A stretch of 64,000 bases of DNA from Gammaproteobacteria bacterium. GTDB taxonomy: Bacteria > Pseudomonadota > Gammaproteobacteria > JBCCGL01. The stretch spans positions 896,001-960,000 of the forward strand of contig OZ255836.1 of assembly GCA_965277715.1 (NCBI GenBank), in the 5' to 3' direction. Under the pieces are notes generated by a model. The model searched no databases and had not been told where the DNA came from. It worked only from the letters and a program-made list of their open reading frames with translations. Both the position numbers and the translations under genes were made by a program. The first letter of the stretch is position 1. Every line of letters starts with the position of its first letter. Shown piece by piece: positions 1 through 64,000 of this stretch.

Positions 1-453
1 TTCAAACGGGTTATCGATATCAACCTGGTCGGTACTTACAATATGCTGCGTCTGGCCGCAGCGCAGATGATGGAACAGACACCGCTGGATGATGCGGGTG
101 AGCGTGGTGTAATCATCAACACCGCTTCTGTGGCCGCGTTTGAGGGGCAAATTGGACAATCGGCATACAGTGCTTCAAAGGGTGGGGTTGTCTCGCTGGG
201 GTTGGTGGCGGCGCGTGAATTTGCCAGTAAAGGCATTCGCGTGATGACTGTCGCGCCGGGCTTGATTGGCACCCCGATGTTGACGGGGATGCCGCAGGAG
301 GTGCAGGACAGCCTGGCCAGTCAGGTGCCGTTTCCTTCACGCTTTGGCCGAGCCGATGAGTTTTCTGCGCTGGTCACACACATCTGTGAAAATCAGTTGC
401 TCAACGGTGAGGTGATTCGCCTGGATGGTGCGATCAGAATGGGGCCGAAGTAG
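1..453 (+). CDS. SDR family 3-hydroxyacyl-CoA dehydrogenase type II-like (5' end outside window)
   Basis: Motifs [24 protein letters not shown] (YxxxK) and [14 protein letters not shown] are typical of the HSD17B10-like family; the frame is open from base 1. Confidence 0.85.
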
Positions 454-573
454 TGGTCTTTCTGTTGTAGCCGTTAGTTGTAAAGCGAATATCGACCACG
501 CTTCATTGTTGGTGGTGTGTTATAATTTTAAAGTTTGCAACAAGCGATTCGGATTGCCGAGATAACACACCCA

Positions 574-3156
574 ATGACTGAGTTTGCCAAAGAAATACTC
601 CCTGTAAGTATCGAGGATGAGATGCGCCAATCGTATCTCGATTACGCGATGAGCGTGATTGTGGGCCGTGCTCTGCCGGATGTGCGCGATGGCTTGAAGC
701 CTGTTCACCGCCGCTCGCTGTACGCAATGCACGAGCAGAATAACGACTGGAACAAACCCTACAAAAAATCCGCACGTATTGTCGGTGATGTAATGGGTAA
801 ATACCACCCGCACGGTGACTCGGCGATATACGACACCATCGTGCGTATGGCACAGCCGTTTTCATTGCGCTATATGTTGGTCGACGGGCAGGGTAACTTT
901 GGCTCGGTCGATGGCGATAATCCGGCGGCGATGCGCTATACCGAAATTCGCATGGCCAGGATTGCCCACGAGCTGATGGCCGATATTGACAAGGAGACGG
1001 TCGATTTCTCACCCAACTACGATGAATCTGAGTACGAACCACGCGTACTGCCGACGCGCATCCCCAATCTACTGATCAATGGCTCGACGGGCATCGCGGT
1101 CGGTATGGCCACCAATATCCCACCGCACAACCTCAGTGAGGTGGTGCGTGCAACACTGGCGTTGCTGGATAACCCGGCGCTGGAAGTGGCCGATTTAATC
1201 GAGCACCTGCCTGGCCCGGACTTTCCCACCGCCGGTATTATCAATGGCGCACGCGGTATCCGCGAAGCCTACCGCACCGGGCGTGGCCGTATTTATGTGC
1301 GTGCCAGGGCGCAGGTTGAAACCGACAGGAAAACCGGCAGGGAAAAGATTATCGTTACCGAGCTGCCCTACCAGGTGAATAAAGCCCGTTTGCTGGAGAA
1401 AATAGCGGCGTTGGTAAAAGAAAAACGCATTGAAGGCATTAGTGAAATGCGTGACGAATCAGACAAGGACGGCGTGCGCATGGTGATCGAATTGCGCCGT
1501 GGTGAGATGGGCGAAATTATGCTCAATAACCTCTATCAACAGACGCAACTGCAAACCGTTTTTGGTATCAATATGGTGGCCTTGATCGACGGCCAACCTA
1601 AGCTGTTGAACTTGAAACAGGTACTCAGTGCCTTTATCCGCCACCGCCGTGAGGTGGTGACACGCCGCACGCTGTTTGAATTGCGCAAGGCCCGCGAACG
1701 CGCCCATGTGTTGGAAGGGCTTGCGGTTGCCCTGGCCAATATCGACCCGATTATCGAATTGATTAAAACCTCTTCCAACCCGGCTGAGGCCAAGCAGGCG
1801 CTGATAGCGCGCCCCTGGGAGATGGGCATGGTCACGCCGATGTTGGAGCGTGCCGGTGCCACCGCCTCCCGCCCCGAGGAGCTAGGGGATGAGTACGGCG
1901 CGCAGGATAACGGTTATCACCTGTCACCCGCTCAGGCCCAGGCCATTCTGGAGTTGCGGCTGCACCGTTTAACCGGCCTTGAGCAGGACAAAATTGTCAG
2001 CGAGTTTTCCGACATTCTGCAACGCATTGCCGAGTTATTGGAGATTCTCGAAAACCCAGTGCGCCTGACTGAGGTTATCCGCAGTGAGCTGGAGGCCATC
2101 GTTGAGCAGTATGGCGATCAACGTCGCACTGAAATTATGGCACAGCACTCCGATTTGACCGTTGAAGACCTAATCAGCGATGAAGATGTTGTGGTCACCC
2201 TGTCGCACGCGGGTTATGCCAAGGCACAACCCCTGTCAGATTACGCAACGCAGCGACGCGGTGGGCGCGGCAAGTCCGCCACCAATATGAAGGAAGAGGA
2301 TTTTATCGATAAGCTGTTTGTCGCCAGCACCCATGACACGGTGCTGTTTTTTACCAGCGTTGGCAAAGTGTACTGGAAAAAAGTCTACGATCTGCCACTG
2401 GCCAGCCGTGGTGCGCGGGGTAAACCCATTATTAATTTATTGCCCCTGGAAGTGGGTGAGCGCGTTAACGCGGTTCTCACTGTGCGTGACTTTCCAGAGG
2501 ATCAATTTGTATTTTTTGCCACCAGCAAGGGCGTGGTAAAGAAAACGCCGTTGTCAGATTTTTCACGCCCGCGCAGCAACGGCATTATCGCGCTCGACCT
2601 GCGCATCGATGACTACCTGGTCGATGTCGCTCTGACTGATGGTAACCGCGATATTATGCTGCTCTCCAGCGGTGGGCGGGCGATGCGTTTCAACGAAAAT
2701 GAAGTGCGTAAAATGGGCCGTACAGCGGCCGGTGTACGCGGTATTCGTATGCCGGAATCGCAATCCTTGATTGAGTTGATCGTGGTGGAAGAGGGTGCCC
2801 AGGATGTCGAGGTGTTGACCGCGACCAGTAATGGCTACGGCAAGCGCACAGCCATTGGCGATTACCCGTGTAAGGAACGTCGCGGTGGGCAGGGGGTTAT
2901 CGACATAAAAGTGAGCGATAGAAATGGCTCGGTGGTCGGTGCAACGCTGGTGAGCGATGGCGATGAGGTGATGTTGATTTCCAATACAGGCACCCTGATT
3001 CGCACAGCGGTCAAAGATATATCGCGGGTTGGCCGCAACACCCAGGGCGTGCGTTTGATTCGTCTGGGTGAGGATGAAAAACTGGTTGAAGTCGTCGCGG
3101 TGGCGGCCCTGATAAATGATACGGGTGACGATAATGTTGTTGTCGACGCACAATAA
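574..3156 (+). CDS. gyrA: DNA gyrase subunit A
   Basis: [43 protein letters not shown], catalytic AAMRYTE and GyrA-box QRRGGRG; ATG at 574 preferred over the ORF-track start at 535. Confidence 0.98.
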
Positions 3157-3203
3157 AAACGGGCACTGGCTAGTGCCACAATCACGTTAACACCACAGTA
3201 ACA

Positions 3204-4316
3204 ATGAACGACGAACAGGCGCTAGCGCGTATTCGCCAGCAAATCGATAGCATTGATGGCGATATACTGAAACTGATTAACGAACGGGCGCGCTGTGCGC
3301 AGTCGGTGGCTGAGATCAAGCTGCGCACTATCGACACGGCCAGCCCTGCCGATTCCCCCCCCAGCGTTATGTTTTACCGCCCTGAACGCGAGGCGCAGGT
3401 ATTGCGCGAAGTGATGCGACGCAATACCGGTCCATTGGATGATGCCACTGTGGCGGTATTGTTTCGTGAAATTATGTCTGCCTGTCTGGCACTTGAACAG
3501 CCGTTGCAGGTAGCTTATTTAGGCCCTGAGGGCACGTTTACCCAATCGGCGGTGTTAAAACATTTTGGCCATGCGGCACAGATGGTGCCATTGGGTGCAA
3601 TCAACGAGGTTTTTCGTGCTGTCGAGACAGGCGCGGCACGCTTTGGGGTAGTGCCGGTGGAAAACTCTACCGAGGGCGTTATCAACCACACACTGGATCT
3701 GTTTATACAATCGCCATTACAGATTTGTGGTGAGGTGGTCTTGCGCATCCATCACAACCTGGTCGGCTCAGTGAGTGATATTGCGGCGGTAAAGAAAGTC
3801 TTGTCGCACCAACAATCACTGGCACAGTGCCGTAACTGGCTGGACAAATACCTGCCAAATGCCGAGCGCGAGGCCGTCAGCAGCAATGCCGAGGCGGCGC
3901 GGCGAGTGAATGGCTGCGATGATCAGGTGGCTATTGCACCGGCAGCGGCTGCAGAAATCTATCAGCTCAATACACTGGCGGCCAAAATAGAGGATGAGCC
4001 TGACAATACCACGCGTTTTTTGGTTGTTGGTGAACACGCCGTGCCGCCATGTGGTAACGATAAAACCAGCTTGCTGGTATCTACTCACAGCACACCGGGT
4101 GCCCTGTTTAACCTGCTTCAGCCACTGGCGGAGAAGGGCATTAATATGACCCGGATCGAATCCCGGCCATCCAGAAACGGGGTGTGGGAATATGTATTTT
4201 TTATCGACATAGATGGCCACAAAGACAGCGATGCAGTGCGCCCGGCACTGGAACAGCTACGCGGTGAGGCCGCTTTGTTTCGTATTCTGGGTGCTTACCC
4301 AAAGGCTGTGTATTAA
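3204..4316 (+). CDS. pheA: Chorismate mutase/prephenate dehydratase (P-protein)
   Basis: N-terminal CM domain (RQQIDSID...RPERE), VAYLGPEGTF, VPVENSTEG, NTTRF and ACT motif IESRPS. Confidence 0.96.
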   Translation: MNDEQALARIRQQIDSIDGDILKLINERARCAQSVAEIKLRTIDTASPADSPPSVMFYRPEREAQVLREVMRRNTGPLDDATVAVLFREIMSACLALEQPLQVAYLGPEGTFTQSAVLKHFGHAAQMVPLGAINEVFRAVETGAARFGVVPVENSTEGVINHTLDLFIQSPLQICGEVVLRIHHNLVGSVSDIAAVKKVLSHQQSLAQCRNWLDKYLPNAEREAVSSNAEAARRVNGCDDQVAIAPAAAAEIYQLNTLAAKIEDEPDNTTRFLVVGEHAVPPCGNDKTSLLVSTHSTPGALFNLLQPLAEKGINMTRIESRPSRNGVWEYVFFIDIDGHKDSDAVRPALEQLRGEAALFRILGAYPKAVY

Positions 4317-4399
4317 CGGGGAACGTTCTCCACACCCCGTGCGTGGCTACTTGTGCCGTACATAGACACATTAGTAATTCACAATAGGTTTTAAGAGAA

Positions 4400-5512
4400 A
4401 TGACAAATTTGAGTGAACTGGTTACGCCCGGTGTCGCCTTATTGCAACCCTACCAACCGGGTAAACCAGTGGAAGAGCTGGAGCGTGAATACGGCATTGT
4501 CAATGCGCTAAAACTGGCCTCCAATGAAAATCCACTGGGGGCCAGCCCCAAGGCCTTGCAGGCGATGCGGGGCGTGATCGATGCGGTGAACTATTACCCC
4601 GATGCCTACCAGCTAACCGAAAAGCTCGCCAAGTGCATGGGCTGCGATGCATCGTGTATTACCTTGGGTAATGGTTCCAATGATGTGCTCGATATGATTG
4701 CGCGTGCCTTCCTCACACCGCAAAACAATGCGGTTTTTTCTGAACACGCTTTCGCCGTTTACCCGATTGCCACCCGTGCTGTCAGTGCACAGCCCAAGCT
4801 GGTCGCCGCATTACCTGCCGATCACGCGACAGCGCCCTACGGCCACGATTTGGCGGCGATGCGCGCCAGCATCGATACACAAACCCGCATTGTCTTTATT
4901 GCCAACCCGAACAACCCAACGGGCACCTGGCTGGATATGGACGCGGTGAAAGCCTTTGTCGGTGACCTGCCCGATCATGTGATTGCCGTGCTCGATCTGG
5001 CCTATATCGAATATATCGACGGTCTGGCGTTTAATGCCTGTATCGATTGGTTGCAGGACTGCCCAAACCTGGTGATCACCCGCACCTTCTCGAAAATCTT
5101 TGGCCTGGCCGGGGCGCGTATTGGTTATTCGATCTCCAGCCCGGACATTGCCGACTACCTGAACCGGGTACGGCACCCGTTTAATGCCAATGTGCTGGCG
5201 GTTGCCGCCGCACAGGCCGCGCTCGATGATGTCGATTTTCTTAATCAGAGCCGCCGTGAAAACGCAGCGGGTATGCTGGCCTGGGAGCAGGCGTGCAGTG
5301 ATACAGGGATTGGTTTTATTCCCTCTAAAGGCAATTTTATCACCATAGACCTCGGTCAATCGGCGCAGCCGTGTTACGAATCACTGCTGCGACAGGGCGT
5401 GATTGTACGGGCGCTGGCCAATTATGGCCTGCCCAATCATCTGCGCGTAACGATTGGCCGTGAGCAGGACAATGACCGGGCGATTGCGGCGCTGAAGCAG
5501 GCGCTCGCTTAA
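4400..5512 (+). CDS. hisC: Histidinol-phosphate aminotransferase
   Basis: YQPGKP, KLASNENP, NPNNPTG and RTFSKIFGLAGARIGY; conserved position after pheA. Confidence 0.93.
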   Translation: MTNLSELVTPGVALLQPYQPGKPVEELEREYGIVNALKLASNENPLGASPKALQAMRGVIDAVNYYPDAYQLTEKLAKCMGCDASCITLGNGSNDVLDMIARAFLTPQNNAVFSEHAFAVYPIATRAVSAQPKLVAALPADHATAPYGHDLAAMRASIDTQTRIVFIANPNNPTGTWLDMDAVKAFVGDLPDHVIAVLDLAYIEYIDGLAFNACIDWLQDCPNLVITRTFSKIFGLAGARIGYSISSPDIADYLNRVRHPFNANVLAVAAAQAALDDVDFLNQSRRENAAGMLAWEQACSDTGIGFIPSKGNFITIDLGQSAQPCYESLLRQGVIVRALANYGLPNHLRVTIGREQDNDRAIAALKQALA

Positions 5513-6375
5513 TGTCTTCAACGCCTTCGCAGTTGTTGATTATTGGTGTTGGACTGATTGGTGGCTCGTTTGGGCTGGCGTTAAAGGCGGCGAATGCCAA
5601 TGTGGAAATTACCGGCACCGATCGGCGTGTCGATGCGTTGCAAAAAGCGGTTCAGCTCGGTGCAATTGATCGCTATGAAACGGACTTTGCCAAAGCGGCA
5701 GCGTGTGCCGATACGGTGATGTTAGCGGTGCCGATGACAGCGATGCGCACGGTATTGCAGGTTATTCGCCCCGCGCTCAAGGCAACGGCGGTGATTACCG
5801 ATGCCGGTAGCGTTAAGGGTAGCTTTGTCGATGATGCCCGCGAAGTGTTCGGCTGCCTGGATAATATCGTGCCCGGCCACCCGATTGCAGGCACTGAAAA
5901 CAGTGGGGTCGAATCGGCTTTTGCCACCCTATTTGAAAACCGCCGTGTGATTCTGACACCCACCGCAGAGACGTGCACCCACGCCGTTGAGCAGATTAAA
6001 ACACTATGGCAGTTATGCCGGGCCAGCGTTGAATTAATGGGGGTCGATAACCACGATGATGTGCTCGCCGCGACCAGCCATCTGCCGCATGTATTGGCGT
6101 ATTCACTGGTCGATACCCTGCTCGGTTTACCCCAGCACGAAGCTATTTTTCGCTATGCTGCAGGTGGTTTTCGCGATTTTTCCCGTATTGCATCGAGCGA
6201 CCCGACAATGTGGCGGGATATTTGCCTAAGCAACCGCGATAGCCTGTTGTCGGTGGTCGACTGTTTACAGACTAATCTCAGTGGCCTGCGCGAACTTATC
6301 GCCGATGGCGATGGCGAGGCGCTACACACCATTTTTTCACGCACCAAAAATGCGCGAGACAGGCATTACGAATAG
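5512..6375 (+). CDS. tyrA: Prephenate/arogenate dehydrogenase
   Basis: GVGLIGGS Rossmann motif, DAGSVKG, GHPIAGTE, SHLPH and GFRDFSRIASSDPTMWRDI. Confidence 0.92.
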   Translation: MSSTPSQLLIIGVGLIGGSFGLALKAANANVEITGTDRRVDALQKAVQLGAIDRYETDFAKAAACADTVMLAVPMTAMRTVLQVIRPALKATAVITDAGSVKGSFVDDAREVFGCLDNIVPGHPIAGTENSGVESAFATLFENRRVILTPTAETCTHAVEQIKTLWQLCRASVELMGVDNHDDVLAATSHLPHVLAYSLVDTLLGLPQHEAIFRYAAGGFRDFSRIASSDPTMWRDICLSNRDSLLSVVDCLQTNLSGLRELIADGDGEALHTIFSRTKNARDRHYE

Positions 6376-6438
6376 TGCCACGCCCTCTGCAATGGGTACG
6401 ATAAACAACTTTCCACTGTGACTTTATAGAGTTATTCA

Positions 6439-7797
6439 ATGTCAGCATCCACTCAATTTGTTATTACACCGGCCAAACTGTCGTCGACAAAAGGGGCATT
6501 ACAGGGAGAACTCCGTGTGCCTGGCGATAAGTCCATTTCGCACCGTTCGATCATGCTGGCATCTATCGCGCAGGGTGTCTCACACATCAGCGGTTTTTTA
6601 CAGGGCGAGGATAGCCTGAATACGCTGCGGGCGTTTCGTGCAATGGGCGTGAATATTCAGATGCCCTCGCAAGGCGAAGTGATTGTCCAGGGCGTGGGTA
6701 TGCACGGTTTACACCCCCCGGCAGCGCCGCTTTATCTGGGCAACTCGGGTACATCAATGCGCCTGTTGAGCGGTTTAATGGCGGGCCAGTCGTTTGCGGT
6801 TGAGTTGACGGGGGACGCATCCCTGTCGTCCCGGCCTATGCGGCGGGTTACCGATCCACTTGCGCAAATGGGTGCGTGTGTGGAAACCGACGAACAGGGG
6901 CGGCCACCGCTGAAAATATTACCCGGCAAAGTGGGGGATGGACACCCACTAAGCGCGATCGATTACACCCTGCCAATGGCGAGTGCACAGGTTAAATCGT
7001 GTGTGTTGCTGGCGGGTATGTACGCACAGGGCGTTACCCAGGTGCGCGAGCCGGGAGTCACCCGTGACCATACCGAGCGTATGCTGCAGGGGTTTGGCTA
7101 TCCACTGTCCATCCATCGAGGCCATGTCAGTCTCGAAGGTGGGCACGCTTTACAGTGCACTGATATCGATGTACCCGCCGATGTTTCCTCGGCTGCCTTC
7201 TTTATGGTGGCGGCTTCGCTGGTGCCTGGCTCTGATGTGTTGCTCAGGCAGGTCGGTGTCAACCCCACACGCACTGGCGCAATTGATATTTTGCGTTTAA
7301 TGGGGGCCGATATTGTGCTCGAAAACCCGCGCCAGTCTGGCGGCGAGCCGATTGCCGATATTCGCGTGCGCCACGCTAAACTCAAAGGCATTACCATTCC
7401 CGCCGACCTGGTGCCGCTGGCTATCGACGAATTCCCGGTATTGTTTGTAGCGGCGGCGAACGCCGAAGGTGAAACAGTGCTGACCGGGGCGCAAGAATTG
7501 CGCGTTAAGGAGAGCGACCGCATTCAGGCGATGAGTGATGGATTGCAGCAGCTGGGTGCACAGATACAACCTTTGCCGGATGGCGCCATTATTCAGGGGG
7601 GAAAGCGACTCAGTGGCGGTACGGTAGAGAGCTTTGATGACCACCGCATCTCAATGGCATTTGCCGTGGCGGGGTTACTCGCCGATGGTGAGGTCACTGT
7701 GCGCGGTTGCGATAACGTCAGCACCTCCTTTCCCGGCTTTGTTGCGCTCGCCGCAACCATCGGCATGACGATTACCGAAATAAATGAGGTGTACTGA
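6439..7797 (+). CDS. aroA: 3-phosphoshikimate 1-carboxyvinyltransferase (class II EPSP synthase)
   Basis: PGDKSISHRS, GNSGTSMRL, ASAQVKS, RDHTERML, ELRVKESDRI and DHRISM. Confidence 0.97.
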   Translation: MSASTQFVITPAKLSSTKGALQGELRVPGDKSISHRSIMLASIAQGVSHISGFLQGEDSLNTLRAFRAMGVNIQMPSQGEVIVQGVGMHGLHPPAAPLYLGNSGTSMRLLSGLMAGQSFAVELTGDASLSSRPMRRVTDPLAQMGACVETDEQGRPPLKILPGKVGDGHPLSAIDYTLPMASAQVKSCVLLAGMYAQGVTQVREPGVTRDHTERMLQGFGYPLSIHRGHVSLEGGHALQCTDIDVPADVSSAAFFMVAASLVPGSDVLLRQVGVNPTRTGAIDILRLMGADIVLENPRQSGGEPIADIRVRHAKLKGITIPADLVPLAIDEFPVLFVAAANAEGETVLTGAQELRVKESDRIQAMSDGLQQLGAQIQPLPDGAIIQGGKRLSGGTVESFDDHRISMAFAVAGLLADGEVTVRGCDNVSTSFPGFVALAATIGMTITEINEVY

Positions 7798-7800
7798 ACG

Positions 7801-8478
7801 GTGAACGCGCAGGTGCCGGTTATTACTATCGATGGCCCGAGTGGCTCTGGCAAAGGCACCGTTGCGCGCCTGCTCGCGGAACGCTATGGCTTTCACTTGT
7901 TAGACAGCGGTGCGCTGTATCGAATCACGGCGTTGGACGCTGAGCGCCGTGGCGTTGACCTGGACGATGAACAGGCGATTATCGATGTATCACTGTCGAT
8001 GCAGGTGACATTTGCACTGAATCAGGCTGAAGGTGTCTCGGTATTGCTGAATCAGGAGGATGTCACCACCCAGATACGGGCAGAAACCTGTGGTATGAAG
8101 GCATCACGGATTGCCTCAATGCCGGGCCTGCGCGCCGCTTTATTGGATGTGCAACGCCACTTTCGCCAACCCCCTGGGCTGGTCGCCGATGGCCGCGATA
8201 TGGGCACAGCCGTATTTGCCGATGCGCAAATCAAGGTGTTTCTTACAGCGAGTGCAGAACAGCGGGCATTAAGGCGATTTAATCAGTTGAAACAAAAGGG
8301 ATTCAAAACTACAATTGACAGTCTTTTGCGCGAGATATTGGCAAGGGATGAACGCGACCAGAATCGCACCTTGTCACCGTTGCGCGCAGCGGATGATGCA
8401 CATATTCTCGATTCGACGTCAATGACCGTTAATCAAGTCGAAGACAGGATAGTACAAATTATCGATAATCGTTTTTAA
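7801..8478 (+). CDS. cmk: Cytidylate kinase
   Basis: ITIDGPSGSGKGT P-loop, LDSGALYR and DGRDMGT; GTG start. Confidence 0.96.
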   Translation: MNAQVPVITIDGPSGSGKGTVARLLAERYGFHLLDSGALYRITALDAERRGVDLDDEQAIIDVSLSMQVTFALNQAEGVSVLLNQEDVTTQIRAETCGMKASRIASMPGLRAALLDVQRHFRQPPGLVADGRDMGTAVFADAQIKVFLTASAEQRALRRFNQLKQKGFKTTIDSLLREILARDERDQNRTLSPLRAADDAHILDSTSMTVNQVEDRIVQIIDNRF

Positions 8479-8599
8479 ATAGTCTGTGTAGCCCTTATGC
8501 AGATTAACCGTCTGCCCCAGGATGGGGGAGATATTATTAATAACCCAGTGTTGGCAGGACTGCCGTACATTGTGTCACGCTACAGTGGAAACAAAATCA

Positions 8600-10270
8600 A
8601 TGTCTGAATCATTTGCGGAGATGTTCGAAGAGAGCCTCGCACGCACAATTATGCAACCCGGCTCTATCCTGGTCGGTACTGTTGTCGAAATTCGTAACGA
8701 TTACGTTATGGTCAATGCTGGATTGAAATCGGAAGGTGTCATCCCGATTGAACAGTTTTATGCCGAGAGTGGTACGCTGGAAGTGGCTGTCGGCGATACG
8801 GTAGAAGTCGCACTGGATGCTGTGGAGGATGGTTTTGGTGAAACCCGCCTGTCGCGTGAAAAAGCGCGTCGCGTACGCGCCTGGACCATGCTGCAGGAAG
8901 CCAGTGAGGCCGGTGACATTGTCAAAGGTATTATCACGGGCAAAGTCAAAGGCGGTTTTACTGTCGAAATGAGCGATATTCGCGCCTTCCTGCCCGGTTC
9001 GCTGGTGGATGTACGGCCTGTGCGTGATATGTCTTACCTGGAAGGTAAAGAGCTCGAATTCAAAGTGATCAAGCTCGATCAGAAACGCAACAATGTCGTG
9101 GTGTCACGTCGCGCTGTTGTGGAATCTGAATTCAGCGAAGAGCGTGAAAAACTGCTCGAAAACCTACAGGAAGGCCAGGAAGTCGACGGTGTGGTTAAAA
9201 ACCTTACCGATTACGGTGCGTTCCTTGATCTCGGTGGTATCGATGGCCTGCTGCATATCACCGATATGGCCTGGAAGCGGGTCAAGCATCCGTCTGAAGT
9301 CGTTGAAGTTGGCGAAGAAATCAAGGTTAAAGTCCTCAAATTTGATCGCGAGCGCAGCCGTGTTTCTCTGGGCCTTAAACAGCTTGGTGAAGATCCCTGG
9401 GCCGATTTAAAACGTCGCTATCCTGAAAACACCCGTATGTTTGGTAAAGTGACCAATATTGCCGATTACGGTTGTTTTGTTGAAATCGAAGAGGGTGTTG
9501 AGGGTCTGGTGCACGTCTCCGAGATGGACTGGACCAACCGCAATACCAACCCGGCCAAAGTGGTGGCACTGGGCGACGAAGTGGAAGTGATGATTCTGGA
9601 TATTGATGAAGAGCGTCGTCGTATTTCACTGGGCATTAAACAGTGCCAACAAAACCCCTGGGATGAGTTTGCACAAAACTTCAATAAAAATGACAAAGTC
9701 TCTGGCAAGATCAAATCGATCACCGATTTTGGTATTTTTATCGGTCTGGATGGCGGCATCGACGGTTTGATTCACTTCTCTGACTTGAGTTGGAACGACA
9801 CCGCCGGTGAAGAAATTGCCCGCAATTACTCCAAAGGTGATGAACTGGAGGCGGTTGTTTTGGCTGTTGACCCTGAGCGTGAACGCATTTCACTGGGGGT
9901 TAAACAACTGGATCGCGATCCTTTTGGCCAGTATGTCGCGGATAACCCCAAAGGCAGTATTGTTAATGGTGTTGTCACTGAAGTGGAGGCAAAATTTGCC
10001 ACAATAGAACTGACTGAAGATATCGAAGGTGTTTTGCGTGTCAGTGAGTGGTCGCGTGACCGTGTCGAAGACATGCGCAATGAGCTAAAAGTGGGTGAAT
10101 CTATTGAAGCAAAATTTATCGGTATTGATCGAAAGTCCCGAAAAATCCAGCTATCAGTGAAAGCCAAAGACAGCGATGCCGAGGCAGAGGCCATTAGTGA
10201 CTACAGTCAATCGTCAATTGCCCCGGTAACCACACTGGGTGATTTGATGAAAGAACAAATGCAAAAATAA
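8600..10270 (+). CDS. rpsA: 30S ribosomal protein S1
   Basis: Start [12 protein letters not shown] at 8600; six S1 repeats (e.g. [20 protein letters not shown]). Confidence 0.98.
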
Positions 10271-10387
10271 GTCTTTTTAAATAAGTCTTTTTCCAAGAAA
10301 TTTGGCCAGGGACGGCTATATATTAGGTAATGCTATAAAAGTGTGTAGTTCACTGCATTAGAATATTTAACCTGGCTTGTATTACTT

Positions 10388-10687
10388 ATGACTAAATCTG
10401 ACCTTATCGAATTGTTAGCAAAACATCAGAGACATCTCGCACACAAAGACGTGGAGTTGGCAGTAAAAAGCCTTATTGAGCGCATGAGCCAATCACTTGC
10501 AGGTGGTGAGAGGATTGAGGTACGCGGATTTGGTAGCTTCAGCCTCCACTTCAGGCCTGCCAGGATGGGCCGCAACCCAAAATCGGGTTCGGCAGTTGCG
10601 TTGCGTGGCAAATGTGTTCCGCACTTTAAACCGGGAAAAGAACTACGTGATCGGGTTAATCTGGTTAATTCGAAACCCAGTACTTAA
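10388..10687 (+). CDS. ihfB: Integration host factor beta subunit
   Basis: MTKSDLIE...[26 protein letters not shown]...[13 protein letters not shown]; follows rpsA. Confidence 0.97.
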
Positions 10688-10907
10688 GGTTAACCTTCGC
10701 TCATCCTGCCTATAGCGATACGGGATGTATCACGCTCTTGTTGTATAACACTATTATTGTTTAGTTGAGTTTGGTTGAGGCCTGTAAATACTAAAACTTA
10801 CGTTATAATCCCGCTTTATCCTAAGCGCTCATCTGAGCATAGTATGGTTGCTGAATTAATCCCATTTGACTGCCTGGCCAATGGCCGTGTGCATGGCGCA
10901 CCTCCCT

Positions 10908-12077
10908 GTGCTTGAATTTTTATTATTTCTGCTACCCGTCGCTGCAGCGACGGGTTGGTTAGCGGGCAGGAAAGGCGGTATTTTTGGTATAACACGCACG
11001 ATGTTTCATCGCCAGGCACCGGAATATTTTCGCGGGCTGAATTACCTGTTAAACGAGCAACCAGATAAAGCGATTGAGGTTTTCCTGCGAATGGTTGAAG
11101 TGGACAGCGAAACGGTTGAAACACACCTCGCGTTGGGTAACTTGTTTCGTCGGCGTGGTGAAGTTGATCGCGCTATTCATATTCACCAGAACCTGGTGGC
11201 AAGATCAAATCTCTCTGCCAAACTGCGTGGGGATAGCTTATTGGAATTGGCGCGTGACTACCTTAGCGCGGGCCTTTTGGATCGTTCAGAGGCTCTCTTT
11301 AAAGAACTATTTAGCTTGAATATTCATATTCAGGAAGCGTGTTCCAGCCTGATTACCATCTACGAACGCGAGCGTGAATGGCCTATGGCCATCGATATGG
11401 CTAACCAGTTACACCAGAAAACAGGCGAGAGTCGCAACCAGGTGGTTGCCCATTATTATTGTGAAATGGCGGGTGAGGCACTGGCAAAATCACACATAGA
11501 TGAAGCCTGGGATAATTTGCAGAGCGCCCTGTCATTTGATAGTGAGTGCGCCCGGGCTAACATTATGTGCGGTGACCTCGCCTTGAATAGGAATGATTAC
11601 AAGACCGCGAGCCATTGCTACCGTTGTGCTGAACAGCAAGACCCACTGCTGGTGCCGGTAATGGCCGGTAATATGTTTGATTCACTGTTGAAACAAGGTG
11701 ATAACGCTGCGTTACTCGCTTTTATTACCGAGTTGAAAAATAGGGAAAATGATTATTCTATCGTTCACGCGGCGGCGGCTATTGTCGAAGACCTCGATGG
11801 GCAGGAAGCGGCGGAGCAGTTTATAAAAGATGAGCTGTTAAAACGACCAACGCTTAAAGGCCTGCACAAATGGGCCGAAATCGAATTGAAAAAAAGCAAG
11901 AGCAAAGAGAAAGATAAGATACGCGTTATCGTGGATATGCTCGCCAGGGTGATTGAGGAAAGGCCATTATTCCAATGCAAATTGTGTGGCTTTAAGGGTA
12001 AAGATATGCACTGGCAGTGCCCTGGGTGTAAATCCTGGAATAATGTCAAACCGGTTTCATCCATTGGTGCAGAGTAA
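10908..12077 (+). CDS. lapB: Lipopolysaccharide assembly protein B
   Basis: N-terminal TM LLPVAAATGW, YFRGLNYLLNEQPDKAIE, TPR repeats and C-terminal rubredoxin motif CKLCG...WQCPGCKSW; GTG at 10908 fits the family N-terminus. Confidence 0.93.
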   Translation: MLEFLLFLLPVAAATGWLAGRKGGIFGITRTMFHRQAPEYFRGLNYLLNEQPDKAIEVFLRMVEVDSETVETHLALGNLFRRRGEVDRAIHIHQNLVARSNLSAKLRGDSLLELARDYLSAGLLDRSEALFKELFSLNIHIQEACSSLITIYEREREWPMAIDMANQLHQKTGESRNQVVAHYYCEMAGEALAKSHIDEAWDNLQSALSFDSECARANIMCGDLALNRNDYKTASHCYRCAEQQDPLLVPVMAGNMFDSLLKQGDNAALLAFITELKNRENDYSIVHAAAAIVEDLDGQEAAEQFIKDELLKRPTLKGLHKWAEIELKKSKSKEKDKIRVIVDMLARVIEERPLFQCKLCGFKGKDMHWQCPGCKSWNNVKPVSSIGAE

Positions 12078-12087
12078 AGTGCTCGTT

Positions 12088-12116
12088 CAGGGGGTAGCGC
12101 GTTTCACGCGCTCCTG
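12088..12116. terminator. Hairpin between convergent lapB and MBL-fold genes
   Basis: Stem-loop AGCGCGT-TTC-ACGCGCT between the two stop codons; no clear U-tract. Confidence 0.4.
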
Positions 12117-12117
12117 C

Positions 12118-13170
12118 TCACTCCCGCTGTAATGGTACGGCACGTGATTCGCCTAATGCCAGTGATACAAAATCAGATGACTGCAAACCCTCGGCAGCCG
12201 CTTTAAGTCGACGTGGCGGTTCGTCAATTGGTTCTGCGGTCAATGGAAAAGTGCCCCAGTGAACACCTACTGAAAAGCGAGCGCCAATATCCAAATGTAT
12301 TTGCACTGCCTCCTCTGGGTTAACGTGCATGTCTTGCATAAACCAGCGCGGCGCATAAGCCCCTATGGGAATAATGCCAAGGTCGAATGGTCCCAGGCGC
12401 TGGCCAATTTCCTTAAACTGCATATCGTTATAACCGGTATCGCCTGCAAACCAAAATTTAAACCCGTCAATCTGCACTGCCCAGGCTGCCCACAGTTGCT
12501 GGTAGCGATCAAATAGTCCCCGTCCGGTCCAGTGTTGTGAAGGGGTTGCAGTAACAAGTATCTGCCCGTGCTGTTGGCTGTCCCACCAGTCAAACTCTAT
12601 TACCCGGTTTATGCCGAGATCGGAAAACCATGATTTATAACGCAGGGGAACCATCCAGGTCGCCTGGTCGCCAATCTGCTTAACGCTGGCTTCATCCAGG
12701 TGGTCATAGTGGTTGTGTGAAATCAGTACGATATCAATTGGCGGTAACTGTTCTATTGAAACCGGAACAGGTGTAATCCGCTCCGGGCCAGCAAAGCAAA
12801 CCGGTGAAGCGATATCCGAGAATATCGGGTCTGTGAGTATATTGATACCGTGATACTGTACCAATGTACTGGAGTGACCGAGCCAGGTAATGGTGGGTAC
12901 ATTGGGGTCGGGTGTATTGAGCCCTGCACTTTTATCTACTTGCGGCACTTTGTGTGCTTGCCCGTCGTAGTCGAACCATTGATCGTCACCAAAATACCGC
13001 ATCCGTAAAAAATCTAAAAAGCCTGTTTTTTTAGGTTGAATATAGATGTTTTTGAACCCATCGGGTGTGTGGTGCGATTTGGTAGGATCGGGTAATGAGG
13101 CTGTCTTTGTAGCGCAGGCTACCATCAGGCAGCTTAAACATAAGGTGGTAAGCCAGTTGATATTACTCAT
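12118..13170 (-). CDS. MBL-fold metallohydrolase (NAPE-PLD/RomA-like), probable lipoprotein
   Basis: TWLGHSS, LTDPIFS, SHNHYDHLD, FAGDTGY, PIGAYAPRWFM and HWGTF; lipobox-like MVAC. Confidence 0.85.
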   Translation of the reverse strand: MSNINWLTTLCLSCLMVACATKTASLPDPTKSHHTPDGFKNIYIQPKKTGFLDFLRMRYFGDDQWFDYDGQAHKVPQVDKSAGLNTPDPNVPTITWLGHSSTLVQYHGINILTDPIFSDIASPVCFAGPERITPVPVSIEQLPPIDIVLISHNHYDHLDEASVKQIGDQATWMVPLRYKSWFSDLGINRVIEFDWWDSQQHGQILVTATPSQHWTGRGLFDRYQQLWAAWAVQIDGFKFWFAGDTGYNDMQFKEIGQRLGPFDLGIIPIGAYAPRWFMQDMHVNPEEAVQIHLDIGARFSVGVHWGTFPLTAEPIDEPPRRLKAAAEGLQSSDFVSLALGESRAVPLQRE

Positions 13171-13318
13171 AGAGGTGGGTATCAGTAAAAAATAGCGACA
13201 GTAAGGTATTGGCGCAATTTTTTCATCCGTTTATACAACTTTTTGGTCAGTGACAGTTTAATACCTGCCTTGGAATTTTCTGCATCAAATACCGGGGCGG
13301 GTTTATTATTCTGGAAAA

Positions 13319-14188
13319 TTAATCACGCACAACCTCCAAGGTCACCCGCCGGTTGATAGCCCGCCCCCGATCGGTTTTATTACTCTTTAAAGGCTTTTCT
13401 GCCCCGTAACTGGTGTGTTCAATCATCGATTCAGGTACACCTTTTGAGGTGAGGTAATCCAGTACGCGGTAAGTGCGGAATTCTGATAGGTCGGTGTTAT
13501 ACCGTTTGGAGCCAACACTGTCAGTGTGGCCACCTAACACTAATCGCTTCACTGTGCTATCTATCCTGATATATTTAATGACCTTATCCAATCTGGATTT
13601 GGTTGCTTCGCTGAGCGTGTCACTGTTAGATTCAAAATTGATATTGACGAAGCTCACATCATCGAACCCAAAGGGCAATAATTCGGCAATGCAATAATTA
13701 AAGTGTTTATGTGCCGCACGAAAGTTTACCGGTGACAAACTAACCAATAGAATCTCTGTGGCATCTGCGGCGTCTTTATACGAAAACGTTGGCCGCCTGC
13801 CATTTTCAAGTTCATACAATAAACGCAACGTCTGTATGCGGTTTAAAACAAGTGGCACGTTACTGCCATTGTCTTTGGCGCTGCCGAGGTTTTTTTCAGT
13901 CGCGGGGAGTGGGTTTGAGAAATACCATTCAGGGTTTACCGAATCTATCGCGATAGCCTGCTGGCGGTTGCTGGCCTTGAAGGCAGAGAGCGTGAAGTGG
14001 GCCTCTTCTCCTGCCGCTTTGCGAAACCGTGCAATGCCGTATTGCGGGATGATATGTGTTATTTCACAAAGCAACTTTTCAGTGCGGACAGTCCACCGCG
14101 ATTCGTGCATATCGGCCAAATAGTGCCGGTCAATAGCACGGGTCATTGGTACTAAAAGCAAACCGAGTGTGAGTAATAACCATTTCAT
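13319..14188 (-). CDS. motY: MotY-like flagellar motor protein (MotY_N plus OmpA/peptidoglycan-binding domain)
   Basis: Signal peptide; Y.A.M.ES.W...LLCEITH.IP.YG.A.F; second Cys in CIAELLPF.F; OmpA motif GHTDSVG...NRRV. Confidence 0.78.
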   Translation of the reverse strand: MKWLLLTLGLLLVPMTRAIDRHYLADMHESRWTVRTEKLLCEITHIIPQYGIARFRKAAGEEAHFTLSAFKASNRQQAIAIDSVNPEWYFSNPLPATEKNLGSAKDNGSNVPLVLNRIQTLRLLYELENGRRPTFSYKDAADATEILLVSLSPVNFRAAHKHFNYCIAELLPFGFDDVSFVNINFESNSDTLSEATKSRLDKVIKYIRIDSTVKRLVLGGHTDSVGSKRYNTDLSEFRTYRVLDYLTSKGVPESMIEHTSYGAEKPLKSNKTDRGRAINRRVTLEVVRD

Positions 14189-14311
14189 TGTGCCCGTGAA
14201 GCAAATATAACGCCATTTTTGCCTGTTGAAATGGAGAGGGTGCGGTGTTTTTGACGGGTAATATTTACCCGCTATTGAGTATTGTGCGGCAGAGGTTTTC
14301 CGTTGCTACTT

Positions 14312-14376
14312 TCGGGTTTAGGCGCTCGTAGCGAGGGAAAGACCGGTTTGAGTCATTTTTTGCGCACTATTGAGGA
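14312..14376. repeat. Partial copy of the 169-bp MITE-like palindromic element
   Basis: TCGGGTTTAGGCGCTCGTAGCGAGGGAAAGACCGGTTTGAGTCATTTTTTGCGCACTATTGAGGA matches the reverse complement of about 28302-28368. Confidence 0.8.
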
Positions 14377-14685
14377 TTATAACCAGGAGGCAGTGTTGTC
14401 GTATTCGGTGGTGAGGTCGACAAACCCAGCGTAGTCGACCAGTGTAATTTCATCGAGGATCCGCCCAGCGGGAATACCGCGTGCGGCAATATCCGGTGCC
14501 AGTGCGTATACGGAATTCTCCACCATCGTCTCGGCGAGTGCTGCGTCTGTATCGGGGCGCTTTTGTGCGGCGTATACGGCATCTTCAATCAGTAATACGC
14601 CGCTACCGCGTTTTATTAGTCGCAGACAGGTGTGCAGTGCGCTGTGGTCAAAGTGTGATTTGTTAACGATGTGTAGCATGGCCAT
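14377..14685 (-). CDS. dsrH: Sulfurtransferase complex subunit DsrH/TusB
   Basis: MAMLHIVNKS...LHTCLR...LLIEDAVYAA...YAL.PD..ARG...VDYAGFVDL...SWL; Cys at position 20. Confidence 0.88.
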   Translation of the reverse strand: MAMLHIVNKSHFDHSALHTCLRLIKRGSGVLLIEDAVYAAQKRPDTDAALAETMVENSVYALAPDIAARGIPAGRILDEITLVDYAGFVDLTTEYDNTASWL

Positions 14686-14828
14686 AGCGTGTAGGGTAAA
14701 CAGGGCTTTGTCGGTTGGCAAGGGTTGCATAGCGTAGGGAGAACAGCGCGAGGGTAAATTTCCCGTTTCCAATTAATCGAAAACTTATAAAATGTACGAT
14801 TGCCACCTTAACCCTGCGATATTGACAC

Positions 14829-16292
14829 ATGGATTATTTTCCCCTTTTCACCAAACTGACCGGCAAGCGCTGTGTGCTCGTTGGCGGGGGTGTCGTTGCG
14901 GCCCGCAAATTGGGGGTGTTACTAAAGTGCGGTGCAGATATTGTGGTGGTTTCCCCTGCGCTGGGTGAAGCTTTGCAAGCGTACCCGCCGGGGCATTTTG
15001 AGTACCACCACCGCGCTTTTTTATCTGAGGATATAGCCGGGGCGACACTGGTGGTGGCGGCAACCGATGATGTGGTGCTTAACCAGCAGGTTGCCTCGCT
15101 GTGTAAAGCGGCGGGTATTTTTGTCAATGTGGTCAATGACCCCGCGTGTGGGGATTTTATCTTCCCCTCATTGATTGACCGTTCACCGATCCAGATTGCC
15201 CTGAGTACTGGGGGGAAATCACCGGTTCTGGCGCGCCTGCTACGCTGGCGGTTGGAGGTGATGATCCCACAGGTGTACGGCAACCTCGCGTCGCTGGTGC
15301 ACGATTACCGCGAGCGCGTGAAGGTCAAAATTGCGGCGCCTAAACTGCGACGACGATTTTGGGAACAGGTGCTTCAGGGGCCAATTGCCGAACGCGTATT
15401 TGCAGGCCGGGACGCTGAAGCCCGCAACTCGCTGGAACACCTGCTCACCACGCAGGGGAATTTACAGACGGATGCAGTACCGGCGGGTGAGGTTTACCTG
15501 GTCGGCGCCGGGCCAGGTGACCCGGATTTATTGACATTTCGCGCCATGCGCCTGATGCAACAGGCGGATGTGGTGGTTTACGACCGGCTGGTACCAGACA
15601 CCATTTTAGCGATGGTACACCAGAGTGCAGAGCGCATTTATGTGGGCAAGCAGCGCGCCGACCACAGTGTGCCACAGGAGGGCATTAACGCCTTATTGGT
15701 GCGCTTGGCCAGGCAGGGCAAGCGTGTGTTGCGCCTGAAAGGCGGGGACCCGTTTATCTTCGGTCGCGGCGGCGAGGAAATAGAAACGCTGATCGATGAG
15801 GGCATTGGGTTTCAGGTTGTACCCGGTATTACGGCGGCCTCGGGGTGTGCCACGTATGCAGGGATTCCTCTCACCCACCGTGCGCATTCGCAAGCGTGTA
15901 TTTTTGTCACCGGGCATTTAAAGGATGGCAGCGTAAACCTCAACTGGGGCATGTTGGCCCACCCTCAGCAAACGGTGGTTTTTTATATGGGGCTGCACGG
16001 TATTGCGATAATCTGCCAACAACTGATTGCCCACGGCAGGGCGGTGGATACCCCGGCTGCACTGATTCAGCAGGGAACCACGCCGCATCACCGGGCGATT
16101 ATTGGTGACCTTGCAAGTTTACCCGCGCTGGTCGCCAATAATGAGGTGCGTGCACCCACATTGATTATTGTCGGCGAGGTGGTGAGCTTGCATGAAAAAC
16201 TGCGCTGGTTTAAAACGGGCTCTGAGATAGTACGCTCAGATGATAAGGCCGAGGATGATAAGGCTAGAGATGATAAGACCGGGAATAAATAA
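14829..16292 (+). CDS. cysG: Siroheme synthase (multifunctional CysG)
   Basis: [17 protein letters not shown] dehydrogenase/ferrochelatase domain, and SUMT motifs [12 protein letters not shown] and [16 protein letters not shown]. Confidence 0.96.
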
Positions 16293-16479
16293 CAAATAAT
16301 AAATGAAACACTTGGGCTAACAATTAATAACCCGTTCTGAACAGGTATCGGCAGGCGCTGTCTTTGTCGATACGGTAGTGAGATCAGTGCGGATGCCGTG
16401 CTGGGGGCGTGGGTGGAGCTTCGGGTCAGCTTGCGTAAACAGCCGGTTTTTACCGACGATGAAGAGGCACTGTTAGTAT

Positions 16480-17202
16480 TTAACGATCAGGTCTATTGAT
16501 ATAACGCAGGGTTAAATAACCGGACAACGAGCCCAGAACCACCCAAAATATACCCAGGGTAATCGCTGTGGCGATAAAAAATGTCTGTTCCAATGCGGTC
16601 AACGCACTCACCGCATCGGGTGTGTTATTGGCAAAACCAGGGACGGCAGGCTGTGGCGCACCAATAAGATGGGGTGCCAGCAGTAGCGGGATAGCGGCCA
16701 GTTTAATGTGTTTTTTGCCAAAAGCCAGTACACCTAACCCCGCTGCGGTTAAGCCAATAGTACTCAGCCACCAAACCTGACGACCTTCCAGCGGCGCTGC
16801 TTGTACGCCTGGAATTTCAGGCGGTAAACCCAGGGAAGGCGCGATAAAAAACACCGTGTAACCCGCCAATCCCCATACAATCCCTGTCTGCCAGTTTGCA
16901 GTCCCGCGAAAACTGATGGCACTTAACAGTAAGAGGGCGTAGGCACAGGCGATAACGACAGTTGCAAGCATCGAGTAAAGCGTGCGTTCCAGGCCATCGT
17001 GCGGCGCCCAGCCATCTCCATGTGTATGTTCGCCCGGCTCACTTGAGGTCAGCCCCCCCCCGGATGCTATCCCTTCATTGGCTTCGTAAGCCTCGGCGGC
17101 AATAATAATCGGCGTGGTAATAAATGCCTGTAAGACACCCAAAAGGCCGCCGGATACCAAACCTAACAGCAGCGATGCCAGTACTATCCTGCGGAACAAC
17201 AT
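16480..17202 (-). CDS. cbtA: Probable cobalt transporter subunit CbtA
   Basis: MLFRRIV, PIIIAAEAYE, WAPHDGLERT, PSLGLPPEIPG and RQVWW; multi-TM; downstream of cbtB and a B12 riboswitch. Confidence 0.9.
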   Translation of the reverse strand: MLFRRIVLASLLLGLVSGGLLGVLQAFITTPIIIAAEAYEANEGIASGGGLTSSEPGEHTHGDGWAPHDGLERTLYSMLATVVIACAYALLLLSAISFRGTANWQTGIVWGLAGYTVFFIAPSLGLPPEIPGVQAAPLEGRQVWWLSTIGLTAAGLGVLAFGKKHIKLAAIPLLLAPHLIGAPQPAVPGFANNTPDAVSALTALEQTFFIATAITLGIFWVVLGSLSGYLTLRYINRPDR

Positions 17203-17217
17203 GTAAGGAGCTAGGGG

Positions 17218-17394
17218 CTAGTGACAGGGAAACGATACAGAGTGGCGGGAGTCGTGGGCGGCGTTATGCACTGCATTAACGGGGGCAAAGCCAACAAAAA
17301 GTAGAATAACCAGACCGAGCACGCTGGTAGCGAGCACCTGGCTGATACGTGAGCTGGATAGATCAATAGCGGTTTCTACGGCGTTTTGTTGCAT
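17218..17394 (-). CDS. cbtB: Probable cobalt transporter subunit CbtB
   Basis: Single TM followed by VHNAAHDSRHSVSFPCH; RBS AGGAG upstream of ATG 17394. Confidence 0.9.
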   Translation of the reverse strand: MQQNAVETAIDLSSSRISQVLATSVLGLVILLFVGFAPVNAVHNAAHDSRHSVSFPCH

Positions 17395-17514
17395 GGCATG
17401 CACTCCTGAAGCGGGATTAAGTATTGCACTGAATCTGAAAGAGCCCCGTTTTAATGAGTGGGGCCGGGTGCATGCACGCCGGGAAATCTTCCTTCGAGAT
17501 TTCAGACAGATTGC

Positions 17515-17695
17515 TAGGGGCCGGTCTCCGGGCTGATGGTATATCGGTGTATACATGACACCGTATAGCCAATCACCGTTGCGAGGACAGCGCCGGGTTT
17601 ATGCCCATACAGCCTTAATTTAAGCGGTATTAGAGCCTGCACCGGACTTTCCCGATTAAGCCTTGAAACGGTTGTTTCAGGGCGCCACAAAGCAG
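17515..17695 (-). ncRNA. Cobalamin riboswitch
   Basis: The minus strand reads GGCGCC...TAATCGGGAAAGTCCGGTGCA...AAACCCGGCGCTGTCCTCGCAACGGTGA...AGCCCGGAGACCGGCCC (B12 box), upstream of cbtBA; boundaries approximate. Confidence 0.9.
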
Positions 17696-17853
17696 CTGCA
17701 AGGTTAGTGTCTACAAGCATAATGTCAATGTTTTTTTACGGTTATTGCCACCCTCCTGCGGCATACAAGCACGTTTACGCGACATCTAACAAACGCCCTC
17801 TTAATGGTGTCATATGACTTATCATTGCCCCATCATTTTAGTGAGATTCGAAG

Positions 17854-20800
17854 ATGAGCCGCGACGTTGCATTGGATGATAAGTACACGCTTCAATCTGG
17901 CAGAGCCTATCTGACGGGTACACAAGCGCTTACCCGGCTACCGATGATGCAACGCCAGCGCGATTTGGCGGCGGGGCTGAATACCGCCGGGTTTATCTCG
18001 GGCTATCGAGGCTCGCCTTTGGGTGGGTTTGATAAGGCATTGTGGCGGGCCAGCTCGCAACTGGCGGCGCACAAAATTTATTTTCAACCCGGTGTCAATG
18101 AAGACCTTGGCGCCACTGCTGTATGGGGTTCACAGCAGGTGAATTTATTCAGGGGCGCGCAGTACGATGGGGTCTTTGGCCTTTGGTATGGTAAAGGTCC
18201 CGGGGTGGATCGTAGCGGTGATGTATTTAAACACGCCAATTGTGCAGGGGTTTCCCGTTATGGTGGGGTGTTGGCCGTCGCCGGAGACGACCACACGTGC
18301 AAATCATCAACGCTGCCCCACCAAAGTGAGTACGCATTTATGGATGCACAGATTCCCGTGCTCAACCCCGCTGGCGTTCAGGATATTCTTGACCTTGGCC
18401 TGTTAGGTTGGGCGCTGTCCCGTTTTAGCGGCTGTTGGGTGGGGTTTAAAACCATTGCTGAAACCGTGGACTCTTCGATTTCTGCTTGCATAGACCCCGA
18501 TAGGGTGTCGATCGTCACGCCGGATGATTTTCAGTTTCCCCAGGATGGATTGCACAGCGGGCCGCATATTCGCTGGCCCGATCCACCGTTGGAACAAGAG
18601 CAGCGCCTGCACACCGTTAAATTGCGCGCAGCACTGGCGTTTGTACGGGCCAATAAGGTGAACTACACCGCGATGAGCTGTCAGCGACCCCGTATTGGCA
18701 TTGTTACCACAGGCAAGGCGTACCTCGATGTATTGCAGGCATTGAGTGATTTGCATATTGATGCGCGGGTCGCGGCGGATATCGGCTTAACAGTCTACAA
18801 AGTCGGTCTGTCCTGGCCATTGGAACCACACGGCATTCGCGCATTTGCCGAGGGGCTGGAAGAGCTGATGGTTGTCGAGGAAAAACGGGGCCTGCTCGAA
18901 GCACAACTCAAACAGCAACTCTACCACTGGCCAGAGGCCGTGCGCCCCCGTGTAATTGGCAAATGCGATGAGCGGGGGAACCCGGTTTTACCAACAGCGG
19001 GGGAATTGTCCAGCACACAGGTGGCGGTGTTTATTGCCAGCCGCGTCCAGCGCATTTATCACAGTGAGGCACTACAGGCGCGGGTTGATTTTTTACACGA
19101 TAAACACGCCGCGCTCACCCGGCCCAGCGCACCTATTGCACGCGTCCCGCACTTCTGCCCGGGGTGTCCACACAACACCTCCACCAGGGTGCCGGAAAAC
19201 AGCCGGGCACTGGCGGGTATCGGCTGTCACTATATGGCGATATGGATGGATCGGAAAACGGAAACCTTCACACAAATGGGCGGCGAGGGCGCCTCCTGGA
19301 TTGGCCAGGCAGCGTTTACAGAAACCGACCATGTGTTTGTCAACATCGGCGATGGTACCTACTTCCACTCGGGTTTTTTGGCGATTCGCGCCGCTGTGGC
19401 ATCCAACGTCAACATCACCTACAAGCTGTTATACAACGATGCAGTTGCGATGACAGGGGGGCAACCGGTTGATGGCCAACTCACTGTCGGGCAGATAACC
19501 CACCAACTGTATGGCGAGGGTGTTCACCGTATTTGCGTCGTCAGTGATGAGCCGGAAAAATACCGCCGTGCGGCGGCGTTCGCCCAGGGGGTGTCGATTC
19601 ATCACCGCGATGAAATGGATCATCTGCAATCGGTATTGCGCCAACACAAGGGGACATCGGTATTAATTTATGACCAGACCTGCGCCATGGAAAAGCGTCG
19701 CCGCCGCAAACGGGGGTTGATGGTCGACCCACCGAAACGGCTGTTTATCAACCAGGCCGTATGTGAGGGGTGTGGGGATTGCGGTGAGCAGTCCAACTGC
19801 CTGTCGATTATCCCCGTGGCGACTGAGTTTGGCCGCAAGCGGGCTATCGACCAATCGGCGTGCAATAAAGACTACACCTGCGTAAAGGGTTTTTGCCCCA
19901 GCTTTGTGAGTGTGCACGGCGGTGCATTAAAAAAACCGGACCAACGCGAACAGACCGGAGCATTCCCGGAACTGCCCGATCCACAGCTACCATCGCTCGA
20001 CGCGCCTTACTCGATTGTTGTCGCCGGTGTTGGCGGCACAGGGGTTGTGACGGTAGGCGCCTTGATTGGCATGGCCGCCCATATTGAAGAAAAAGGCTGC
20101 TCGGTGCTGGATATGACTGGCCTGGCACAGAAGTACGGTGCGGTAGTCAGTCATCTGCGCATCGCCAGTGATCAAAAGGCGATTTATGCGGCGCGTATCG
20201 CTGTGGGTGAAGCCAACCTCCTATTGGGGTGTGATTTAGTGGTGGCCGTCAGTACCGATACCCTGGCCAGCGTGGATCGTGCTACGACACATGCCGTCGT
20301 TAACACCCACCCATCGATGCCCGCTGCGTTTACCCAAACCCCCGATTTGGCTTTTCCACAAGACACCCTCGAAAAAATCATTGTCGATGCAACGCGTACA
20401 GACAGTAAAGGGTTTATCGATGCCACCGGGCTGGCCACCCGGTTATTGGGTGATGCGGTATTCGCCAATTTATTAATAGTCGGGTACGCCTACCAGAGCG
20501 GCCTGCTACCCGTGACCGCTACAGCCATCCGTAAAGCGATTGAACTCAACGGTATCGCTGTGGAAAAAAACCACCAGGCATTCCAGTGGGGGCGCTTGGC
20601 AGCCCACGACCGGGTGGCGTTTGACAAATGCAGCGCTGTCTCAAAACCGCGCAAAACCCCCGTCACCTTCGACCAGGTAGAGGACCTTATCGCACACCGC
20701 GCCCGGCATCTTCAAGACTATCAAAATATCGCCTATGCCAACGCGTATCGGCAGGTGATAGCAAATATACAACAGCTCGACAGGCAATATGGTGCAGGCA

Positions 20801-21321
20801 ATGACCAGGCTTTAACACGGGCTGTGGCCGATTGTTACGCTAAAGTACTGGCGTATAAAGACGAATACGAAGTGGCGCGCCTATATGCCGACCCCGCTTT
20901 CTGGGCGGAGCTGAGCGAACAGTTTGAAGGGGATTACCAGGTACATTTTCACCTTGCCCCACCCTGGTTATCCCGCCGGGATAAGCACACCGGCCTTGCA
21001 TTAAAGCGCGAGATTGGCCCGTGGGTTCGGCCATTATTTTCGCTATTGCACAAAATGCGGTTTCTGCGTGGCACGCGCTTTGATATTTTTGGGCACACAC
21101 AGGATCGAAAAATTGAACGGGCGGCTATCGACAATTATCAGGCGTTACTGGAAACACTATTAACCCACACAAACCAGGACAACTACGCCACCGCCGTAGC
21201 ACTGGCGCGTACCCCCGAACAACTGCGCGGTTATGGGCATGTGAAAAAACGGGCGTACGACAAAGTAAAGCAGCAGCAAGCACAGCTAATGTTGCAGTTA
21301 AAGAAAAAACCCTCTCTGTAA
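17854..21321 (+). CDS. Indolepyruvate ferredoxin oxidoreductase family protein (fused alpha/beta)
   Basis: GFISGYRGSPLGG, WYGKGPGVDRSGD, FCPGCPHN, TPP-binding GDGTYFHSG, ferredoxin motif CEGCGDC...C, GVGGTG and YKDEYEVARL. Confidence 0.9.
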   Translation: MSRDVALDDKYTLQSGRAYLTGTQALTRLPMMQRQRDLAAGLNTAGFISGYRGSPLGGFDKALWRASSQLAAHKIYFQPGVNEDLGATAVWGSQQVNLFRGAQYDGVFGLWYGKGPGVDRSGDVFKHANCAGVSRYGGVLAVAGDDHTCKSSTLPHQSEYAFMDAQIPVLNPAGVQDILDLGLLGWALSRFSGCWVGFKTIAETVDSSISACIDPDRVSIVTPDDFQFPQDGLHSGPHIRWPDPPLEQEQRLHTVKLRAALAFVRANKVNYTAMSCQRPRIGIVTTGKAYLDVLQALSDLHIDARVAADIGLTVYKVGLSWPLEPHGIRAFAEGLEELMVVEEKRGLLEAQLKQQLYHWPEAVRPRVIGKCDERGNPVLPTAGELSSTQVAVFIASRVQRIYHSEALQARVDFLHDKHAALTRPSAPIARVPHFCPGCPHNTSTRVPENSRALAGIGCHYMAIWMDRKTETFTQMGGEGASWIGQAAFTETDHVFVNIGDGTYFHSGFLAIRAAVASNVNITYKLLYNDAVAMTGGQPVDGQLTVGQITHQLYGEGVHRICVVSDEPEKYRRAAAFAQGVSIHHRDEMDHLQSVLRQHKGTSVLIYDQTCAMEKRRRRKRGLMVDPPKRLFINQAVCEGCGDCGEQSNCLSIIPVATEFGRKRAIDQSACNKDYTCVKGFCPSFVSVHGGALKKPDQREQTGAFPELPDPQLPSLDAPYSIVVAGVGGTGVVTVGALIGMAAHIEEKGCSVLDMTGLAQKYGAVVSHLRIASDQKAIYAARIAVGEANLLLGCDLVVAVSTDTLASVDRATTHAVVNTHPSMPAAFTQTPDLAFPQDTLEKIIVDATRTDSKGFIDATGLATRLLGDAVFANLLIVGYAYQSGLLPVTATAIRKAIELNGIAVEKNHQAFQWGRLAAHDRVAFDKCSAVSKPRKTPVTFDQVEDLIAHRARHLQDYQNIAYANAYRQVIANIQQLDRQYGAGNDQALTRAVADCYAKVLAYKDEYEVARLYADPAFWAELSEQFEGDYQVHFHLAPPWLSRRDKHTGLALKREIGPWVRPLFSLLHKMRFLRGTRFDIFGHTQDRKIERAAIDNYQALLETLLTHTNQDNYATAVALARTPEQLRGYGHVKKRAYDKVKQQQAQLMLQLKKKPSL

Positions 21322-21465
21322 TTAAACAGGTGAATTATTCACATACAAACTCCGGCGTTTATTCCGTGTATGTGCCTAACGTTACGTGAGCGCAGGCTGG
21401 AAGCGTTTAAATTGGAGCGAAACGGCAGAGGATCTGCTCCCATGAACTGGAGCCTTGATAGAATA

Positions 21466-21966
21466 CTATTTAACCAGTGCGTCCATGGCGGAAAGCGCTA
21501 AAGCCAGCCTGTTTGTTGATTCCCGCAAGCGCTTGAAACCAAACTCCTCATAAAAAGTAGCGGCTTTTTCATCCTTCGCATCAACCACCATGCCTAAAAT
21601 TCCTACTTTTTCCGCTGCCTCTAAAGTGGTTTTAAAGGCATGAAAAATGAGGGTGTCCCCGTAGCCTTGTCCCTGGAAATCTTTATCCATTGCTAACCTG
21701 CCCAAAAGTAGAAACGGGACATCCCTGTAACCGACCAGTTTAATATCGTCCGGCAGGTTATCGCGTAAAACGGAATGTGCGCTGATAGAATAATAGCCCA
21801 TCACTCGTTCTTCTTCCGCTACAACATAAACTTTGCTCAGGCTGCGCCGTTGATCCTGATTAGCCCTGCGTTGCAAATAGAGGTTAAGCGCCTCGACACC
21901 GCAATCAAAGCGCTTACGATCATGCTTTTTCGGATTGAGCGGTTCAAACTGCATGAGAGGCGGCAA
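21466..21966 (-). CDS. GNAT acetyltransferase toxin (AtaT/TacT-like)
   Basis: HDRKRFDCGVEALNLYL, LLGRLAMD..FQGQGYG and VVDAKDE.A..FYE.FGF; overlaps the upstream antitoxin. Confidence 0.88.
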   Translation of the reverse strand: MPPLMQFEPLNPKKHDRKRFDCGVEALNLYLQRRANQDQRRSLSKVYVVAEEERVMGYYSISAHSVLRDNLPDDIKLVGYRDVPFLLLGRLAMDKDFQGQGYGDTLIFHAFKTTLEAAEKVGILGMVVDAKDEKAATFYEEFGFKRLRESTNRLALALSAMDALVK

Positions 21967-22243
21967 TTTTTCCGTATTTTTCCGCCGCTTTTTTCATGCG
22001 CTGTGTAGGCTCAGGCGGATTGTCCAGCATATTAAAGAACCTGTACCAGTCTTCCTGAGTAAAAAGCGTTTTTTCATGTTCCGCGATAATCGCTTCGGCC
22101 TTCTCACGAATGCTATGACGAACAAACTTGCTTTTATCCAGCTTGACGTAGGAACGGGCGCGCTCCATTAAGTCAGCCGTTACGGCATCCATGCGAAACT
22201 TTAATGTATCGTCTTTTCTTACATTGACAGTCATAATAAACAC
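21944..22243 (-). CDS. DUF1778 ribbon-helix-helix antitoxin (AtaR/TacA-like)
   Basis: RKDDTLKFR...ERA......SKFVR...AEAII.EHE......EDW..F...LDNPPEPT.RMKKAA. Confidence 0.85.
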   Translation of the reverse strand: MFIMTVNVRKDDTLKFRMDAVTADLMERARSYVKLDKSKFVRHSIREKAEAIIAEHEKTLFTQEDWYRFFNMLDNPPEPTQRMKKAAEKYGKIAASHAV

Positions 22244-22480
22244 CTATCTTTCCTAATCTCTATAATTGTACCCACAAATGTTCTCGTTTTTCAATAAGTG
22301 GAATGGGGTACGTTTCTCTAGTCGCCGATCAGCAAGTCTTTATGTATCTTCCTCGGCGCAATGATCACGGTATAAGCACAATTGCACCTGCCACCAAAAA
22401 TCCGCCACGTAGAGTTTGTTTTTTTCAACGACTTTTTTCTCGAAAAATATAGCGCAGCTTAAGGCGCTATTGCCGTAATC

Positions 22481-22650
22481 TTGAAGGCGCAAAAATCAAC
22501 AGCGAAGGCTATACAACGGGAAAGTGCCAAGGTGGGCAAACAAATAGAACAACTGCTTGACCGCATTGTGGACGCAGGGCCGCATATGTGATCAAAGCCC
22601 TGCCGTTCAAGGCTTTAAAGGTTTTTTTCGTGCGAGAAAGGGAATGGCTC
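22481..22650 (+). pseudogene. Probable C-terminal remnant of a large serine recombinase abutting the tRNA 3' end
   Basis: Fragments translate as ...KVGKQIEQLLDRIVDA...IKA / LPFKALK, running into the tRNA 3' end; broken by a stop and an apparent deletion. Family recognised from memory only. Confidence 0.5.
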
Positions 22651-22720
22651 CCCGGGACGGGCTCGAACCGCCGACCTAGTGATTAACAGTCACCCGCTCT
22701 ACCAACTGAGCTACCGGGGA
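22645..22720 (-). tRNA. tRNA-Asn (GTT)
   Basis: The minus strand reads TCCCCGGTAGCTCAGTTGGTAGAGCGGGTGACTGTTAATCACTAGGTCGGCGGTTCGAGCCCGTCCCGGGGAGCCA: 76 nt, anticodon GTT, encoded CCA. Confidence 0.97.
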
Positions 22721-22895
22721 ATTGGAAAGCGCGCATCTTACTGATTTGTCTCATAGGGGTCAATCACCAGACACAATAATCTTGCGTTTAATTGTTTGGC
22801 ACAATACCGATAAAGTTGAATTCTTAAGTCCTTTTACCCGCCAATCATTTAGACTATTGCTCCTACATTGATTGTGAGTAACAAGCTGCCAGCCC

Positions 22896-24959
22896 ATGTC
22901 TACCGATCCACCACAGTATTTCGTCCGGCCACAGAATAAGCCGTTTAAACTGGAAAAGAAATTTGAACCGGCGGGCGATCAGCCGGAGGCCATCAAAGTG
23001 CTTAACGACGGTATGGATGATGGCCTGGCTTTCCAAACCCTGCTGGGGGTAACCGGCTCCGGTAAAACCTACACCATCGCCAATGTCATTCAACAACAGC
23101 AGCGACCGGCGATTGTGCTGGCGCCAAACAAAACACTCGCCGCGCAGTTATACGCTGAAATGAAAGCCTTCTTTCCACACAACTCTGTCGAGTATTTTGT
23201 TTCCTATTACGATTACTACCAACCGGAGGCCTATGTGGCGGCCTCTGACACTTATATCGAAAAAGACGCCTCGGTCAACGAGCATATCGAGCAGATGCGC
23301 TTATCGGCGACCAAGGCACTCTTTGAACGGCGGGATACGATCATCGTCGCCACCGTCTCGGCTATTTATGGATTGGGCGATCCGCGTTCGTACCTGAAAA
23401 TGCTCCTCCACGTAGTGCGCGGTGACCAGATTGACCAACGGCAAATCCTGCGCCGACTCGCTGAATTGCAATACAAACGCAACGACCTTGAACTGCAGCG
23501 CGGCACTTACCGGGTGCGCGGTGAAATCATTGACATCCACCCAGCGGATTCGGATCGCGAGGCGGTGCGCATCGAACTATTCGATGATGAAGTGGAAAAC
23601 CTCTCCTATTTCGACCCGCTCACGGGAGAAGTGTTGCGGCGCGTGCCACGGCTCACCATCTACCCTAAAACCCATTACGTGACACCGCGTGAAACCCTGA
23701 TAGGCGCCATCGAACAAGTTCGCGTCGAATTGGCAGAGCGCCTGGCACAATTGTATGAAGCCAGCAAGCTACTCGAAGCACAACGCCTGAAAGAGCGCAC
23801 GCAGTTTGATATCGAGATGATCAGTGAACTGGGCTATTGTTCGGGTATTGAAAACTACTCGCGCTACTTGTCCGGTCGGCAGGCGGGCGAGCCACCGCCG
23901 TGCCTGTTCGACTATCTACCGCAGGATGCCATGTTATTTATCGACGAAAGCCATGTCACCGTACCGCAGCTCGGCGCGATGTATAAAGGTGACCGCTCGC
24001 GCAAGGAAAACCTGGTGATGTATGGTTTTCGCCTGCCATCAGCGCTGGATAACCGCCCGCTGCGGTTTGATGAATTTGAGCAGCTATCGCCACAAACCAT
24101 TTTTGTCTCGGCAACACCGGGCAACTATGAAGCGGCCCATGCCGATGCCGTGGCCGAGCAGGTGGTGCGGCCTACCGGCCTGGTCGATCCCGAGCTGGAA
24201 GTGCGACCGGTGGCGACTCAGGTCGATGATGTACTATCAGAAATTAATTTGCGCGCGGCAAAAAATGAACGTGTGTTGATAACAACACTGACCAAACGCA
24301 TGGCAGAAGACCTGACCGAATACCTGGCCGAACACGGCGTGCGGGTGCGCTATCTACACTCAGATATCGATACCATCGAGCGGGTCGAAATTATCCGTGA
24401 TCTGCGTTTGGGGGAATTTGATGTATTGGTGGGGATTAACCTGCTGCGTGAGGGTTTGGATATGCCTGAAGTCTCGCTAGTGGCGATTCTCGACGCAGAC
24501 AAAGAGGGCTTTTTACGCTCTGAACGCTCGTTGATCCAAACCATTGGCCGTGCCGCACGCAACCTTAATGGCAGAGCTATTTTGTATGCCGACTCGATAA
24601 CGGGGTCGATGCAACGCGCTATAGATGAAACAAACCGGCGGCGCGAAAAACAACAGCAATTCAACCAGCGGCATGGCATTACCCCCAAGAGTATCGCCAA
24701 AGATGTCGGTGATATTCTCGAAGGCGTGTACTCCAACGCCTCGCATAACCAGCGCGAATATATCCTCAGAGTGGCGCAGGAAGAGGCTGAATACGTTGCC
24801 AAATCACCCGCGCAAATGCTGCGCGAGATTAAGCAACTGGAAAAGACAATGTACCAGCACGCACAGGATCTGGAATTTGAAGAAGCCGCCGCATTGCGCG
24901 ACAAAATTGCCAGAATGCGGGAAAAAAGCCTCAATATGCCGGCGATTAAAAGTGCCTAA
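22896..24959 (+). CDS. uvrB: Excinuclease ABC subunit B
   Basis: [51 protein letters not shown] and C-terminal [11 protein letters not shown]. Confidence 0.98.
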
Positions 24960-25153
24960 TTGCGGGTGCTTTGATCCAATCCAAATAAAGTGCAATGACT
25001 ATTGAGTATTGCGATCTGCCGGATCTGCTTTCCACAGAAACAGTTGGCATACTGCCGTATTCATTACCAAGATATTGTCACTACCTGCATAGAAACAGAA
25101 ATAGAGTAAACGTTAGGAACGTACACAAAATAAATACCAGCATTTTAGCAATC

Positions 25154-25236
25154 CTGTAGTGATTCTACAGGTGAAGCTGAAATGCTGGTTAAAGCGCTTT
25201 AGATTCTGTGCATTAGGTGGTCGCAGTAGATTCAAC
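25154..25236. repeat. 83-bp dispersed repeat, copy 1
   Basis: 78/83 identical to 58932-59014; with 25136-25153 it forms an extended hairpin. Confidence 0.85.
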
Positions 25237-25345
25237 TGAGGAATTTAGGTTGAAATAGGCTAAAGGGTATATATGGGAAGTGCAATATTACGGCACTTCC
25301 CACACCAAGCTGTTCACAAGAAAAATATCGATTTATAGAGCGCCG

Positions 25346-26671
25346 TCAAAAGAACTCATCAAAATTCACCTGCCAGGTGCCGTAAATCCGTGTCGAGTCA
25401 GCTGTCCCTGCATAGTCACTAACACCGATATTGACATTCGCACCAACAAAAATTCGACCTGTGCCCAATACACCTATAGGTAATTGAAAGCGAAATTCCG
25501 CTCGTCTGCCCCGAACCCTCTCGGTTTTCCCATACAGGATATCCAGATAAGCCTCGGGACTGCTTGCGAATCGATAACCGATGTAGTTTTTGCGAATCAC
25601 CGAATTACTCCCATCGACGCGGCTTAGCGAAGTGGCGACGATTGGCCCAAGCGCTAATGCCCCCACACTTTGCACAACGCCCTCATTGGCAAAGAACACA
25701 TTGAGATCTAATTCGAGCGCCTCCTCCACTGTCGAGTTAGCTGTATTCTGACCCAGATTTTCACTCTCACCCGTAGTCGTTAAGAGTATATTGCCAAAGT
25801 AGTGTAGATCGTCGAATGGCCCCCATATATCACATTTTTTGACATCCTTGCGATTGCCGAAGGGGCCGCAAATCTGACTGTAAGCCATAAAACCGACGCG
25901 GGTGGTATTGCGATTTTCCAACTGACTATTTGTAGCGCCCTCAAAGCCAGCATAAAAGCTGTAAAAGCGATCTTTACCCCAGTCTATAAGTTTAAGTGGC
26001 GTATTGGCGGTGAAAGCACTGGTGCTCCTCAACGTCTTTTGCGCCTCTTGATAAAATTTTTGTGAATCAGAACCAGGTTTCAATATACTTTGAGTTATAA
26101 TGTAGTTTTGTACAAGCTCCAACTGATTTCGTAGTACCTCGCGTTTATCTTTTGAGGGGTTATCGGCTATAGATTGGTCACAGGTTTGCATTAAGGTTTG
26201 AAAATCTTCCAGAGACCGATTTGATGTCGCCTTTTCGTTAATGGTAATTTGTTTCATCAACTGGACTTTAAATGCCTCTGGCCGGGTTAAGCATTGTTCA
26301 CCTTGATGCTTAAGCCCCGGTTGTTTATCCAGCTTATCAAAAACCATTTTTAGCGCTGTATACGCAGCATCGTAAACACCCTTATTCTCTGTATCTTGTT
26401 TGCTGGATGTAGTCAGGTAACCAAGCATATTCTGCAGCTCAAACTGTAACGCCTCTTGCTGCTGCTTGATAAGATCCTTCGCTATTACTTGTTCACAGGC
26501 GTTTAATTTACTCTTAAATTTGTTTATTGGTTCATTCTCTGTTTTGAGCAGCTCAACTAATTTGTCTTTAAATTCTGCTGGTTGGTTTAGGCACTGGGAA
26601 CTGTCATTTGCCAAGCCGACCAGTGGGATAATAAAAACAGCTACCGATAAAACTATTGAAATAATATACAT
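25346..26671 (-). CDS. Hypothetical exported protein: two tandem Cys-paired helical repeats and a probable C-terminal beta-barrel
   Basis: Signal peptide; repeats QCLNQPAEFK...CEQVIA and QCLTRPEAFK...CDQSIA; amphipathic strands; ends GTWQVNFDEFF. Confidence 0.7.
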   Translation of the reverse strand: MYIISIVLSVAVFIIPLVGLANDSSQCLNQPAEFKDKLVELLKTENEPINKFKSKLNACEQVIAKDLIKQQQEALQFELQNMLGYLTTSSKQDTENKGVYDAAYTALKMVFDKLDKQPGLKHQGEQCLTRPEAFKVQLMKQITINEKATSNRSLEDFQTLMQTCDQSIADNPSKDKREVLRNQLELVQNYIITQSILKPGSDSQKFYQEAQKTLRSTSAFTANTPLKLIDWGKDRFYSFYAGFEGATNSQLENRNTTRVGFMAYSQICGPFGNRKDVKKCDIWGPFDDLHYFGNILLTTTGESENLGQNTANSTVEEALELDLNVFFANEGVVQSVGALALGPIVATSLSRVDGSNSVIRKNYIGYRFASSPEAYLDILYGKTERVRGRRAEFRFQLPIGVLGTGRIFVGANVNIGVSDYAGTADSTRIYGTWQVNFDEFF

Positions 26672-26698
26672 GACTGTTTTCTCCTATTCTCCTATTGG

Positions 26699-27652
26699 TT
26701 AGAACCGGTACGCGTTAGCACGCGCATCAAATGTCATACCGTTAAGTGTTTCTACCCGCTTGCCATTCAGCGCCAAATTAAAAAATTCTTTAACGACATC
26801 GTTGGTCTCCTCGTAAAAAACGCCGTGGGTATTGCCGACATAGGGGCCATTGCTGAAATCGTAATACCTGGCGTTGGCAGCATTGAGGTTTTTAAAGGTA
26901 TTGCCGAGTCGACCAGGTTGAAAATTGATATCCGACCAACCGAGAGTTTTGTCATTTTCGTTAATAGTGATGTAAATGCGGCGCCCACTGTTAATATTTT
27001 CCACCCAGTCGCGGTGGCCACGGTTATCTACATCCGCCTGACAGAGAACGATATTTTCAAAAATCTGCGTTTCCTCATTGTACAAATTACTCTCGACATA
27101 GTTTTTTAGGAGTAAATTTCCCAGGCTATACGCCATGAGGGAAAAGCGGGTTTCGCAGGCTTGCAACGCAGATAAATTAAACGGTTGGTGCAGGTACGCC
27201 CCCAGTTTCTCGAGTGTTTTATCCAGTGCGCCGGCAGAAGCCAAGGCCATACGTTTAGCATCGCGGTATTCAGAAATAACTAAACCACCGGGATTCGACG
27301 GCCATGAAAAAACAATTACCTCAACACCGTAACGCTGTTGAATTCGCCAGCCCTTTTTCAAACTCTTCTTAAAGGACTGCCTAAATCCGTGAACCAAAAA
27401 AACGCAGTTTTTACTGTCGCGTAACAGGGATTCGCGCAGCGAACGGAATTGTTGTTCCGAGGCCAGTTTGCCTGTTTTTCTGTCAATCTCGTCAAGCAGC
27501 TCGACGCGCCATTGACCGTCTAATTTATCCACCTTAGCCAGGCGAATCTCGTTGGGGTTGACTATATTTAGTTGATCGCCAAAAGCCCGGTGGTCGCCGA
27601 TACCGCCCGATAAATTACGGTCATTAATGTTTCTATTGGTAATTACAAGCAT
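26699..27652 (-). CDS. DUF900-like alpha/beta hydrolase
   Basis: VITNR, FLVHGF, FSWPS, nucleophile elbow AYSLGN, QADVD, N.ND.TL and GRLG; RBS AGGAG before ATG 27652. Confidence 0.8.
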   Translation of the reverse strand: MLVITNRNINDRNLSGGIGDHRAFGDQLNIVNPNEIRLAKVDKLDGQWRVELLDEIDRKTGKLASEQQFRSLRESLLRDSKNCVFLVHGFRQSFKKSLKKGWRIQQRYGVEVIVFSWPSNPGGLVISEYRDAKRMALASAGALDKTLEKLGAYLHQPFNLSALQACETRFSLMAYSLGNLLLKNYVESNLYNEETQIFENIVLCQADVDNRGHRDWVENINSGRRIYITINENDKTLGWSDINFQPGRLGNTFKNLNAANARYYDFSNGPYVGNTHGVFYEETNDVVKEFFNLALNGKRVETLNGMTFDARANAYRF

Positions 27653-28006
27653 AATAGTCTCCTGTTCAATATAATGGGTTGGTCGGTGCATCGTCCTGAC
27701 ACACCGACCGTGAAAGTGGCTCTCATCATCACTGGCCAGCTCTTGCTGGAGATAGACATTCCACCTCCCCTCTCCCTGGGGTGAACCACCTTCGTTTATC
27801 GCGATCAATCCCGTTGAACGCGGGACGACCATATCTGGCCATCACTTCTTATCGCACCGCTCAAGCACTGCGCTGCAATTCGATGAAGACAGAGTAAATA
27901 GGTGGCGTGAGTTCAGAAGTTAAAGTAATGCAAGTAAATCGTGATTTTTCCAGGTTGAAAGTACCTCCACGGCCAATCACAGCCTAATTGACTATTTGAT
28001 TTACCC

Positions 28007-28048
28007 GACTCCATGTACTGGCTTGTGTGCAAGTTAATACATGGAGTC
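28007..28048. repeat. 42-bp palindromic repeat, copy 1
   Basis: GACTCCATGTACTGGCTTGTGTGCAAGTTAATACATGGAGTC; second copy at 43106-43147. Confidence 0.75.
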
Positions 28049-28209
28049 CAGGCACACGATGCGCATTTGGGCAGGTACGAAAAATTTGCGCTATAAATAA
28101 ATAGTAGTTTTGATAAACCTTAGTTCCAGCACTCGAATCACTACAGTTAGCGCTACTTAAAATTCACGAACTATCGCTATTCTGTTGGCAAACTCATTCG
28201 ATCTGTTGC

Positions 28210-28378
28210 TAGGAGTCTGTCGGATTTAGGGCTGCTCTACTGCGGAAAAGCCGATTTGGCCCTTTTTTTGCGCACTGTTTCGTCAAATAGAACCACTATG
28301 TTCCTCAATAGTGCGCAAAAAAAATGACTCAAATCGGTCTTTCCTTCGCTACGGGCGCCTAAACCCGACAGGATCCTG
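28210..28378. mobile_element. 169-bp MITE-like palindromic element
   Basis: 21-bp imperfect terminal inverted repeats (TAGGAGTCTGTCGGATTTAGG / CCTAAACCCGACAGGATCCTG), long internal inverted arms, and partial copies at 14312-14376 and 52919-52974. Confidence 0.7.
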
Positions 28379-28413
28379 GATGTTGTAAAACGTATTTTTT
28401 TGGCACACCACCT

Positions 28414-30456
28414 ATGCCTACCTGGAAAATTCAACTGCTTGGAGAATTCCGCTGTGTGACGCCGGACACCAGCGAGATCATATTGCCCGGGCGAAAGCAC
28501 CAGGCTCTATTTGCCATCGTGCTACTGGCGAAGAGCCGCAGCATCACCCGCGAGCGGTTATTGGATTTACTTTGGGGGTCGCGTTCTGAGGATCAGGCAC
28601 GCGCCAGCCTGCGTGGTGTGCTCAGTGAAATCCGGCGCGCCTGCCGCCCGTATGGCGGCTGCCCCATTCAAGCCAATCGAACACATGTAGCATTGGCTGC
28701 CGAGCCTGGTGTCGATGTCGATACCGATCTGCTGTACAGCGCTATACAACGCGATGACCCGCAAATCTATGCGGCGGCAAGTTATCTCAACGCCGCAGAG
28801 CTGTTGACGTCACTCAAAATCAACGAACGCGCTTTCGAACAATGGAAGGAAACCGAACAGACCAACTTACTGCGCAGCTACCGTAGTGCACTGATCCAAT
28901 ACCTTGCCACACTTGAGAAAGACAGACACGCCGAGGACATTGAGCGCGTTGCCAACTGCCTGCTGGGTGTCGACGATACCGACGAAGATGCCCATCGTAC
29001 GCTGATGCAGCTCTATCATTTTCGTGGTAACCACTCGCTGGCCCTGCGACAGTTTGAGTTGTGCGAGAGTCGTCTGAACGCGCTGTACGGCTCTTCGGTT
29101 TCGCAGGAGACACGGGTGCTCGCCCAACAAATCAAAACCACTCCGCAGCCTTTGCCAGAGACTGAAACCCTCACTGCTTCAAACCCAACGACAATAGCGA
29201 CAAAGCAGCCCGGTAAACCGCCCGGTGTCGCACTGGCGGTGATTCCATTTACACTGCCGCCGGGAGCGGATATCGACGTTGGTATTACCAGCTTTTGGGC
29301 CGAAGAAATCGCGGGCGCCGCCAGCCGTTTTAAGTGGTTTCGCGTGGTGCCCACCAGTGAAACTTTTCGCCTGGACGTGCGGGCGCTCGGTGCCAGTGGG
29401 GTAAGCGCCGCTACCGGCGCCAAGTACGTGCTCGGGGGGCGCTGCCGGGTACTACCCGAAGGCTACAAACTTACAGTGGAGCTGGCCGACGGGGTTAATA
29501 CGGAAACAGTCTGGAGTGAACTCATTACTTTGTCGCCACAGGCTTTGCTGGAACCTGGGGAAGTGTTAGAGAAAGTCGTCGGGAAATTGGACATTAAACT
29601 GCGCGCCAGTGAAATACGGCTGGCCTACCAGCTGGATAGAAACACGCTGAACGGCTATGAATGCACCCTGCTGGCGCTATCGAATATGTATGATCTCACC
29701 GCAACCACTTACCAGGAAACTGAGCTACTGTTCGACCGTGCAGTGTGCCTAAACCCCAATAGAGCCTGGTTTTATTCCTTCTGGTCGCTGTGGAAAATGT
29801 TTTGCCTGGGGCAAGACTGGGCGAAAGACCACGCCGAGGAGCTGCATACCGCTGGAAACCTGGCACGCCAGGCAATCAAGCACGACCCGGACGATGCATT
29901 GGCGCTGGCGATACTCGGCTATTTCACCTCCTTTTGGGATCATAACATCCTGCAGGGCCGCAAATATCTTGATCAGTCACTCAGTCTGAATCCCTATTCA
30001 TCATTGGCCTGGGTGTTGAGTGCAGCGACCTATTCCCACTCCGGCAAACCACAAGAGGCTCTGCGACGACTGGCAAAATCCCGTGCGCTGTGCCCTATAG
30101 AACCTCACTTCGAGTTTCTATACAACACTGCACACTGCATCGCACACCTGTTTAGCCATGACCCCGCCCAGGCATTACCCTGGGCTTACGATATCGTGCG
30201 CGGCAACCCTGGGTTTACCAATGGCTACAAGCACCTGCTGGTAGCCCTGGGGCACCTTGAGCAGCTCGCCGAATGCCAGCGCTATATACGTCAGCTACTG
30301 CAACTGGAACCGGATTTCACCATTGGCAAATTCATTGGCAACTATCCGTTCGCCAATGAGGAGGACCGCCAGTTTTACTGCGAAGGCCTCCGCCGTGCCG
30401 GGGTTGCGGCGGGCAAAGCCAGCGCCACGCTAATGTTGTTGCCTGACGCTGGTTAA
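28414..30456 (+). CDS. SARP/AfsR-like transcriptional regulator (winged helix, BTAD, TolB-like and TPR domains)
   Basis: IQLLGEF...RKHQAL...TRERLLDLLW...QARASLR..LSEIR; BTAD motif DEDAHRTLMQLY...ALRQFE; LAVIPF...F.WFRVV; C-terminal TPRs ending EGLRRAG. Confidence 0.85.
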   Translation: MPTWKIQLLGEFRCVTPDTSEIILPGRKHQALFAIVLLAKSRSITRERLLDLLWGSRSEDQARASLRGVLSEIRRACRPYGGCPIQANRTHVALAAEPGVDVDTDLLYSAIQRDDPQIYAAASYLNAAELLTSLKINERAFEQWKETEQTNLLRSYRSALIQYLATLEKDRHAEDIERVANCLLGVDDTDEDAHRTLMQLYHFRGNHSLALRQFELCESRLNALYGSSVSQETRVLAQQIKTTPQPLPETETLTASNPTTIATKQPGKPPGVALAVIPFTLPPGADIDVGITSFWAEEIAGAASRFKWFRVVPTSETFRLDVRALGASGVSAATGAKYVLGGRCRVLPEGYKLTVELADGVNTETVWSELITLSPQALLEPGEVLEKVVGKLDIKLRASEIRLAYQLDRNTLNGYECTLLALSNMYDLTATTYQETELLFDRAVCLNPNRAWFYSFWSLWKMFCLGQDWAKDHAEELHTAGNLARQAIKHDPDDALALAILGYFTSFWDHNILQGRKYLDQSLSLNPYSSLAWVLSAATYSHSGKPQEALRRLAKSRALCPIEPHFEFLYNTAHCIAHLFSHDPAQALPWAYDIVRGNPGFTNGYKHLLVALGHLEQLAECQRYIRQLLQLEPDFTIGKFIGNYPFANEEDRQFYCEGLRRAGVAAGKASATLMLLPDAG

Positions 30457-30475
30457 TCATCTGCCGCACAATCGC

Positions 30476-32521
30476 TTAACTGGCAACGGTATTAGCACTC
30501 GATGCCGCTGAACCATGCCTCAAATACAAGCCCTTATAACGAGGCTTTGGCCGATGCTCTTTTGTCGGCATAAACCGGGGTTTAAGCTGATAGAGCTGGA
30601 TTGGCCTACCCCGAAAGCAGGTAAACCCGATAGTGAAGACAAAGCGGATATCCACGCCTTGTTGCCCTCTTTTACACACTGCCTGCGATGATGGTCTGGC
30701 TGACGGGCGCTCACCGGAACCAGTAAAGAACCGTGGGCTTATCCATACCTTGGCCTCGCGCCGCGACGATACAAACACCGTTTCCCATGTGCTGCTGCCG
30801 TCGTCGGTCGCCCGTCGACATTGAACAGCGGTGGTAACTTTTGTGTCGATACCTGCGGGCAACATGCCAGACCAGTCAAAATACAAATAATGACTGTCTT
30901 CACGCACTTTATAGACCAGGGCGTTCTTTGGCTTGCCCTTAATCGGTTGTTGACTATTAAAAGCGGAGGCTATTTTTTCATCCAGAGCAGAGTGAATCGA
31001 GGTAAAAGTATCATGTCCCCCCGATTCCCCATAGGCATCGACCACTACGCCGTCGATCATAAGGTACAGTCGCTGCAGTAGCTTATCTGCCGCACCGGTC
31101 AAGGTCACCTGAAACAAGCCAAAAGGGTGGCGCGGATCACTCCCTGGCCTGCGAAAATAGACCGACTGCGCCTGGTTCCACATCGATTGTGCGCTAATCG
31201 GGCCAATATTATCGAAATCCGCGTATACCCTGACCCTGGAGGCCGCCTGGCTACCCGGTTTTGCAGTAATATAGTTAGACTTGACGGTGTGTAGAATTTG
31301 CCCCTGCTTTCGATCCAGGTTGTATTGGCATATCACTGTCCAGGCCTGATTTTGTGAGTTATTGATAAAATTGCCATCGGATATCTCTTTCAACTGATCG
31401 TAAATACCCTTATAGGTATAGGCGCTGAGCCATTGCGGATGGCGATACGTCATCAGGTCGAACCAGCGGTTGTGCGCAAGCACACGAGGTGATCTGCTGG
31501 CTGGTCTGCCCACATTGAGGCCAAGATGAGTATCGGCTTCCCCCGTATTGACCGATAGATGCCCGTACTTGCTGGTTAACGTTGAGGGGTTTGGGTCTGA
31601 CCGATGCTGACCAATAGCGGCACCGTGATCCTGCACCAGAGGAACCCCCGGGTGTTGCCGCCCGAGGATGTGCGCCAGTTCGTGGGCGCCAACCAGGCCG
31701 GTATCATCCACCGCCCCGACCGCGACGGCGTGAGTACTGGCAAACATAGGGGCATCCATCGCCACCCCGCCGAACCGATCTTCAGGGTCGACAAAAACAC
31801 CCAGGTAAAATGTGCGCGTATTCTCCCTGCCATTATCGCTATCGATCTCATCCGCCCGGTGCAGCAGTGTTTGCCTGAGTAGGTTAGCCATCATCCGGGT
31901 GGCGCGCTCTTCGTGCGGTACCTCCCATTGATCGACCCGGTTGAGTGCACGAAATGCCTGGTCGACCTGTACCGGTACTGTACTCCAACCGACCGTAGCG
32001 ACGGGGAAAGCGCGTTCGATATAATCCCGAATCAACTCGACCTGTTCATGGCTCGGCTCAAGATAGACACGATTGTGTTTATCCGGGTAGCGAAATACCA
32101 ATACCCGGCAGGATAAAGTGTAGTGCGGACTAACCATCACGGAAACAACATCGGATGTACCCAGCACGACATCGCTGCCTGTTAATTCAGTCAACTTAAG
32201 GCTTATTTTTCCGGGGGTTTCGACAACAGCGGCGGGCAGTTTAAAGTGCAGGGAATTGCTCCAATGTATTCGCTGTAGCGACAACGAGTAATCCAACCCT
32301 GCTGACCAGTGCACGGGTTCACTGGGGATCGTATTATGTGTGACCCCGTTGACCTCAATTTGCAGTTTACCCGCCAAGGTCAAATTCCTATCGGGTCGAA
32401 ACGGTGAAAAATAGACACGTGCGAATGTGCATTTACCTGCTATTAGTGGTACTTCGTTGTTGGCATTTTGGATTGCCTGGACAACTTCAATATGTGAAAC
32501 ATTAACTATTTTTGGATCCAT
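30476..32521 (-). CDS. Metzincin zinc metalloprotease (M66/StcE-like N-domain), no signal peptide
   Basis: IEVVQAIQ...VPLIAGK.T.ARVY; HELAHILGRQH (HExxHxxGxxH); Met-turn DLMTY..PQWLSAYTY; RBS AGGAG before ATG 32521. Confidence 0.78.
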   Translation of the reverse strand: MDPKIVNVSHIEVVQAIQNANNEVPLIAGKCTFARVYFSPFRPDRNLTLAGKLQIEVNGVTHNTIPSEPVHWSAGLDYSLSLQRIHWSNSLHFKLPAAVVETPGKISLKLTELTGSDVVLGTSDVVSVMVSPHYTLSCRVLVFRYPDKHNRVYLEPSHEQVELIRDYIERAFPVATVGWSTVPVQVDQAFRALNRVDQWEVPHEERATRMMANLLRQTLLHRADEIDSDNGRENTRTFYLGVFVDPEDRFGGVAMDAPMFASTHAVAVGAVDDTGLVGAHELAHILGRQHPGVPLVQDHGAAIGQHRSDPNPSTLTSKYGHLSVNTGEADTHLGLNVGRPASRSPRVLAHNRWFDLMTYRHPQWLSAYTYKGIYDQLKEISDGNFINNSQNQAWTVICQYNLDRKQGQILHTVKSNYITAKPGSQAASRVRVYADFDNIGPISAQSMWNQAQSVYFRRPGSDPRHPFGLFQVTLTGAADKLLQRLYLMIDGVVVDAYGESGGHDTFTSIHSALDEKIASAFNSQQPIKGKPKNALVYKVREDSHYLYFDWSGMLPAGIDTKVTTAVQCRRATDDGSSTWETVFVSSRREAKVWISPRFFTGSGERPSARPSSQAVCKRGQQGVDIRFVFTIGFTCFRGRPIQLYQLKPRFMPTKEHRPKPRYKGLYLRHGSAASSANTVAS

Positions 32522-33305
32522 TACATACTCCTGTAGATAAATTGTATCGAGCAGCACGGGTGCCACGTCGGGCAGCCCATTTGCGCTCATCGCGAAAACC
32601 GAAATTTTCCTGGTATTGAGCGGGTTGCGCCCAGTGAGATCCTGGTCGCGCCAACGTGGTGAAGCAATCACTGAGCACCTTGTGCATATCCCAGTTGATG
32701 CACTCCTGGCGGATACACAGTAGATCGTGCTTATCCGCGAGCGTGCGCATCACAGTGGCGTTGACGCTGATATCCCGATAAGAGGCCAGTAACGACATAC
32801 GCTGATCGCTATGCGCAATTGCCGCCTGGTAGTAGTAGCCCGCATTGGAGTGATGCAAAAACGCCACCCCATTTGGGCTCAGCACTCGTTGCAGTTCGCA
32901 CGTGTAGGCGTTAAGCGTGTGCGCGTCGGCGCCCACCAGCGAGTAGAAACTGATTGCCAGATCGACGCTGTTATCTGCGACACCGCGCAGCGACTCACCA
33001 TCACCCTGCAAACAACGGACAGTTGGCCTGCTCTGGAAAGCGCGTTGGCAGGCGTGAACACAGTCGGGCATGATGTCAACCAGCACCAGTTCACGCGTCG
33101 CATAGGGATATAGCAGACGGCCAATACGACCGTGGCCAGCGCCGATTTCGAGGATGCGTGCAGCGGGCAGATAGTCGCGGAGTCGCGGGTACAGCGAGGT
33201 ACACCACATAGCCCGCGCCCCTCCCCAAGGTGCCGACCAGGCCTGCGTAGAGCAGGCCCAATCGAACGTTTGGTAGTAGGCTTTGTTTTCCGCTACCGAT
33301 CCCAT
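32502..33305 (-). CDS. Class I SAM-dependent methyltransferase
   Basis: ILEIGAGHGR, LVDI, DNSVDLAISFYSLV and RVLSPNGVAFLHHSN. Confidence 0.85.
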   Translation of the reverse strand: MGSVAENKAYYQTFDWACSTQAWSAPWGGARAMWCTSLYPRLRDYLPAARILEIGAGHGRIGRLLYPYATRELVLVDIMPDCVHACQRAFQSRPTVRCLQGDGESLRGVADNSVDLAISFYSLVGADAHTLNAYTCELQRVLSPNGVAFLHHSNAGYYYQAAIAHSDQRMSLLASYRDISVNATVMRTLADKHDLLCIRQECINWDMHKVLSDCFTTLARPGSHWAQPAQYQENFGFRDERKWAARRGTRAARYNLSTGVCNGSKNS

Positions 33306-33348
33306 GATGGCACCCGATTGGAAAACACCTGCACACAACGCAATATAA

Positions 33349-34317
33349 TCACAGCCACTCCTCACGCGCCCTATCCATGAGTTCCTTAAAGGTTTGATTG
33401 CTTTCTCCCAGCGCCCATATTTTTTCCGCCAGCGCTTTTCCCGCCTCAGAGTCGGAGCGATAGTGCACCCCGGCCCATTCACGATTAGCACTCACTTCGT
33501 CGGCAATAAACTCAATATTCGCCTGTGGAATAATGTCACGCTCTGCATTGATAACCGCATTTAGCGCCCTCGCCACCAGGTGCACCTGGGTGGCGTGGCC
33601 ACTTGGGTAAGCGTAGTGTGCCGGTACCAGAATGGTGGGTTCCAGGTCTTTATCGCGCTGTGAGGGGCGCGGGCGATGGTAGTGTAGTTTCCATGGCATC
33701 ACGATAAACTCGGCGAGAAAACCCAAGGTGTCGATCAGGCGCAGGGTTTGGGCATGCACATGTGGATCAATGCCCAGCGCATACATAAAACGCGTCGTAT
33801 AATCGTTCTCCTCTTCGATAATATCCTGCACCCGCTGCTCGCGTTCCGGGTGTTCCTGCATCCAAAACAATTCGTTGAGTTCGTTTTGTGTGCCAGCCTC
33901 ATCGGGATACGGGGGAACATACAGGGCAGCCGTGTTGTTCAGTGTTGTTTGACCCGGAAATGGTAATTCCACCTCTGGCAGCTTTAAAAACATTGCCACA
34001 TACACCAAGTCCCGCCACCCTACGTGGGTGCGTACACGCGGCATATCGACGTAATTCTCCTGGTCGTCATCATCCGCTTCCAGTACCAATCGCCGCGCCA
34101 TAGTCATAGTCATTGTCATGGTTCTGTCCATGGTTCTGTTCATGGTTCCGTTCATGGTGCGCGGTAGGTGCCGCTCAAAAGCCTGTAGATCGTCGTCATC
34201 CAGTACACCACCCTCGTAGAGTTGTTGGGTCATCGTGTCAAAGTCGGGCAGTTGTGTTTCAACATTCGCATCGATAGAGTGCGGTGTGCTGGTGTGTTTG
34301 CTGGTATTGCTAGTCAT
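33349..34317 (-). CDS. Soluble PAP2/vanadium-haloperoxidase-superfamily enzyme with a Met-rich N-terminal repeat
   Basis: KLHYHRPRP (motif 1), YPSGH (motif 2) and NREWAGVHYRSD (motif 3); no TM helices; RBS AGGAGG before ATG 34317. Confidence 0.85.
   Translation of the reverse strand: MTSNTSKHTSTPHSIDANVETQLPDFDTMTQQLYEGGVLDDDDLQAFERHLPRTMNGTMNRTMDRTMTMTMTMARRLVLEADDDDQENYVDMPRVRTHVGWRDLVYVAMFLKLPEVELPFPGQTTLNNTAALYVPPYPDEAGTQNELNELFWMQEHPEREQRVQDIIEEENDYTTRFMYALGIDPHVHAQTLRLIDTLGFLAEFIVMPWKLHYHRPRPSQRDKDLEPTILVPAHYAYPSGHATQVHLVARALNAVINAERDIIPQANIEFIADEVSANREWAGVHYRSDSEAGKALAEKIWALGESNQTFKELMDRAREEWL
34099..34161 (-). repeat. Intragenic tandem repeat encoding RTMNGTMNRTMDRTMTMTMTM
   Basis: About 3.5 copies of the 12-nt unit ACCATG(A/G)AC(A/G)GA, followed by three copies of AC(A/T)ATG. 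Confidence 0.9.
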
Positions 34318-34418
34318 ACTTATTTGCCTCCTGTTGGCAGGTCCTGTTAAAAGGCCATTGTGATAGGCCGGGGAGCAGTGTAATGCGCACCGGGTGCTTG
34401 AAAAGCCCCAGGTAGGAG

Positions 34419-34447
34419 AACTTGCGGAGTTCTTGCGTTTTTCTTGC
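34419..34447 (-). promoter_or_regulatory. Candidate SARP-type operator: three heptamers at 11-bp periodicity
   Basis: The minus strand reads GCAAGAA-aaac-GCAAGAA-ctcc-GCAAGTT about 100 bp upstream of the PAP2 start. Confidence 0.55.
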
Positions 34448-34737
34448 AAGTGCACTTTAAGGACGAAAGGGTGGGTTTTTTACGCCGTCAATTTAATCTG
34501 AATTAAGCAGTTGGGTTGTGGCGGGAAGATTTGCCGCGTGTACCCGCTACCATTCCACCGATCAGACACACTGGCCACCATTGTTGATACCAAAGTGCTT
34601 TGGCCGGGGGCACAGGTGCCTGTTGAGGTGGTGAAGTCGGCGGAAAGTATGCCTGATCGGCGGGGGTGGCACTTTATACCGTGCAATAGTCCCGCTATCT
34701 GTGCAAAATACGCGGCCCGTTAATTGCGTGACTATGT

Positions 34738-35358
34738 GTGAGCCAGTACTTTGAAATCCATGCGGATAATCCGCAGCCGCGACTGATCCATCAGGCGGTC
34801 AATATCATTAACAATGGGGGGGTTGTGGTCTACCCGACGGACTCCTGTTATGCGCTGGGCTGCCATATCGGGGACAAGGCGTCGATGGCGCGCATCCGCA
34901 CGATTCGCCGGGTCGATGCGAAACATAACTTTACCTTGATGTGCCGCGATCTCTCAGATATTGCCACTTACTCGCGTGTCGATAATGCCACTTACCGACT
35001 ATTGAAAACGCTGACACCCGGCCCGTTTACATTTATCTTACAGGCGACTAATGAAGTACCCCGGCGTTTGCAAAACCCCAAACGGAAAACCATCGGTATT
35101 CGCATACCGGATAATGTCATCGCGCAGTCATTGCTGACGGAACTGGGCCAACCGCTGATGAGCAGCACGTTGATTCTGCCGGGTGATGATATGCCAATGG
35201 TCGAGCCACATGTGATGCGTGAGGTATTGGAACACCAGGTTGACCTGGTGATCGATGGCGGTGATTGTGGTTTTGAACCGACGACGGTGGTGATGATCGA
35301 TAAACAGGGAATAACGGTCCCGCGCCACGGTAAGGGGGATGTCAGCCTGCTCGATTAG
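34738..35358 (+). CDS. yciO: Sua5/YciO/YrdC family protein
   Basis: MSQYFEIH.DNPQPRLI, YPTDSCYALGC, TPGPFTFIL and KRKTIGIRIPD; GTG start. Confidence 0.9.
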   Translation: MSQYFEIHADNPQPRLIHQAVNIINNGGVVVYPTDSCYALGCHIGDKASMARIRTIRRVDAKHNFTLMCRDLSDIATYSRVDNATYRLLKTLTPGPFTFILQATNEVPRRLQNPKRKTIGIRIPDNVIAQSLLTELGQPLMSSTLILPGDDMPMVEPHVMREVLEHQVDLVIDGGDCGFEPTTVVMIDKQGITVPRHGKGDVSLLD

Positions 35359-35402
35359 GCTGCATTATTATCTGTCATGCTTATTTACGTGTAATCACCA
35401 CA

Positions 35403-36260
35403 ATGGAAACAACTCACCAAACCCACCCGGAACAATCTGTACAGGAGGAAATGCCGTTTGCCATTGTCCAGGGCGAGCCGCTGACGATTCTTCCACAGGA
35501 TTTGTATATCCCACCCGATGCCCTAGAGGTTATTCTGGAAGCCTTTGAAGGGCCGCTGGATCTGCTGCTGTACCTGATCAAACGGCATAATCTCGACGTG
35601 CTCGATATCCCCATTGCAGAAATTACCCGGCAATACGTCGAATACATTTCGATGATGGACCTGCTGCGCCTGGAGTTGGCGGCAGATTACCTGGTGATGG
35701 CGGCGATGCTCGCCGAGATTAAGTCGCGTATGCTGCTGCCGCGCCCTGTAGAGGCCGACGATGAAGATGACCCACGCGCCGACCTGGTGCGCCGTTTGCA
35801 GGAGTATGAACGGTTTAAAAAGGCCGCTGAAGACCTGGATACCCTGCCGCGCATGGAGCGCGAGTTATTTCCCGCCGCCGCCAAACCGCCTGCCCTGGAA
35901 CGTCGCCAGCCGCTGCCGGAACTTACCCTGCGCGAATTGCTGCTGGCGTTTCGCGATGTGGTCAATCGCGCCGAGATGTTTGCCCACCACAATGTTCAGC
36001 GCGAGGCACTTTCGGTGCGCGAGCGCATGTCGAGCGTACTGGCCGCGTTGAAAGGGCATGAGTTTGTCGTTTTCACCGATTTATTCGACCTCCAGGAAGG
36101 GCGGCTCGGCGTAGTTGTAACGTTTCTTGCCATCCTGGAACTCATCAGGGAATCGCTGGTGGATATCGTCCAGTCCGAAACATTTGCACCGATTCACCTT
36201 AAACCCCGCCAGACGGTGGAACCCATCGCCACCGAAGCGCCTAATACTGACAGCCTTTGA
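35403..36260 (+). CDS. scpA: Segregation and condensation protein A
   Basis: DLYIPPDALEVILEAFEGPLDLLLYLI, IKSRMLLP and VVTFLAILEL. Confidence 0.95.
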   Translation: METTHQTHPEQSVQEEMPFAIVQGEPLTILPQDLYIPPDALEVILEAFEGPLDLLLYLIKRHNLDVLDIPIAEITRQYVEYISMMDLLRLELAADYLVMAAMLAEIKSRMLLPRPVEADDEDDPRADLVRRLQEYERFKKAAEDLDTLPRMERELFPAAAKPPALERRQPLPELTLRELLLAFRDVVNRAEMFAHHNVQREALSVRERMSSVLAALKGHEFVVFTDLFDLQEGRLGVVVTFLAILELIRESLVDIVQSETFAPIHLKPRQTVEPIATEAPNTDSL

Positions 36261-36266
36261 TTTGAT

Positions 36267-36980
36267 ATGACCATCGAAAACCTGAAACACACACTCGAAG
36301 CGGCACTGCTCGCCGCTGGGCAGCCAGTTGGCATGAATAAACTGCTGGAACTGTTTGACGCCGATGAAAAGCGCCCGGGCCGGGATGAGATTAAAACGGC
36401 GCTGGATGCACTGATTGATGACTACCGGGATCGGGGTATTGAATTGGTGGAAGTTGCCAGCGGTTACCGTATGCAAGTGCGCTCATCACAGGCCCCGTGG
36501 GTTGGGCGGTTATGGGATGAGCGACCGCCCCGCTACTCGCGTGCGCTATTGGAAACCCTGGCCCTGATTGCCTATCGCCAACCGATTACCCGGGCGGAAA
36601 TCGAGGATATTCGTGGCGTTAGTGTCAGCACACAGATCATAAGAACGATGCAAGAGCGGGAATGGGTGCGCGTGGTTGGCCACCGCGAAGTGCCGGGTAA
36701 ACCGGCGATGTATGGCACTACGCGCCAGTTCCTCGATTACTTTAATCTAAAAAGGCTGGACGAATTACCCACGCTGGCTGAAATCCGCGACCTCGACAGC
36801 ATCCACCCTGAGCTGGCGCTGGAAAAGGGCCAGGCAGAACCGGGACAGAAGACGTTTAACGACACCCCGGTTATGGTGATACCTGCCCTCACCACTGAAC
36901 CGCTGGTGGGCTCAGCCGGGGGCGCGCCTGCTGCAAAGCGTGATGCTACACCTGTAGCCAGCGATGAAGCTCTGCATTGA
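36267..36980 (+). CDS. scpB: SMC-Scp complex subunit ScpB
   Basis: LEAALLA, YSRALLETLALIAYRQPITRAEIEDIRGV and YGTTRQFLDYF.L..L.ELP. Confidence 0.95.
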   Translation: MTIENLKHTLEAALLAAGQPVGMNKLLELFDADEKRPGRDEIKTALDALIDDYRDRGIELVEVASGYRMQVRSSQAPWVGRLWDERPPRYSRALLETLALIAYRQPITRAEIEDIRGVSVSTQIIRTMQEREWVRVVGHREVPGKPAMYGTTRQFLDYFNLKRLDELPTLAEIRDLDSIHPELALEKGQAEPGQKTFNDTPVMVIPALTTEPLVGSAGGAPAAKRDATPVASDEALH

Positions 36981-37873
36981 ACGCTGGCCAGGGCAACCAG
37001 GTTCAATCGGCGATGGTTTTGATGATCCTCGCCATGCTCATGCTCCCTGGTATCGATGTTATTGCCAAATGGGTTTCTGCCTCTATAGGCGCGGGGCAGG
37101 TGACCTGGACCCGGTTTCTATTTCAGACAATGTTTATGTTCCCGCTAGTGATTAACCTGCCGGGCAAACCGTTTGCCTCTGGGGTGCTGGTGCATGCAGC
37201 GCGTGGTAGCCTGATTGCACTGGCAACCTTGTTCTTCTTCTCGGCGATTAAATTTTTACCACTGGCCGATGCGATAGCCATATTTTTTGTAGAGCCTATG
37301 ATCGTGACATTACTGGCGGCGGTATTTTTAAAAGAGCGCGTTGGCTGGCGACGGTTGTCGGCCATATTTGTCGGTTTTTGCGGGGCACTGCTGATTATCC
37401 GGCCCAATTTTGAAGCCTTTGGCTGGGCGGCGGCGCTGCCGTTGGGCGCGGCACTGTCATTTGCTGTTTATATCTTAATCACACGCCGGGTTTCGCAGCG
37501 TGAAGACCCGGAGACAATGCAGTTTTATGCGGGCATCTTTGGGTGGATAGCAATGAGTTTTGCCCTGTTGATTGGGCACACACTGCACGTACCGGTACTG
37601 ACGATTATCTGGCCAAGTACCCACCAGTGGTTATTGTTAGCGGGCTTGGGTTTGATTGCCACGACGGGGCACTTACTGGTAGCCCATGCTTTCAAGCGGG
37701 CGGCTGTAGGCATATTGGCGCCGTTTCAATACATTGAAATTATTGGTGCCACCGCGTTTGGGTTTATCTTCTTCGGTGATTTTCCCGATGTACTGACCCT
37801 TTGCGGGGTGGTGGTGATTGTTTCATCCGGCCTGTATGTTTTTTATCGTGAGCGACAACTGGCCCGGCAATAA
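36977..37873 (+). CDS. DMT/EamA family transporter
   Basis: About 10 TM helices; LPLADAIAIFFVEP and FLKERVGWRR. Confidence 0.88.
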   Translation: MNAGQGNQVQSAMVLMILAMLMLPGIDVIAKWVSASIGAGQVTWTRFLFQTMFMFPLVINLPGKPFASGVLVHAARGSLIALATLFFFSAIKFLPLADAIAIFFVEPMIVTLLAAVFLKERVGWRRLSAIFVGFCGALLIIRPNFEAFGWAAALPLGAALSFAVYILITRRVSQREDPETMQFYAGIFGWIAMSFALLIGHTLHVPVLTIIWPSTHQWLLLAGLGLIATTGHLLVAHAFKRAAVGILAPFQYIEIIGATAFGFIFFGDFPDVLTLCGVVVIVSSGLYVFYRERQLARQ

Positions 37874-37874
37874 A

Positions 37875-38282
37875 ATGCCATTGATAACGACATTCCGGCG
37901 TAAAACCACTGGCGGGGTATTATTGCTCGCACTGGTCTTTTTTGCTATTGGGTACAGTGGTTCACTGCAAAAACTGGGCAAGCTGGGCACCTATTTGTTT
38001 CATGTTTACGCAGAGGCGGAGTTAAAGAAACTGGAGGCGGCGGGGTATCACAATGACAAAGGTGAGCCTGAATACGTGGTCTCTGTTAACGGGCAGGCGC
38101 TGGGCAATGGCCTTGGCCTATTGCAACAACTGGATGGGATTACAGGCATCCGTGGCACGCTGTTTGATGACTGGTTTGTTATTAGCGTTGAGGCGGGCAA
38201 TGATGCTGCTCTCAATGTGATTAAACGTGCGGCGTTTGTCGAGTTTGTGTTGCCCAATCGGGGGGTGTGGTTTTGTCACTAA
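37875..38282 (+). CDS. Hypothetical membrane-anchored protein
   Basis: ATG directly after the DMT stop; N-terminal hydrophobic segment and a compact alpha/beta C-terminal domain. Confidence 0.6.
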   Translation: MPLITTFRRKTTGGVLLLALVFFAIGYSGSLQKLGKLGTYLFHVYAEAELKKLEAAGYHNDKGEPEYVVSVNGQALGNGLGLLQQLDGITGIRGTLFDDWFVISVEAGNDAALNVIKRAAFVEFVLPNRGVWFCH

Positions 38283-38376
38283 GGATGGAAGCCGCATTTG
38301 AACTGAACGTCAAGCCGGGCCTTATGTCCAGTTTCCCGGTTTTAGTGCGAACCTATTGGGCCGATACAAGCCTGCA

Positions 38377-39576
38377 TCACTTTGATTCAATCGCTGGTAA
38401 AAACAACACAGCCAGAAATATGCACGAGGCGGCTGTAGCCAGTAAGCCAAACAACGCATCAAATCCCCATTGGCTGTGCACCCAGGCAATCACCGGGACC
38501 GCCGATGCCATCACTGAAAAAGTAATAACATAGCGCAATGCATATGCACGGCTGCGCCACTCGCTACGGGCTATGCGCCCAACCAATACGTCGTTGATGG
38601 GAATCTGCCCAAATACCACCAGCATAAATCCCATCGCCACGATCAGTGCTGCTATACCGTTTAGCCCAATCATAATGATAAAAAAAACTGATTGCAGGAG
38701 CGCGATACAGGCAAATACGTAACGCACCGGGTATTTGTCAACCAGATAACCAACAACCAGTTGTGCCAGAGCCGCGACGGAGAACACCAGAAACGCATAC
38801 CATCCCACTAACGTTGCTGAACCGGCGAGTGCCGCGATACGCTCGTCAAAGACCTTGGGTAGGGCGAAGGTAGTGCTCTGAAAAATCAGGCCACCTATTG
38901 CCGTAGTAAAAAATATAATACTAAAAATGCGTATTAATACTGTTTTCGATACTGGCGGAGGTGCAGTGTTTTTGTTCGTTGCCGTCGAAGTAGCCCTGGC
39001 GTTACTGCTGCCCTGGCTGTTATGCCTGGTGTTGCGAATAAACAGCAAATAGAGCACACCAAGTAGAATGGCTACGACTCCCGGTACTATGTAAGCGCTA
39101 CGCCATCCTGTGGTGTCGATAAAATAGCCGGTAGTCAGCGCGGCACACGCTACCCCCATATTGCCAAAGACACCGTTGATCGCCAGTGGCATGCCGGTTT
39201 TGTCGCGCCCGTGAACCACCATTGCCAGGCCAACCGGGTGGTAAATTGCGGCGAAGACGCCCATGCAGCTAAGGGTGATGGCGATCTGTAAAGGCGTGTT
39301 TGCCAGGCTGGCCAGTACTGAGCTTATGCCGATACCCACAAAGAAAATGACCATCATCCCCTCGCGGTTCCATTTGTCGGCCAGCCACCCGGCGGGGATG
39401 GCACAGACACCAAACGCGATAAAGCCCGGTGTGGCGTAGGGGATAAGCGCCGCGTAACTCATGCCCCATTCACTGTTTAATTTAAGCGCGGCGACGGTCG
39501 CGAATATCAATACAAAGAAATGATCTAAAAAATGCCCCACGTTGAGGAAAAACATACGTAAGTGGCGATGAGGCAT
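38377..39576 (-). CDS. MFS transporter
   Basis: NVGHFLDH, GWLADKW, AIYHPVG and NGVFGNMG; about 12 TMs; start chosen just after the OYE stop. Confidence 0.88.
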   Translation of the reverse strand: MPHRHLRMFFLNVGHFLDHFFVLIFATVAALKLNSEWGMSYAALIPYATPGFIAFGVCAIPAGWLADKWNREGMMVIFFVGIGISSVLASLANTPLQIAITLSCMGVFAAIYHPVGLAMVVHGRDKTGMPLAINGVFGNMGVACAALTTGYFIDTTGWRSAYIVPGVVAILLGVLYLLFIRNTRHNSQGSSNARATSTATNKNTAPPPVSKTVLIRIFSIIFFTTAIGGLIFQSTTFALPKVFDERIAALAGSATLVGWYAFLVFSVAALAQLVVGYLVDKYPVRYVFACIALLQSVFFIIMIGLNGIAALIVAMGFMLVVFGQIPINDVLVGRIARSEWRSRAYALRYVITFSVMASAVPVIAWVHSQWGFDALFGLLATAASCIFLAVLFLPAIESK

Positions 39577-39586
39577 AAAAGGTTTC

Positions 39587-40765
39587 TCAGGCATTTGCAT
39601 TAAGCCGCGCAATTTGTGCACGTCGATCAACCGCCCAGGCGTATTGGTTTGGCCACATCTTAAAATCGGGATCGACACCCAGCGCTTCGGCTGCGTGCAA
39701 AGGCCAGAAGGGGTTGTGCATAATTTCACGGCCAAGGGCGACGAGGTCTGCACCGCCAGACTGCAGAATGTCTTCGGCCTGGTGCGGGTCGATAATCACG
39801 CCCACCGCCATCGATTTAATCGCCGTTTCCCTGCGTGCACGCTCGGCATAGAGCACCTGGAAGCCCGGTTGTCGCGCCGAGCTTGCGGTGAGTGGTTTAC
39901 CCGTGTCATCGCTGCGAAACCGGGGGGCACCGTTGATTCCACCGGATGAACAATCCACCACATCGACCCCGGACTGTACCATTGTCTGGCAGAGAACGAT
40001 GGAATCGTCCATTGTCCAGCCATCCGCACCGCCATCGATTGCCGAGATGCGCGTGAACAGCGGGTAGTCGTCTGGCATAGCGGCGCGCACTGCCCTGGCA
40101 ACTTCCAATGGAAAGCGCATACGCCCCTGAATATCGCCACCGTATTGGTCGCGGCGGTGATTGCTCAAGGGTGATAGGAAGCTGTGCAATAAGTAGCCGT
40201 GCGCCATATGTAATTCGATAACACGAAACCCCGCATTGACCGAACGCCTGGCGGCTGCAACGAAAGCATCTTTAATGGTTTCCAGTTCCGCTGCATCCAG
40301 TGCTGTCGGTACAGGCCATGCCGGGCCAATAGCTAACGCAGAGGGGGCGACTGTTGGCCAGCCAGATTTCCCGCAATCGGTTTCATCTGCACGCAATGGT
40401 GCACCGGGCTTTTCTGAGAAAGGGCGACGGGTTGACGCTTTGCGGCCCGCGTGTGCCAGTTGGATACCGGCAACTGAACCCATCGATTCGATAAATGCAG
40501 TGATGGGTTTGAGCGCTTCTGCCTGTTCGTCACTCCAGATACCCAAGCACTGGGGAGTGATGCGCCCACGCGCTTCAACGGCGGTGGCTTCAGCAAAAAC
40601 CAGCCCGGCTTTGCCGCGTGCAAAGGTACTTAAGTGGGCAAAGTGCCAGGGCTGGGCAAGCCCTTCAACCGCCGAATACATACACAGCGGTGAAACAACA
40701 ATACGATTTGTCAGCGTGATACCACGCAATTGCAATGGGCTGAATAACATGGGGTGTGTCGTCAT
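39587..40765 (-). CDS. NADH:flavin oxidoreductase (Old Yellow Enzyme, YqjM/XenA-like)
   Basis: NRIVVSPLCMYSA, EATAVEARGRITP, IQLAHAGRKAS and ELHMAHGYLLHSFLSPLSN.R.D.YGG. Confidence 0.92.
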   Translation of the reverse strand: MTTHPMLFSPLQLRGITLTNRIVVSPLCMYSAVEGLAQPWHFAHLSTFARGKAGLVFAEATAVEARGRITPQCLGIWSDEQAEALKPITAFIESMGSVAGIQLAHAGRKASTRRPFSEKPGAPLRADETDCGKSGWPTVAPSALAIGPAWPVPTALDAAELETIKDAFVAAARRSVNAGFRVIELHMAHGYLLHSFLSPLSNHRRDQYGGDIQGRMRFPLEVARAVRAAMPDDYPLFTRISAIDGGADGWTMDDSIVLCQTMVQSGVDVVDCSSGGINGAPRFRSDDTGKPLTASSARQPGFQVLYAERARRETAIKSMAVGVIIDPHQAEDILQSGGADLVALGREIMHNPFWPLHAAEALGVDPDFKMWPNQYAWAVDRRAQIARLNANA

Positions 40766-40840
40766 AATAAGGGTTTTGTACCGGGTAATTGGAAGAGGGT
40801 TGCGTTGGTTGTCAGGGGTTAGCAAAAATGCCTGCTGTGC

Positions 40841-41143
40841 TTACAGCAATGGTCTTTCCAGTAACCCGATGCCCTGCTCGTCGATGATTTGTTTGGCTTT
40901 TTTAATCGAGTGATCTATCGCTGCTTGTTCATTCACGTTTTGATCTGCCCGAATAAACTGTATGCGTTTGGTCTCGCCATTACATTCCCCGCTGATGTAA
41001 CCGGCAGTTCGAAATTGCCCATTGTCCTGTAACGGTGCCGCTTCGATGGTGAACCCATTGTACTGGAGTGGTTCGGACGTCGATTCTTTAGGGGCGGTGG
41101 ATGATGTGCCACTCAGGGACTTAAATAGTTTACCGAATACCAT
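40841..41143 (-). CDS. HlyU-domain family protein
   Basis: YNGFTI...P....GQFRTAG.I.......FIRAD......A......KAKQIIDEQG. Confidence 0.75.
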   Translation of the reverse strand: MVFGKLFKSLSGTSSTAPKESTSEPLQYNGFTIEAAPLQDNGQFRTAGYISGECNGETKRIQFIRADQNVNEQAAIDHSIKKAKQIIDEQGIGLLERPLL

Positions 41144-41230
41144 ATGCGTGTTCTGGAAGATTTATGTGTGCCGGATCATAGCAAATAAACTTCACATTCA
41201 GAATGGGCCGTTCAGAATAGGGCACCCAGG

Positions 41231-41249
41231 ATAGGCTTGGGCAGGGCCG
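41231..41249 (+). repeat. Left direct repeat bounding the 2-kb islet
   Basis: ATAGGCTTGGGCAGGGCCG versus ATAGGCTTGGACAGGGCCG at 43210-43228 (18/19 identical). Confidence 0.7.
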
Positions 41250-41290
41250 TAGGGCGTAATAACCAACAACAGGCATTGCGCCGAACAAAA
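41249..41290 (+). repeat. GTAG-class REP-like element, copy 1
   Basis: GTAGGGCGTAATAA...GGCATTGCGCCGAACAAAA; copy 2 at 42431-42469. Confidence 0.65.
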
Positions 41291-41480
41291 GCAATTTTTG
41301 ATGCCTGTCCCGGCAATTTGCTGGCAATTTGTTGTGCTCGCTGATAAGGACAGTCAGAGGGATGCAAAAAAACCGCCGTTTCGCTTTTGTTTTCCACCTT
41401 GGTCGGTGGTGGTAGTTGCTCCTCTATGATCAATAACATCATGGTACTATAGTGTTGTAATGTTATGTGGCGTTATTACC

Positions 41481-41714
41481 ATGAGTAACTTATCTAAACG
41501 TTCGACTGTTTATTTTGAACCAGACATACACCAGGCATTAAAGATGCGTGCAACTTCTACACACTTATCAGTTTCTGAGTTAGTCGATGAAGCTGTTCGA
41601 TTGTTAATGCGTGAAGATCAAGAAGATTTGGCAGCGGTATCAGAAAGACTTAACGAGCCTGAAATATCTTATGAAGACCTGCTAAACGATTTGAAGTCGC
41701 ATGGCAAAATATAA
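41481..41714 (+). CDS. CopG/RHH-type antitoxin
   Basis: KRSTVYFEPDIHQALK...SVSELVDEAVR..MREDQEDL....ER..EP.ISYE.LL.DLK.HGKI; overlaps the relE-like start. Confidence 0.85.
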   Translation: MSNLSKRSTVYFEPDIHQALKMRATSTHLSVSELVDEAVRLLMREDQEDLAAVSERLNEPEISYEDLLNDLKSHGKI

Positions 41715-41964
41715 AATCACTTTTAAATAGTCAGTAGCTAAAGATTTACGGGTTATACCAAAAAGTGATATACAACAGATTTTAAGTAAAATTGATTCTT
41801 TATCTGAAAATCCGCGTGCTGAAGGTTGTATTAAGTTATCAGGCAAAGAAAATTATAGAGCCCGGCAAGGGTTGTATCGAATAATATATGAGATAAAAGG
41901 CGGGCTGCTTGTTGTAAATGTCATTAAAGTAGCTCACAGGTAAAATGTTTATAAAAACAACTAA
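41701..41964 (+). pseudogene. RelE/ParE-family toxin with two in-frame stop codons
   Basis: Translates MAKYKITFK*SVAKDLRVIPK...NPRAEGCIKLSGKENYRARQGLYRIIYEI...VIKVAHR*NVYKNN; TAG at 41728 and TAA at 41941. Confidence 0.88.
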
Positions 41965-41984
41965 AGCTTATTAAAGAGAATTTT

Positions 41985-42413
41985 ATGCATATCGATCACG
42001 TTGTAATTTGGGTGAAGAACGCAAAGCGCTCGCTTGAGTTTTTTACAAACACCCTGGGGTTGGAGACCGTTCGGGAAAAAGATTTTTTGGACGGCAAAGC
42101 ACGTTTTCCCAGCGTGCGTATAAATGAAAATACAATCTTTGACATCATGGAGTCTGATGAATTACTTCCGCTTGTTCAGAACTTTACGGGTGGTGAAGCA
42201 GGTATTGGTGGCTACCCAATCAACCATATTTGCCTGTCTATGACGCAAGAGGAATACGAAGCGACAGTCAACCGACTTAATACGTCTGGCGTCAAACTGA
42301 CACCCGGTGGAGAAGACGTTTTCGGCGCACAGGGGCACGCAGTGCGTTCAACTTATTTTAATGATCCAGATGGTAATGTATTTGAAGTCAGGTACTACGC
42401 GAATTGTCAATAA
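41985..42413 (+). CDS. VOC/glyoxalase family protein
   Basis: IDHVVIWV, FPSVRIN, NHICL and YFNDPDGNVFEVRYY. Confidence 0.88.
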   Translation: MHIDHVVIWVKNAKRSLEFFTNTLGLETVREKDFLDGKARFPSVRINENTIFDIMESDELLPLVQNFTGGEAGIGGYPINHICLSMTQEEYEATVNRLNTSGVKLTPGGEDVFGAQGHAVRSTYFNDPDGNVFEVRYYANCQ

Positions 42414-42430
42414 AGGGGGATAAGGGGATT

Positions 42431-42469
42431 GTAGAGCGCAATAAGCAACGGGCATTGCGCCGAACAAAA
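42431..42469 (+). repeat. GTAG-class REP-like element, copy 2
   Basis: GTAGAGCGCAATAAGCAACGGGCATTGCGCCGAACAAAA. Confidence 0.65.
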
Positions 42470-42609
42470 CCAGGGATTATTCCTTTTTGTGGCCAGCTTC
42501 TTTGACATTGGCTGGATTCCAGCCTAAAAAGAGTAGAGTTAGTTGTCAATTGCTTGATGCCTGCCCCGGTAATTGGGGTTTGGTCGTGATAATTCGAGTA
42601 CTCGCAGTA

Positions 42610-42751
42610 TCGCACCCAATTTTGACCATTAATTTAAACGCTCTTTAACAATTCAATAAAATAAATAGGCTACAGAAGTGCTGAATTTCATTGGTGTTTT
42701 TCACCATTTGAAGTTAAGTATTTGTTGTGGATAGTTTTTTTTTATATTCGT
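42610..42751 (+). promoter_or_regulatory. AT-rich CRISPR leader
   Basis: AT-rich segment directly before repeat 1, including CTCTTTAACAATTCAATAAAATAAATAGGCTAC, reminiscent of type I-F leaders; left boundary approximate. Confidence 0.55.
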
Positions 42752-42899
42752 GTTCACTGCCGCACAGGCAGCTTAGAAAGATGTCTGATCGTTATCTATT
42801 TTTGTTTGGAAGTTCACTGCCGCACAGGCAGCTTAGAAAGGCAGCTGGGTCACCCGTGAGCTCGTAAAAAGGTTCACTGCCGCACAGGCAGCTTAGGAA
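42752..42899 (+). CRISPR. Orphan type I-F CRISPR mini-array (3 repeats, 2 spacers)
   Basis: 28-bp repeat GTTCACTGCCGCACAGGCAGCTTAGAAA at 42752, 42812 and 42872 (last copy ends GGAA); two 32-bp spacers; no cas genes in the window. Confidence 0.93.
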
Positions 42900-43105
42900 C
42901 ACTTATGAAATAACTTCCGCTTTTATTATATTATTTCAATAATGTGTTATTTTTTAATAATGCGCTAAAGCCAAATCAGCTATAAGGTAAATTAATATAC
43001 TTATGAATCCCGGAATTTATTTCGTGCACGTTCTTGATATGTATTAACTTGCAACCAATTGTTCCAGAACGCTTTTTTCTGGAACAATTATTGGCTAATA
43101 CACCA

Positions 43106-43147
43106 GACATCATGTATTGACTTGTGTGCAAGTTAATACATGGGGTC
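43106..43147. repeat. 42-bp palindromic repeat, copy 2
   Basis: GACATCATGTATTGACTTGTGTGCAAGTTAATACATGGGGTC; matches 28007-28048. Confidence 0.75.
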
Positions 43148-43209
43148 TAAGCGTATAAAACAATATTTAATCCCTTTTTTATTGATCCACTTAAAATAGA
43201 ACACTCTCT

Positions 43210-43228
43210 ATAGGCTTGGACAGGGCCG
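43210..43228 (+). repeat. Right direct repeat bounding the 2-kb islet
   Basis: 18/19 identical to 41231-41249. Confidence 0.7.
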
Positions 43229-43249
43229 ATTAACAAGCATAGAAGGATG

Positions 43250-44500
43250 CTAACGCTCAAAAATAATACGGCCATTTCTAATGGTCATTAACACATCCGC
43301 AAAGGCGGTTACCTGTTCGCGTGGGTCTGTTGCCATGACCACAACGTCAGCATTAAACCCAGGGGCGATTTGGCCCTGCCTGTCATCCAATTGGTAACGC
43401 TTGGCTGGGGCTGTTGTCAGCGATGCCAGAATATCCCGGTAGTCAAGCCCGGCCAACTGCATCAGCCGGTATTCTTCGGTGGTATCCGGGTCATCCATAT
43501 AACCGACATCGGTACCAAACAGAATCATCACACCAGCGCGTTTAGCGGCGGCCGCCTGGTCGATGGCATTGCGCTCAAGGCGATCAACGAGGCGGGCGGG
43601 TAGTCCTATTCTTTCCAGATCGAACCGGAATAGCTTGAGTGTGGGAATTAGTGATACGCCATGCTCTGCCATCGTCGCTGGCAGGCTTCGGTCCCAGGAG
43701 CCTTTTAATTCGGCGGGGAATGTATGTGCGAGCACATCGACGCCGTTTTCAATGGCGATACGCGCACCGTCGCTATCTGATGGGTGGGCGAACACCAGCG
43801 CACCACTTTTGTGTGCCATATCTGTTGCCGCTCTTATGTGATCGTCTTGCATTAAAACGACGCGGCTCTCCGTGGCCCAGGAACCGGTAAAAAGTTTGAT
43901 GCCATCCAGGCCTTGCTGTAATGCCTGGTGTACCTGTTCACCAGCCTGTTGGTTACTGGTGAACTCGGGAAGCATTACCGGCTTTATATAAAATGGACTG
44001 CCTCCTTTTGGTACAAAACTACCGCCCATTGTGAGAATACCTGGCCCGCGTACTTTTCCGCTCTCTATCAGGTGTTGGATTTGTTGTGTAATGCGAAAAT
44101 CTGAACCTGTATCGACCGTGTTAACAAAGCCCCAGCGCAACAACATATCGTCAAGAAATGTTTGCACAGTCGGCAAGTTGTCCTGCACATGTAAATCAGC
44201 GGAAAACAAATAGTGAACGTGAGAGTTCCAAAACCCTGCTGCAATGAACTTACCGGTGACATCAATACGCGCTGCATCGGAGGGAATAGCAATTTCACCG
44301 CGCCCGCTCACTGCAATAATTTTCCCATTCCCGATAACCACCACAGCAGAATCGAGCGGGGCTGTGTCAGGTGACTGAAAAACAGTGCCACCTTCAAGTA
44401 CCAGTAATTCTGTTTGTGATGAGGCTGTCTGCGCTGTCGCTAGTGAAAACAGCAACAATAAGAGCGGTATCGGTAATCGGGGTGCTTGCTGTGAGCGCAT
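43250..44500 (-). CDS. Exported amidohydrolase family protein
   Basis: Signal peptide; GFWNSHVH, DGIKLFTGS, FAH, VLAH, FGTDVG and GQIAPGFNADVV. Confidence 0.88.
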   Translation of the reverse strand: MRSQQAPRLPIPLLLLLFSLATAQTASSQTELLVLEGGTVFQSPDTAPLDSAVVVIGNGKIIAVSGRGEIAIPSDAARIDVTGKFIAAGFWNSHVHYLFSADLHVQDNLPTVQTFLDDMLLRWGFVNTVDTGSDFRITQQIQHLIESGKVRGPGILTMGGSFVPKGGSPFYIKPVMLPEFTSNQQAGEQVHQALQQGLDGIKLFTGSWATESRVVLMQDDHIRAATDMAHKSGALVFAHPSDSDGARIAIENGVDVLAHTFPAELKGSWDRSLPATMAEHGVSLIPTLKLFRFDLERIGLPARLVDRLERNAIDQAAAAKRAGVMILFGTDVGYMDDPDTTEEYRLMQLAGLDYRDILASLTTAPAKRYQLDDRQGQIAPGFNADVVVMATDPREQVTAFADVLMTIRNGRIIFER

Positions 44501-44577
44501 TTGTCTGCCTCCTGAATTAATGCATTATTAACGATTAACCCGGCTTGTTACTCAAAGAAACCAAGGCGTTTTTGTTA

Positions 44578-45357
44578 TCAGTTAGTGCTATACCCACCAT
44601 CTACCATATAGACCCCACCCGTGCAATAAGCGGCGGCGTCTGAGGCTAAAAATACCGCCAGCCCGGCTATATCGTCAGCGTTACCGGCACGCCCCAGCGG
44701 TATATGTTTTAGGAATCTGTCTAAAATAGCCTCGTTATTCCACAGAGCTTCGCTGAATTTGGTTTTAATCAGGCCAGGGCAAATTGCGTTTACACGAATA
44801 TTATCCGCGCCCCAGTCTTGCGCCATCGCCATGGTCAGGTTGTTGATCGCGGCTTTGCTGACGCTGTAGATACCAATACCCGCTTCAGGCCGGATACCGC
44901 CAATTGAGGCGATGTTGATGATCGACCCACCGCCACGTTGTTTAAGTAGTGGGTAGGCGGCCTTGCACAGCTCAAACGGGCCTTTGAGGTTGACCTCGAT
45001 AATCTTGTCGAAGGCGCGTTCATCGGTGTTTTGAATGGGGCCAAATACCGGGTTGGTGGCGGCGTTGTTGATGATGATGTCGAGACCACCGTAGGTGTGT
45101 ACCGTTGTGTCGATAAGGCGCTGGATGTCTTCCCGGTTACCGGTGTTGGCGGCGATGCCGGTTGCCGTCAGTCCATCGCGTTGGAATGCCTCTGCTACAG
45201 CGTCAACCGATGCCTGTTTGCGACTGCTGATGACCACGTTGGCGCCGAATTCAGCCAGCCCCCGCGCCATTGCCTCCCCAATGCCTTTGCTGGCGCCTGT
45301 GATCAGGGCAACTTTGCCGTCGAGTTGAAATAAGGACTGTATGCTGGTTGTTGGCAT
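44578..45357 (-). CDS. SDR oxidoreductase (DHRS4-like)
   Basis: TGASKGIG, NNAATNPVFG, YSVSK and PGLIKTKFS. Confidence 0.9.
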   Translation of the reverse strand: MPTTSIQSLFQLDGKVALITGASKGIGEAMARGLAEFGANVVISSRKQASVDAVAEAFQRDGLTATGIAANTGNREDIQRLIDTTVHTYGGLDIIINNAATNPVFGPIQNTDERAFDKIIEVNLKGPFELCKAAYPLLKQRGGGSIINIASIGGIRPEAGIGIYSVSKAAINNLTMAMAQDWGADNIRVNAICPGLIKTKFSEALWNNEAILDRFLKHIPLGRAGNADDIAGLAVFLASDAAAYCTGGVYMVDGGYSTN

Positions 45358-45395
45358 GATAGGGGAGACTGTTTCAGTTTGGTTGGCGCCTTGTG

Positions 45396-48197
45396 TCAGT
45401 GGGTATAAATAACCCGCAAGGCAGAAAGTTTTAATGTACTGGTCGACAAACGCATTTCAAGCGCTTCAATTTTTTGTTTTAGCTGTGTTATTTCCCAATC
45501 GCGAATACTGGGGTTATTTTTTTGCAGTGTAATCAATCGGTGTAGTTCTCCATCCAGCTCGCTGTGCATCGCCGCGATACAGGTCGAACGCAAGGTGGGG
45601 AGTTGTTCTTCGGCGCGCTTTTCTATGAGTTGCACTTGTTTTTTCAGGCTTGCCCGCGTCATATCGATCATTTGTAGCGCGGCCTCGCGGTCGATGTTTT
45701 CCAATAAGCCTTCGTAGCTGCTCTCAGGCAGATGCCCAGCGAAGTCTCTGCCGCGTTGATCGAGCAGGCAACGCAGGGCGTTATGTGGCAGGTAGCGCGG
45801 TACCTGGAGCCATGCAGGGGCTGGGCAGTTGGCTTCAAACAGGGCTTCGAGCAAGATGGTGCGGGCGGGCAGTTGTGGCATTTTCAGTGCGCATACGCTC
45901 ACACTGCCACGGTCACCGTTGAGCACCAGGTCGAGGGTGGCGCGCACCATTGGGTGCTCCCAGGTAAGAAACTGCATATCCTCGCGTGCCAGGGCGATGT
46001 CCCGGCGCGTGGTGGCGGTGATGCCATCTTCAGGCAGTTCCGGGAATTGTTCGACTTGCAGGTGATCGCCGGGACGGATAACCCAGCTACCCGCCGAGTG
46101 GTCTTCCATCTCTACACCGTAACAGTCGAATGCGGCTTCGAGGTATTCTGACAGGGCGTCGTTTTGCTCGGTCTTGTCGATGTTTTCGATTAGTGGCTGT
46201 GCGATGTGTTTGCGACAGGCGTTGAGTTCCAGCAGGCGATTGCGGCCCGCATCCAGCTCCGCCATTTTCGCCTGGTGCAGTTGTTTGCAGTGCTGGATAA
46301 AGTTGGCCTCATCGCCAGGTACACCGGCCAGAAAATCATCGAAGCGTTCAGCCATTTGCTGTTTAACGTATTGTCCGGTCACGCAACTTTGCTCAAAGGC
46401 GTCGAGCGCCTGGTGATACCATCGGTATAGGCGGTGGTCGCGGCTGCCCACAGCGGTGGGGACGTGGATGCAGATGTCGCGCTGTTGGCCGATACGGTCG
46501 AGCCGACCGATACGCTGTTCCAACAGATCCGGGTTGTCGGGCAGGTCAAACAGGATGATGTGGTGTAAAAACTGGAAGTTACGCCCCTCGCTGCCTATTT
46601 CAGAACAGATAAGAATGCGTGCCCCTTCCTGCGCATCGGCAAACCAGGCCGCTGCGCGGTCGCGTTCGATAATGCTCATGTGCTGGTGAAATATACTGGC
46701 CTGTAAGCCGTGTTTCTGCAGCAGGTTTTTGGCAAGCGATTGGGTGGTTTTGGCGGTTTGGCAGATTAGCAGCGCTTTGTGGGGCATCAGTGCGCGCAAT
46801 TTCTCTGCTAACCAGGTGGTGCGGGTTTCGTCGCTGTCATCGCTCAAGACAGCGGGCACTAAGCGGCGCTGCGGGAATTGGCTGATGGTGGCGCTGATGT
46901 GGGCGCGTGTGTTGCGAAACAATACGCGCCCGGTGCCGTGCCGGTCGATCAGCGCATCGATCAGGCGTTGGCGCAATAACCCTGCGCTGTTATCGGTGCG
47001 GTTTATTGCCGTGAGGTCAATGATCTCGTTGTCTAATAGACATTGAAGCTGTGTTATTTGTGCGCTGCACAGTGGTTTTTGTCCCAGTAAGGCATCGGCC
47101 AGTTCGGCGGTGGTTTTGTGTTGTTGTTCCTCGGCGAGGAAGCCATCCAATGAGTGAAAACGCGCCGGATCGAGTAAGCGCAGGCGGGCAAAGTGGCCCG
47201 CAGCGCCCAGTTGTTCGGGGGTGGCGGTTAACAGCAACACCGAATCGGCACTATTGGCGAGCGTTTCGATTTGTTGGTATTCGCGACTGCTGTGCTGTGG
47301 TGACCATTGTAGGTGATGGGCTTCGTCGACAATTAACATATCCCAGTTGCATTCCGTCAGCCGTGGGGCAATCGATTCGCGGCAGGCGAAGTCGAGGCCG
47401 CACAATACCAATGGGTGAAGGGCAAAGGGGTTGTCAGTTACGGGGGTGTCATCGAGTAATGCGTCAATGTCCTGCTCATTGGTTTGCCCGTCTGAAAGGG
47501 CATTGTCATCAATCAGTGTGAAACGCAGGTTAAAGCGGCGCAGCAGTTCCACTAACCACTGGTGTAACAGTGGTTCCGGGACGATAACCAGGGCGCGCTG
47601 TATCTTTCCGGTGATCAACAGGCGGTGCAGAATCAGGCCCGCCTCAATTGTTTTGCCCAGCCCCACTTCATCGGCCAGCAGCACGCGGGGGGAGAGTCGC
47701 CGGGACACTTCGTCGGCGATGTAGATTTGATGGGCGAGCAGGTTGACGCGGGGTGCGTGCAGGCCGTAACTGGGTGAGGCTTGTTGTTCCGCCAGGTGGC
47801 GCAGGCTGGCAGCGCGCAATGTGAACCACTGTCTGTCGTCAATTTGACCGGCGAACAGTTTTTCCTGTGGCAGGTTGAAACTGATTTCATCGCACAGTTC
47901 ACACTCGTGCAAGGTGGTTTGCTGTCCCGCTTCGTGCCTGCCGTGATAGCGCAGTGTGCCATTGACGTTTTCGCTGTGAGTAATGTTTAACTTCCAGCCA
48001 TCGACGCTTTGAATAGTATCCCCGGTCACGAACTCGACACGTGTCAGTGGCGCGTTGTCACGGGCATAGGTGCGTATTTCGTCAGCCGCCGGGTATTCGA
48101 TTTGAACGGTACGAAAATCGACCGATTTGACAATGCCCAGGCCGAGCGCGGCATCGTTGTCGCTGACCCAACGCTGGCCGACGGTAAATGTTTGCAT
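45396..48197 (-). CDS. rapA: RNA polymerase-associated protein RapA (SWI2/SNF2)
   Basis: GQRWVSD, LLADEVGLGKTIEAG, DEAHHL, TATPEQLG, CSEIGSEGRNFQF and LEQRIGRLDRIGQ. Confidence 0.95.
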   Translation of the reverse strand: MQTFTVGQRWVSDNDAALGLGIVKSVDFRTVQIEYPAADEIRTYARDNAPLTRVEFVTGDTIQSVDGWKLNITHSENVNGTLRYHGRHEAGQQTTLHECELCDEISFNLPQEKLFAGQIDDRQWFTLRAASLRHLAEQQASPSYGLHAPRVNLLAHQIYIADEVSRRLSPRVLLADEVGLGKTIEAGLILHRLLITGKIQRALVIVPEPLLHQWLVELLRRFNLRFTLIDDNALSDGQTNEQDIDALLDDTPVTDNPFALHPLVLCGLDFACRESIAPRLTECNWDMLIVDEAHHLQWSPQHSSREYQQIETLANSADSVLLLTATPEQLGAAGHFARLRLLDPARFHSLDGFLAEEQQHKTTAELADALLGQKPLCSAQITQLQCLLDNEIIDLTAINRTDNSAGLLRQRLIDALIDRHGTGRVLFRNTRAHISATISQFPQRRLVPAVLSDDSDETRTTWLAEKLRALMPHKALLICQTAKTTQSLAKNLLQKHGLQASIFHQHMSIIERDRAAAWFADAQEGARILICSEIGSEGRNFQFLHHIILFDLPDNPDLLEQRIGRLDRIGQQRDICIHVPTAVGSRDHRLYRWYHQALDAFEQSCVTGQYVKQQMAERFDDFLAGVPGDEANFIQHCKQLHQAKMAELDAGRNRLLELNACRKHIAQPLIENIDKTEQNDALSEYLEAAFDCYGVEMEDHSAGSWVIRPGDHLQVEQFPELPEDGITATTRRDIALAREDMQFLTWEHPMVRATLDLVLNGDRGSVSVCALKMPQLPARTILLEALFEANCPAPAWLQVPRYLPHNALRCLLDQRGRDFAGHLPESSYEGLLENIDREAALQMIDMTRASLKKQVQLIEKRAEEQLPTLRSTCIAAMHSELDGELHRLITLQKNNPSIRDWEITQLKQKIEALEMRLSTSTLKLSALRVIYTH

Positions 48198-48208
48198 AGA
48201 GGGAGAGC

Positions 48209-48721
48209 TTACTTGTCTGTCTTGGTGGGCGTGTGAAAATCGGTTGCATAGAGATGGTAGCCGGTTTTTTGCATACCGAGGGCGGTGTAGGTTTTTTGCG
48301 CACGCTGATTGTCCTGCTCGACGTATAAGCGGATACCGCAGACTTCATCCTGTTCGCTGGCGCGCTGGTGAACAAACTGATAGAGCGATTTAAATACCCC
48401 GTGGCGGCGTGCTGTGGGTTCTACATAGACGCTTTGAATCCACCAGAACAGGCCATCCCGCCAATCACTCCACTCGTAGGTAATCGTCAGGCAGGCGACG
48501 GGGGTGGTATCGGTTGTTTTTGGTTCTGTGTCAGATGTATCCGTCATCTCGGCAACCAGGTAAAAACCGTATTGTGGGGTGTGAAATACGCGCCTTACGC
48601 CCCGGTTAACGGTCGCATTGTGGAGTACTTTATTTTCCGTTTCGAGTGCCATTGCACAGTTGAAGCCGGCGATTATTTGCGCGTCGCGCTCGACGGCATT
48701 GCGTATTTTGATGGTGTTCAT
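48209..48721 (-). CDS. GNAT acetyltransferase
   Basis: MALETE, TYEWSDWRDG.FWWIQSVYV and RLYVE..N..AQ.TY; start overlaps the avtA stop. Confidence 0.85.
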   Translation of the reverse strand: MNTIKIRNAVERDAQIIAGFNCAMALETENKVLHNATVNRGVRRVFHTPQYGFYLVAEMTDTSDTEPKTTDTTPVACLTITYEWSDWRDGLFWWIQSVYVEPTARRHGVFKSLYQFVHQRASEQDEVCGIRLYVEQDNQRAQKTYTALGMQKTGYHLYATDFHTPTKTDK

Positions 48722-49983
48722 ATGGCGCCTCGTGTGTCGTAACTGGCGCGCACTTCCTCGCCAATAATTTTTATGCCTTCGCGCACCGTTTGATCGGATT
48801 GCGAATAGGTGAGGCGAATACACTGGTGTGTGTGTGCCCACTCACTGTCAATACCCGGAAAAAAATACTGACCGGGAATGATGAGTACGCCGCGTTTTTT
48901 TAAACGCTGGTACAGTGTCATGGTGGTGATGGGGAGGTCTTTAAACCACAACCACAAAAATAATGCCCCCTCTGGTTTATGTGTCCACACGGGGTAGCCG
49001 CCCATCGCTTCGCGCACATAGCCAAGGGCTGTTTGTGCTTTGCTCTGGTAAAACGGGCGCACAATGTCGCGGCTTATCTCCAGCATTTCACCGCGCATCA
49101 GTAGCGGTGTTATCAATGCCGCCCCCGCGCTGTTTGGGGAGAGGTTGATAATGGCGTTCAGGGAACTTATCGCCTCGATGATGGGTGTATCGGCGATCAC
49201 GATGCCCGTGCGTAACCCCGGCAGGCCGAGCTTGGAGAGGCTCATGCACATAATGGTGTTTTTATTCCACACGGGTGTGGCATCGGAAAAAATAATATTG
49301 GGGAAGGGCAGGCCATAGGCGTTATCGACAATCAGCGGGATGTTGTGTTGTTGCGCGAGTTGATCCAGCCGTTGCATTTCCTGGTCGGTGAGTACGTTGC
49401 CGGTTGGGTTGGTCGGGCGCGATACACAGATGGCGGCGATGTCATCGCCTATTTCCAGGGTGTCGAAGTCGACACAGTATTTGAAGATATTGTCCGGGTA
49501 ATAGTCAAAGGCAGGTTTGTTGGCGGTGAAGTGTGTGCCTTCGGTGAACGCATCGCTGTAGCCGATGTACTCAGGTGCTAACGGTAAAAGAATTTTTTTG
49601 CTGCTGCCATCGGCGTATTTGCCCGCAAGCAGATTGAACAGGTAGAAAAAAGCGTTCTGGCTACCGTTGGTCAGGGCGATGTTTTCGGGTGATAACCCCC
49701 AGTTGTATTCTCTGTTGAGCAGGGTAATAAGCGCCTCGATAAAGCGCATGTCGCCAGTGGGGGCGTCATAAGTGCCTGCGATGCGGGCAAATGCGCTACG
49801 GTCTTGGGCTATCGCGGCCAGCTCCTGACACAGCAGGGTTTCGATTTCGGGAATGCTGCCTGGGTTACCGCCGCCGAGCATTAATACCGGCTCGCTGCCT
49901 GCCATGGCTTTACCCAGATCCTCCATCAAACTACCGATGCCGGTAGGGCCATTATATTTGTCGCCAAAAGCCGAGAATTGCAT
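48718..49983 (-). CDS. avtA: Valine--pyruvate aminotransferase
   Basis: MQFSAFG.K, MLGGGNP, NIALTNGSQ, PEYIGY, SRPTNPTGN and SLSKLGLPG.RTGI. Confidence 0.93.
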   Translation of the reverse strand: MQFSAFGDKYNGPTGIGSLMEDLGKAMAGSEPVLMLGGGNPGSIPEIETLLCQELAAIAQDRSAFARIAGTYDAPTGDMRFIEALITLLNREYNWGLSPENIALTNGSQNAFFYLFNLLAGKYADGSSKKILLPLAPEYIGYSDAFTEGTHFTANKPAFDYYPDNIFKYCVDFDTLEIGDDIAAICVSRPTNPTGNVLTDQEMQRLDQLAQQHNIPLIVDNAYGLPFPNIIFSDATPVWNKNTIMCMSLSKLGLPGLRTGIVIADTPIIEAISSLNAIINLSPNSAGAALITPLLMRGEMLEISRDIVRPFYQSKAQTALGYVREAMGGYPVWTHKPEGALFLWLWFKDLPITTMTLYQRLKKRGVLIIPGQYFFPGIDSEWAHTHQCIRLTYSQSDQTVREGIKIIGEEVRASYDTRGAI

Positions 49984-50139
49984 GATGAGTCTATGTTGCG
50001 GAAAACCGGAATTGTAACCGATTTGTTTTTCCCGTAGAGACACGATTTAGTGTCTCTGCATCAACCGCCGCTCACCTCGGTTGCAGTCCAGGTCAGTTAC
50101 AACCCAGGCCAGTTATAACCCGGGCAGTAACAGTTTGGT

Positions 50140-51060
50140 TCAATCGCAGACAGGGTGTTTAATGTCGGCTCGCCTGACTTTGGCAACAAATGCATCGGCA
50201 GGTAGCAGGTAGCCATCTTTTCGCAATTGTTTAAGCCAATCCCGCGCTTTAGCCGCAGTAGGGAAGACGCCGGAGAATGCCGCATAATTGCCAGGGAAGC
50301 CCTGGTATATCCAGCTTTTGTCACCTGCCGTGCCCGCAATTTTTCGGATGGCGGACAGCTTGTGGTGGACAGCCAGTTGCACTGCATAGGCGTATGCGAC
50401 ACCCACCCCCAGAAGGTCGCATTCGTGTGCTGTATCCTGTGCCCCGTCGTCGGGTTCAGGGTTATCAGGTTCTATAGTGACAACGGGCTGTACTGTTTGC
50501 TGTTGCTCGTCAGTGGCCGTTTCATCCGGTACTGGTACGGGTTCGGGTTTTTCCCCGCCTGTCTCAACGTGACTCACCGTACTGTAATTTTTCGTATCAT
50601 CCAATACCGGTTTTTTGCTGGTATAGGTATCTATCAGCATGGATTCCCGCACAATATGCCAATCGCCATCAATTTGCTGCCATTCATATTGCCTGCGGCT
50701 AACCTTGACACTATTACCACTGTCAGGACGTTGTAATATTGCCCGTATGCATTGGTTTTGCGGTGTTGTACAAACGTATGGAAAGAATTCAAAAATCTCG
50801 AGTTGCCATTTCTTTTGGTTTATTTCGGCAGCCAGGGTTTCTTTCCAGGTGGTGTAGTCCATTGTGTTTATCGGTGATCGCCCAGGTGTATAAATAGAGA
50901 GCACACCCTCCAGATCAGATGCTGCCCAATAGGCATTTAACTCAGCTATTTTCTGCTTTATAGATGTTTCCCTGCCGTCTGTCTCTTGTGCGTGTATTGG
51001 TGGGCACAGGAGCATACTCAACAGTAGTAGGATTTTCGTTAAGGTGTTTAAATGACTCAT
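50140..51060 (-). CDS. Hypothetical exported protein: NTF2-like domain, Pro/acidic linker and SPOR-like domain
   Basis: Signal peptide; W...DLEG.LS.Y...W....GDWHIVRE; C-terminal YAVQL...G.FPT...A......L......DAFV; start uncertain (51060 or 51096). Confidence 0.6.
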   Translation of the reverse strand: MSHLNTLTKILLLLSMLLCPPIHAQETDGRETSIKQKIAELNAYWAASDLEGVLSIYTPGRSPINTMDYTTWKETLAAEINQKKWQLEIFEFFPYVCTTPQNQCIRAILQRPDSGNSVKVSRRQYEWQQIDGDWHIVRESMLIDTYTSKKPVLDDTKNYSTVSHVETGGEKPEPVPVPDETATDEQQQTVQPVVTIEPDNPEPDDGAQDTAHECDLLGVGVAYAYAVQLAVHHKLSAIRKIAGTAGDKSWIYQGFPGNYAAFSGVFPTAAKARDWLKQLRKDGYLLPADAFVAKVRRADIKHPVCD

Positions 51061-51239
51061 AGTTTTTTGATTTTGCATCCCGTGCCTCTTATACATTTCG
51101 GTTCAATATAATTACTTCGATGGTAGCCGTGAAGGTATCATTTTTCATTGGCTTTGTTAAACCTAAAATTAAACAGCCAATTGAAACTGACTATTAGTAA
51201 ACTGACCGTTAGGTTTAAGTGTGTTTCTCTCAAAATTCG

Positions 51240-52709
51240 CTAACGCATTGTTAAACTGTCAATAATTTCCGCTAGTGCGCGAATACCGGGTTCAATTTTA
51301 TCGACGCCAATCGATGAAAAGCCCAGTGAAAAAAAATTCATCGGTGGGCTATCGTGTAAAAAGCGTGTGTCACCCGGTTCGATTAAGATACCACGCTCAC
51401 GTGCTGCTGTATCCAACGCCCGACAGTTTAATGTCGGCGGGCCTTTGATCCAGTAGGAGGTGCCGCCGCGTGTGGGGGTTTTCTGGCAGTGGGGTAAATA
51501 GCGATCCAGTGCCTCGCCCATGACCTCCCAGCGGTCGCGGTAGGCGTGGTTGAGGCGTCGCGCCAGGGAGTCGTGATGGCCTTCGGCGAGAAACACCGCC
51601 AGGGTTCGCTGGTTATTGGCAGGGGGGTGGCGCAGTATCAATCGACGCAGCGCCCGTGCCTGCTGTATTAACGCTGCCGGTGCCACCAGGTAGCCCAATC
51701 GCAAGCCCGGCGCCAGGGTTTTGGACAGGCTGCCCAGGTAGATAACACGGCCATCGTCATCCAGGCTCTTCAGGGCCGGTGTCGGGTTATCAACGTAATT
51801 GGTTTCAACTTCGTAGTCGTCCTCAATAATGACTGAATCGGACTGTGCTGCACTCTCCAATAATTGTTTACGCCTGGCCAGCGACATAATCACATTGGTG
51901 GGGTAGTGGTGACTGGGGGTGGTATAGATCACATCACAGCTTTTCAATGTGCTGTCGATCATCAAGCCTTCACTGTCGACAGGCAGGCCGCAGATATTAT
52001 CGGTGACCAGTGTAAAGATATTGCGGGCATCTGGATAACCGGGGTCTTCCAGGCCTATGCGCGTTTGCGGTGAAATCAATAGTCTGCCGAGTAAATACAG
52101 TGCCTGTTGCGTGCCGAGTGTCACCAGTATTTCATCACTGGATGCCCACACACCACGGCGCGGCAGCACCCGGGTACGCAATTGCTCAATCAGCAGCGGG
52201 TCATCACTGTCAACGGCGTCTTTTGCCCAGTATTTGATCGTTTGCACAGAGAGCGATTGGCGGGTGCTTTGCCGCCAATCGGCAATCGGGAACAGGCTGG
52301 GATCGAATTGACCGCGAATAAATGGGTAGGGGTAATCCTGCCAGTCGAGGGGTTTTGCATCGTAGCGTTGTGTGGCGAGGTTGATGGCTAACCGCTGTTG
52401 CCAGCCAATATCTTTGGTGGGCCGGACGGTGGGTTTGGTTGTCGCTACTTTGCCCTGCAAAATATCGTTAGTAACGTAGTAGCCGCTGCGCTGTCGGGCA
52501 TCCAGATACCCTTCATCAACCAGTTGTTGATAGGCCAGTACCACAGTATTTCTGGCTACACCCAGTTGTTCAGCCAGTTTTCGCCCGGAGGGGAGTGGGG
52601 CACCCCCCGGAATATGCTCATCGAGAATAGCGGAAACAATCGTCTCGCGAATCTGTGCCTGCAGGCTTTTACTGCTTTTTTCGGGTAAATACAGTAAGTA
52701 ATCACTCAT
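51240..52709 (-). CDS. MocR/GntR-family PLP-dependent transcriptional regulator
   Basis: wHTH LPSGRKLAEQLGVARNTVVLAYQQLVDEGYL; aminotransferase-like domain TPSHHYPT, IIEDDY and SLSKTLAPGLRLGY. Confidence 0.92.
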   Translation of the reverse strand: MSDYLLYLPEKSSKSLQAQIRETIVSAILDEHIPGGAPLPSGRKLAEQLGVARNTVVLAYQQLVDEGYLDARQRSGYYVTNDILQGKVATTKPTVRPTKDIGWQQRLAINLATQRYDAKPLDWQDYPYPFIRGQFDPSLFPIADWRQSTRQSLSVQTIKYWAKDAVDSDDPLLIEQLRTRVLPRRGVWASSDEILVTLGTQQALYLLGRLLISPQTRIGLEDPGYPDARNIFTLVTDNICGLPVDSEGLMIDSTLKSCDVIYTTPSHHYPTNVIMSLARRKQLLESAAQSDSVIIEDDYEVETNYVDNPTPALKSLDDDGRVIYLGSLSKTLAPGLRLGYLVAPAALIQQARALRRLILRHPPANNQRTLAVFLAEGHHDSLARRLNHAYRDRWEVMGEALDRYLPHCQKTPTRGGTSYWIKGPPTLNCRALDTAARERGILIEPGDTRFLHDSPPMNFFSLGFSSIGVDKIEPGIRALAEIIDSLTMR

Positions 52710-52795
52710 GCTTTATACGCCTGGGTTTTTATGTGGCGGCTTTTATATGCCTGGGTAGTGTCGATAAGAGGCCGGTTCAGGTTATTTTTTAATTG

Positions 52796-52910
52796 GTGCC
52801 AGTTAGGTTTCTTCTGGGTTATTTTTAGTGCCAGACTTACTGCATTCTGGCACTAAATTGACGCACTGGATACATAAAAGTAAGGCAAATTAGCCAAAAT
52901 CAATGGCACT
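52796..52910. promoter_or_regulatory. Candidate MocR operator (TGGCAC boxes)
   Basis: Perfect 12-bp inverted repeat TTTAGTGCCAGA-N10-TCTGGCACTAAA (52824-52857), plus GTGCCAG at 52796 and TGGCACT at 52904. Confidence 0.55.
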
Positions 52911-52918
52911 GTATTGAT

Positions 52919-52974
52919 GGAAAGATCAATTTGAGTCATTTTTGGTGCACTATTGAGGAGCATAGTGGTGCTAT
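52919..52974. repeat. Degenerate partial copy of the 169-bp MITE-like element
   Basis: GGAAAGATCAATTTGAGTCATTTTTGGTGCACTATTGAGGAGCATAGTGGTGCTAT resembles the reverse complement of 28287-28344. Confidence 0.7.
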
Positions 52975-53101
52975 GGTGAGTAAAAACGACGCTGAACCCG
53001 ACAATACAAGGTAGGCGATGTACTAGCTGCCCGGGCTTCAATAAAGGGTAGATCAACGCCTATAATGCGCGGACTTTATTCAACCGGATCGGAGGCAAAT
53101 C

Positions 53102-54643
53102 ATGGCAACTGCCAGCAACCCAGTGGGCGCCACAGACGCACAAAAGCAGGTTTTCCACTATATCGACGGTCAGCATGTCGCTGGCACCAGTAATCGCTAC
53201 GGCGCTATTTATAATCCGGCGACGGGCGAGGTGACGGCGCAGACGCCATTGGCGTCCGTGAGTGAAGTTGAGTCGGCTATTGCCTCTGCGCAGGCGGCGT
53301 TTCCCGCCTGGAGTGCCACCCCTGTGGGCAAGCGTGCGCAGTTGATGTTTGCGTTTCGCGAAAAGATTGTGCAGCACATGGATGAGCTGGCCGCGATTTT
53401 GTCGTCTGAACACGGCAAGACGCTGGACGACGCCAAGGGTGAAATTACCCGTGGTCTGGAGGTGGTCGAGTTTGCCTGTGGTATTCCGCAGTTGCTGAAG
53501 GGTGAGTACAACCAAAGCGTTGCCAGTGGTGTCGATACCTGGAGTATGCGCCAGCCACTGGGTGTGGTCGGGGGTATTACCCCGTTTAATTTCCCGGCGA
53601 TGATTCCGCTGTGGATGTTCCCGGTGGCGATTGCCTGCGGTAACACATTCGTATTAAAGCCGTCTGAGCGCGATCCATCCACGGGTCTCAGGCTGGCAGA
53701 GCTGTTTTTTGAGGCAGGCGCCCCCGAGGGTGTACTCAATGTGGTGAATGGCGACAAAGAAGCGGTCGACACACTCCTCAGTGATCCGCGTATTCAGGGG
53801 GTCAGCTTTGTCGGTTCTACGGCCATTGGTGAATATATTTACCGCACGGGTACTGCGCACGGTAAACGCGTACAGGCGCTGTGTGGCGCCAAAAACCATA
53901 TGGTGGTAATGCCCGATGCAGATATGGATCAGGTGACCGATGCCGTGGTGGGTGCCGCTTACGGTTCTGCGGGCGAGCGCTGTATGGCTATCTCGGTGGT
54001 CGTGGCGGTAGGCAATGAGGCCGCTGATACGCTGATTGAGAAGCTCAAGCCCCGGGTTGCCGCGCTGAAGGTGGGGCCGTATACCGATGCATCGACTGAA
54101 ATGGGGCCGGTGATTACCCCCGAGGCGCGTGATCGCATTTTTGGCTATATCGATGCGGGTGTTGAGCAGGGTGCTGAATTAGTATTGGATGGCCGGGATG
54201 TGCACGTCGAGGGCTATGAGAATGGCCACTTCGTCGGCGGTACGATTTTTGATAAGGTAACGCCTGCCATGAGTATTTACACGGACGAAATTTTTGGGCC
54301 GGTGTTATCCATTGTGCGTACTGAGTCATTCGAACAGGCGCTGCAAATGGTCAATGATCACGAGTACGGCAACGGCACGGCGATTTTTACCCGGGATGGT
54401 GATGCGGCGCGTGACTACACGCACCGTGTGCAGATTGGCATGGTCGGTGTCAATGTACCGATTCCGGTGCCATTGGCCTATCACAGCTTTGGTGGCTGGA
54501 AGCGTTCACTGTTTGGTGATCACCACATCCACGGCCCGGAAGGTGTGCGTTTTTACACGCGCATGAAAAGTGTGACCTCGCGTTGGCCGTCCGGTATTCG
54601 TGCCGGTGCGGTGTTCAATTTCAAGGAGGGGGGAGAGCATTGA
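53102..54643 (+). CDS. mmsA: CoA-acylating (methyl)malonate-semialdehyde dehydrogenase
   Basis: ITPFNFPAMIPLWMFP, KPSERDP, SFVGST, GAKNH, catalytic GSAGERCMA and SFGGWKRSLFGD. Confidence 0.93.
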   Translation: MATASNPVGATDAQKQVFHYIDGQHVAGTSNRYGAIYNPATGEVTAQTPLASVSEVESAIASAQAAFPAWSATPVGKRAQLMFAFREKIVQHMDELAAILSSEHGKTLDDAKGEITRGLEVVEFACGIPQLLKGEYNQSVASGVDTWSMRQPLGVVGGITPFNFPAMIPLWMFPVAIACGNTFVLKPSERDPSTGLRLAELFFEAGAPEGVLNVVNGDKEAVDTLLSDPRIQGVSFVGSTAIGEYIYRTGTAHGKRVQALCGAKNHMVVMPDADMDQVTDAVVGAAYGSAGERCMAISVVVAVGNEAADTLIEKLKPRVAALKVGPYTDASTEMGPVITPEARDRIFGYIDAGVEQGAELVLDGRDVHVEGYENGHFVGGTIFDKVTPAMSIYTDEIFGPVLSIVRTESFEQALQMVNDHEYGNGTAIFTRDGDAARDYTHRVQIGMVGVNVPIPVPLAYHSFGGWKRSLFGDHHIHGPEGVRFYTRMKSVTSRWPSGIRAGAVFNFKEGGEH

Positions 54644-54675
54644 GTTTTGAAGGGTGAAGAGTGAAGTGAAAGAGC

Positions 54676-54706
54676 GAGGCTGTAACGCAGTGTGCGTTAC
54701 AGCCTC
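54676..54706. terminator. Strong hairpin between convergent mmsA and hinT
   Basis: Perfect 14-bp stem GAGGCTGTAACGCA-GTG-TGCGTTACAGCCTC. Confidence 0.65.
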
Positions 54707-54712
54707 TCGTTG

Positions 54713-55072
54713 TTAGATATTGCGGCTGCGCAGCATGAACTCAAGGTCTCTTCCGCCCAGTAAATGCATGTGCAAGTGCATTACTTCCTGGTGCCCATCG
54801 CGGCCACAGTTAACCACCAGGCGGTAACCGGACTCGTCGATGCCTTCATCTCTGGCCAGCTTTCTGGCGACAGTGAATAGCCTGCCGAGTGCCAGTTCGT
54901 CCTCTTCACTGCAATCGTCGACTGTCGGGATGATTTTATTGGGGATGATAAGAATATGGGTGGGGGCAGAGGGGTTGATGTCTCTAAAGGCGGTGACCAG
55001 GTCATCCTGGTACAGCATATCTGAGGGCAGTTCTTTGCGGATAATTTTACTGAAGAGGGTTTCCTCGGCCAT
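54713..55072 (-). CDS. hinT: HIT-family purine nucleoside phosphoramidase
   Basis: [24 protein letters not shown] and histidine triad [10 protein letters not shown]. Confidence 0.93.
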
Positions 55073-55265
55073 ATTTTTACGCTCGCTATTGCGGTTGGTT
55101 AAACCTAAATTAATTCGTCGAAATTAAACTGATATAATCAAACACGGTTTTATTCCAGGAGTCTGTTCTTGCAGGCACTCCCTATATCGCTAAAGTATGC
55201 CATAAAGGCAACACTTATTGTGTTTGTCCTGTTTGACAACAGAAAAATCAAAGAGAAATATTTCC

Positions 55266-55829
55266 ATGGGTAACCGGCTGTCAAAAATCTACACACGTAC
55301 CGGCGATGATGGTAGTACCGGGTTGGGTAACGGTGACCGGATTGAAAAAGATAATATTCGCGTGTGTGCCTACGGCACTACGGATGAATTAAACAGCCAT
55401 ATCGGCCATCTGCTGTCGCTGGCTATCCCCAACCACATGGCGGCAACGCTGGTGCTGGTGCAACACCATTTGTTTGATATTGGCGGTGAGCTGTGTATTC
55501 CGGGGCATACGGTAATAGAGCAGGCGCGCATTGATTGGCTGGAGGCTGAGCTGGATGCCCTCAATAAAGACCTACCCTACCTAAAAGAGTTTATTCTCCC
55601 AGGGGGTAGCCAGGCATCGGCGGTGTGTCATATCGCCAGAACGGTGTGCCGACGGGCCGAGCGGGAAACCGTTACCCTGAGTCGCCACGAAGCGGTCAAT
55701 CCCCTGGCATTAAAATACCTGAACCGGCTATCAGATTATTTATTTGTCGCTGCCCGCGTCATCCTGCGCCAGGCAGGCGATAACGAGGTTTACTGGAACA
55801 AACAAACAGCCAACAATGACGGCCAATAG
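55266..55829 (+). CDS. Cob(I)alamin adenosyltransferase (PduO-type)
   Basis: MGNRLSKIYTRTGDDGSTGL, YGTTDELNS, FILPGG, RTVCRRAER and YLNRLSDYLF. Confidence 0.93.
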   Translation: MGNRLSKIYTRTGDDGSTGLGNGDRIEKDNIRVCAYGTTDELNSHIGHLLSLAIPNHMAATLVLVQHHLFDIGGELCIPGHTVIEQARIDWLEAELDALNKDLPYLKEFILPGGSQASAVCHIARTVCRRAERETVTLSRHEAVNPLALKYLNRLSDYLFVAARVILRQAGDNEVYWNKQTANNDGQ

Positions 55830-56277
55830 CGCGATGCAAAATCAAGCGCTCGATCGCAACGAAGTGCGCGATAATTTTGCCTACTTTATTGAAGTACCCA
55901 CCCGCTGGAACGATAACGACCAATACGGCCATGTCAATAATGCGGTTTATCACAACTACATAGAAGCCGTTATTATGCGGTTTTTGGTGGTCGAGCATGG
56001 CCTCGACGTCCGGCACGGTGCATTCAGAACCTTCACCGTCGAAAACTTTTGCCGTTACCATCGATCGATTGCGTTTCCGCATACCGTTGAGTGCGGCTTG
56101 CGCGTGGCAAAGCTGGGTAATAGCAGCGTAAGATATGAGGTTGGTTTGTTTATCGAAGGCAGCGAAACCGCCGCTGCGACGGCTTATTGTGTCGATGTCT
56201 ACGTCGATCCACATACGGAACGGCCCGTGGCGATACCCGCTGTTGTGCGGGAAATTCTCACCTCAATTACCCGCTAA
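55816..56277 (+). CDS. Acyl-CoA thioesterase (hotdog fold, 4HBT family)
   Basis: TRWNDNDQYGHVNNAVY and LGNSSVRYEVGLF; start uncertain (55816 or 55834). Confidence 0.85.
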   Translation: MTANSAMQNQALDRNEVRDNFAYFIEVPTRWNDNDQYGHVNNAVYHNYIEAVIMRFLVVEHGLDVRHGAFRTFTVENFCRYHRSIAFPHTVECGLRVAKLGNSSVRYEVGLFIEGSETAAATAYCVDVYVDPHTERPVAIPAVVREILTSITR

Positions 56278-56296
56278 ATTCCCTGGAAACAGTTTA

Positions 56297-57247
56297 ATGA
56301 ATGCACTCGATATTCGCGGCCTGCGCAAAACCTATGCAAATAATCATATCGCCCTGCAAGGTATTGATTTATCGGTAAAACAAGGTGAGTTTTTCGCATT
56401 ACTCGGCCCTAATGGGGCAGGTAAATCCACGTTGATAGGTATCGTCAGTTCGCTTATCAATAAGACTGGTGGTGAGGTAAAGATCTTTGGTGTGTCTATC
56501 GACCAGGATGTTTACGAGGCCAAACGGCATATCGGTATCGTCCCACAGGAATTCAACTTCAGTATGTTCGAGCCGGTGATCGAAATTGTTGCCAATCAGG
56601 CAGGTTATTACGGTATTGCCAATAAAGAAGCGCATCAACGCGCCGAGAAATACCTAAAGCAGCTCGATCTATGGGATAAGCGGCATTCAATTTCACGGGA
56701 ACTGTCCGGTGGTATGAAACGCCGCCTGATGATCGCCCGCGCCCTGGTGCACGAGCCGCGTCTGCTGATTCTCGATGAACCCACGGCTGGGGTCGACATT
56801 GAAATCCGCCGGTCAATGTGGCAGTTTTTACAAGACATCAATCGCCAGGGCACCACTATTATTCTAACCACGCACTACCTCGAAGAGGCGGAAAGCCTGT
56901 GTGAACGCCTGGCGATTATCGATGCAGGGAAAATTGTCAAGGAGGGTGTGGTCAACCAGCTCATCACCCAAACCGAAAATCAAACTTACGTTTTTGATAT
57001 TTCTATCGACCAGGTAAGCAACCAGGTCGACACGCTCGACCGCTTGCATCGGGAATTGACCGTGGTTAGCAAAGGCAGTACAGAAGGGCAGGCCGACAAT
57101 CAACACAGTATTGAAATCGAGCTTACCGAAGGCAGTGCATTGAAAAACGTCTTTGCAGTGTTTGCAAAACACGGCATAGAAGTGCGCAGCATGCGTAATA
57201 AATACAACCGACTGGAAGAATTTTTCCTCAACCTCGTCAACAAGTAA
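56297..57247 (+). CDS. yadG: ABC transporter ATP-binding protein (YadG-like)
   Basis: LLGPNGAGKST, VPQEFNF, LSGGMKRR and LDEPTAGVDIE.RR. Confidence 0.85.
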   Translation: MNALDIRGLRKTYANNHIALQGIDLSVKQGEFFALLGPNGAGKSTLIGIVSSLINKTGGEVKIFGVSIDQDVYEAKRHIGIVPQEFNFSMFEPVIEIVANQAGYYGIANKEAHQRAEKYLKQLDLWDKRHSISRELSGGMKRRLMIARALVHEPRLLILDEPTAGVDIEIRRSMWQFLQDINRQGTTIILTTHYLEEAESLCERLAIIDAGKIVKEGVVNQLITQTENQTYVFDISIDQVSNQVDTLDRLHRELTVVSKGSTEGQADNQHSIEIELTEGSALKNVFAVFAKHGIEVRSMRNKYNRLEEFFLNLVNK

Positions 57248-57256
57248 ACACAGCTT

Positions 57257-58030
57257 ATGAATGCGCGCCAAAACACTATTGCCCTGATTACCATTATACG
57301 CAAAGAAATTCTGCGTTTTGCGCGTATCTGGGTACAGACACTGACACCACCGGCTGTCAACGCACTGCTGTATATTGTGATATTTGGTGGGCTGATCGGC
57401 TCGCAAATGCCACAGATGCAGGGGTTTAATTACATCGACTACATTATTCCCGGCATTATTATGATGTCGGTCATTACCAACTCCTACTCTAATGTTGTCT
57501 CGTCTTTTTACAGTGCAAAGTTTCAGCGCAATATCGAGGAAATGTTGGTATCACCGTTATCCAATACCGTTATTTTGATCGGGTTTGTCACCGGTGGGGT
57601 ATGTAGAGGAATAATTGTCGGTAGCATCGTCACCGTGGTGACATTATTGTTTTCACAAATCAGCGTTAACAATTTACTAATAACCCTTTCCATTGTGATA
57701 TTAACCTCTATCCTGTTTTCCATTGGTGGGTTAATCAACGCGGTGTTTGCCAAAAGCTTTGATGATATTTCGATCATTCCCAATTTTGTGCTAACGCCAC
57801 TGACTTATTTCGGCGGCATATTCTATTCAATACAACTACTGCCAGACACCTGGCAAACGGTCTCTCTGTTTAACCCGGTGCTGTATATGATCAATGGGTT
57901 TAGATACGGTATTTTAGGTGTCAGCGATATTCCCATCGAGCAGGCTTTTTTTGTTATTGTCCTGTTTATTGGTGTATTTGCCAGTATTGCCCTGATTTTA
58001 CTTAACCGTGGTATCGGGATAAAAAGTTAA
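57257..58030 (+). CDS. yadH: ABC-2 permease (YadH-like)
   Basis: KEILRFARIWVQTL.PP, NSYSNVVSSF and FDDISIIPNFVLTPLTY.GG.FYSI. Confidence 0.88.
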   Translation: MNARQNTIALITIIRKEILRFARIWVQTLTPPAVNALLYIVIFGGLIGSQMPQMQGFNYIDYIIPGIIMMSVITNSYSNVVSSFYSAKFQRNIEEMLVSPLSNTVILIGFVTGGVCRGIIVGSIVTVVTLLFSQISVNNLLITLSIVILTSILFSIGGLINAVFAKSFDDISIIPNFVLTPLTYFGGIFYSIQLLPDTWQTVSLFNPVLYMINGFRYGILGVSDIPIEQAFFVIVLFIGVFASIALILLNRGIGIKS

Positions 58031-58834
58031 ATGCGAAAAAAACGCACGCCAATAGAAACTGACCCACATAAACTCTATCAACTGTCTGTACAAAGCCCGG
58101 AATTTGAGCTGAATTTTATCGACAAAACCTTCCAGAAAATACGCAGGCGAAAACCCCGGTTGATGCGTGAGGATTTTTGCGGTACCGCACTATCCTCTTG
58201 TGAATGGGTTAAACGGCACAGAGGCAACCGGGCTATCGCCATTGATATTGATGCCGATGTGCTCGACTGGTGTAAGAGAAATAACTACCCAACGCTTAAT
58301 AAGCACCAGCAACAACGGCTTGAAATACGCAATAAAAACGTACTCTCCAGCAAAACCCCTGAAATAGATATGTGTCAGGCGTTTAATTTCAGCTACTGGG
58401 TTTTCCAGGAGCGCAAGACCATGTTGCGCTATTTCAGAAATATACACCGTTCGCTGTGCGATGACGGCCTGTTTTTTCTCGATGCGTTTGGTGGATACGA
58501 AGCCCATAAAACACAGCGCGAAAAACGCAAGGTCGACGGTTTTTCGTATATTTGGGAGCAGGAAACCTACAATGCAGTAACCGGTGAAATGCAGTGCCGT
58601 ATCCACTTTCAGTTACCTGGTGGTAAAAAAATCGACAACGCATTTAGTTATGTATGGCGGTTGTGGGGAGTACGCGAGTTGCGTGAGGTTCTGATTGATG
58701 CCGGGTTCAGTAAAACCACGCTGTACCTGCAACAGTTTGATGAAGAAACCGATGAACCGCTGGATGCGTTTGTCGCCAGCGATTATGCAGAGGACTATGC
58801 CTGTTGGATTGGGTATCTGGTGGCGGAGAAATAG
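58031..58834 (+). CDS. Class I SAM-dependent methyltransferase
   Basis: LYQLSVQSP, REDFCGTA, FNFSYW, F.Y.WEQ and AFSYVWRLW. Confidence 0.8.
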   Translation: MRKKRTPIETDPHKLYQLSVQSPEFELNFIDKTFQKIRRRKPRLMREDFCGTALSSCEWVKRHRGNRAIAIDIDADVLDWCKRNNYPTLNKHQQQRLEIRNKNVLSSKTPEIDMCQAFNFSYWVFQERKTMLRYFRNIHRSLCDDGLFFLDAFGGYEAHKTQREKRKVDGFSYIWEQETYNAVTGEMQCRIHFQLPGGKKIDNAFSYVWRLWGVRELREVLIDAGFSKTTLYLQQFDEETDEPLDAFVASDYAEDYACWIGYLVAEK

Positions 58835-58931
58835 TGTGTATTACGCTAAAAGGCTTTTTGGATGACGTGGCGGTTGTTTTCTCTAATTGGGTAAATCCGC
58901 TGGGCGGCGAACCACAACGTGGTTGGCAAAG

Positions 58932-59014
58932 CTGTAGTCATTCTACAGGTGAAGCTGAAATGCTGGTAAAAGCGCTTTAGATTTTGTGCATTAGATGATC
59001 GCAGTAGATTCAAC
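58932..59014. repeat. 83-bp dispersed repeat, copy 2
   Basis: 78/83 identical to 25154-25236. Confidence 0.85.
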
Positions 59015-59299
59015 AATATTGCCTTCACTCACTCTGCAACAATTTGCCACCGTTTTTACTATCACACTGCTGGCAACCTTTTCCCGCAGATGTGTCGGGT
59101 TCTTTGGGGGTCAAGGTCGATTATTAAAGCGTATTGGCCCACGTTGAGACGATTTATTTGCAAGGCGGCAAACCACTCAGGGTGCTGCATTTGGATGTGC
59201 TGATTGATTTAAAACGACAGGCAGGCATAACGCAGGGATCATAAGATGTTGGAAGTTTTGTTGGCGATGGAGAATGAACGGTAAATCAACAGAGTGAAG

Positions 59300-59317
59300 G
59301 TTGACGTTAACGTCAAC
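59300..59317 (+). promoter_or_regulatory. LiuR-like (MerR family) operator overlapping a sigma70 -35 box
   Basis: Perfect palindrome GTTGACGTTAACGTCAAC; TTGACG-N17-CAGAAT promoter geometry. Confidence 0.7.
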
Positions 59318-59536
59318 GTTAGTCAGAATGCACCACAAAATAACCGAATCAACTGAATTGCTGCGTTTCTGGCGGATTCAATTTGGTCAAAAATACCAGG
59401 CCGTTCTTAATATCTGACTGTTCTTATACCTGACCGTCCTTATATCTAAAACGGCTTCAAGTGGAGGTATCATGTTACCAATGCAACCGTGTCGAATGCC
59501 GGTCTGTCGAGCGCCGGTTTATCGGGTATCTGTCTA

Positions 59537-61480
59537 ATGTCATCTCACGATACATTTCCCAAGTTACTGCGGCGCAATGCTGAGCAGTTTGCCCATTCAC
59601 CGTCAGTCCGTGAAAAGGAATTTGGTATCTGGCAGACCTGGAGCTGGTCACAAGCCGCCGTTGAAATTCAATCATTTGCCAATGGTTTGGCCGCGCTGGG
59701 TTTTGCGCGGGGTGATAAGCTGTTCATCATCGGCACTAACCGGCCGCGTATGTATTGGGCGATGTGTGCCGCGCAAAGCCTTGGTGGGATACCCGTACCC
59801 ACGTATCAGGACGCCGTCGTCGAGGAGCTGGTCTACGTGGTCGACCATGCTGAAATCCATTTTGCTATTGCCGAGGATCAGGAGCAAGTCGATAAACTGT
59901 TGCAGGTCAACGGGCAGGGCGGTGCAATCGAAAAAATCATCTACGACGACTCACGCGGTTTGCGTGGCTATAACCCCGAACAGGTTTTTTCGTTTGCAGC
60001 CGTGCAGGCGATGGGTGTAGAGCACGCGGCCAAATTCCCACAGTTTTTGCAGGAACAAATCGAACAGGGTAGCGGCGACGATAACGCCGTGCTGTTGTAC
60101 ACATCCGGTACAACAGGTCGGCCAAAAGGGGTGATGCTTACACACGCCAGCCTGATATTTGGTGCCAGGCGGGTTACTGAGCTGGAGTCACTCACCGAGA
60201 AGGATTCGGTTATTGCCTATTTGCCTATGGCGTGGGTGGTCGACCATTTTCTATGCTATACGTTGGCTTATTACGCGGGTTACTGTGTCTGTTGCCCGGA
60301 GAGCCTGGATACACTGCTGCACGATAAAATCGAAATCGGGCCGAGTTTTCACTTCACCTCACCGCGTGTGCTCGAAGGCCAGCGCACCGATATCATCACA
60401 CGCATGGAGGATGCCGCAAAAAATAAACGCGCCCTGTTCAACTTCTTTATTCAACACGCCAATCGGGTCGGTATCGCCATACACACCGGAGAAAAAGTCA
60501 GCCTGTGGGATAGAGTGCTGTATTCACTGGGCGAAATATACGCTTATGGGCCGCTGCGCAATGTCCTTGGTTATAGCAAAACCCGCATAACCTGGACGGC
60601 TGGAGAGGCCATCGGCCCGGATATGTTCGACTTTTATCGCGCCATCGGTATTAACTTAAAACAGGTTTATGGGCAGACTGAGGCAGGGCCATTTTTGACG
60701 GTGCAACCGGGCGATGCGGTTCGCTCTGATACAGTGGGTATACCACTTGTCGATGTCGATATAAAAATTGACGAGCAAGGCGAGGTGGTGTTTCGCAGCC
60801 CCGGTGCCTTCAGTGAATATTACAAAAACCCCGAGGCGACCGAGGGGGCAAAGAACGCTGAGGGATGGATACTCACCGGCGATGCCGGTTTGTTTGATGC
60901 GGAAGGCCAGTTAAAAATTATCGACCGTATAAAAGATGTGGGCAAATTGAGCGACGGGTCTTTATTTGCCCCTAAGTTTATCGAAAACAAATTAAAGTTT
61001 TTTGCCCATATCCTCGAAGCAGTGACCTTTGGCCACCAGCGCGACCAGGTGACCGCGATGATCAATATCGATCTGGTAGCGGTCGGCAATTGGGCCGAGA
61101 GACGCAATATTGCCTACGCGAGTTACCAGGATTTAGCGGCGCGCCCTGAGGTGTATTCGATGGTGCAGGAGAGCATCGAACAGGTAAACATCGATTTGTC
61201 GGGTGATGATACTCTGAACCACTCGCAAATAACCCGCTTCGTGATTCTGCACAAAGAGCTGGATGCCGACGATGGCGAGCTGACCCGTACCCGAAAAGTA
61301 CGTCGGCGCATTATTGCCGAGCGTTACGATAAGCTGATTGAGGCGTTGTACAACCCGGAGGTAAAGCGCGTGCAAGTGGTTACCGAAGTCACGTTCGAGG
61401 ATGGCCGTAAGGGCACTATCTCCGGCGACCTCGAAATTCGCGATACCCGCACTTTTCAAGCGGCAAAACAAGCCAGCTAA
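59537..61480 (+). CDS. Long-chain acyl-CoA synthetase (AMP-binding)
   Basis: REKEFGIWQTWSW, YTSGTTGRPKG, YGQTE, TGDAG, IENKLKF and ELTRTRKVRR. Confidence 0.9.
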   Translation: MSSHDTFPKLLRRNAEQFAHSPSVREKEFGIWQTWSWSQAAVEIQSFANGLAALGFARGDKLFIIGTNRPRMYWAMCAAQSLGGIPVPTYQDAVVEELVYVVDHAEIHFAIAEDQEQVDKLLQVNGQGGAIEKIIYDDSRGLRGYNPEQVFSFAAVQAMGVEHAAKFPQFLQEQIEQGSGDDNAVLLYTSGTTGRPKGVMLTHASLIFGARRVTELESLTEKDSVIAYLPMAWVVDHFLCYTLAYYAGYCVCCPESLDTLLHDKIEIGPSFHFTSPRVLEGQRTDIITRMEDAAKNKRALFNFFIQHANRVGIAIHTGEKVSLWDRVLYSLGEIYAYGPLRNVLGYSKTRITWTAGEAIGPDMFDFYRAIGINLKQVYGQTEAGPFLTVQPGDAVRSDTVGIPLVDVDIKIDEQGEVVFRSPGAFSEYYKNPEATEGAKNAEGWILTGDAGLFDAEGQLKIIDRIKDVGKLSDGSLFAPKFIENKLKFFAHILEAVTFGHQRDQVTAMINIDLVAVGNWAERRNIAYASYQDLAARPEVYSMVQESIEQVNIDLSGDDTLNHSQITRFVILHKELDADDGELTRTRKVRRRIIAERYDKLIEALYNPEVKRVQVVTEVTFEDGRKGTISGDLEIRDTRTFQAAKQAS

Positions 61481-61542
61481 TCCTGTATGAACCCTACCCG
61501 TATAAACCCTGTGTGTATTAACTCTGGCGCTGTATAAAATAA

Positions 61543-62334
61543 ATGTCCAATAATCACGTAAGCGACGAGATCCTGCTCAGTGTTGAAAATGTCAGCCTGG
61601 CATTTGGTGGTGTGAAAGCACTCAACGGGGTCAATTTCGATATTCGCAAAGGCGAAATTCGCGCCATTATCGGGCCAAATGGTGCGGGCAAAAGCTCCAT
61701 GCTTAATGTGATCAATGGCTTTTACCATCCACAGGAAGGCACGATTACCTATAAAGGCCACACGCGCAAACAGATGCAACCCTATGTTGCCGCCAGCCAG
61801 GGAATAGCCCGTACATTTCAGAACATCGCCTTGTTCAAAGGAATGAGCACCCTGGATAACATCATGACCGGGCGCAATCTGAAAATGAAAACCAATCTGT
61901 TTTGGCAGGGTTTATACCTCGGTCCGGCCAAGGCGGAAGAGCTGGCCAACCGCGAAGTGGTTGAAGGCATCATCGATTTTTTGGATATTCAGGCGATCCG
62001 CAAAAAACCGGTGGGTAAGCTGCCCTATGGGCTGCAAAAACGGGTTGAACTGGGTAGGGCACTGGCCGCCGAGCCGGATCTGTTACTGCTCGACGAACCG
62101 ATGGCGGGCATGAACAGCGAAGAAAAGGAGGATATGTCGCGCTTTATTATCGATGTGAATACCGAGTTTGGCACCACTATCGTGTTGATTGAGCACGACA
62201 TGAGTGTCGTGATGGATTTATCTGACAGAGTAGTGGTACTCGACTACGGTCGCCAGCTCGCCGATGGGTTGCCCCATGAAATACGTGCCAATAAAGAAGT
62301 GATCGAAGCGTATTTAGGCGTGGCACATGACTGA
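61543..62334 (+). CDS. Liv-type ABC transporter ATP-binding protein
   Basis: IGPNGAGKS, GIARTFQN, LPYGLQKRVELGRAL, LDEP and V.EAYLG. Confidence 0.9.
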   Translation: MSNNHVSDEILLSVENVSLAFGGVKALNGVNFDIRKGEIRAIIGPNGAGKSSMLNVINGFYHPQEGTITYKGHTRKQMQPYVAASQGIARTFQNIALFKGMSTLDNIMTGRNLKMKTNLFWQGLYLGPAKAEELANREVVEGIIDFLDIQAIRKKPVGKLPYGLQKRVELGRALAAEPDLLLLDEPMAGMNSEEKEDMSRFIIDVNTEFGTTIVLIEHDMSVVMDLSDRVVVLDYGRQLADGLPHEIRANKEVIEAYLGVAHD

Positions 62335-62367
62335 TTGCATCTGGCTTACCAGCGGAGATACTGTACG

Positions 62368-63264
62368 GTGATATTTTTTATTGAAGTAGTGCTCAGCGGC
62401 TTAATGGCAGGCGTTATGTACTCGCTGGTCGCGCTGGGTTTTGTATTGATCTTTAAGGCATCGGGCATTTTTAATTTTGCCCAGGGTGTCATGGCGCTGT
62501 TTGCCGCGCTGACCCTGGTCGGCCTGATGGAAAAATTTGGGTTGCCGGTATGGCTGGCAATCATCGGCACGATGCTGGTGATGATTGCGCTGGCCTGGCT
62601 TATCGAAAGAATGATGCTGCGCCATCTGGTTAACCAGGAACCCATCATTCTGTTTATGGCAACCATTGGCCTGGCCTATGTGCTGGAAGGCTTCGGCGAT
62701 ATTTTGTGGGGGTCAGATGTCAAAGTGCTGGACATTGGTATTCCCCAGGGGGCCTCTGACTGGATGCTGGACACCTTTGACATCTATGTCGAAAAACTGG
62801 AGGTTTTCGCTGCGGTAACCGCTGCGGTGCTGGTGGCATTTTTGGCCCTGTTCTTTCAGAAAACCCGTGTTGGGCGTGCGCTGCGAGCGGTTGCCGACGA
62901 TCACCAGGCGGCGCTTTCAGTGGGTATTTCCCTGCATTCCATCTGGGTGGTTGTCTGGTCTGTATCCGGTATTGTCGCGCTGGTTGCCGGGATTATGTGG
63001 GGGTCTAAATCCGGGGTGCAGTTCTCACTTTCGCTGATTGCGCTAAAAGCCCTGCCGGTATTGATTCTCGGTGGTTTTACCTCCGTACCGGGCGCGATTG
63101 TCGGTGGCATTATTATCGGTGTTGGCGAAAAAGTCGCCGAGGTGTATCTGGGGCCAACCGTTGGTGGTGCCATTGAAAACTGGTTTGCGTATATGCTGGC
63201 ATTGGGGTTTTTGCTGTTTCGACCGCAGGGCCTGTTTGGCGAACGCATAATAGAAAGGGTGTAG
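62368..63264 (+). CDS. Liv-type ABC transporter permease (LivH-like)
   Basis: YSLVALGFVLIFKASGIFNFAQG, GRALRAVADD, LGGFTS and RPQGLFG. Confidence 0.9.
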   Translation: MIFFIEVVLSGLMAGVMYSLVALGFVLIFKASGIFNFAQGVMALFAALTLVGLMEKFGLPVWLAIIGTMLVMIALAWLIERMMLRHLVNQEPIILFMATIGLAYVLEGFGDILWGSDVKVLDIGIPQGASDWMLDTFDIYVEKLEVFAAVTAAVLVAFLALFFQKTRVGRALRAVADDHQAALSVGISLHSIWVVVWSVSGIVALVAGIMWGSKSGVQFSLSLIALKALPVLILGGFTSVPGAIVGGIIIGVGEKVAEVYLGPTVGGAIENWFAYMLALGFLLFRPQGLFGERIIERV

Positions 63265-63265
63265 C

Positions 63266-64000
63266 ATGTTTTACCGTGAAACAGGGCAATTCAAGGCCCA
63301 CTATAGTGATGATCAGGCACTGTTCCCGATTGCCCAGGATCGCTATGTAATCTATACGGTACTGCTGATCACCTTTGTCGTTGTCCCCCTAGTGGCCAAT
63401 GAATACTGGGTTAATGCGATACTGTTGCCGTTTCTTATCTATGCCCTGGCGGCGCTGGGGCTGAATATTCTCACTGGTTATTGTGGGCAGGTTTCACTCG
63501 GTACGGGTGGCTTTATGGCGGTGGGTGCGTTTTCGATTTACAAACTGATGGTTGCGTTTCCGGCGCTGGGCTTTATCCCGCTGGTAATTATTTCTGGCTT
63601 GATTACAGCGGTTGTTGGCACGTTGTTTGGTCTGCCGTCATTGCGTATCAAGGGGTTTTACCTGGCGGTGGCGACCCTGGCGGCGCAGTTTTTTCTGATC
63701 TGGCTATTTAATAAAGTGGGTTGGTTCTTTAACTATAATGCGACAGGTATGATTACCTCACCACCGATGACAATGTTTGGCGTGCTTATCACTGGCCCCG
63801 AGGCGGCACCTGCCGCGAAGTACTTAATGTGTGCCAGCATCGTCGCTGTATTTGCGCTAGTGGCGAAGAACCTGGCACGGGGGCGCATTGGGCGCAACTG
63901 GATGGCGATCCGCGATATGGATATTGCCGCTGAACTCATTGGGGTTCGACCGCTTATTGCCAAACTGTCTGCATTCGCTGTGTCATCTTTCTATATCGGT
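63266..64000 (+). CDS. Liv-type ABC transporter permease (LivM-like), 3' end outside window
   Basis: Read directly from the sequence: MFYRETGQFK...GLNILTGYCGQVSLGTGGFMAVG...PSLRIKGFYLAVATL...GRNWMAIRDMD; open to the window end. Confidence 0.88.
   Translation, partial: MFYRETGQFKAHYSDDQALFPIAQDRYVIYTVLLITFVVVPLVANEYWVNAILLPFLIYALAALGLNILTGYCGQVSLGTGGFMAVGAFSIYKLMVAFPALGFIPLVIISGLITAVVGTLFGLPSLRIKGFYLAVATLAAQFFLIWLFNKVGWFFNYNATGMITSPPMTMFGVLITGPEAAPAAKYLMCASIVAVFALVAKNLARGRIGRNWMAIRDMDIAAELIGVRPLIAKLSAFAVSSFYIG

Follow-up and report, generated by a model that had tools for sequence, protein, structure and literature searches.

In the BURP-domain peptide cyclases of plants (lyciumin and stephanotic-acid types), tandem cores lie N-terminal to the enzyme domain within the same polypeptide, and the peptide products require proteolytic release; the BURP domain is a copper-dependent cyclase acting on its own cores, and the setting is eukaryotic and secretory. 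In the borosins (OphMA type), a methyltransferase is fused to a C-terminal core, the modification is SAM-dependent methylation, and a separate protease frees the product. In the RRNPP systems (Rap, NprR, PlcR, PrgX and AimR), a TPR regulator is paired with a gene for a protease-processed peptide; there the pro-peptide is a small separate product that is secreted and then re-imported, and DNA binding is through an XRE-type HTH.

The locus described here comprises four genes in the window, by which is meant the whole 64,000-nucleotide stretch of DNA that was analysed. Its features are as follows:

28414..30456, + strand: signal-transduction partner, 680 aa (Pfam BTAD and TPR_17; profile of its relatives)
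30476..32521, - strand: metzincin-like zinc peptidase, 681 aa from ATG 32521 (zinc motif HELAHILGRQHPG)
32502..33305, - strand: class I SAM-dependent methyltransferase, 267 aa from ATG 33305 (Pfam Methyltransf_25/11)
33349..34317, - strand: soluble PAP2-superfamily enzyme, 322 aa, with a repeat on its N-terminal extension (Pfam PAP2)
33427..33717, - strand: PAP2 catalytic core, residues 201-297, with KX6RP, PSGH and RX5HX3D (Pfam envelope and invariant columns)
34099..34158, - strand: peptide repeat, residues 54-73 (sequence, Tandem Repeats Finder, alignment with L001-L004)
34159..34251, - strand: leader-like conserved segment, residues 23-53, LPDFDTMTQQLYEGGVLDDDDLQAFERHLPR (consensus in gammaproteobacterial homologues)
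34415..34436, - strand: two-copy direct repeat with 11-nt spacing, GCAAGAACTCC GCAAGTTCTCC (weak candidate operator)

A motif-seeded scan of species-representative genomes, with ORFs called naively by script, gave 147 confirmed matches, and the best 80 of these form the sample used below. Compared to the BURP proteins, this module has PAP2 as its fused domain and units of no more than 2-3 residues, and its neighbouring genes encode a dedicated protease and a TPR signalling protein. As in the borosins, enzyme and putative substrate peptide form one polypeptide; however, the fused domain is PAP2, the repeat is N-terminal, and the methyltransferase is encoded separately and is present in just 7 systems (the window plus the best 80 of 147). 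The RRNPP comparison is only an analogy. The window proteins are not secreted, as judged by hydropathy; unlike in RRNPP, the peptide would belong to a cytoplasmic enzyme, the output passes through a wHTH-BTAD or a cyclase domain, and a TolB-like domain precedes the TPR.

The longest ORFs run from 28414 to 30456 on the + strand and from 30476 to 32671, 32502 to 33491 and 33349 to 34455 on the - strand. The PAP2 gene starts at ATG 34317, with a Shine-Dalgarno sequence (AGGAGG) 8-9 nt upstream. Homologues of the methyltransferase begin to align at residues 56-63 of its long ORF, which extends to 33491, and place its start at approximately 33305; a GTG start at 33365 would correspond to the stored gene call, 287 aa long. 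The protease start, again by homologue alignment, lies at 32521, with a 20-nt overlap with the methyltransferase stop. All elements listed in the earlier note were found where it had placed them, including the tight minus-strand trio meeting the + regulator tail-to-tail: the stop of the + gene (30456) and that of the protease-like gene (30476) are separated by 19 bp. In a hydropathy scan of the four proteins, the Kyte-Doolittle mean was at most 1.38 in every 19-residue segment, which fits the predicted lack of signal peptides and membrane segments and, for the three enzymes, the same reading made earlier. The direct-repeat pair at 34415..34436 sits approximately 100 nt upstream of the PAP2 start, and about as far from the PAP2 start of L001 there is an 11-nt tandem pair of another sequence; this is weak evidence for a candidate operator, as two copies only may arise by chance. 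The promoter and terminator scan gave a signal no higher than that of shuffled controls. The window system adjoins low-GC genes, between uvrB and yciO; in G001 the PAP2 system lies at another genomic place, and in rhizobia it is carried on plasmids.

The window repeat, TMNG-TMNR-TMDR-TM-TM-TM-TM, consists of seven Thr-Met units, the first three with two extra residues between, and Tandem Repeats Finder reports it both as period 12 with 3.6 copies and as period 6 with 3.5 copies. Because DDDD runs flank the repeat, the N-terminal extension is acidic, as the earlier note had said. The repeat aligns with (TM)8, (AM)6, (SM)10 and (MS)10 of L001-L004. In front of it, the leader-like segment ends with a hydrophobic residue, Pro or Asp, and Arg, followed directly by the first unit, and the leader consensus LPxxxxMxxQLxxNGVxxxxDxxAxD...P....R is kept in gammaproteobacterial homologues. 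N-terminal tandem di- or tripeptide repeats are present in 61 of the 80 loci (best 80 of 147), and their unit varies by lineage (TK, SK, SR, RG, NR, TM/AM/SM, NEG, MGD, xGN and others). Met-richness is not a general trait but the flavour of one sublineage among approximately 20 unit types. The 13 SR units of L005 are encoded by 13 different hexamers and the 14 RG units of L009 by 10, and in the NK units of Rhizobium AAC/AAT are mixed with AAA/AAG. Since synonymous codons are mixed within the repeats, selection acts on the repeat peptide.

Among the best 80 of 147 loci, the repeat, a protease gene and a TolB-like/TPR protein occur together in 56, a count that rose from 55 once a separate S8 gene was found in L043. 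Its carriers belong to the Alphaproteobacteria and the Gammaproteobacteria, and at least one MAG with the trio is from the Chloroflexota. None of the three elements is present in 15 of the best 80 of 147 loci, mostly with a secreted or membrane-anchored PAP2 protein; in three of the remaining partial cases the PAP2 gene lies at a contig end, and L014 and L016 combine PAP2 with the TPR protein and have neither repeat nor protease. In the tree of PAP2 domains the repeat-bearing proteins form one clade, separate from the signal-peptide forms. The earlier note had held that enzyme-repeat, protease and TPR regulator are one functional unit, to be doubted if homologues had no repeats and no conserved linkage; the outcome was the opposite, and same-kind repeats in 61 of the best 80 of 147 loci, together with a protease and a TPR protein, confirmed that repeats and neighbours exceed chance. 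No published description of a repeat-PAP2/protease/TPR module was found, and the four window genes are the local Met-type version of a widespread, conserved cytoplasmic module that is apparently absent from print.

As described earlier, the protease ORF (731 aa at full length) contains an HExxHxxGxxH motif, HELAHILGRQH. The residues H280, E281, H284, G287, H290 and P291 are invariant in all 14 homologues, and in a 68-sequence alignment the H, E, H and H are invariant and at least 90% of the rows share M357. The window protease resembles the metzincins (serralysin, karilysin and MMPs) in its invariant HExxHxxGxxH(P) and downstream conserved Met. On the other hand, its PDB matches to serralysin and karilysin are at motif level only, with no significant similarity beyond approximately 20 residues (best E 0.013-0.03). 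Its N-terminal domain is large and conserved and starts IEVxQxIQ, and the protein is predicted to be cytoplasmic; it was assigned to no family in Pfam, NCBIfam or PADLOC. Within the best 80 of 147, a homologue of this metalloprotease lies just downstream of PAP2 in 14 loci, in addition to the window; Peptidase_S8 occurs in 23 loci, in 19 of which it is fused to the PAP2 C-terminus, and Peptidase_A4 occurs in 23 loci. The catalytic residues are kept in both (D, H, N and S of S8 in 19/19; Q and E of A4 in 11/11). The same position in the module is filled by three unrelated protease families. Among the same best 80 of 147, tripeptide units are found in all 21 A4-linked loci and dipeptide units in 35 of the 37 S8- and metallo-linked loci; the period of the unit tracks protease type, with few independent lineages behind the correlation.

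The middle gene matches Pfam Methyltransf_25 (9e-13) and Methyltransf_11 (2e-12), in line with the SAM methyltransferase originally proposed. Methyltransferases of this type (profile E < 1e-50) are confined to the window and to L001-L004, L012 and L018 (best 80 of 147), systems that make up two subclades only of the PAP2 tree. Six of these seven systems have Met-X units, the exception, L018, having GH units, and L022 has MT units without a methyltransferase. A homocysteine S-methyltransferase (PF02574, 7e-45) accompanies 5 of these methyltransferase systems. A PRMT homologue (PRMT_C 2.9e-14; PRMT8/2/1 in the PDB, E 4e-27; double-E and THW loops aligned) was found only in L009 and L010 (14 Arg-Gly units each) and L007 (17 Arg-Ser units) among the best 80 of 147. 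This arrangement is reminiscent of eukaryotic PRMTs acting on RG/RGG, a true PRMT homologue adjoining the Arg-containing units; however, the setting is bacterial and operon-linked, the substrate relation is putative, and the gene is absent from the window. On Rhizobium, Sinorhizobium and Neorhizobium plasmids, the gene after (NK)n-PAP2 is an S8 gene, and the next one is annotated as an 'HEXXH motif-containing putative peptide modification protein'. In some sublineages, then, accessory enzymes track repeat composition, with few independent lineages behind the correlation.

The + gene encodes an N-terminal wHTH plus BTAD, a TolB/FlgO-like middle (approximately residues 270-400) and a C-terminal TPR. 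BTAD (27.6 bits, cut-off 22.1; 4.2e-6) and TPR_17 (9e-7) exceed the Pfam cut-offs, as expected of the SARP-like activator with a C-terminal TPR first described; the OmpR-type wHTH gives a weak match below threshold (Trans_reg_C, 0.018), and no membrane segment was detected (maximum hydropathy 1.28). A profile of its relatives matches 62 of the 80 PAP2 loci (best 80 of 147). Among 51 relatives scanned, Trans_reg_C was found in 17, BTAD in 14 and Guanylate_cyc in 16; the TolB-like and TPR sensor half is kept and the output domain is swapped between wHTH/BTAD and a nucleotide cyclase. Crp-like genes lie nearby in 10 loci (best 80 of 147).

We lean moderately towards a reading in which the repeat would be a ribosomally made substrate peptide that is modified, cut and coupled to the TPR sensor; every biochemical step is inferred from sequence. 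Modification would be carried out by enzymes matched to repeat composition, in the window by the class I methyltransferase on the Thr-Met units, and the metzincin-like protease would excise or trim the repeat, probably next to the conserved hydrophobic-Pro/Asp-Arg junction before the first unit. The TPR module of the regulator may then sense either the released peptide or the condition of the tail, and the wHTH-BTAD of the regulator would control transcription, plausibly of the convergent PAP2 operon. PAP2, whose catalytic residues are intact, most likely transfers or hydrolyses phosphoryl groups, either on its own tail, in cis, or on a small phospho-compound by which the process is gated; this is the least certain step of the reading. 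Of the earlier interpretation, the functional unit and the substrate-like repeat were upheld, the latter by mixed codons, by its constant pairing with an intact protease from one of three unrelated families and, in some sublineages, by accessory modifying enzymes that match repeat composition; its haloperoxidase or oxidation chemistry was not. Such a module suggests a new way to make or sense peptides within the cell.

Rather unlikely, in our judgement, is a fused-precursor RiPP, in which a multi-copy core repeat would be tailored (here methylated) and then released by the protease, whole or as numerous separate di- or tripeptides, to give a bioactive or exported product, with the BTAD-TPR protein as pathway activator only. 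SARP-type regulators are typical cluster activators, and the fusion of repeat to enzyme behind a conserved leader-like segment (gammaproteobacterial clade), the dedicated proteases, the PRMT-like enzyme linked in some loci and the RefSeq name of the linked Rhizobium gene are in keeping with such a pathway. However, no conserved exporter or immunity gene was found in the neighbourhoods of the best 80 of 147 loci, where the sole transporter cluster is an Opp/Dpp-type ABC ATPase (11/80, at variable distance and strand). A cyclase replaces the DNA-binding domain in a third of the TPR partners, so that a sensor fits better than a cluster activator. In addition, PAP2, the shared enzyme, has no known RiPP chemistry, and the unit types compared across the best 80 of 147 loci have no residue, modifiable or otherwise, common to all, which makes it difficult to assign the shared domain a single side-chain chemistry. 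A review (PMC3417536) states that, among bacterial proteins, those most closely related to eukaryotic PRMTs are peptide methylases encoded in secondary-metabolite operons, which is again compatible with a RiPP.

Less probable still is a latent effector, as in a conflict or stress system: a potentially harmful broad cytoplasmic phosphatase or phosphotransferase, inhibited by its tail, whose PAP2 domain would be freed by the protease on a TPR-relayed cue. The PAP2 domain of the last gene scores 30.4 bits in Pfam (cut-off 27.2; 3e-7), and its profile best matches, over the whole domain, the acid phosphatases 7f17/7f18 (E 6e-22), followed by PhoN (E 8e-13); these non-specific phosphatases, the nearest solved relatives, are normally extracytoplasmic. 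The window PAP2 shares catalytic motifs with the class A enzymes and the 'diffusible PAP2' 7F17, but it has no signal peptide, bears the N-terminal repeat and leader-like extension and is embedded in a protease/TPR module. A 2026 paper (PMC13431035) ties several 'diffusible PAP2 clades' to biological conflict by genomic context, and its main text describes no repeats, TPR partners or proteases. The low-GC surroundings between uvrB and yciO, the different place in G001 and the rhizobial plasmids would also suit an effector. On the other hand, PADLOC gave no defence-family match except a weak one for the methyltransferase, the TPR proteins have transcriptional or cyclic-nucleotide outputs and not effector domains, and the precise lineage-specific units and linked composition-matched enzymes would be left unexplained.

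It is very improbable that PAP2 acts as a vanadate-dependent haloperoxidase by which the Met-rich repeat is oxidised or halogenated, a chemistry that the earlier note had raised. The intact K..RP / PSGH / R.....H...D site it described is real, with K210, R217-P218, P238-S239-G240-H241, R279, H285 and D289 (322-aa numbering) invariant among 15 homologues; these phosphate/vanadate-binding residues are common to PAP2 phosphatases and haloperoxidases, and the profile does match vanadium bromoperoxidases (E 2e-10 to 1e-8). PF22778 is assigned to these proteins as a second family in precomputed annotation, a match that our own Pfam scans did not reproduce. However, the bromoperoxidase similarity covers the motif region only and is much weaker than that to acid phosphatases, the enzyme is predicted to be cytoplasmic, and oxidisable residues such as Met or His are missing from the repeat in most of the family.

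Within the window alone, tight packing is the only tie among the genes, and some neighbours are true passengers, but an ordinary phosphatase with a neutral low-complexity linker and unrelated neighbours is scarcely credible, being contradicted by the linkage of the trio (56 of the best 80 of 147 loci, from both proteobacterial classes named above and at least one MAG of the Chloroflexota), by the PAP2-S8 fusions in 19 of these loci and by the heterogeneous codons, which indicate selection on the peptide. The passengers are the DUF900 gene and the 441-aa unknown, found in 0/80 and 1/80 loci (best 80 of 147), and these are indeed unrelated to the module.

The system in the window consists of four genes, located between uvrB (22896-24959) and the yciO/Sua5-scpA-scpB block (from 34738).

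Genes of the window system (position, strand, product and basis of assignment)
28414-30456, plus strand: BTAD + TPR protein, 680 aa (domain matches)
30476-32521, minus strand: HExxHxxGxxH protein, 681 aa, last gene of the operon (zinc motif)
32502 to about 33305, minus strand: class I SAM methyltransferase, middle gene of the operon (domain match)
33349-34317, minus strand: PAP2-superfamily protein, 322 aa, first gene of the operon (Pfam, motifs)

The three-gene minus-strand operon converges on the BTAD-TPR gene, with the stop codons 19 bp apart, and the sequence AGGAGG lies 8-9 nt ahead of the PAP2 ATG (34317). An earlier note, made from the sequence alone, had described a candidate peptide-modification and signalling system here, and its account of the genes, spacing, motifs and repeat is correct in every detail checked. 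Its statement that none of the three enzymes has a signal peptide agrees with a hydropathy scan, in which no hydrophobic segment was found in the four window proteins (highest 19-residue Kyte-Doolittle mean 1.38).

The PAP2 protein carries an acidic N-terminal extension of approximately 130 residues, which contains the repeat TMNG-TMNR-TMDR-TM-TM-TM-TM (34099-34158). In the first alignment of homologues, the position of this repeat was occupied by AMAMAMAM, SMSMSM, TMTMTM, NMNMNM or TKTKTK. With each prokaryotic species represented by a single genome, a scan yielded 147 confirmed PAP2 relatives, and the best 80 of the 147 were taken with 10-kb flanks as a motif-seeded, similarity-ranked sample with naively called ORFs. 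The earlier note had proposed searching the homologues for N-terminal repeats; with a repeat defined as a 2- or 3-residue unit that occurs three or more times in exact tandem, on the N-terminal side of the PAP2 domain and in its open frame, an array is present in 61 of these 80 loci. The repeat is a hallmark of the family and no oddity of the window gene.

Repeat units at the PAP2 loci (unit, number of loci)
Dipeptide TK: 13
Dipeptide SR/RS: 5
Dipeptide RG/GR: 4
Dipeptide SK: 3
Dipeptide NR: 2
Dipeptides TM, AM, SM, MS, GM, MT, GH, TH: 1 each
Tripeptide A/T/S/V-GN: 7
Tripeptide NEG: 6
Tripeptide MGD: 5
Tripeptides SGS, NEA, TDA, DGA, NGM, NMG, NRG, GGR: 1 each

Plasmid copies from Rhizobium and Aliiroseovarius carry (NK)9-10. 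At the nucleotide level, each of the 13 SR units of locus L005 has its own hexamer (13 in all), with the two Ser and the two Arg codon families all represented; L009 encodes its 14 RG units with 10 hexamers, most arrays use 3-6 hexamers, and in the Rhizobium NK array both AAC/AAT and AAA/AAG are mixed. Because the arrays use mixed synonymous codons, selection maintains the amino-acid pattern, and DNA slippage was rejected as a sufficient origin of the repeats. In most alphaproteobacterial members, Met1 is followed directly by the array. The window belongs to a gammaproteobacterial clade whose members have a conserved leader-like segment, LPxFxxMxxQLxxNGV..., ahead of the array; this segment ends with a hydrophobic residue, then Pro or Asp, then Arg, and the first unit follows directly.

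The earlier note had also suggested mapping the neighbourhoods of the homologues for regulator and protease genes. Partners were sought by tblastn with the window proteins, by all-against-all clustering of neighbourhood ORFs and by profile searches of six-frame translations.

Co-occurrence of repeat, protease and TPR protein across the 80 loci
Repeat yes, protease yes, TPR yes: 55 loci
Repeat no, protease no, TPR no: 15 loci
Repeat yes, protease yes, TPR no: 3 loci (L005, L025, L046; PAP2 at the contig end in each)
Repeat yes, protease no, TPR yes: 3 loci (L043, L073, L074)
Repeat no, protease no, TPR yes: 2 loci (L014, L016)
Repeat no, protease yes, TPR no: 2 loci (L030, cut by the contig end; L071)

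Since an S8 gene stands on its own immediately upstream of the TPR gene in L043, the full set amounts to 56 of the 80 loci; L073 has a transposase downstream. The 15 loci with none of the three elements are mostly from Verrucomicrobiota and candidate-phyla MAGs, a hydrophobic N-terminus was scored by hydropathy scan in 6 of them, and in a tree of the PAP2 domain (MAFFT + FastTree) all 15 fall outside the clade containing every repeat-bearing member; these loci are an internal control. Counted over the 80 loci, species-representative genomes with the module number at least 56, and 77 plasmid records, most of them rhizobial, carry it as well.

Three families that are unrelated to each other supply the protease partner. 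The HExxHxxGxxH type was found in 14 loci, in every case immediately downstream of the PAP2 or methyltransferase gene; Peptidase_S8 is the protease of 23 loci, and 19 of these have it fused to the PAP2 C-terminus in a single frame of 700-950 aa; and Peptidase_A4 (eqolisin) occurs in 23 loci, encoded directly downstream of PAP2. The catalytic residues are retained, namely D, H, N and S of S8 in 19/19 and Q and E of A4 in 11/11. All A4-linked loci have tripeptide units (21/21), and S8- or metallo-linked loci have dipeptide units (35/37), but such correlations of unit period and of accessory enzymes are confounded by shared ancestry and represent a few independent events, not dozens.

The window protease (sequence element HELAHILGRQHPG) has the motif HELAHILGRQH, and the zinc motif is invariant in 14/14 homologues. 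In a 68-sequence alignment, its H, E, H and H are invariant, and M357, within D-L-M-T-Y and 67 residues past the third His, is present in at least 90% of the rows. The 681-aa protein matched no Pfam, NCBIfam or PADLOC family, and a PDB search gave matches confined to the zinc motif. By that motif it would be classed as a metzincin, a resemblance limited to the motif itself. Its family is large and uncurated, with 4467 representatives at E <=0.001 and 271 at 1e-30; the first approximately 500 positions are also found in other architectures, and the broader family occurs in other contexts. The reverse test on metagenome contigs, from protease to PAP2, returned 13 loci, mostly distant relatives at 23-24% identity; the only close relative with upstream sequence, L084, has an upstream PAP2 motif, and another of these contig loci, L083, begins at the contig edge. 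Peptidase_A4 homologues with intact catalytic Gln and Glu are encoded at L042:10621-11655 and at 22 other loci, and a hydropathy scan detected no N-terminal hydrophobic segment in them. Characterised Peptidase_A4 members are secreted acid proteases, so that a function in the cytoplasm, at neutral pH, would be out of the ordinary for the family.

A relative of the window BTAD-TPR protein is encoded in 62/80 loci, mostly immediately upstream of PAP2 on the same strand; in gammaproteobacterial loci the gene is convergent and downstream. The conserved part of this partner is the C-terminal two-thirds, comprising a TolB/FlgO-like region and TPR repeats. The N-terminal output domain varies: among 51 members it is Trans_reg_C in 17, BTAD in 14 and a class III nucleotide-cyclase domain in 16, and genes for Crp-like cNMP-binding regulators lie nearby in 10 of the 80 loci. 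In the window protein, BTAD scores 27.6 (cut-off 22.1) and Trans_reg_C is below threshold (15.6 vs 26.2), the latter domain being found in 17/51 relatives at E <=0.01. RefSeq gives the Rhizobium homologue the name 'SARP family transcriptional regulator', and the alignment spans both the wHTH and TPR regions. By these domain comparisons, the window protein fits the SARP type, an OmpR-type winged helix followed by BTAD. At L044:7401-7934 and at 11 other TK-type loci, the gene directly upstream of the TPR gene codes for a conserved protein of approximately 177 aa to which neither Pfam nor NCBIfam assigns a family; among the 13 (TK)n systems, 12 have this protein, the exception being L025, which begins at a contig end.

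Accessory enzymes accompany particular units. Strong profile matches to the window-type methyltransferase are limited to 7 systems (the window, L001-L004, L012 and L018), whose units are TM, TM, AM, SM, MS, GM and GH, so that Met is present in 6/7. Next to the TPR gene in 5 of the 7 (L001-L004 and L012, Met-repeat systems) is a homocysteine S-methyltransferase (PF02574, 7e-45), for example at L001:14267-15172 (minus strand), between the protease and TPR genes; the window lacks this gene, its protease and TPR genes being only 19 bp apart. One may speculate that the homocysteine S-methyltransferase and the SAM methyltransferase together perform methyl-sulfonium (S-methylmethionine-like) chemistry on the Met units. 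A PRMT homologue is encoded next to the TPR gene at L009:15177-16268, L010:7123-8094 and L007:15143-16114 (all minus strand), with (RG)14 in the first two and (RS)17 in the third, and in no other locus among the 80. It matches Pfam PRMT_C at 2.9e-14, its best PDB matches are all PRMT8, 2, 1, 6 and CARM1 (approximately 4e-27, residues 47-317), and the double-E and THW loops align. Two of these MAGs are titled Granulosicoccaceae and one Candidatus Spongiihabitans; the pairing of PRMT with RG repeats is otherwise known from eukaryotic RNA-binding proteins. Finally, 67 plasmid records of Rhizobium, Sinorhizobium and Neorhizobium carry a SARP-PAP2-S8 trio and, on the same plasmid, a gene annotated in RefSeq as 'HEXXH motif-containing putative peptide modification protein'. 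On plasmid pRle248e of Rhizobium leguminosarum bv. viciae 248 (L081, 4539-10980), the HEXXH gene directly follows the S8 gene, and a plasmid of Aliiroseovarius sp. M344 (L082, 3757-8122) encodes a SARP regulator, (NK)n-PAP2 and an S8 peptidase. Kinship of the window protease to the Rhizobium HEXXH protein was rejected (hhalign probability 0.5%).

The logic shared by the family, that is, a PAP2-fused repeat, an obligatory protease of whatever catalytic class, optional modifiers suited to the residues of the unit and a TPR sensor with exchangeable outputs, suggests that the repeat is a substrate peptide whose processing is coupled to signalling. We consider it moderately probable that the repeat is modified and cut and that this is coupled to the TPR sensor. 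In the window, the methyltransferase would modify the Thr-Met units, the metzincin-like protease would cut at or within the array, the TPR module would read the outcome of cutting or modification, and the wHTH-BTAD domain would then regulate transcription. An exported RiPP product is possible but unlikely: the leader-like segment, the repeat and the linked protease and modifying enzymes would be compatible with a fused precursor, and the architecture is like that of borosins and of plant BURP cyclases with tandem cores, fused-precursor RiPPs both, while RRNPP regulator-peptide pairs offer a likeness in logic. However, the defining features of these three are absent from the module, which has a different enzyme, no secretion and a different regulator type. 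In RRNPP pairs, a separate small gene encodes a secreted pro-peptide that is re-imported and the regulator has an XRE-type HTH, whereas the module peptide is part of a cytoplasmic enzyme without a signal peptide and the DNA-binding domain of the regulator is wHTH/BTAD, or a cyclase takes the place of that domain. Extended further, the substrate-peptide reading would describe a new class of intracellular peptide-coded signalling, in which a lineage-private repeat on PAP2 would be written by matched enzymes (Met- or Arg-methylation, among others), edited by the protease in register with the unit length and read in register by a cognate TPR solenoid that switches transcription or cyclic-nucleotide synthesis, with the phosphoryl-transfer state of PAP2 as an input; at present, this extension seems rather improbable.

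The role of PAP2 is the main gap in the substrate-peptide reading, since there is no residue that every unit type contains. The window protein belongs, as judged from its motifs, to the PAP2 superfamily with all catalytic motifs kept: K210, R217-P218, P238-S239-G240-H241, R279, H285 and D289 (KX6RP, PSGH, (S)RX5HX3D) are invariant in 15 sequences, and Pfam PAP2 (PF01569) scores 30.4 against a cut-off of 27.2. Class A non-specific acid phosphatases (PhoN/PhoC) are secreted or periplasmic proteins of about 230-250 aa with an N-terminal signal peptide. In the window PAP2 such a signal peptide is absent (maximum 19-residue Kyte-Doolittle mean 1.19), the size of 322 aa lies outside the class A range, and the NCBIfam PhoC model gives 15.8 bits against a cut-off of 430. 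By definition, it would not be a class A acid phosphatase, though the sequence kinship to solved members is real: its profile matches acid phosphatase 7f17/7f18 at E 6e-22 and PhoN at E 8e-13, covering the whole domain. Matches to vanadium bromoperoxidases are weaker (E 2e-10 at best) and confined to the motif region. Because the acid-phosphatase matches are stronger and span the whole domain, phosphatase or phosphotransferase activity is the likelier chemistry. That the module is a latent phosphatase activated by the protease is decidedly improbable. Vanadium-dependent haloperoxidases catalyse vanadate-dependent halide oxidation and have a two-bundle helical architecture of 450-650 aa; the anion-binding residues that they share with phosphatases are present in the window PAP2 and do not discriminate the two, so that vanadate chemistry would be compatible with the shared site, but the haloperoxidase chemistry put forward in the earlier note appears very improbable in view of the weaker, motif-limited matches. 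Coincidence, with the full set together in 56 loci, is scarcely credible.

Close relatives of the window PAP2 are few, with 43 matches in a 5.8-billion-protein collection, nearly all without a name. Plasmid copies of the L081/L082 type have PSNH in place of PSGH. In Reyranella and related A4-type members (L017:8933-10720, L020:8798-10597, L019, L028 and L038), an insert of approximately 400 aa without a Pfam family sits between the PAP2 core and an (NEG)n tail with a DRVDLPF motif. A recent paper (PMC13431035, 2026) describes several 'diffusible' PAP2 clades with 7F17 as an example, suggests conflict-related contexts for them and shows that relatives of the PAP2 fold are capable of nucleotidyl transfer. 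Among six window proteins compared with PADLOC-DB, the sole match was that of the methyltransferase to mad2 (2.5e-11), in the generic methyltransferase region, which would not place the system among known anti-phage defence systems.

No published description of the module was found in the literature searched; the supplement of PMC13431035 (Fig. S1F, Table S1) may show contexts of diffusible PAP2 proteins. NCBIfam has no model for the PAP2, A4, S8-fusion or TPR members, and the RefSeq names are only 'phosphatase PAP2 family protein', 'S8 family serine peptidase' and 'SARP family transcriptional regulator'. We rate it as a new kind of system built from known domains. If the substrate-peptide reading is true, this would be a widespread gene module, present in no curated family or paper found, with unusual traits: repeats fused to an enzyme, with a unit that varies between lineages but is kept constant by selection; a protease that can come from any of three interchangeable families; a TPR sensor whose outputs can be exchanged; and, in some lineages, a bacterial PRMT beside RG repeats. 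The module would then be a new route by which ribosomal peptides are produced or peptides are sensed inside the cell. It would also assign a function for the first time to PAP2 enzymes of the cytoplasm, to eqolisins of the cytoplasm and to the numerous wHTH- or cyclase-TolB-TPR proteins found in Alphaproteobacteria. The idea is directly testable, as the module is present in cultured, non-pathogenic bacteria such as Reyranella soli NBRC 108950, Rhizobium leguminosarum bv. viciae 248 (pRle248e), Labrenzia sp. OB1 and Sulfitobacter sp. JB4-11.

The setting of the system differs among genomes. The four MAGs whose systems are closest have UvrB proteins that share 73-75% identity with the UvrB of the window. 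In another genome with a related system (G001), the system lies away from uvrB; in the window it is downstream of two low-GC passenger genes; and in rhizobia it is on plasmids or chromids. These differences suggest that the module moves between genomes. The two passengers, a 441-aa protein of no recognised family (25346-26671) and a DUF900 alpha/beta hydrolase (26699-27832), occupy a stretch of 44-49% GC on the minus strand (25346-27832) between uvrB and the system. Both were rejected as parts of the module, being present in 1/80 and 0/80 loci, respectively, and they look like separate island cargo.

A scan of the window for promoters and terminators gave no excess over shuffled controls. Approximately 100 nt upstream of the PAP2 start is a two-copy direct repeat with 11-nt spacing (34415-34436), and the Granulosicoccaceae MAG locus L001 has one of the same spacing at a similar distance from PAP2 (L001:9844-9865), with a sequence unlike that of the window. 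Such spacing is typical of SARP/OmpR-type operators; the window repeat is a weak candidate operator and may have arisen by chance. Directly upstream of the BTAD-TPR gene, in the intergenic region between divergent genes, long inverted repeats are nested at 28244-28344, with 28-nt arms that are 79% complementary and 26-nt arms that are 77% complementary, and these could form an operator or an RNA structure.
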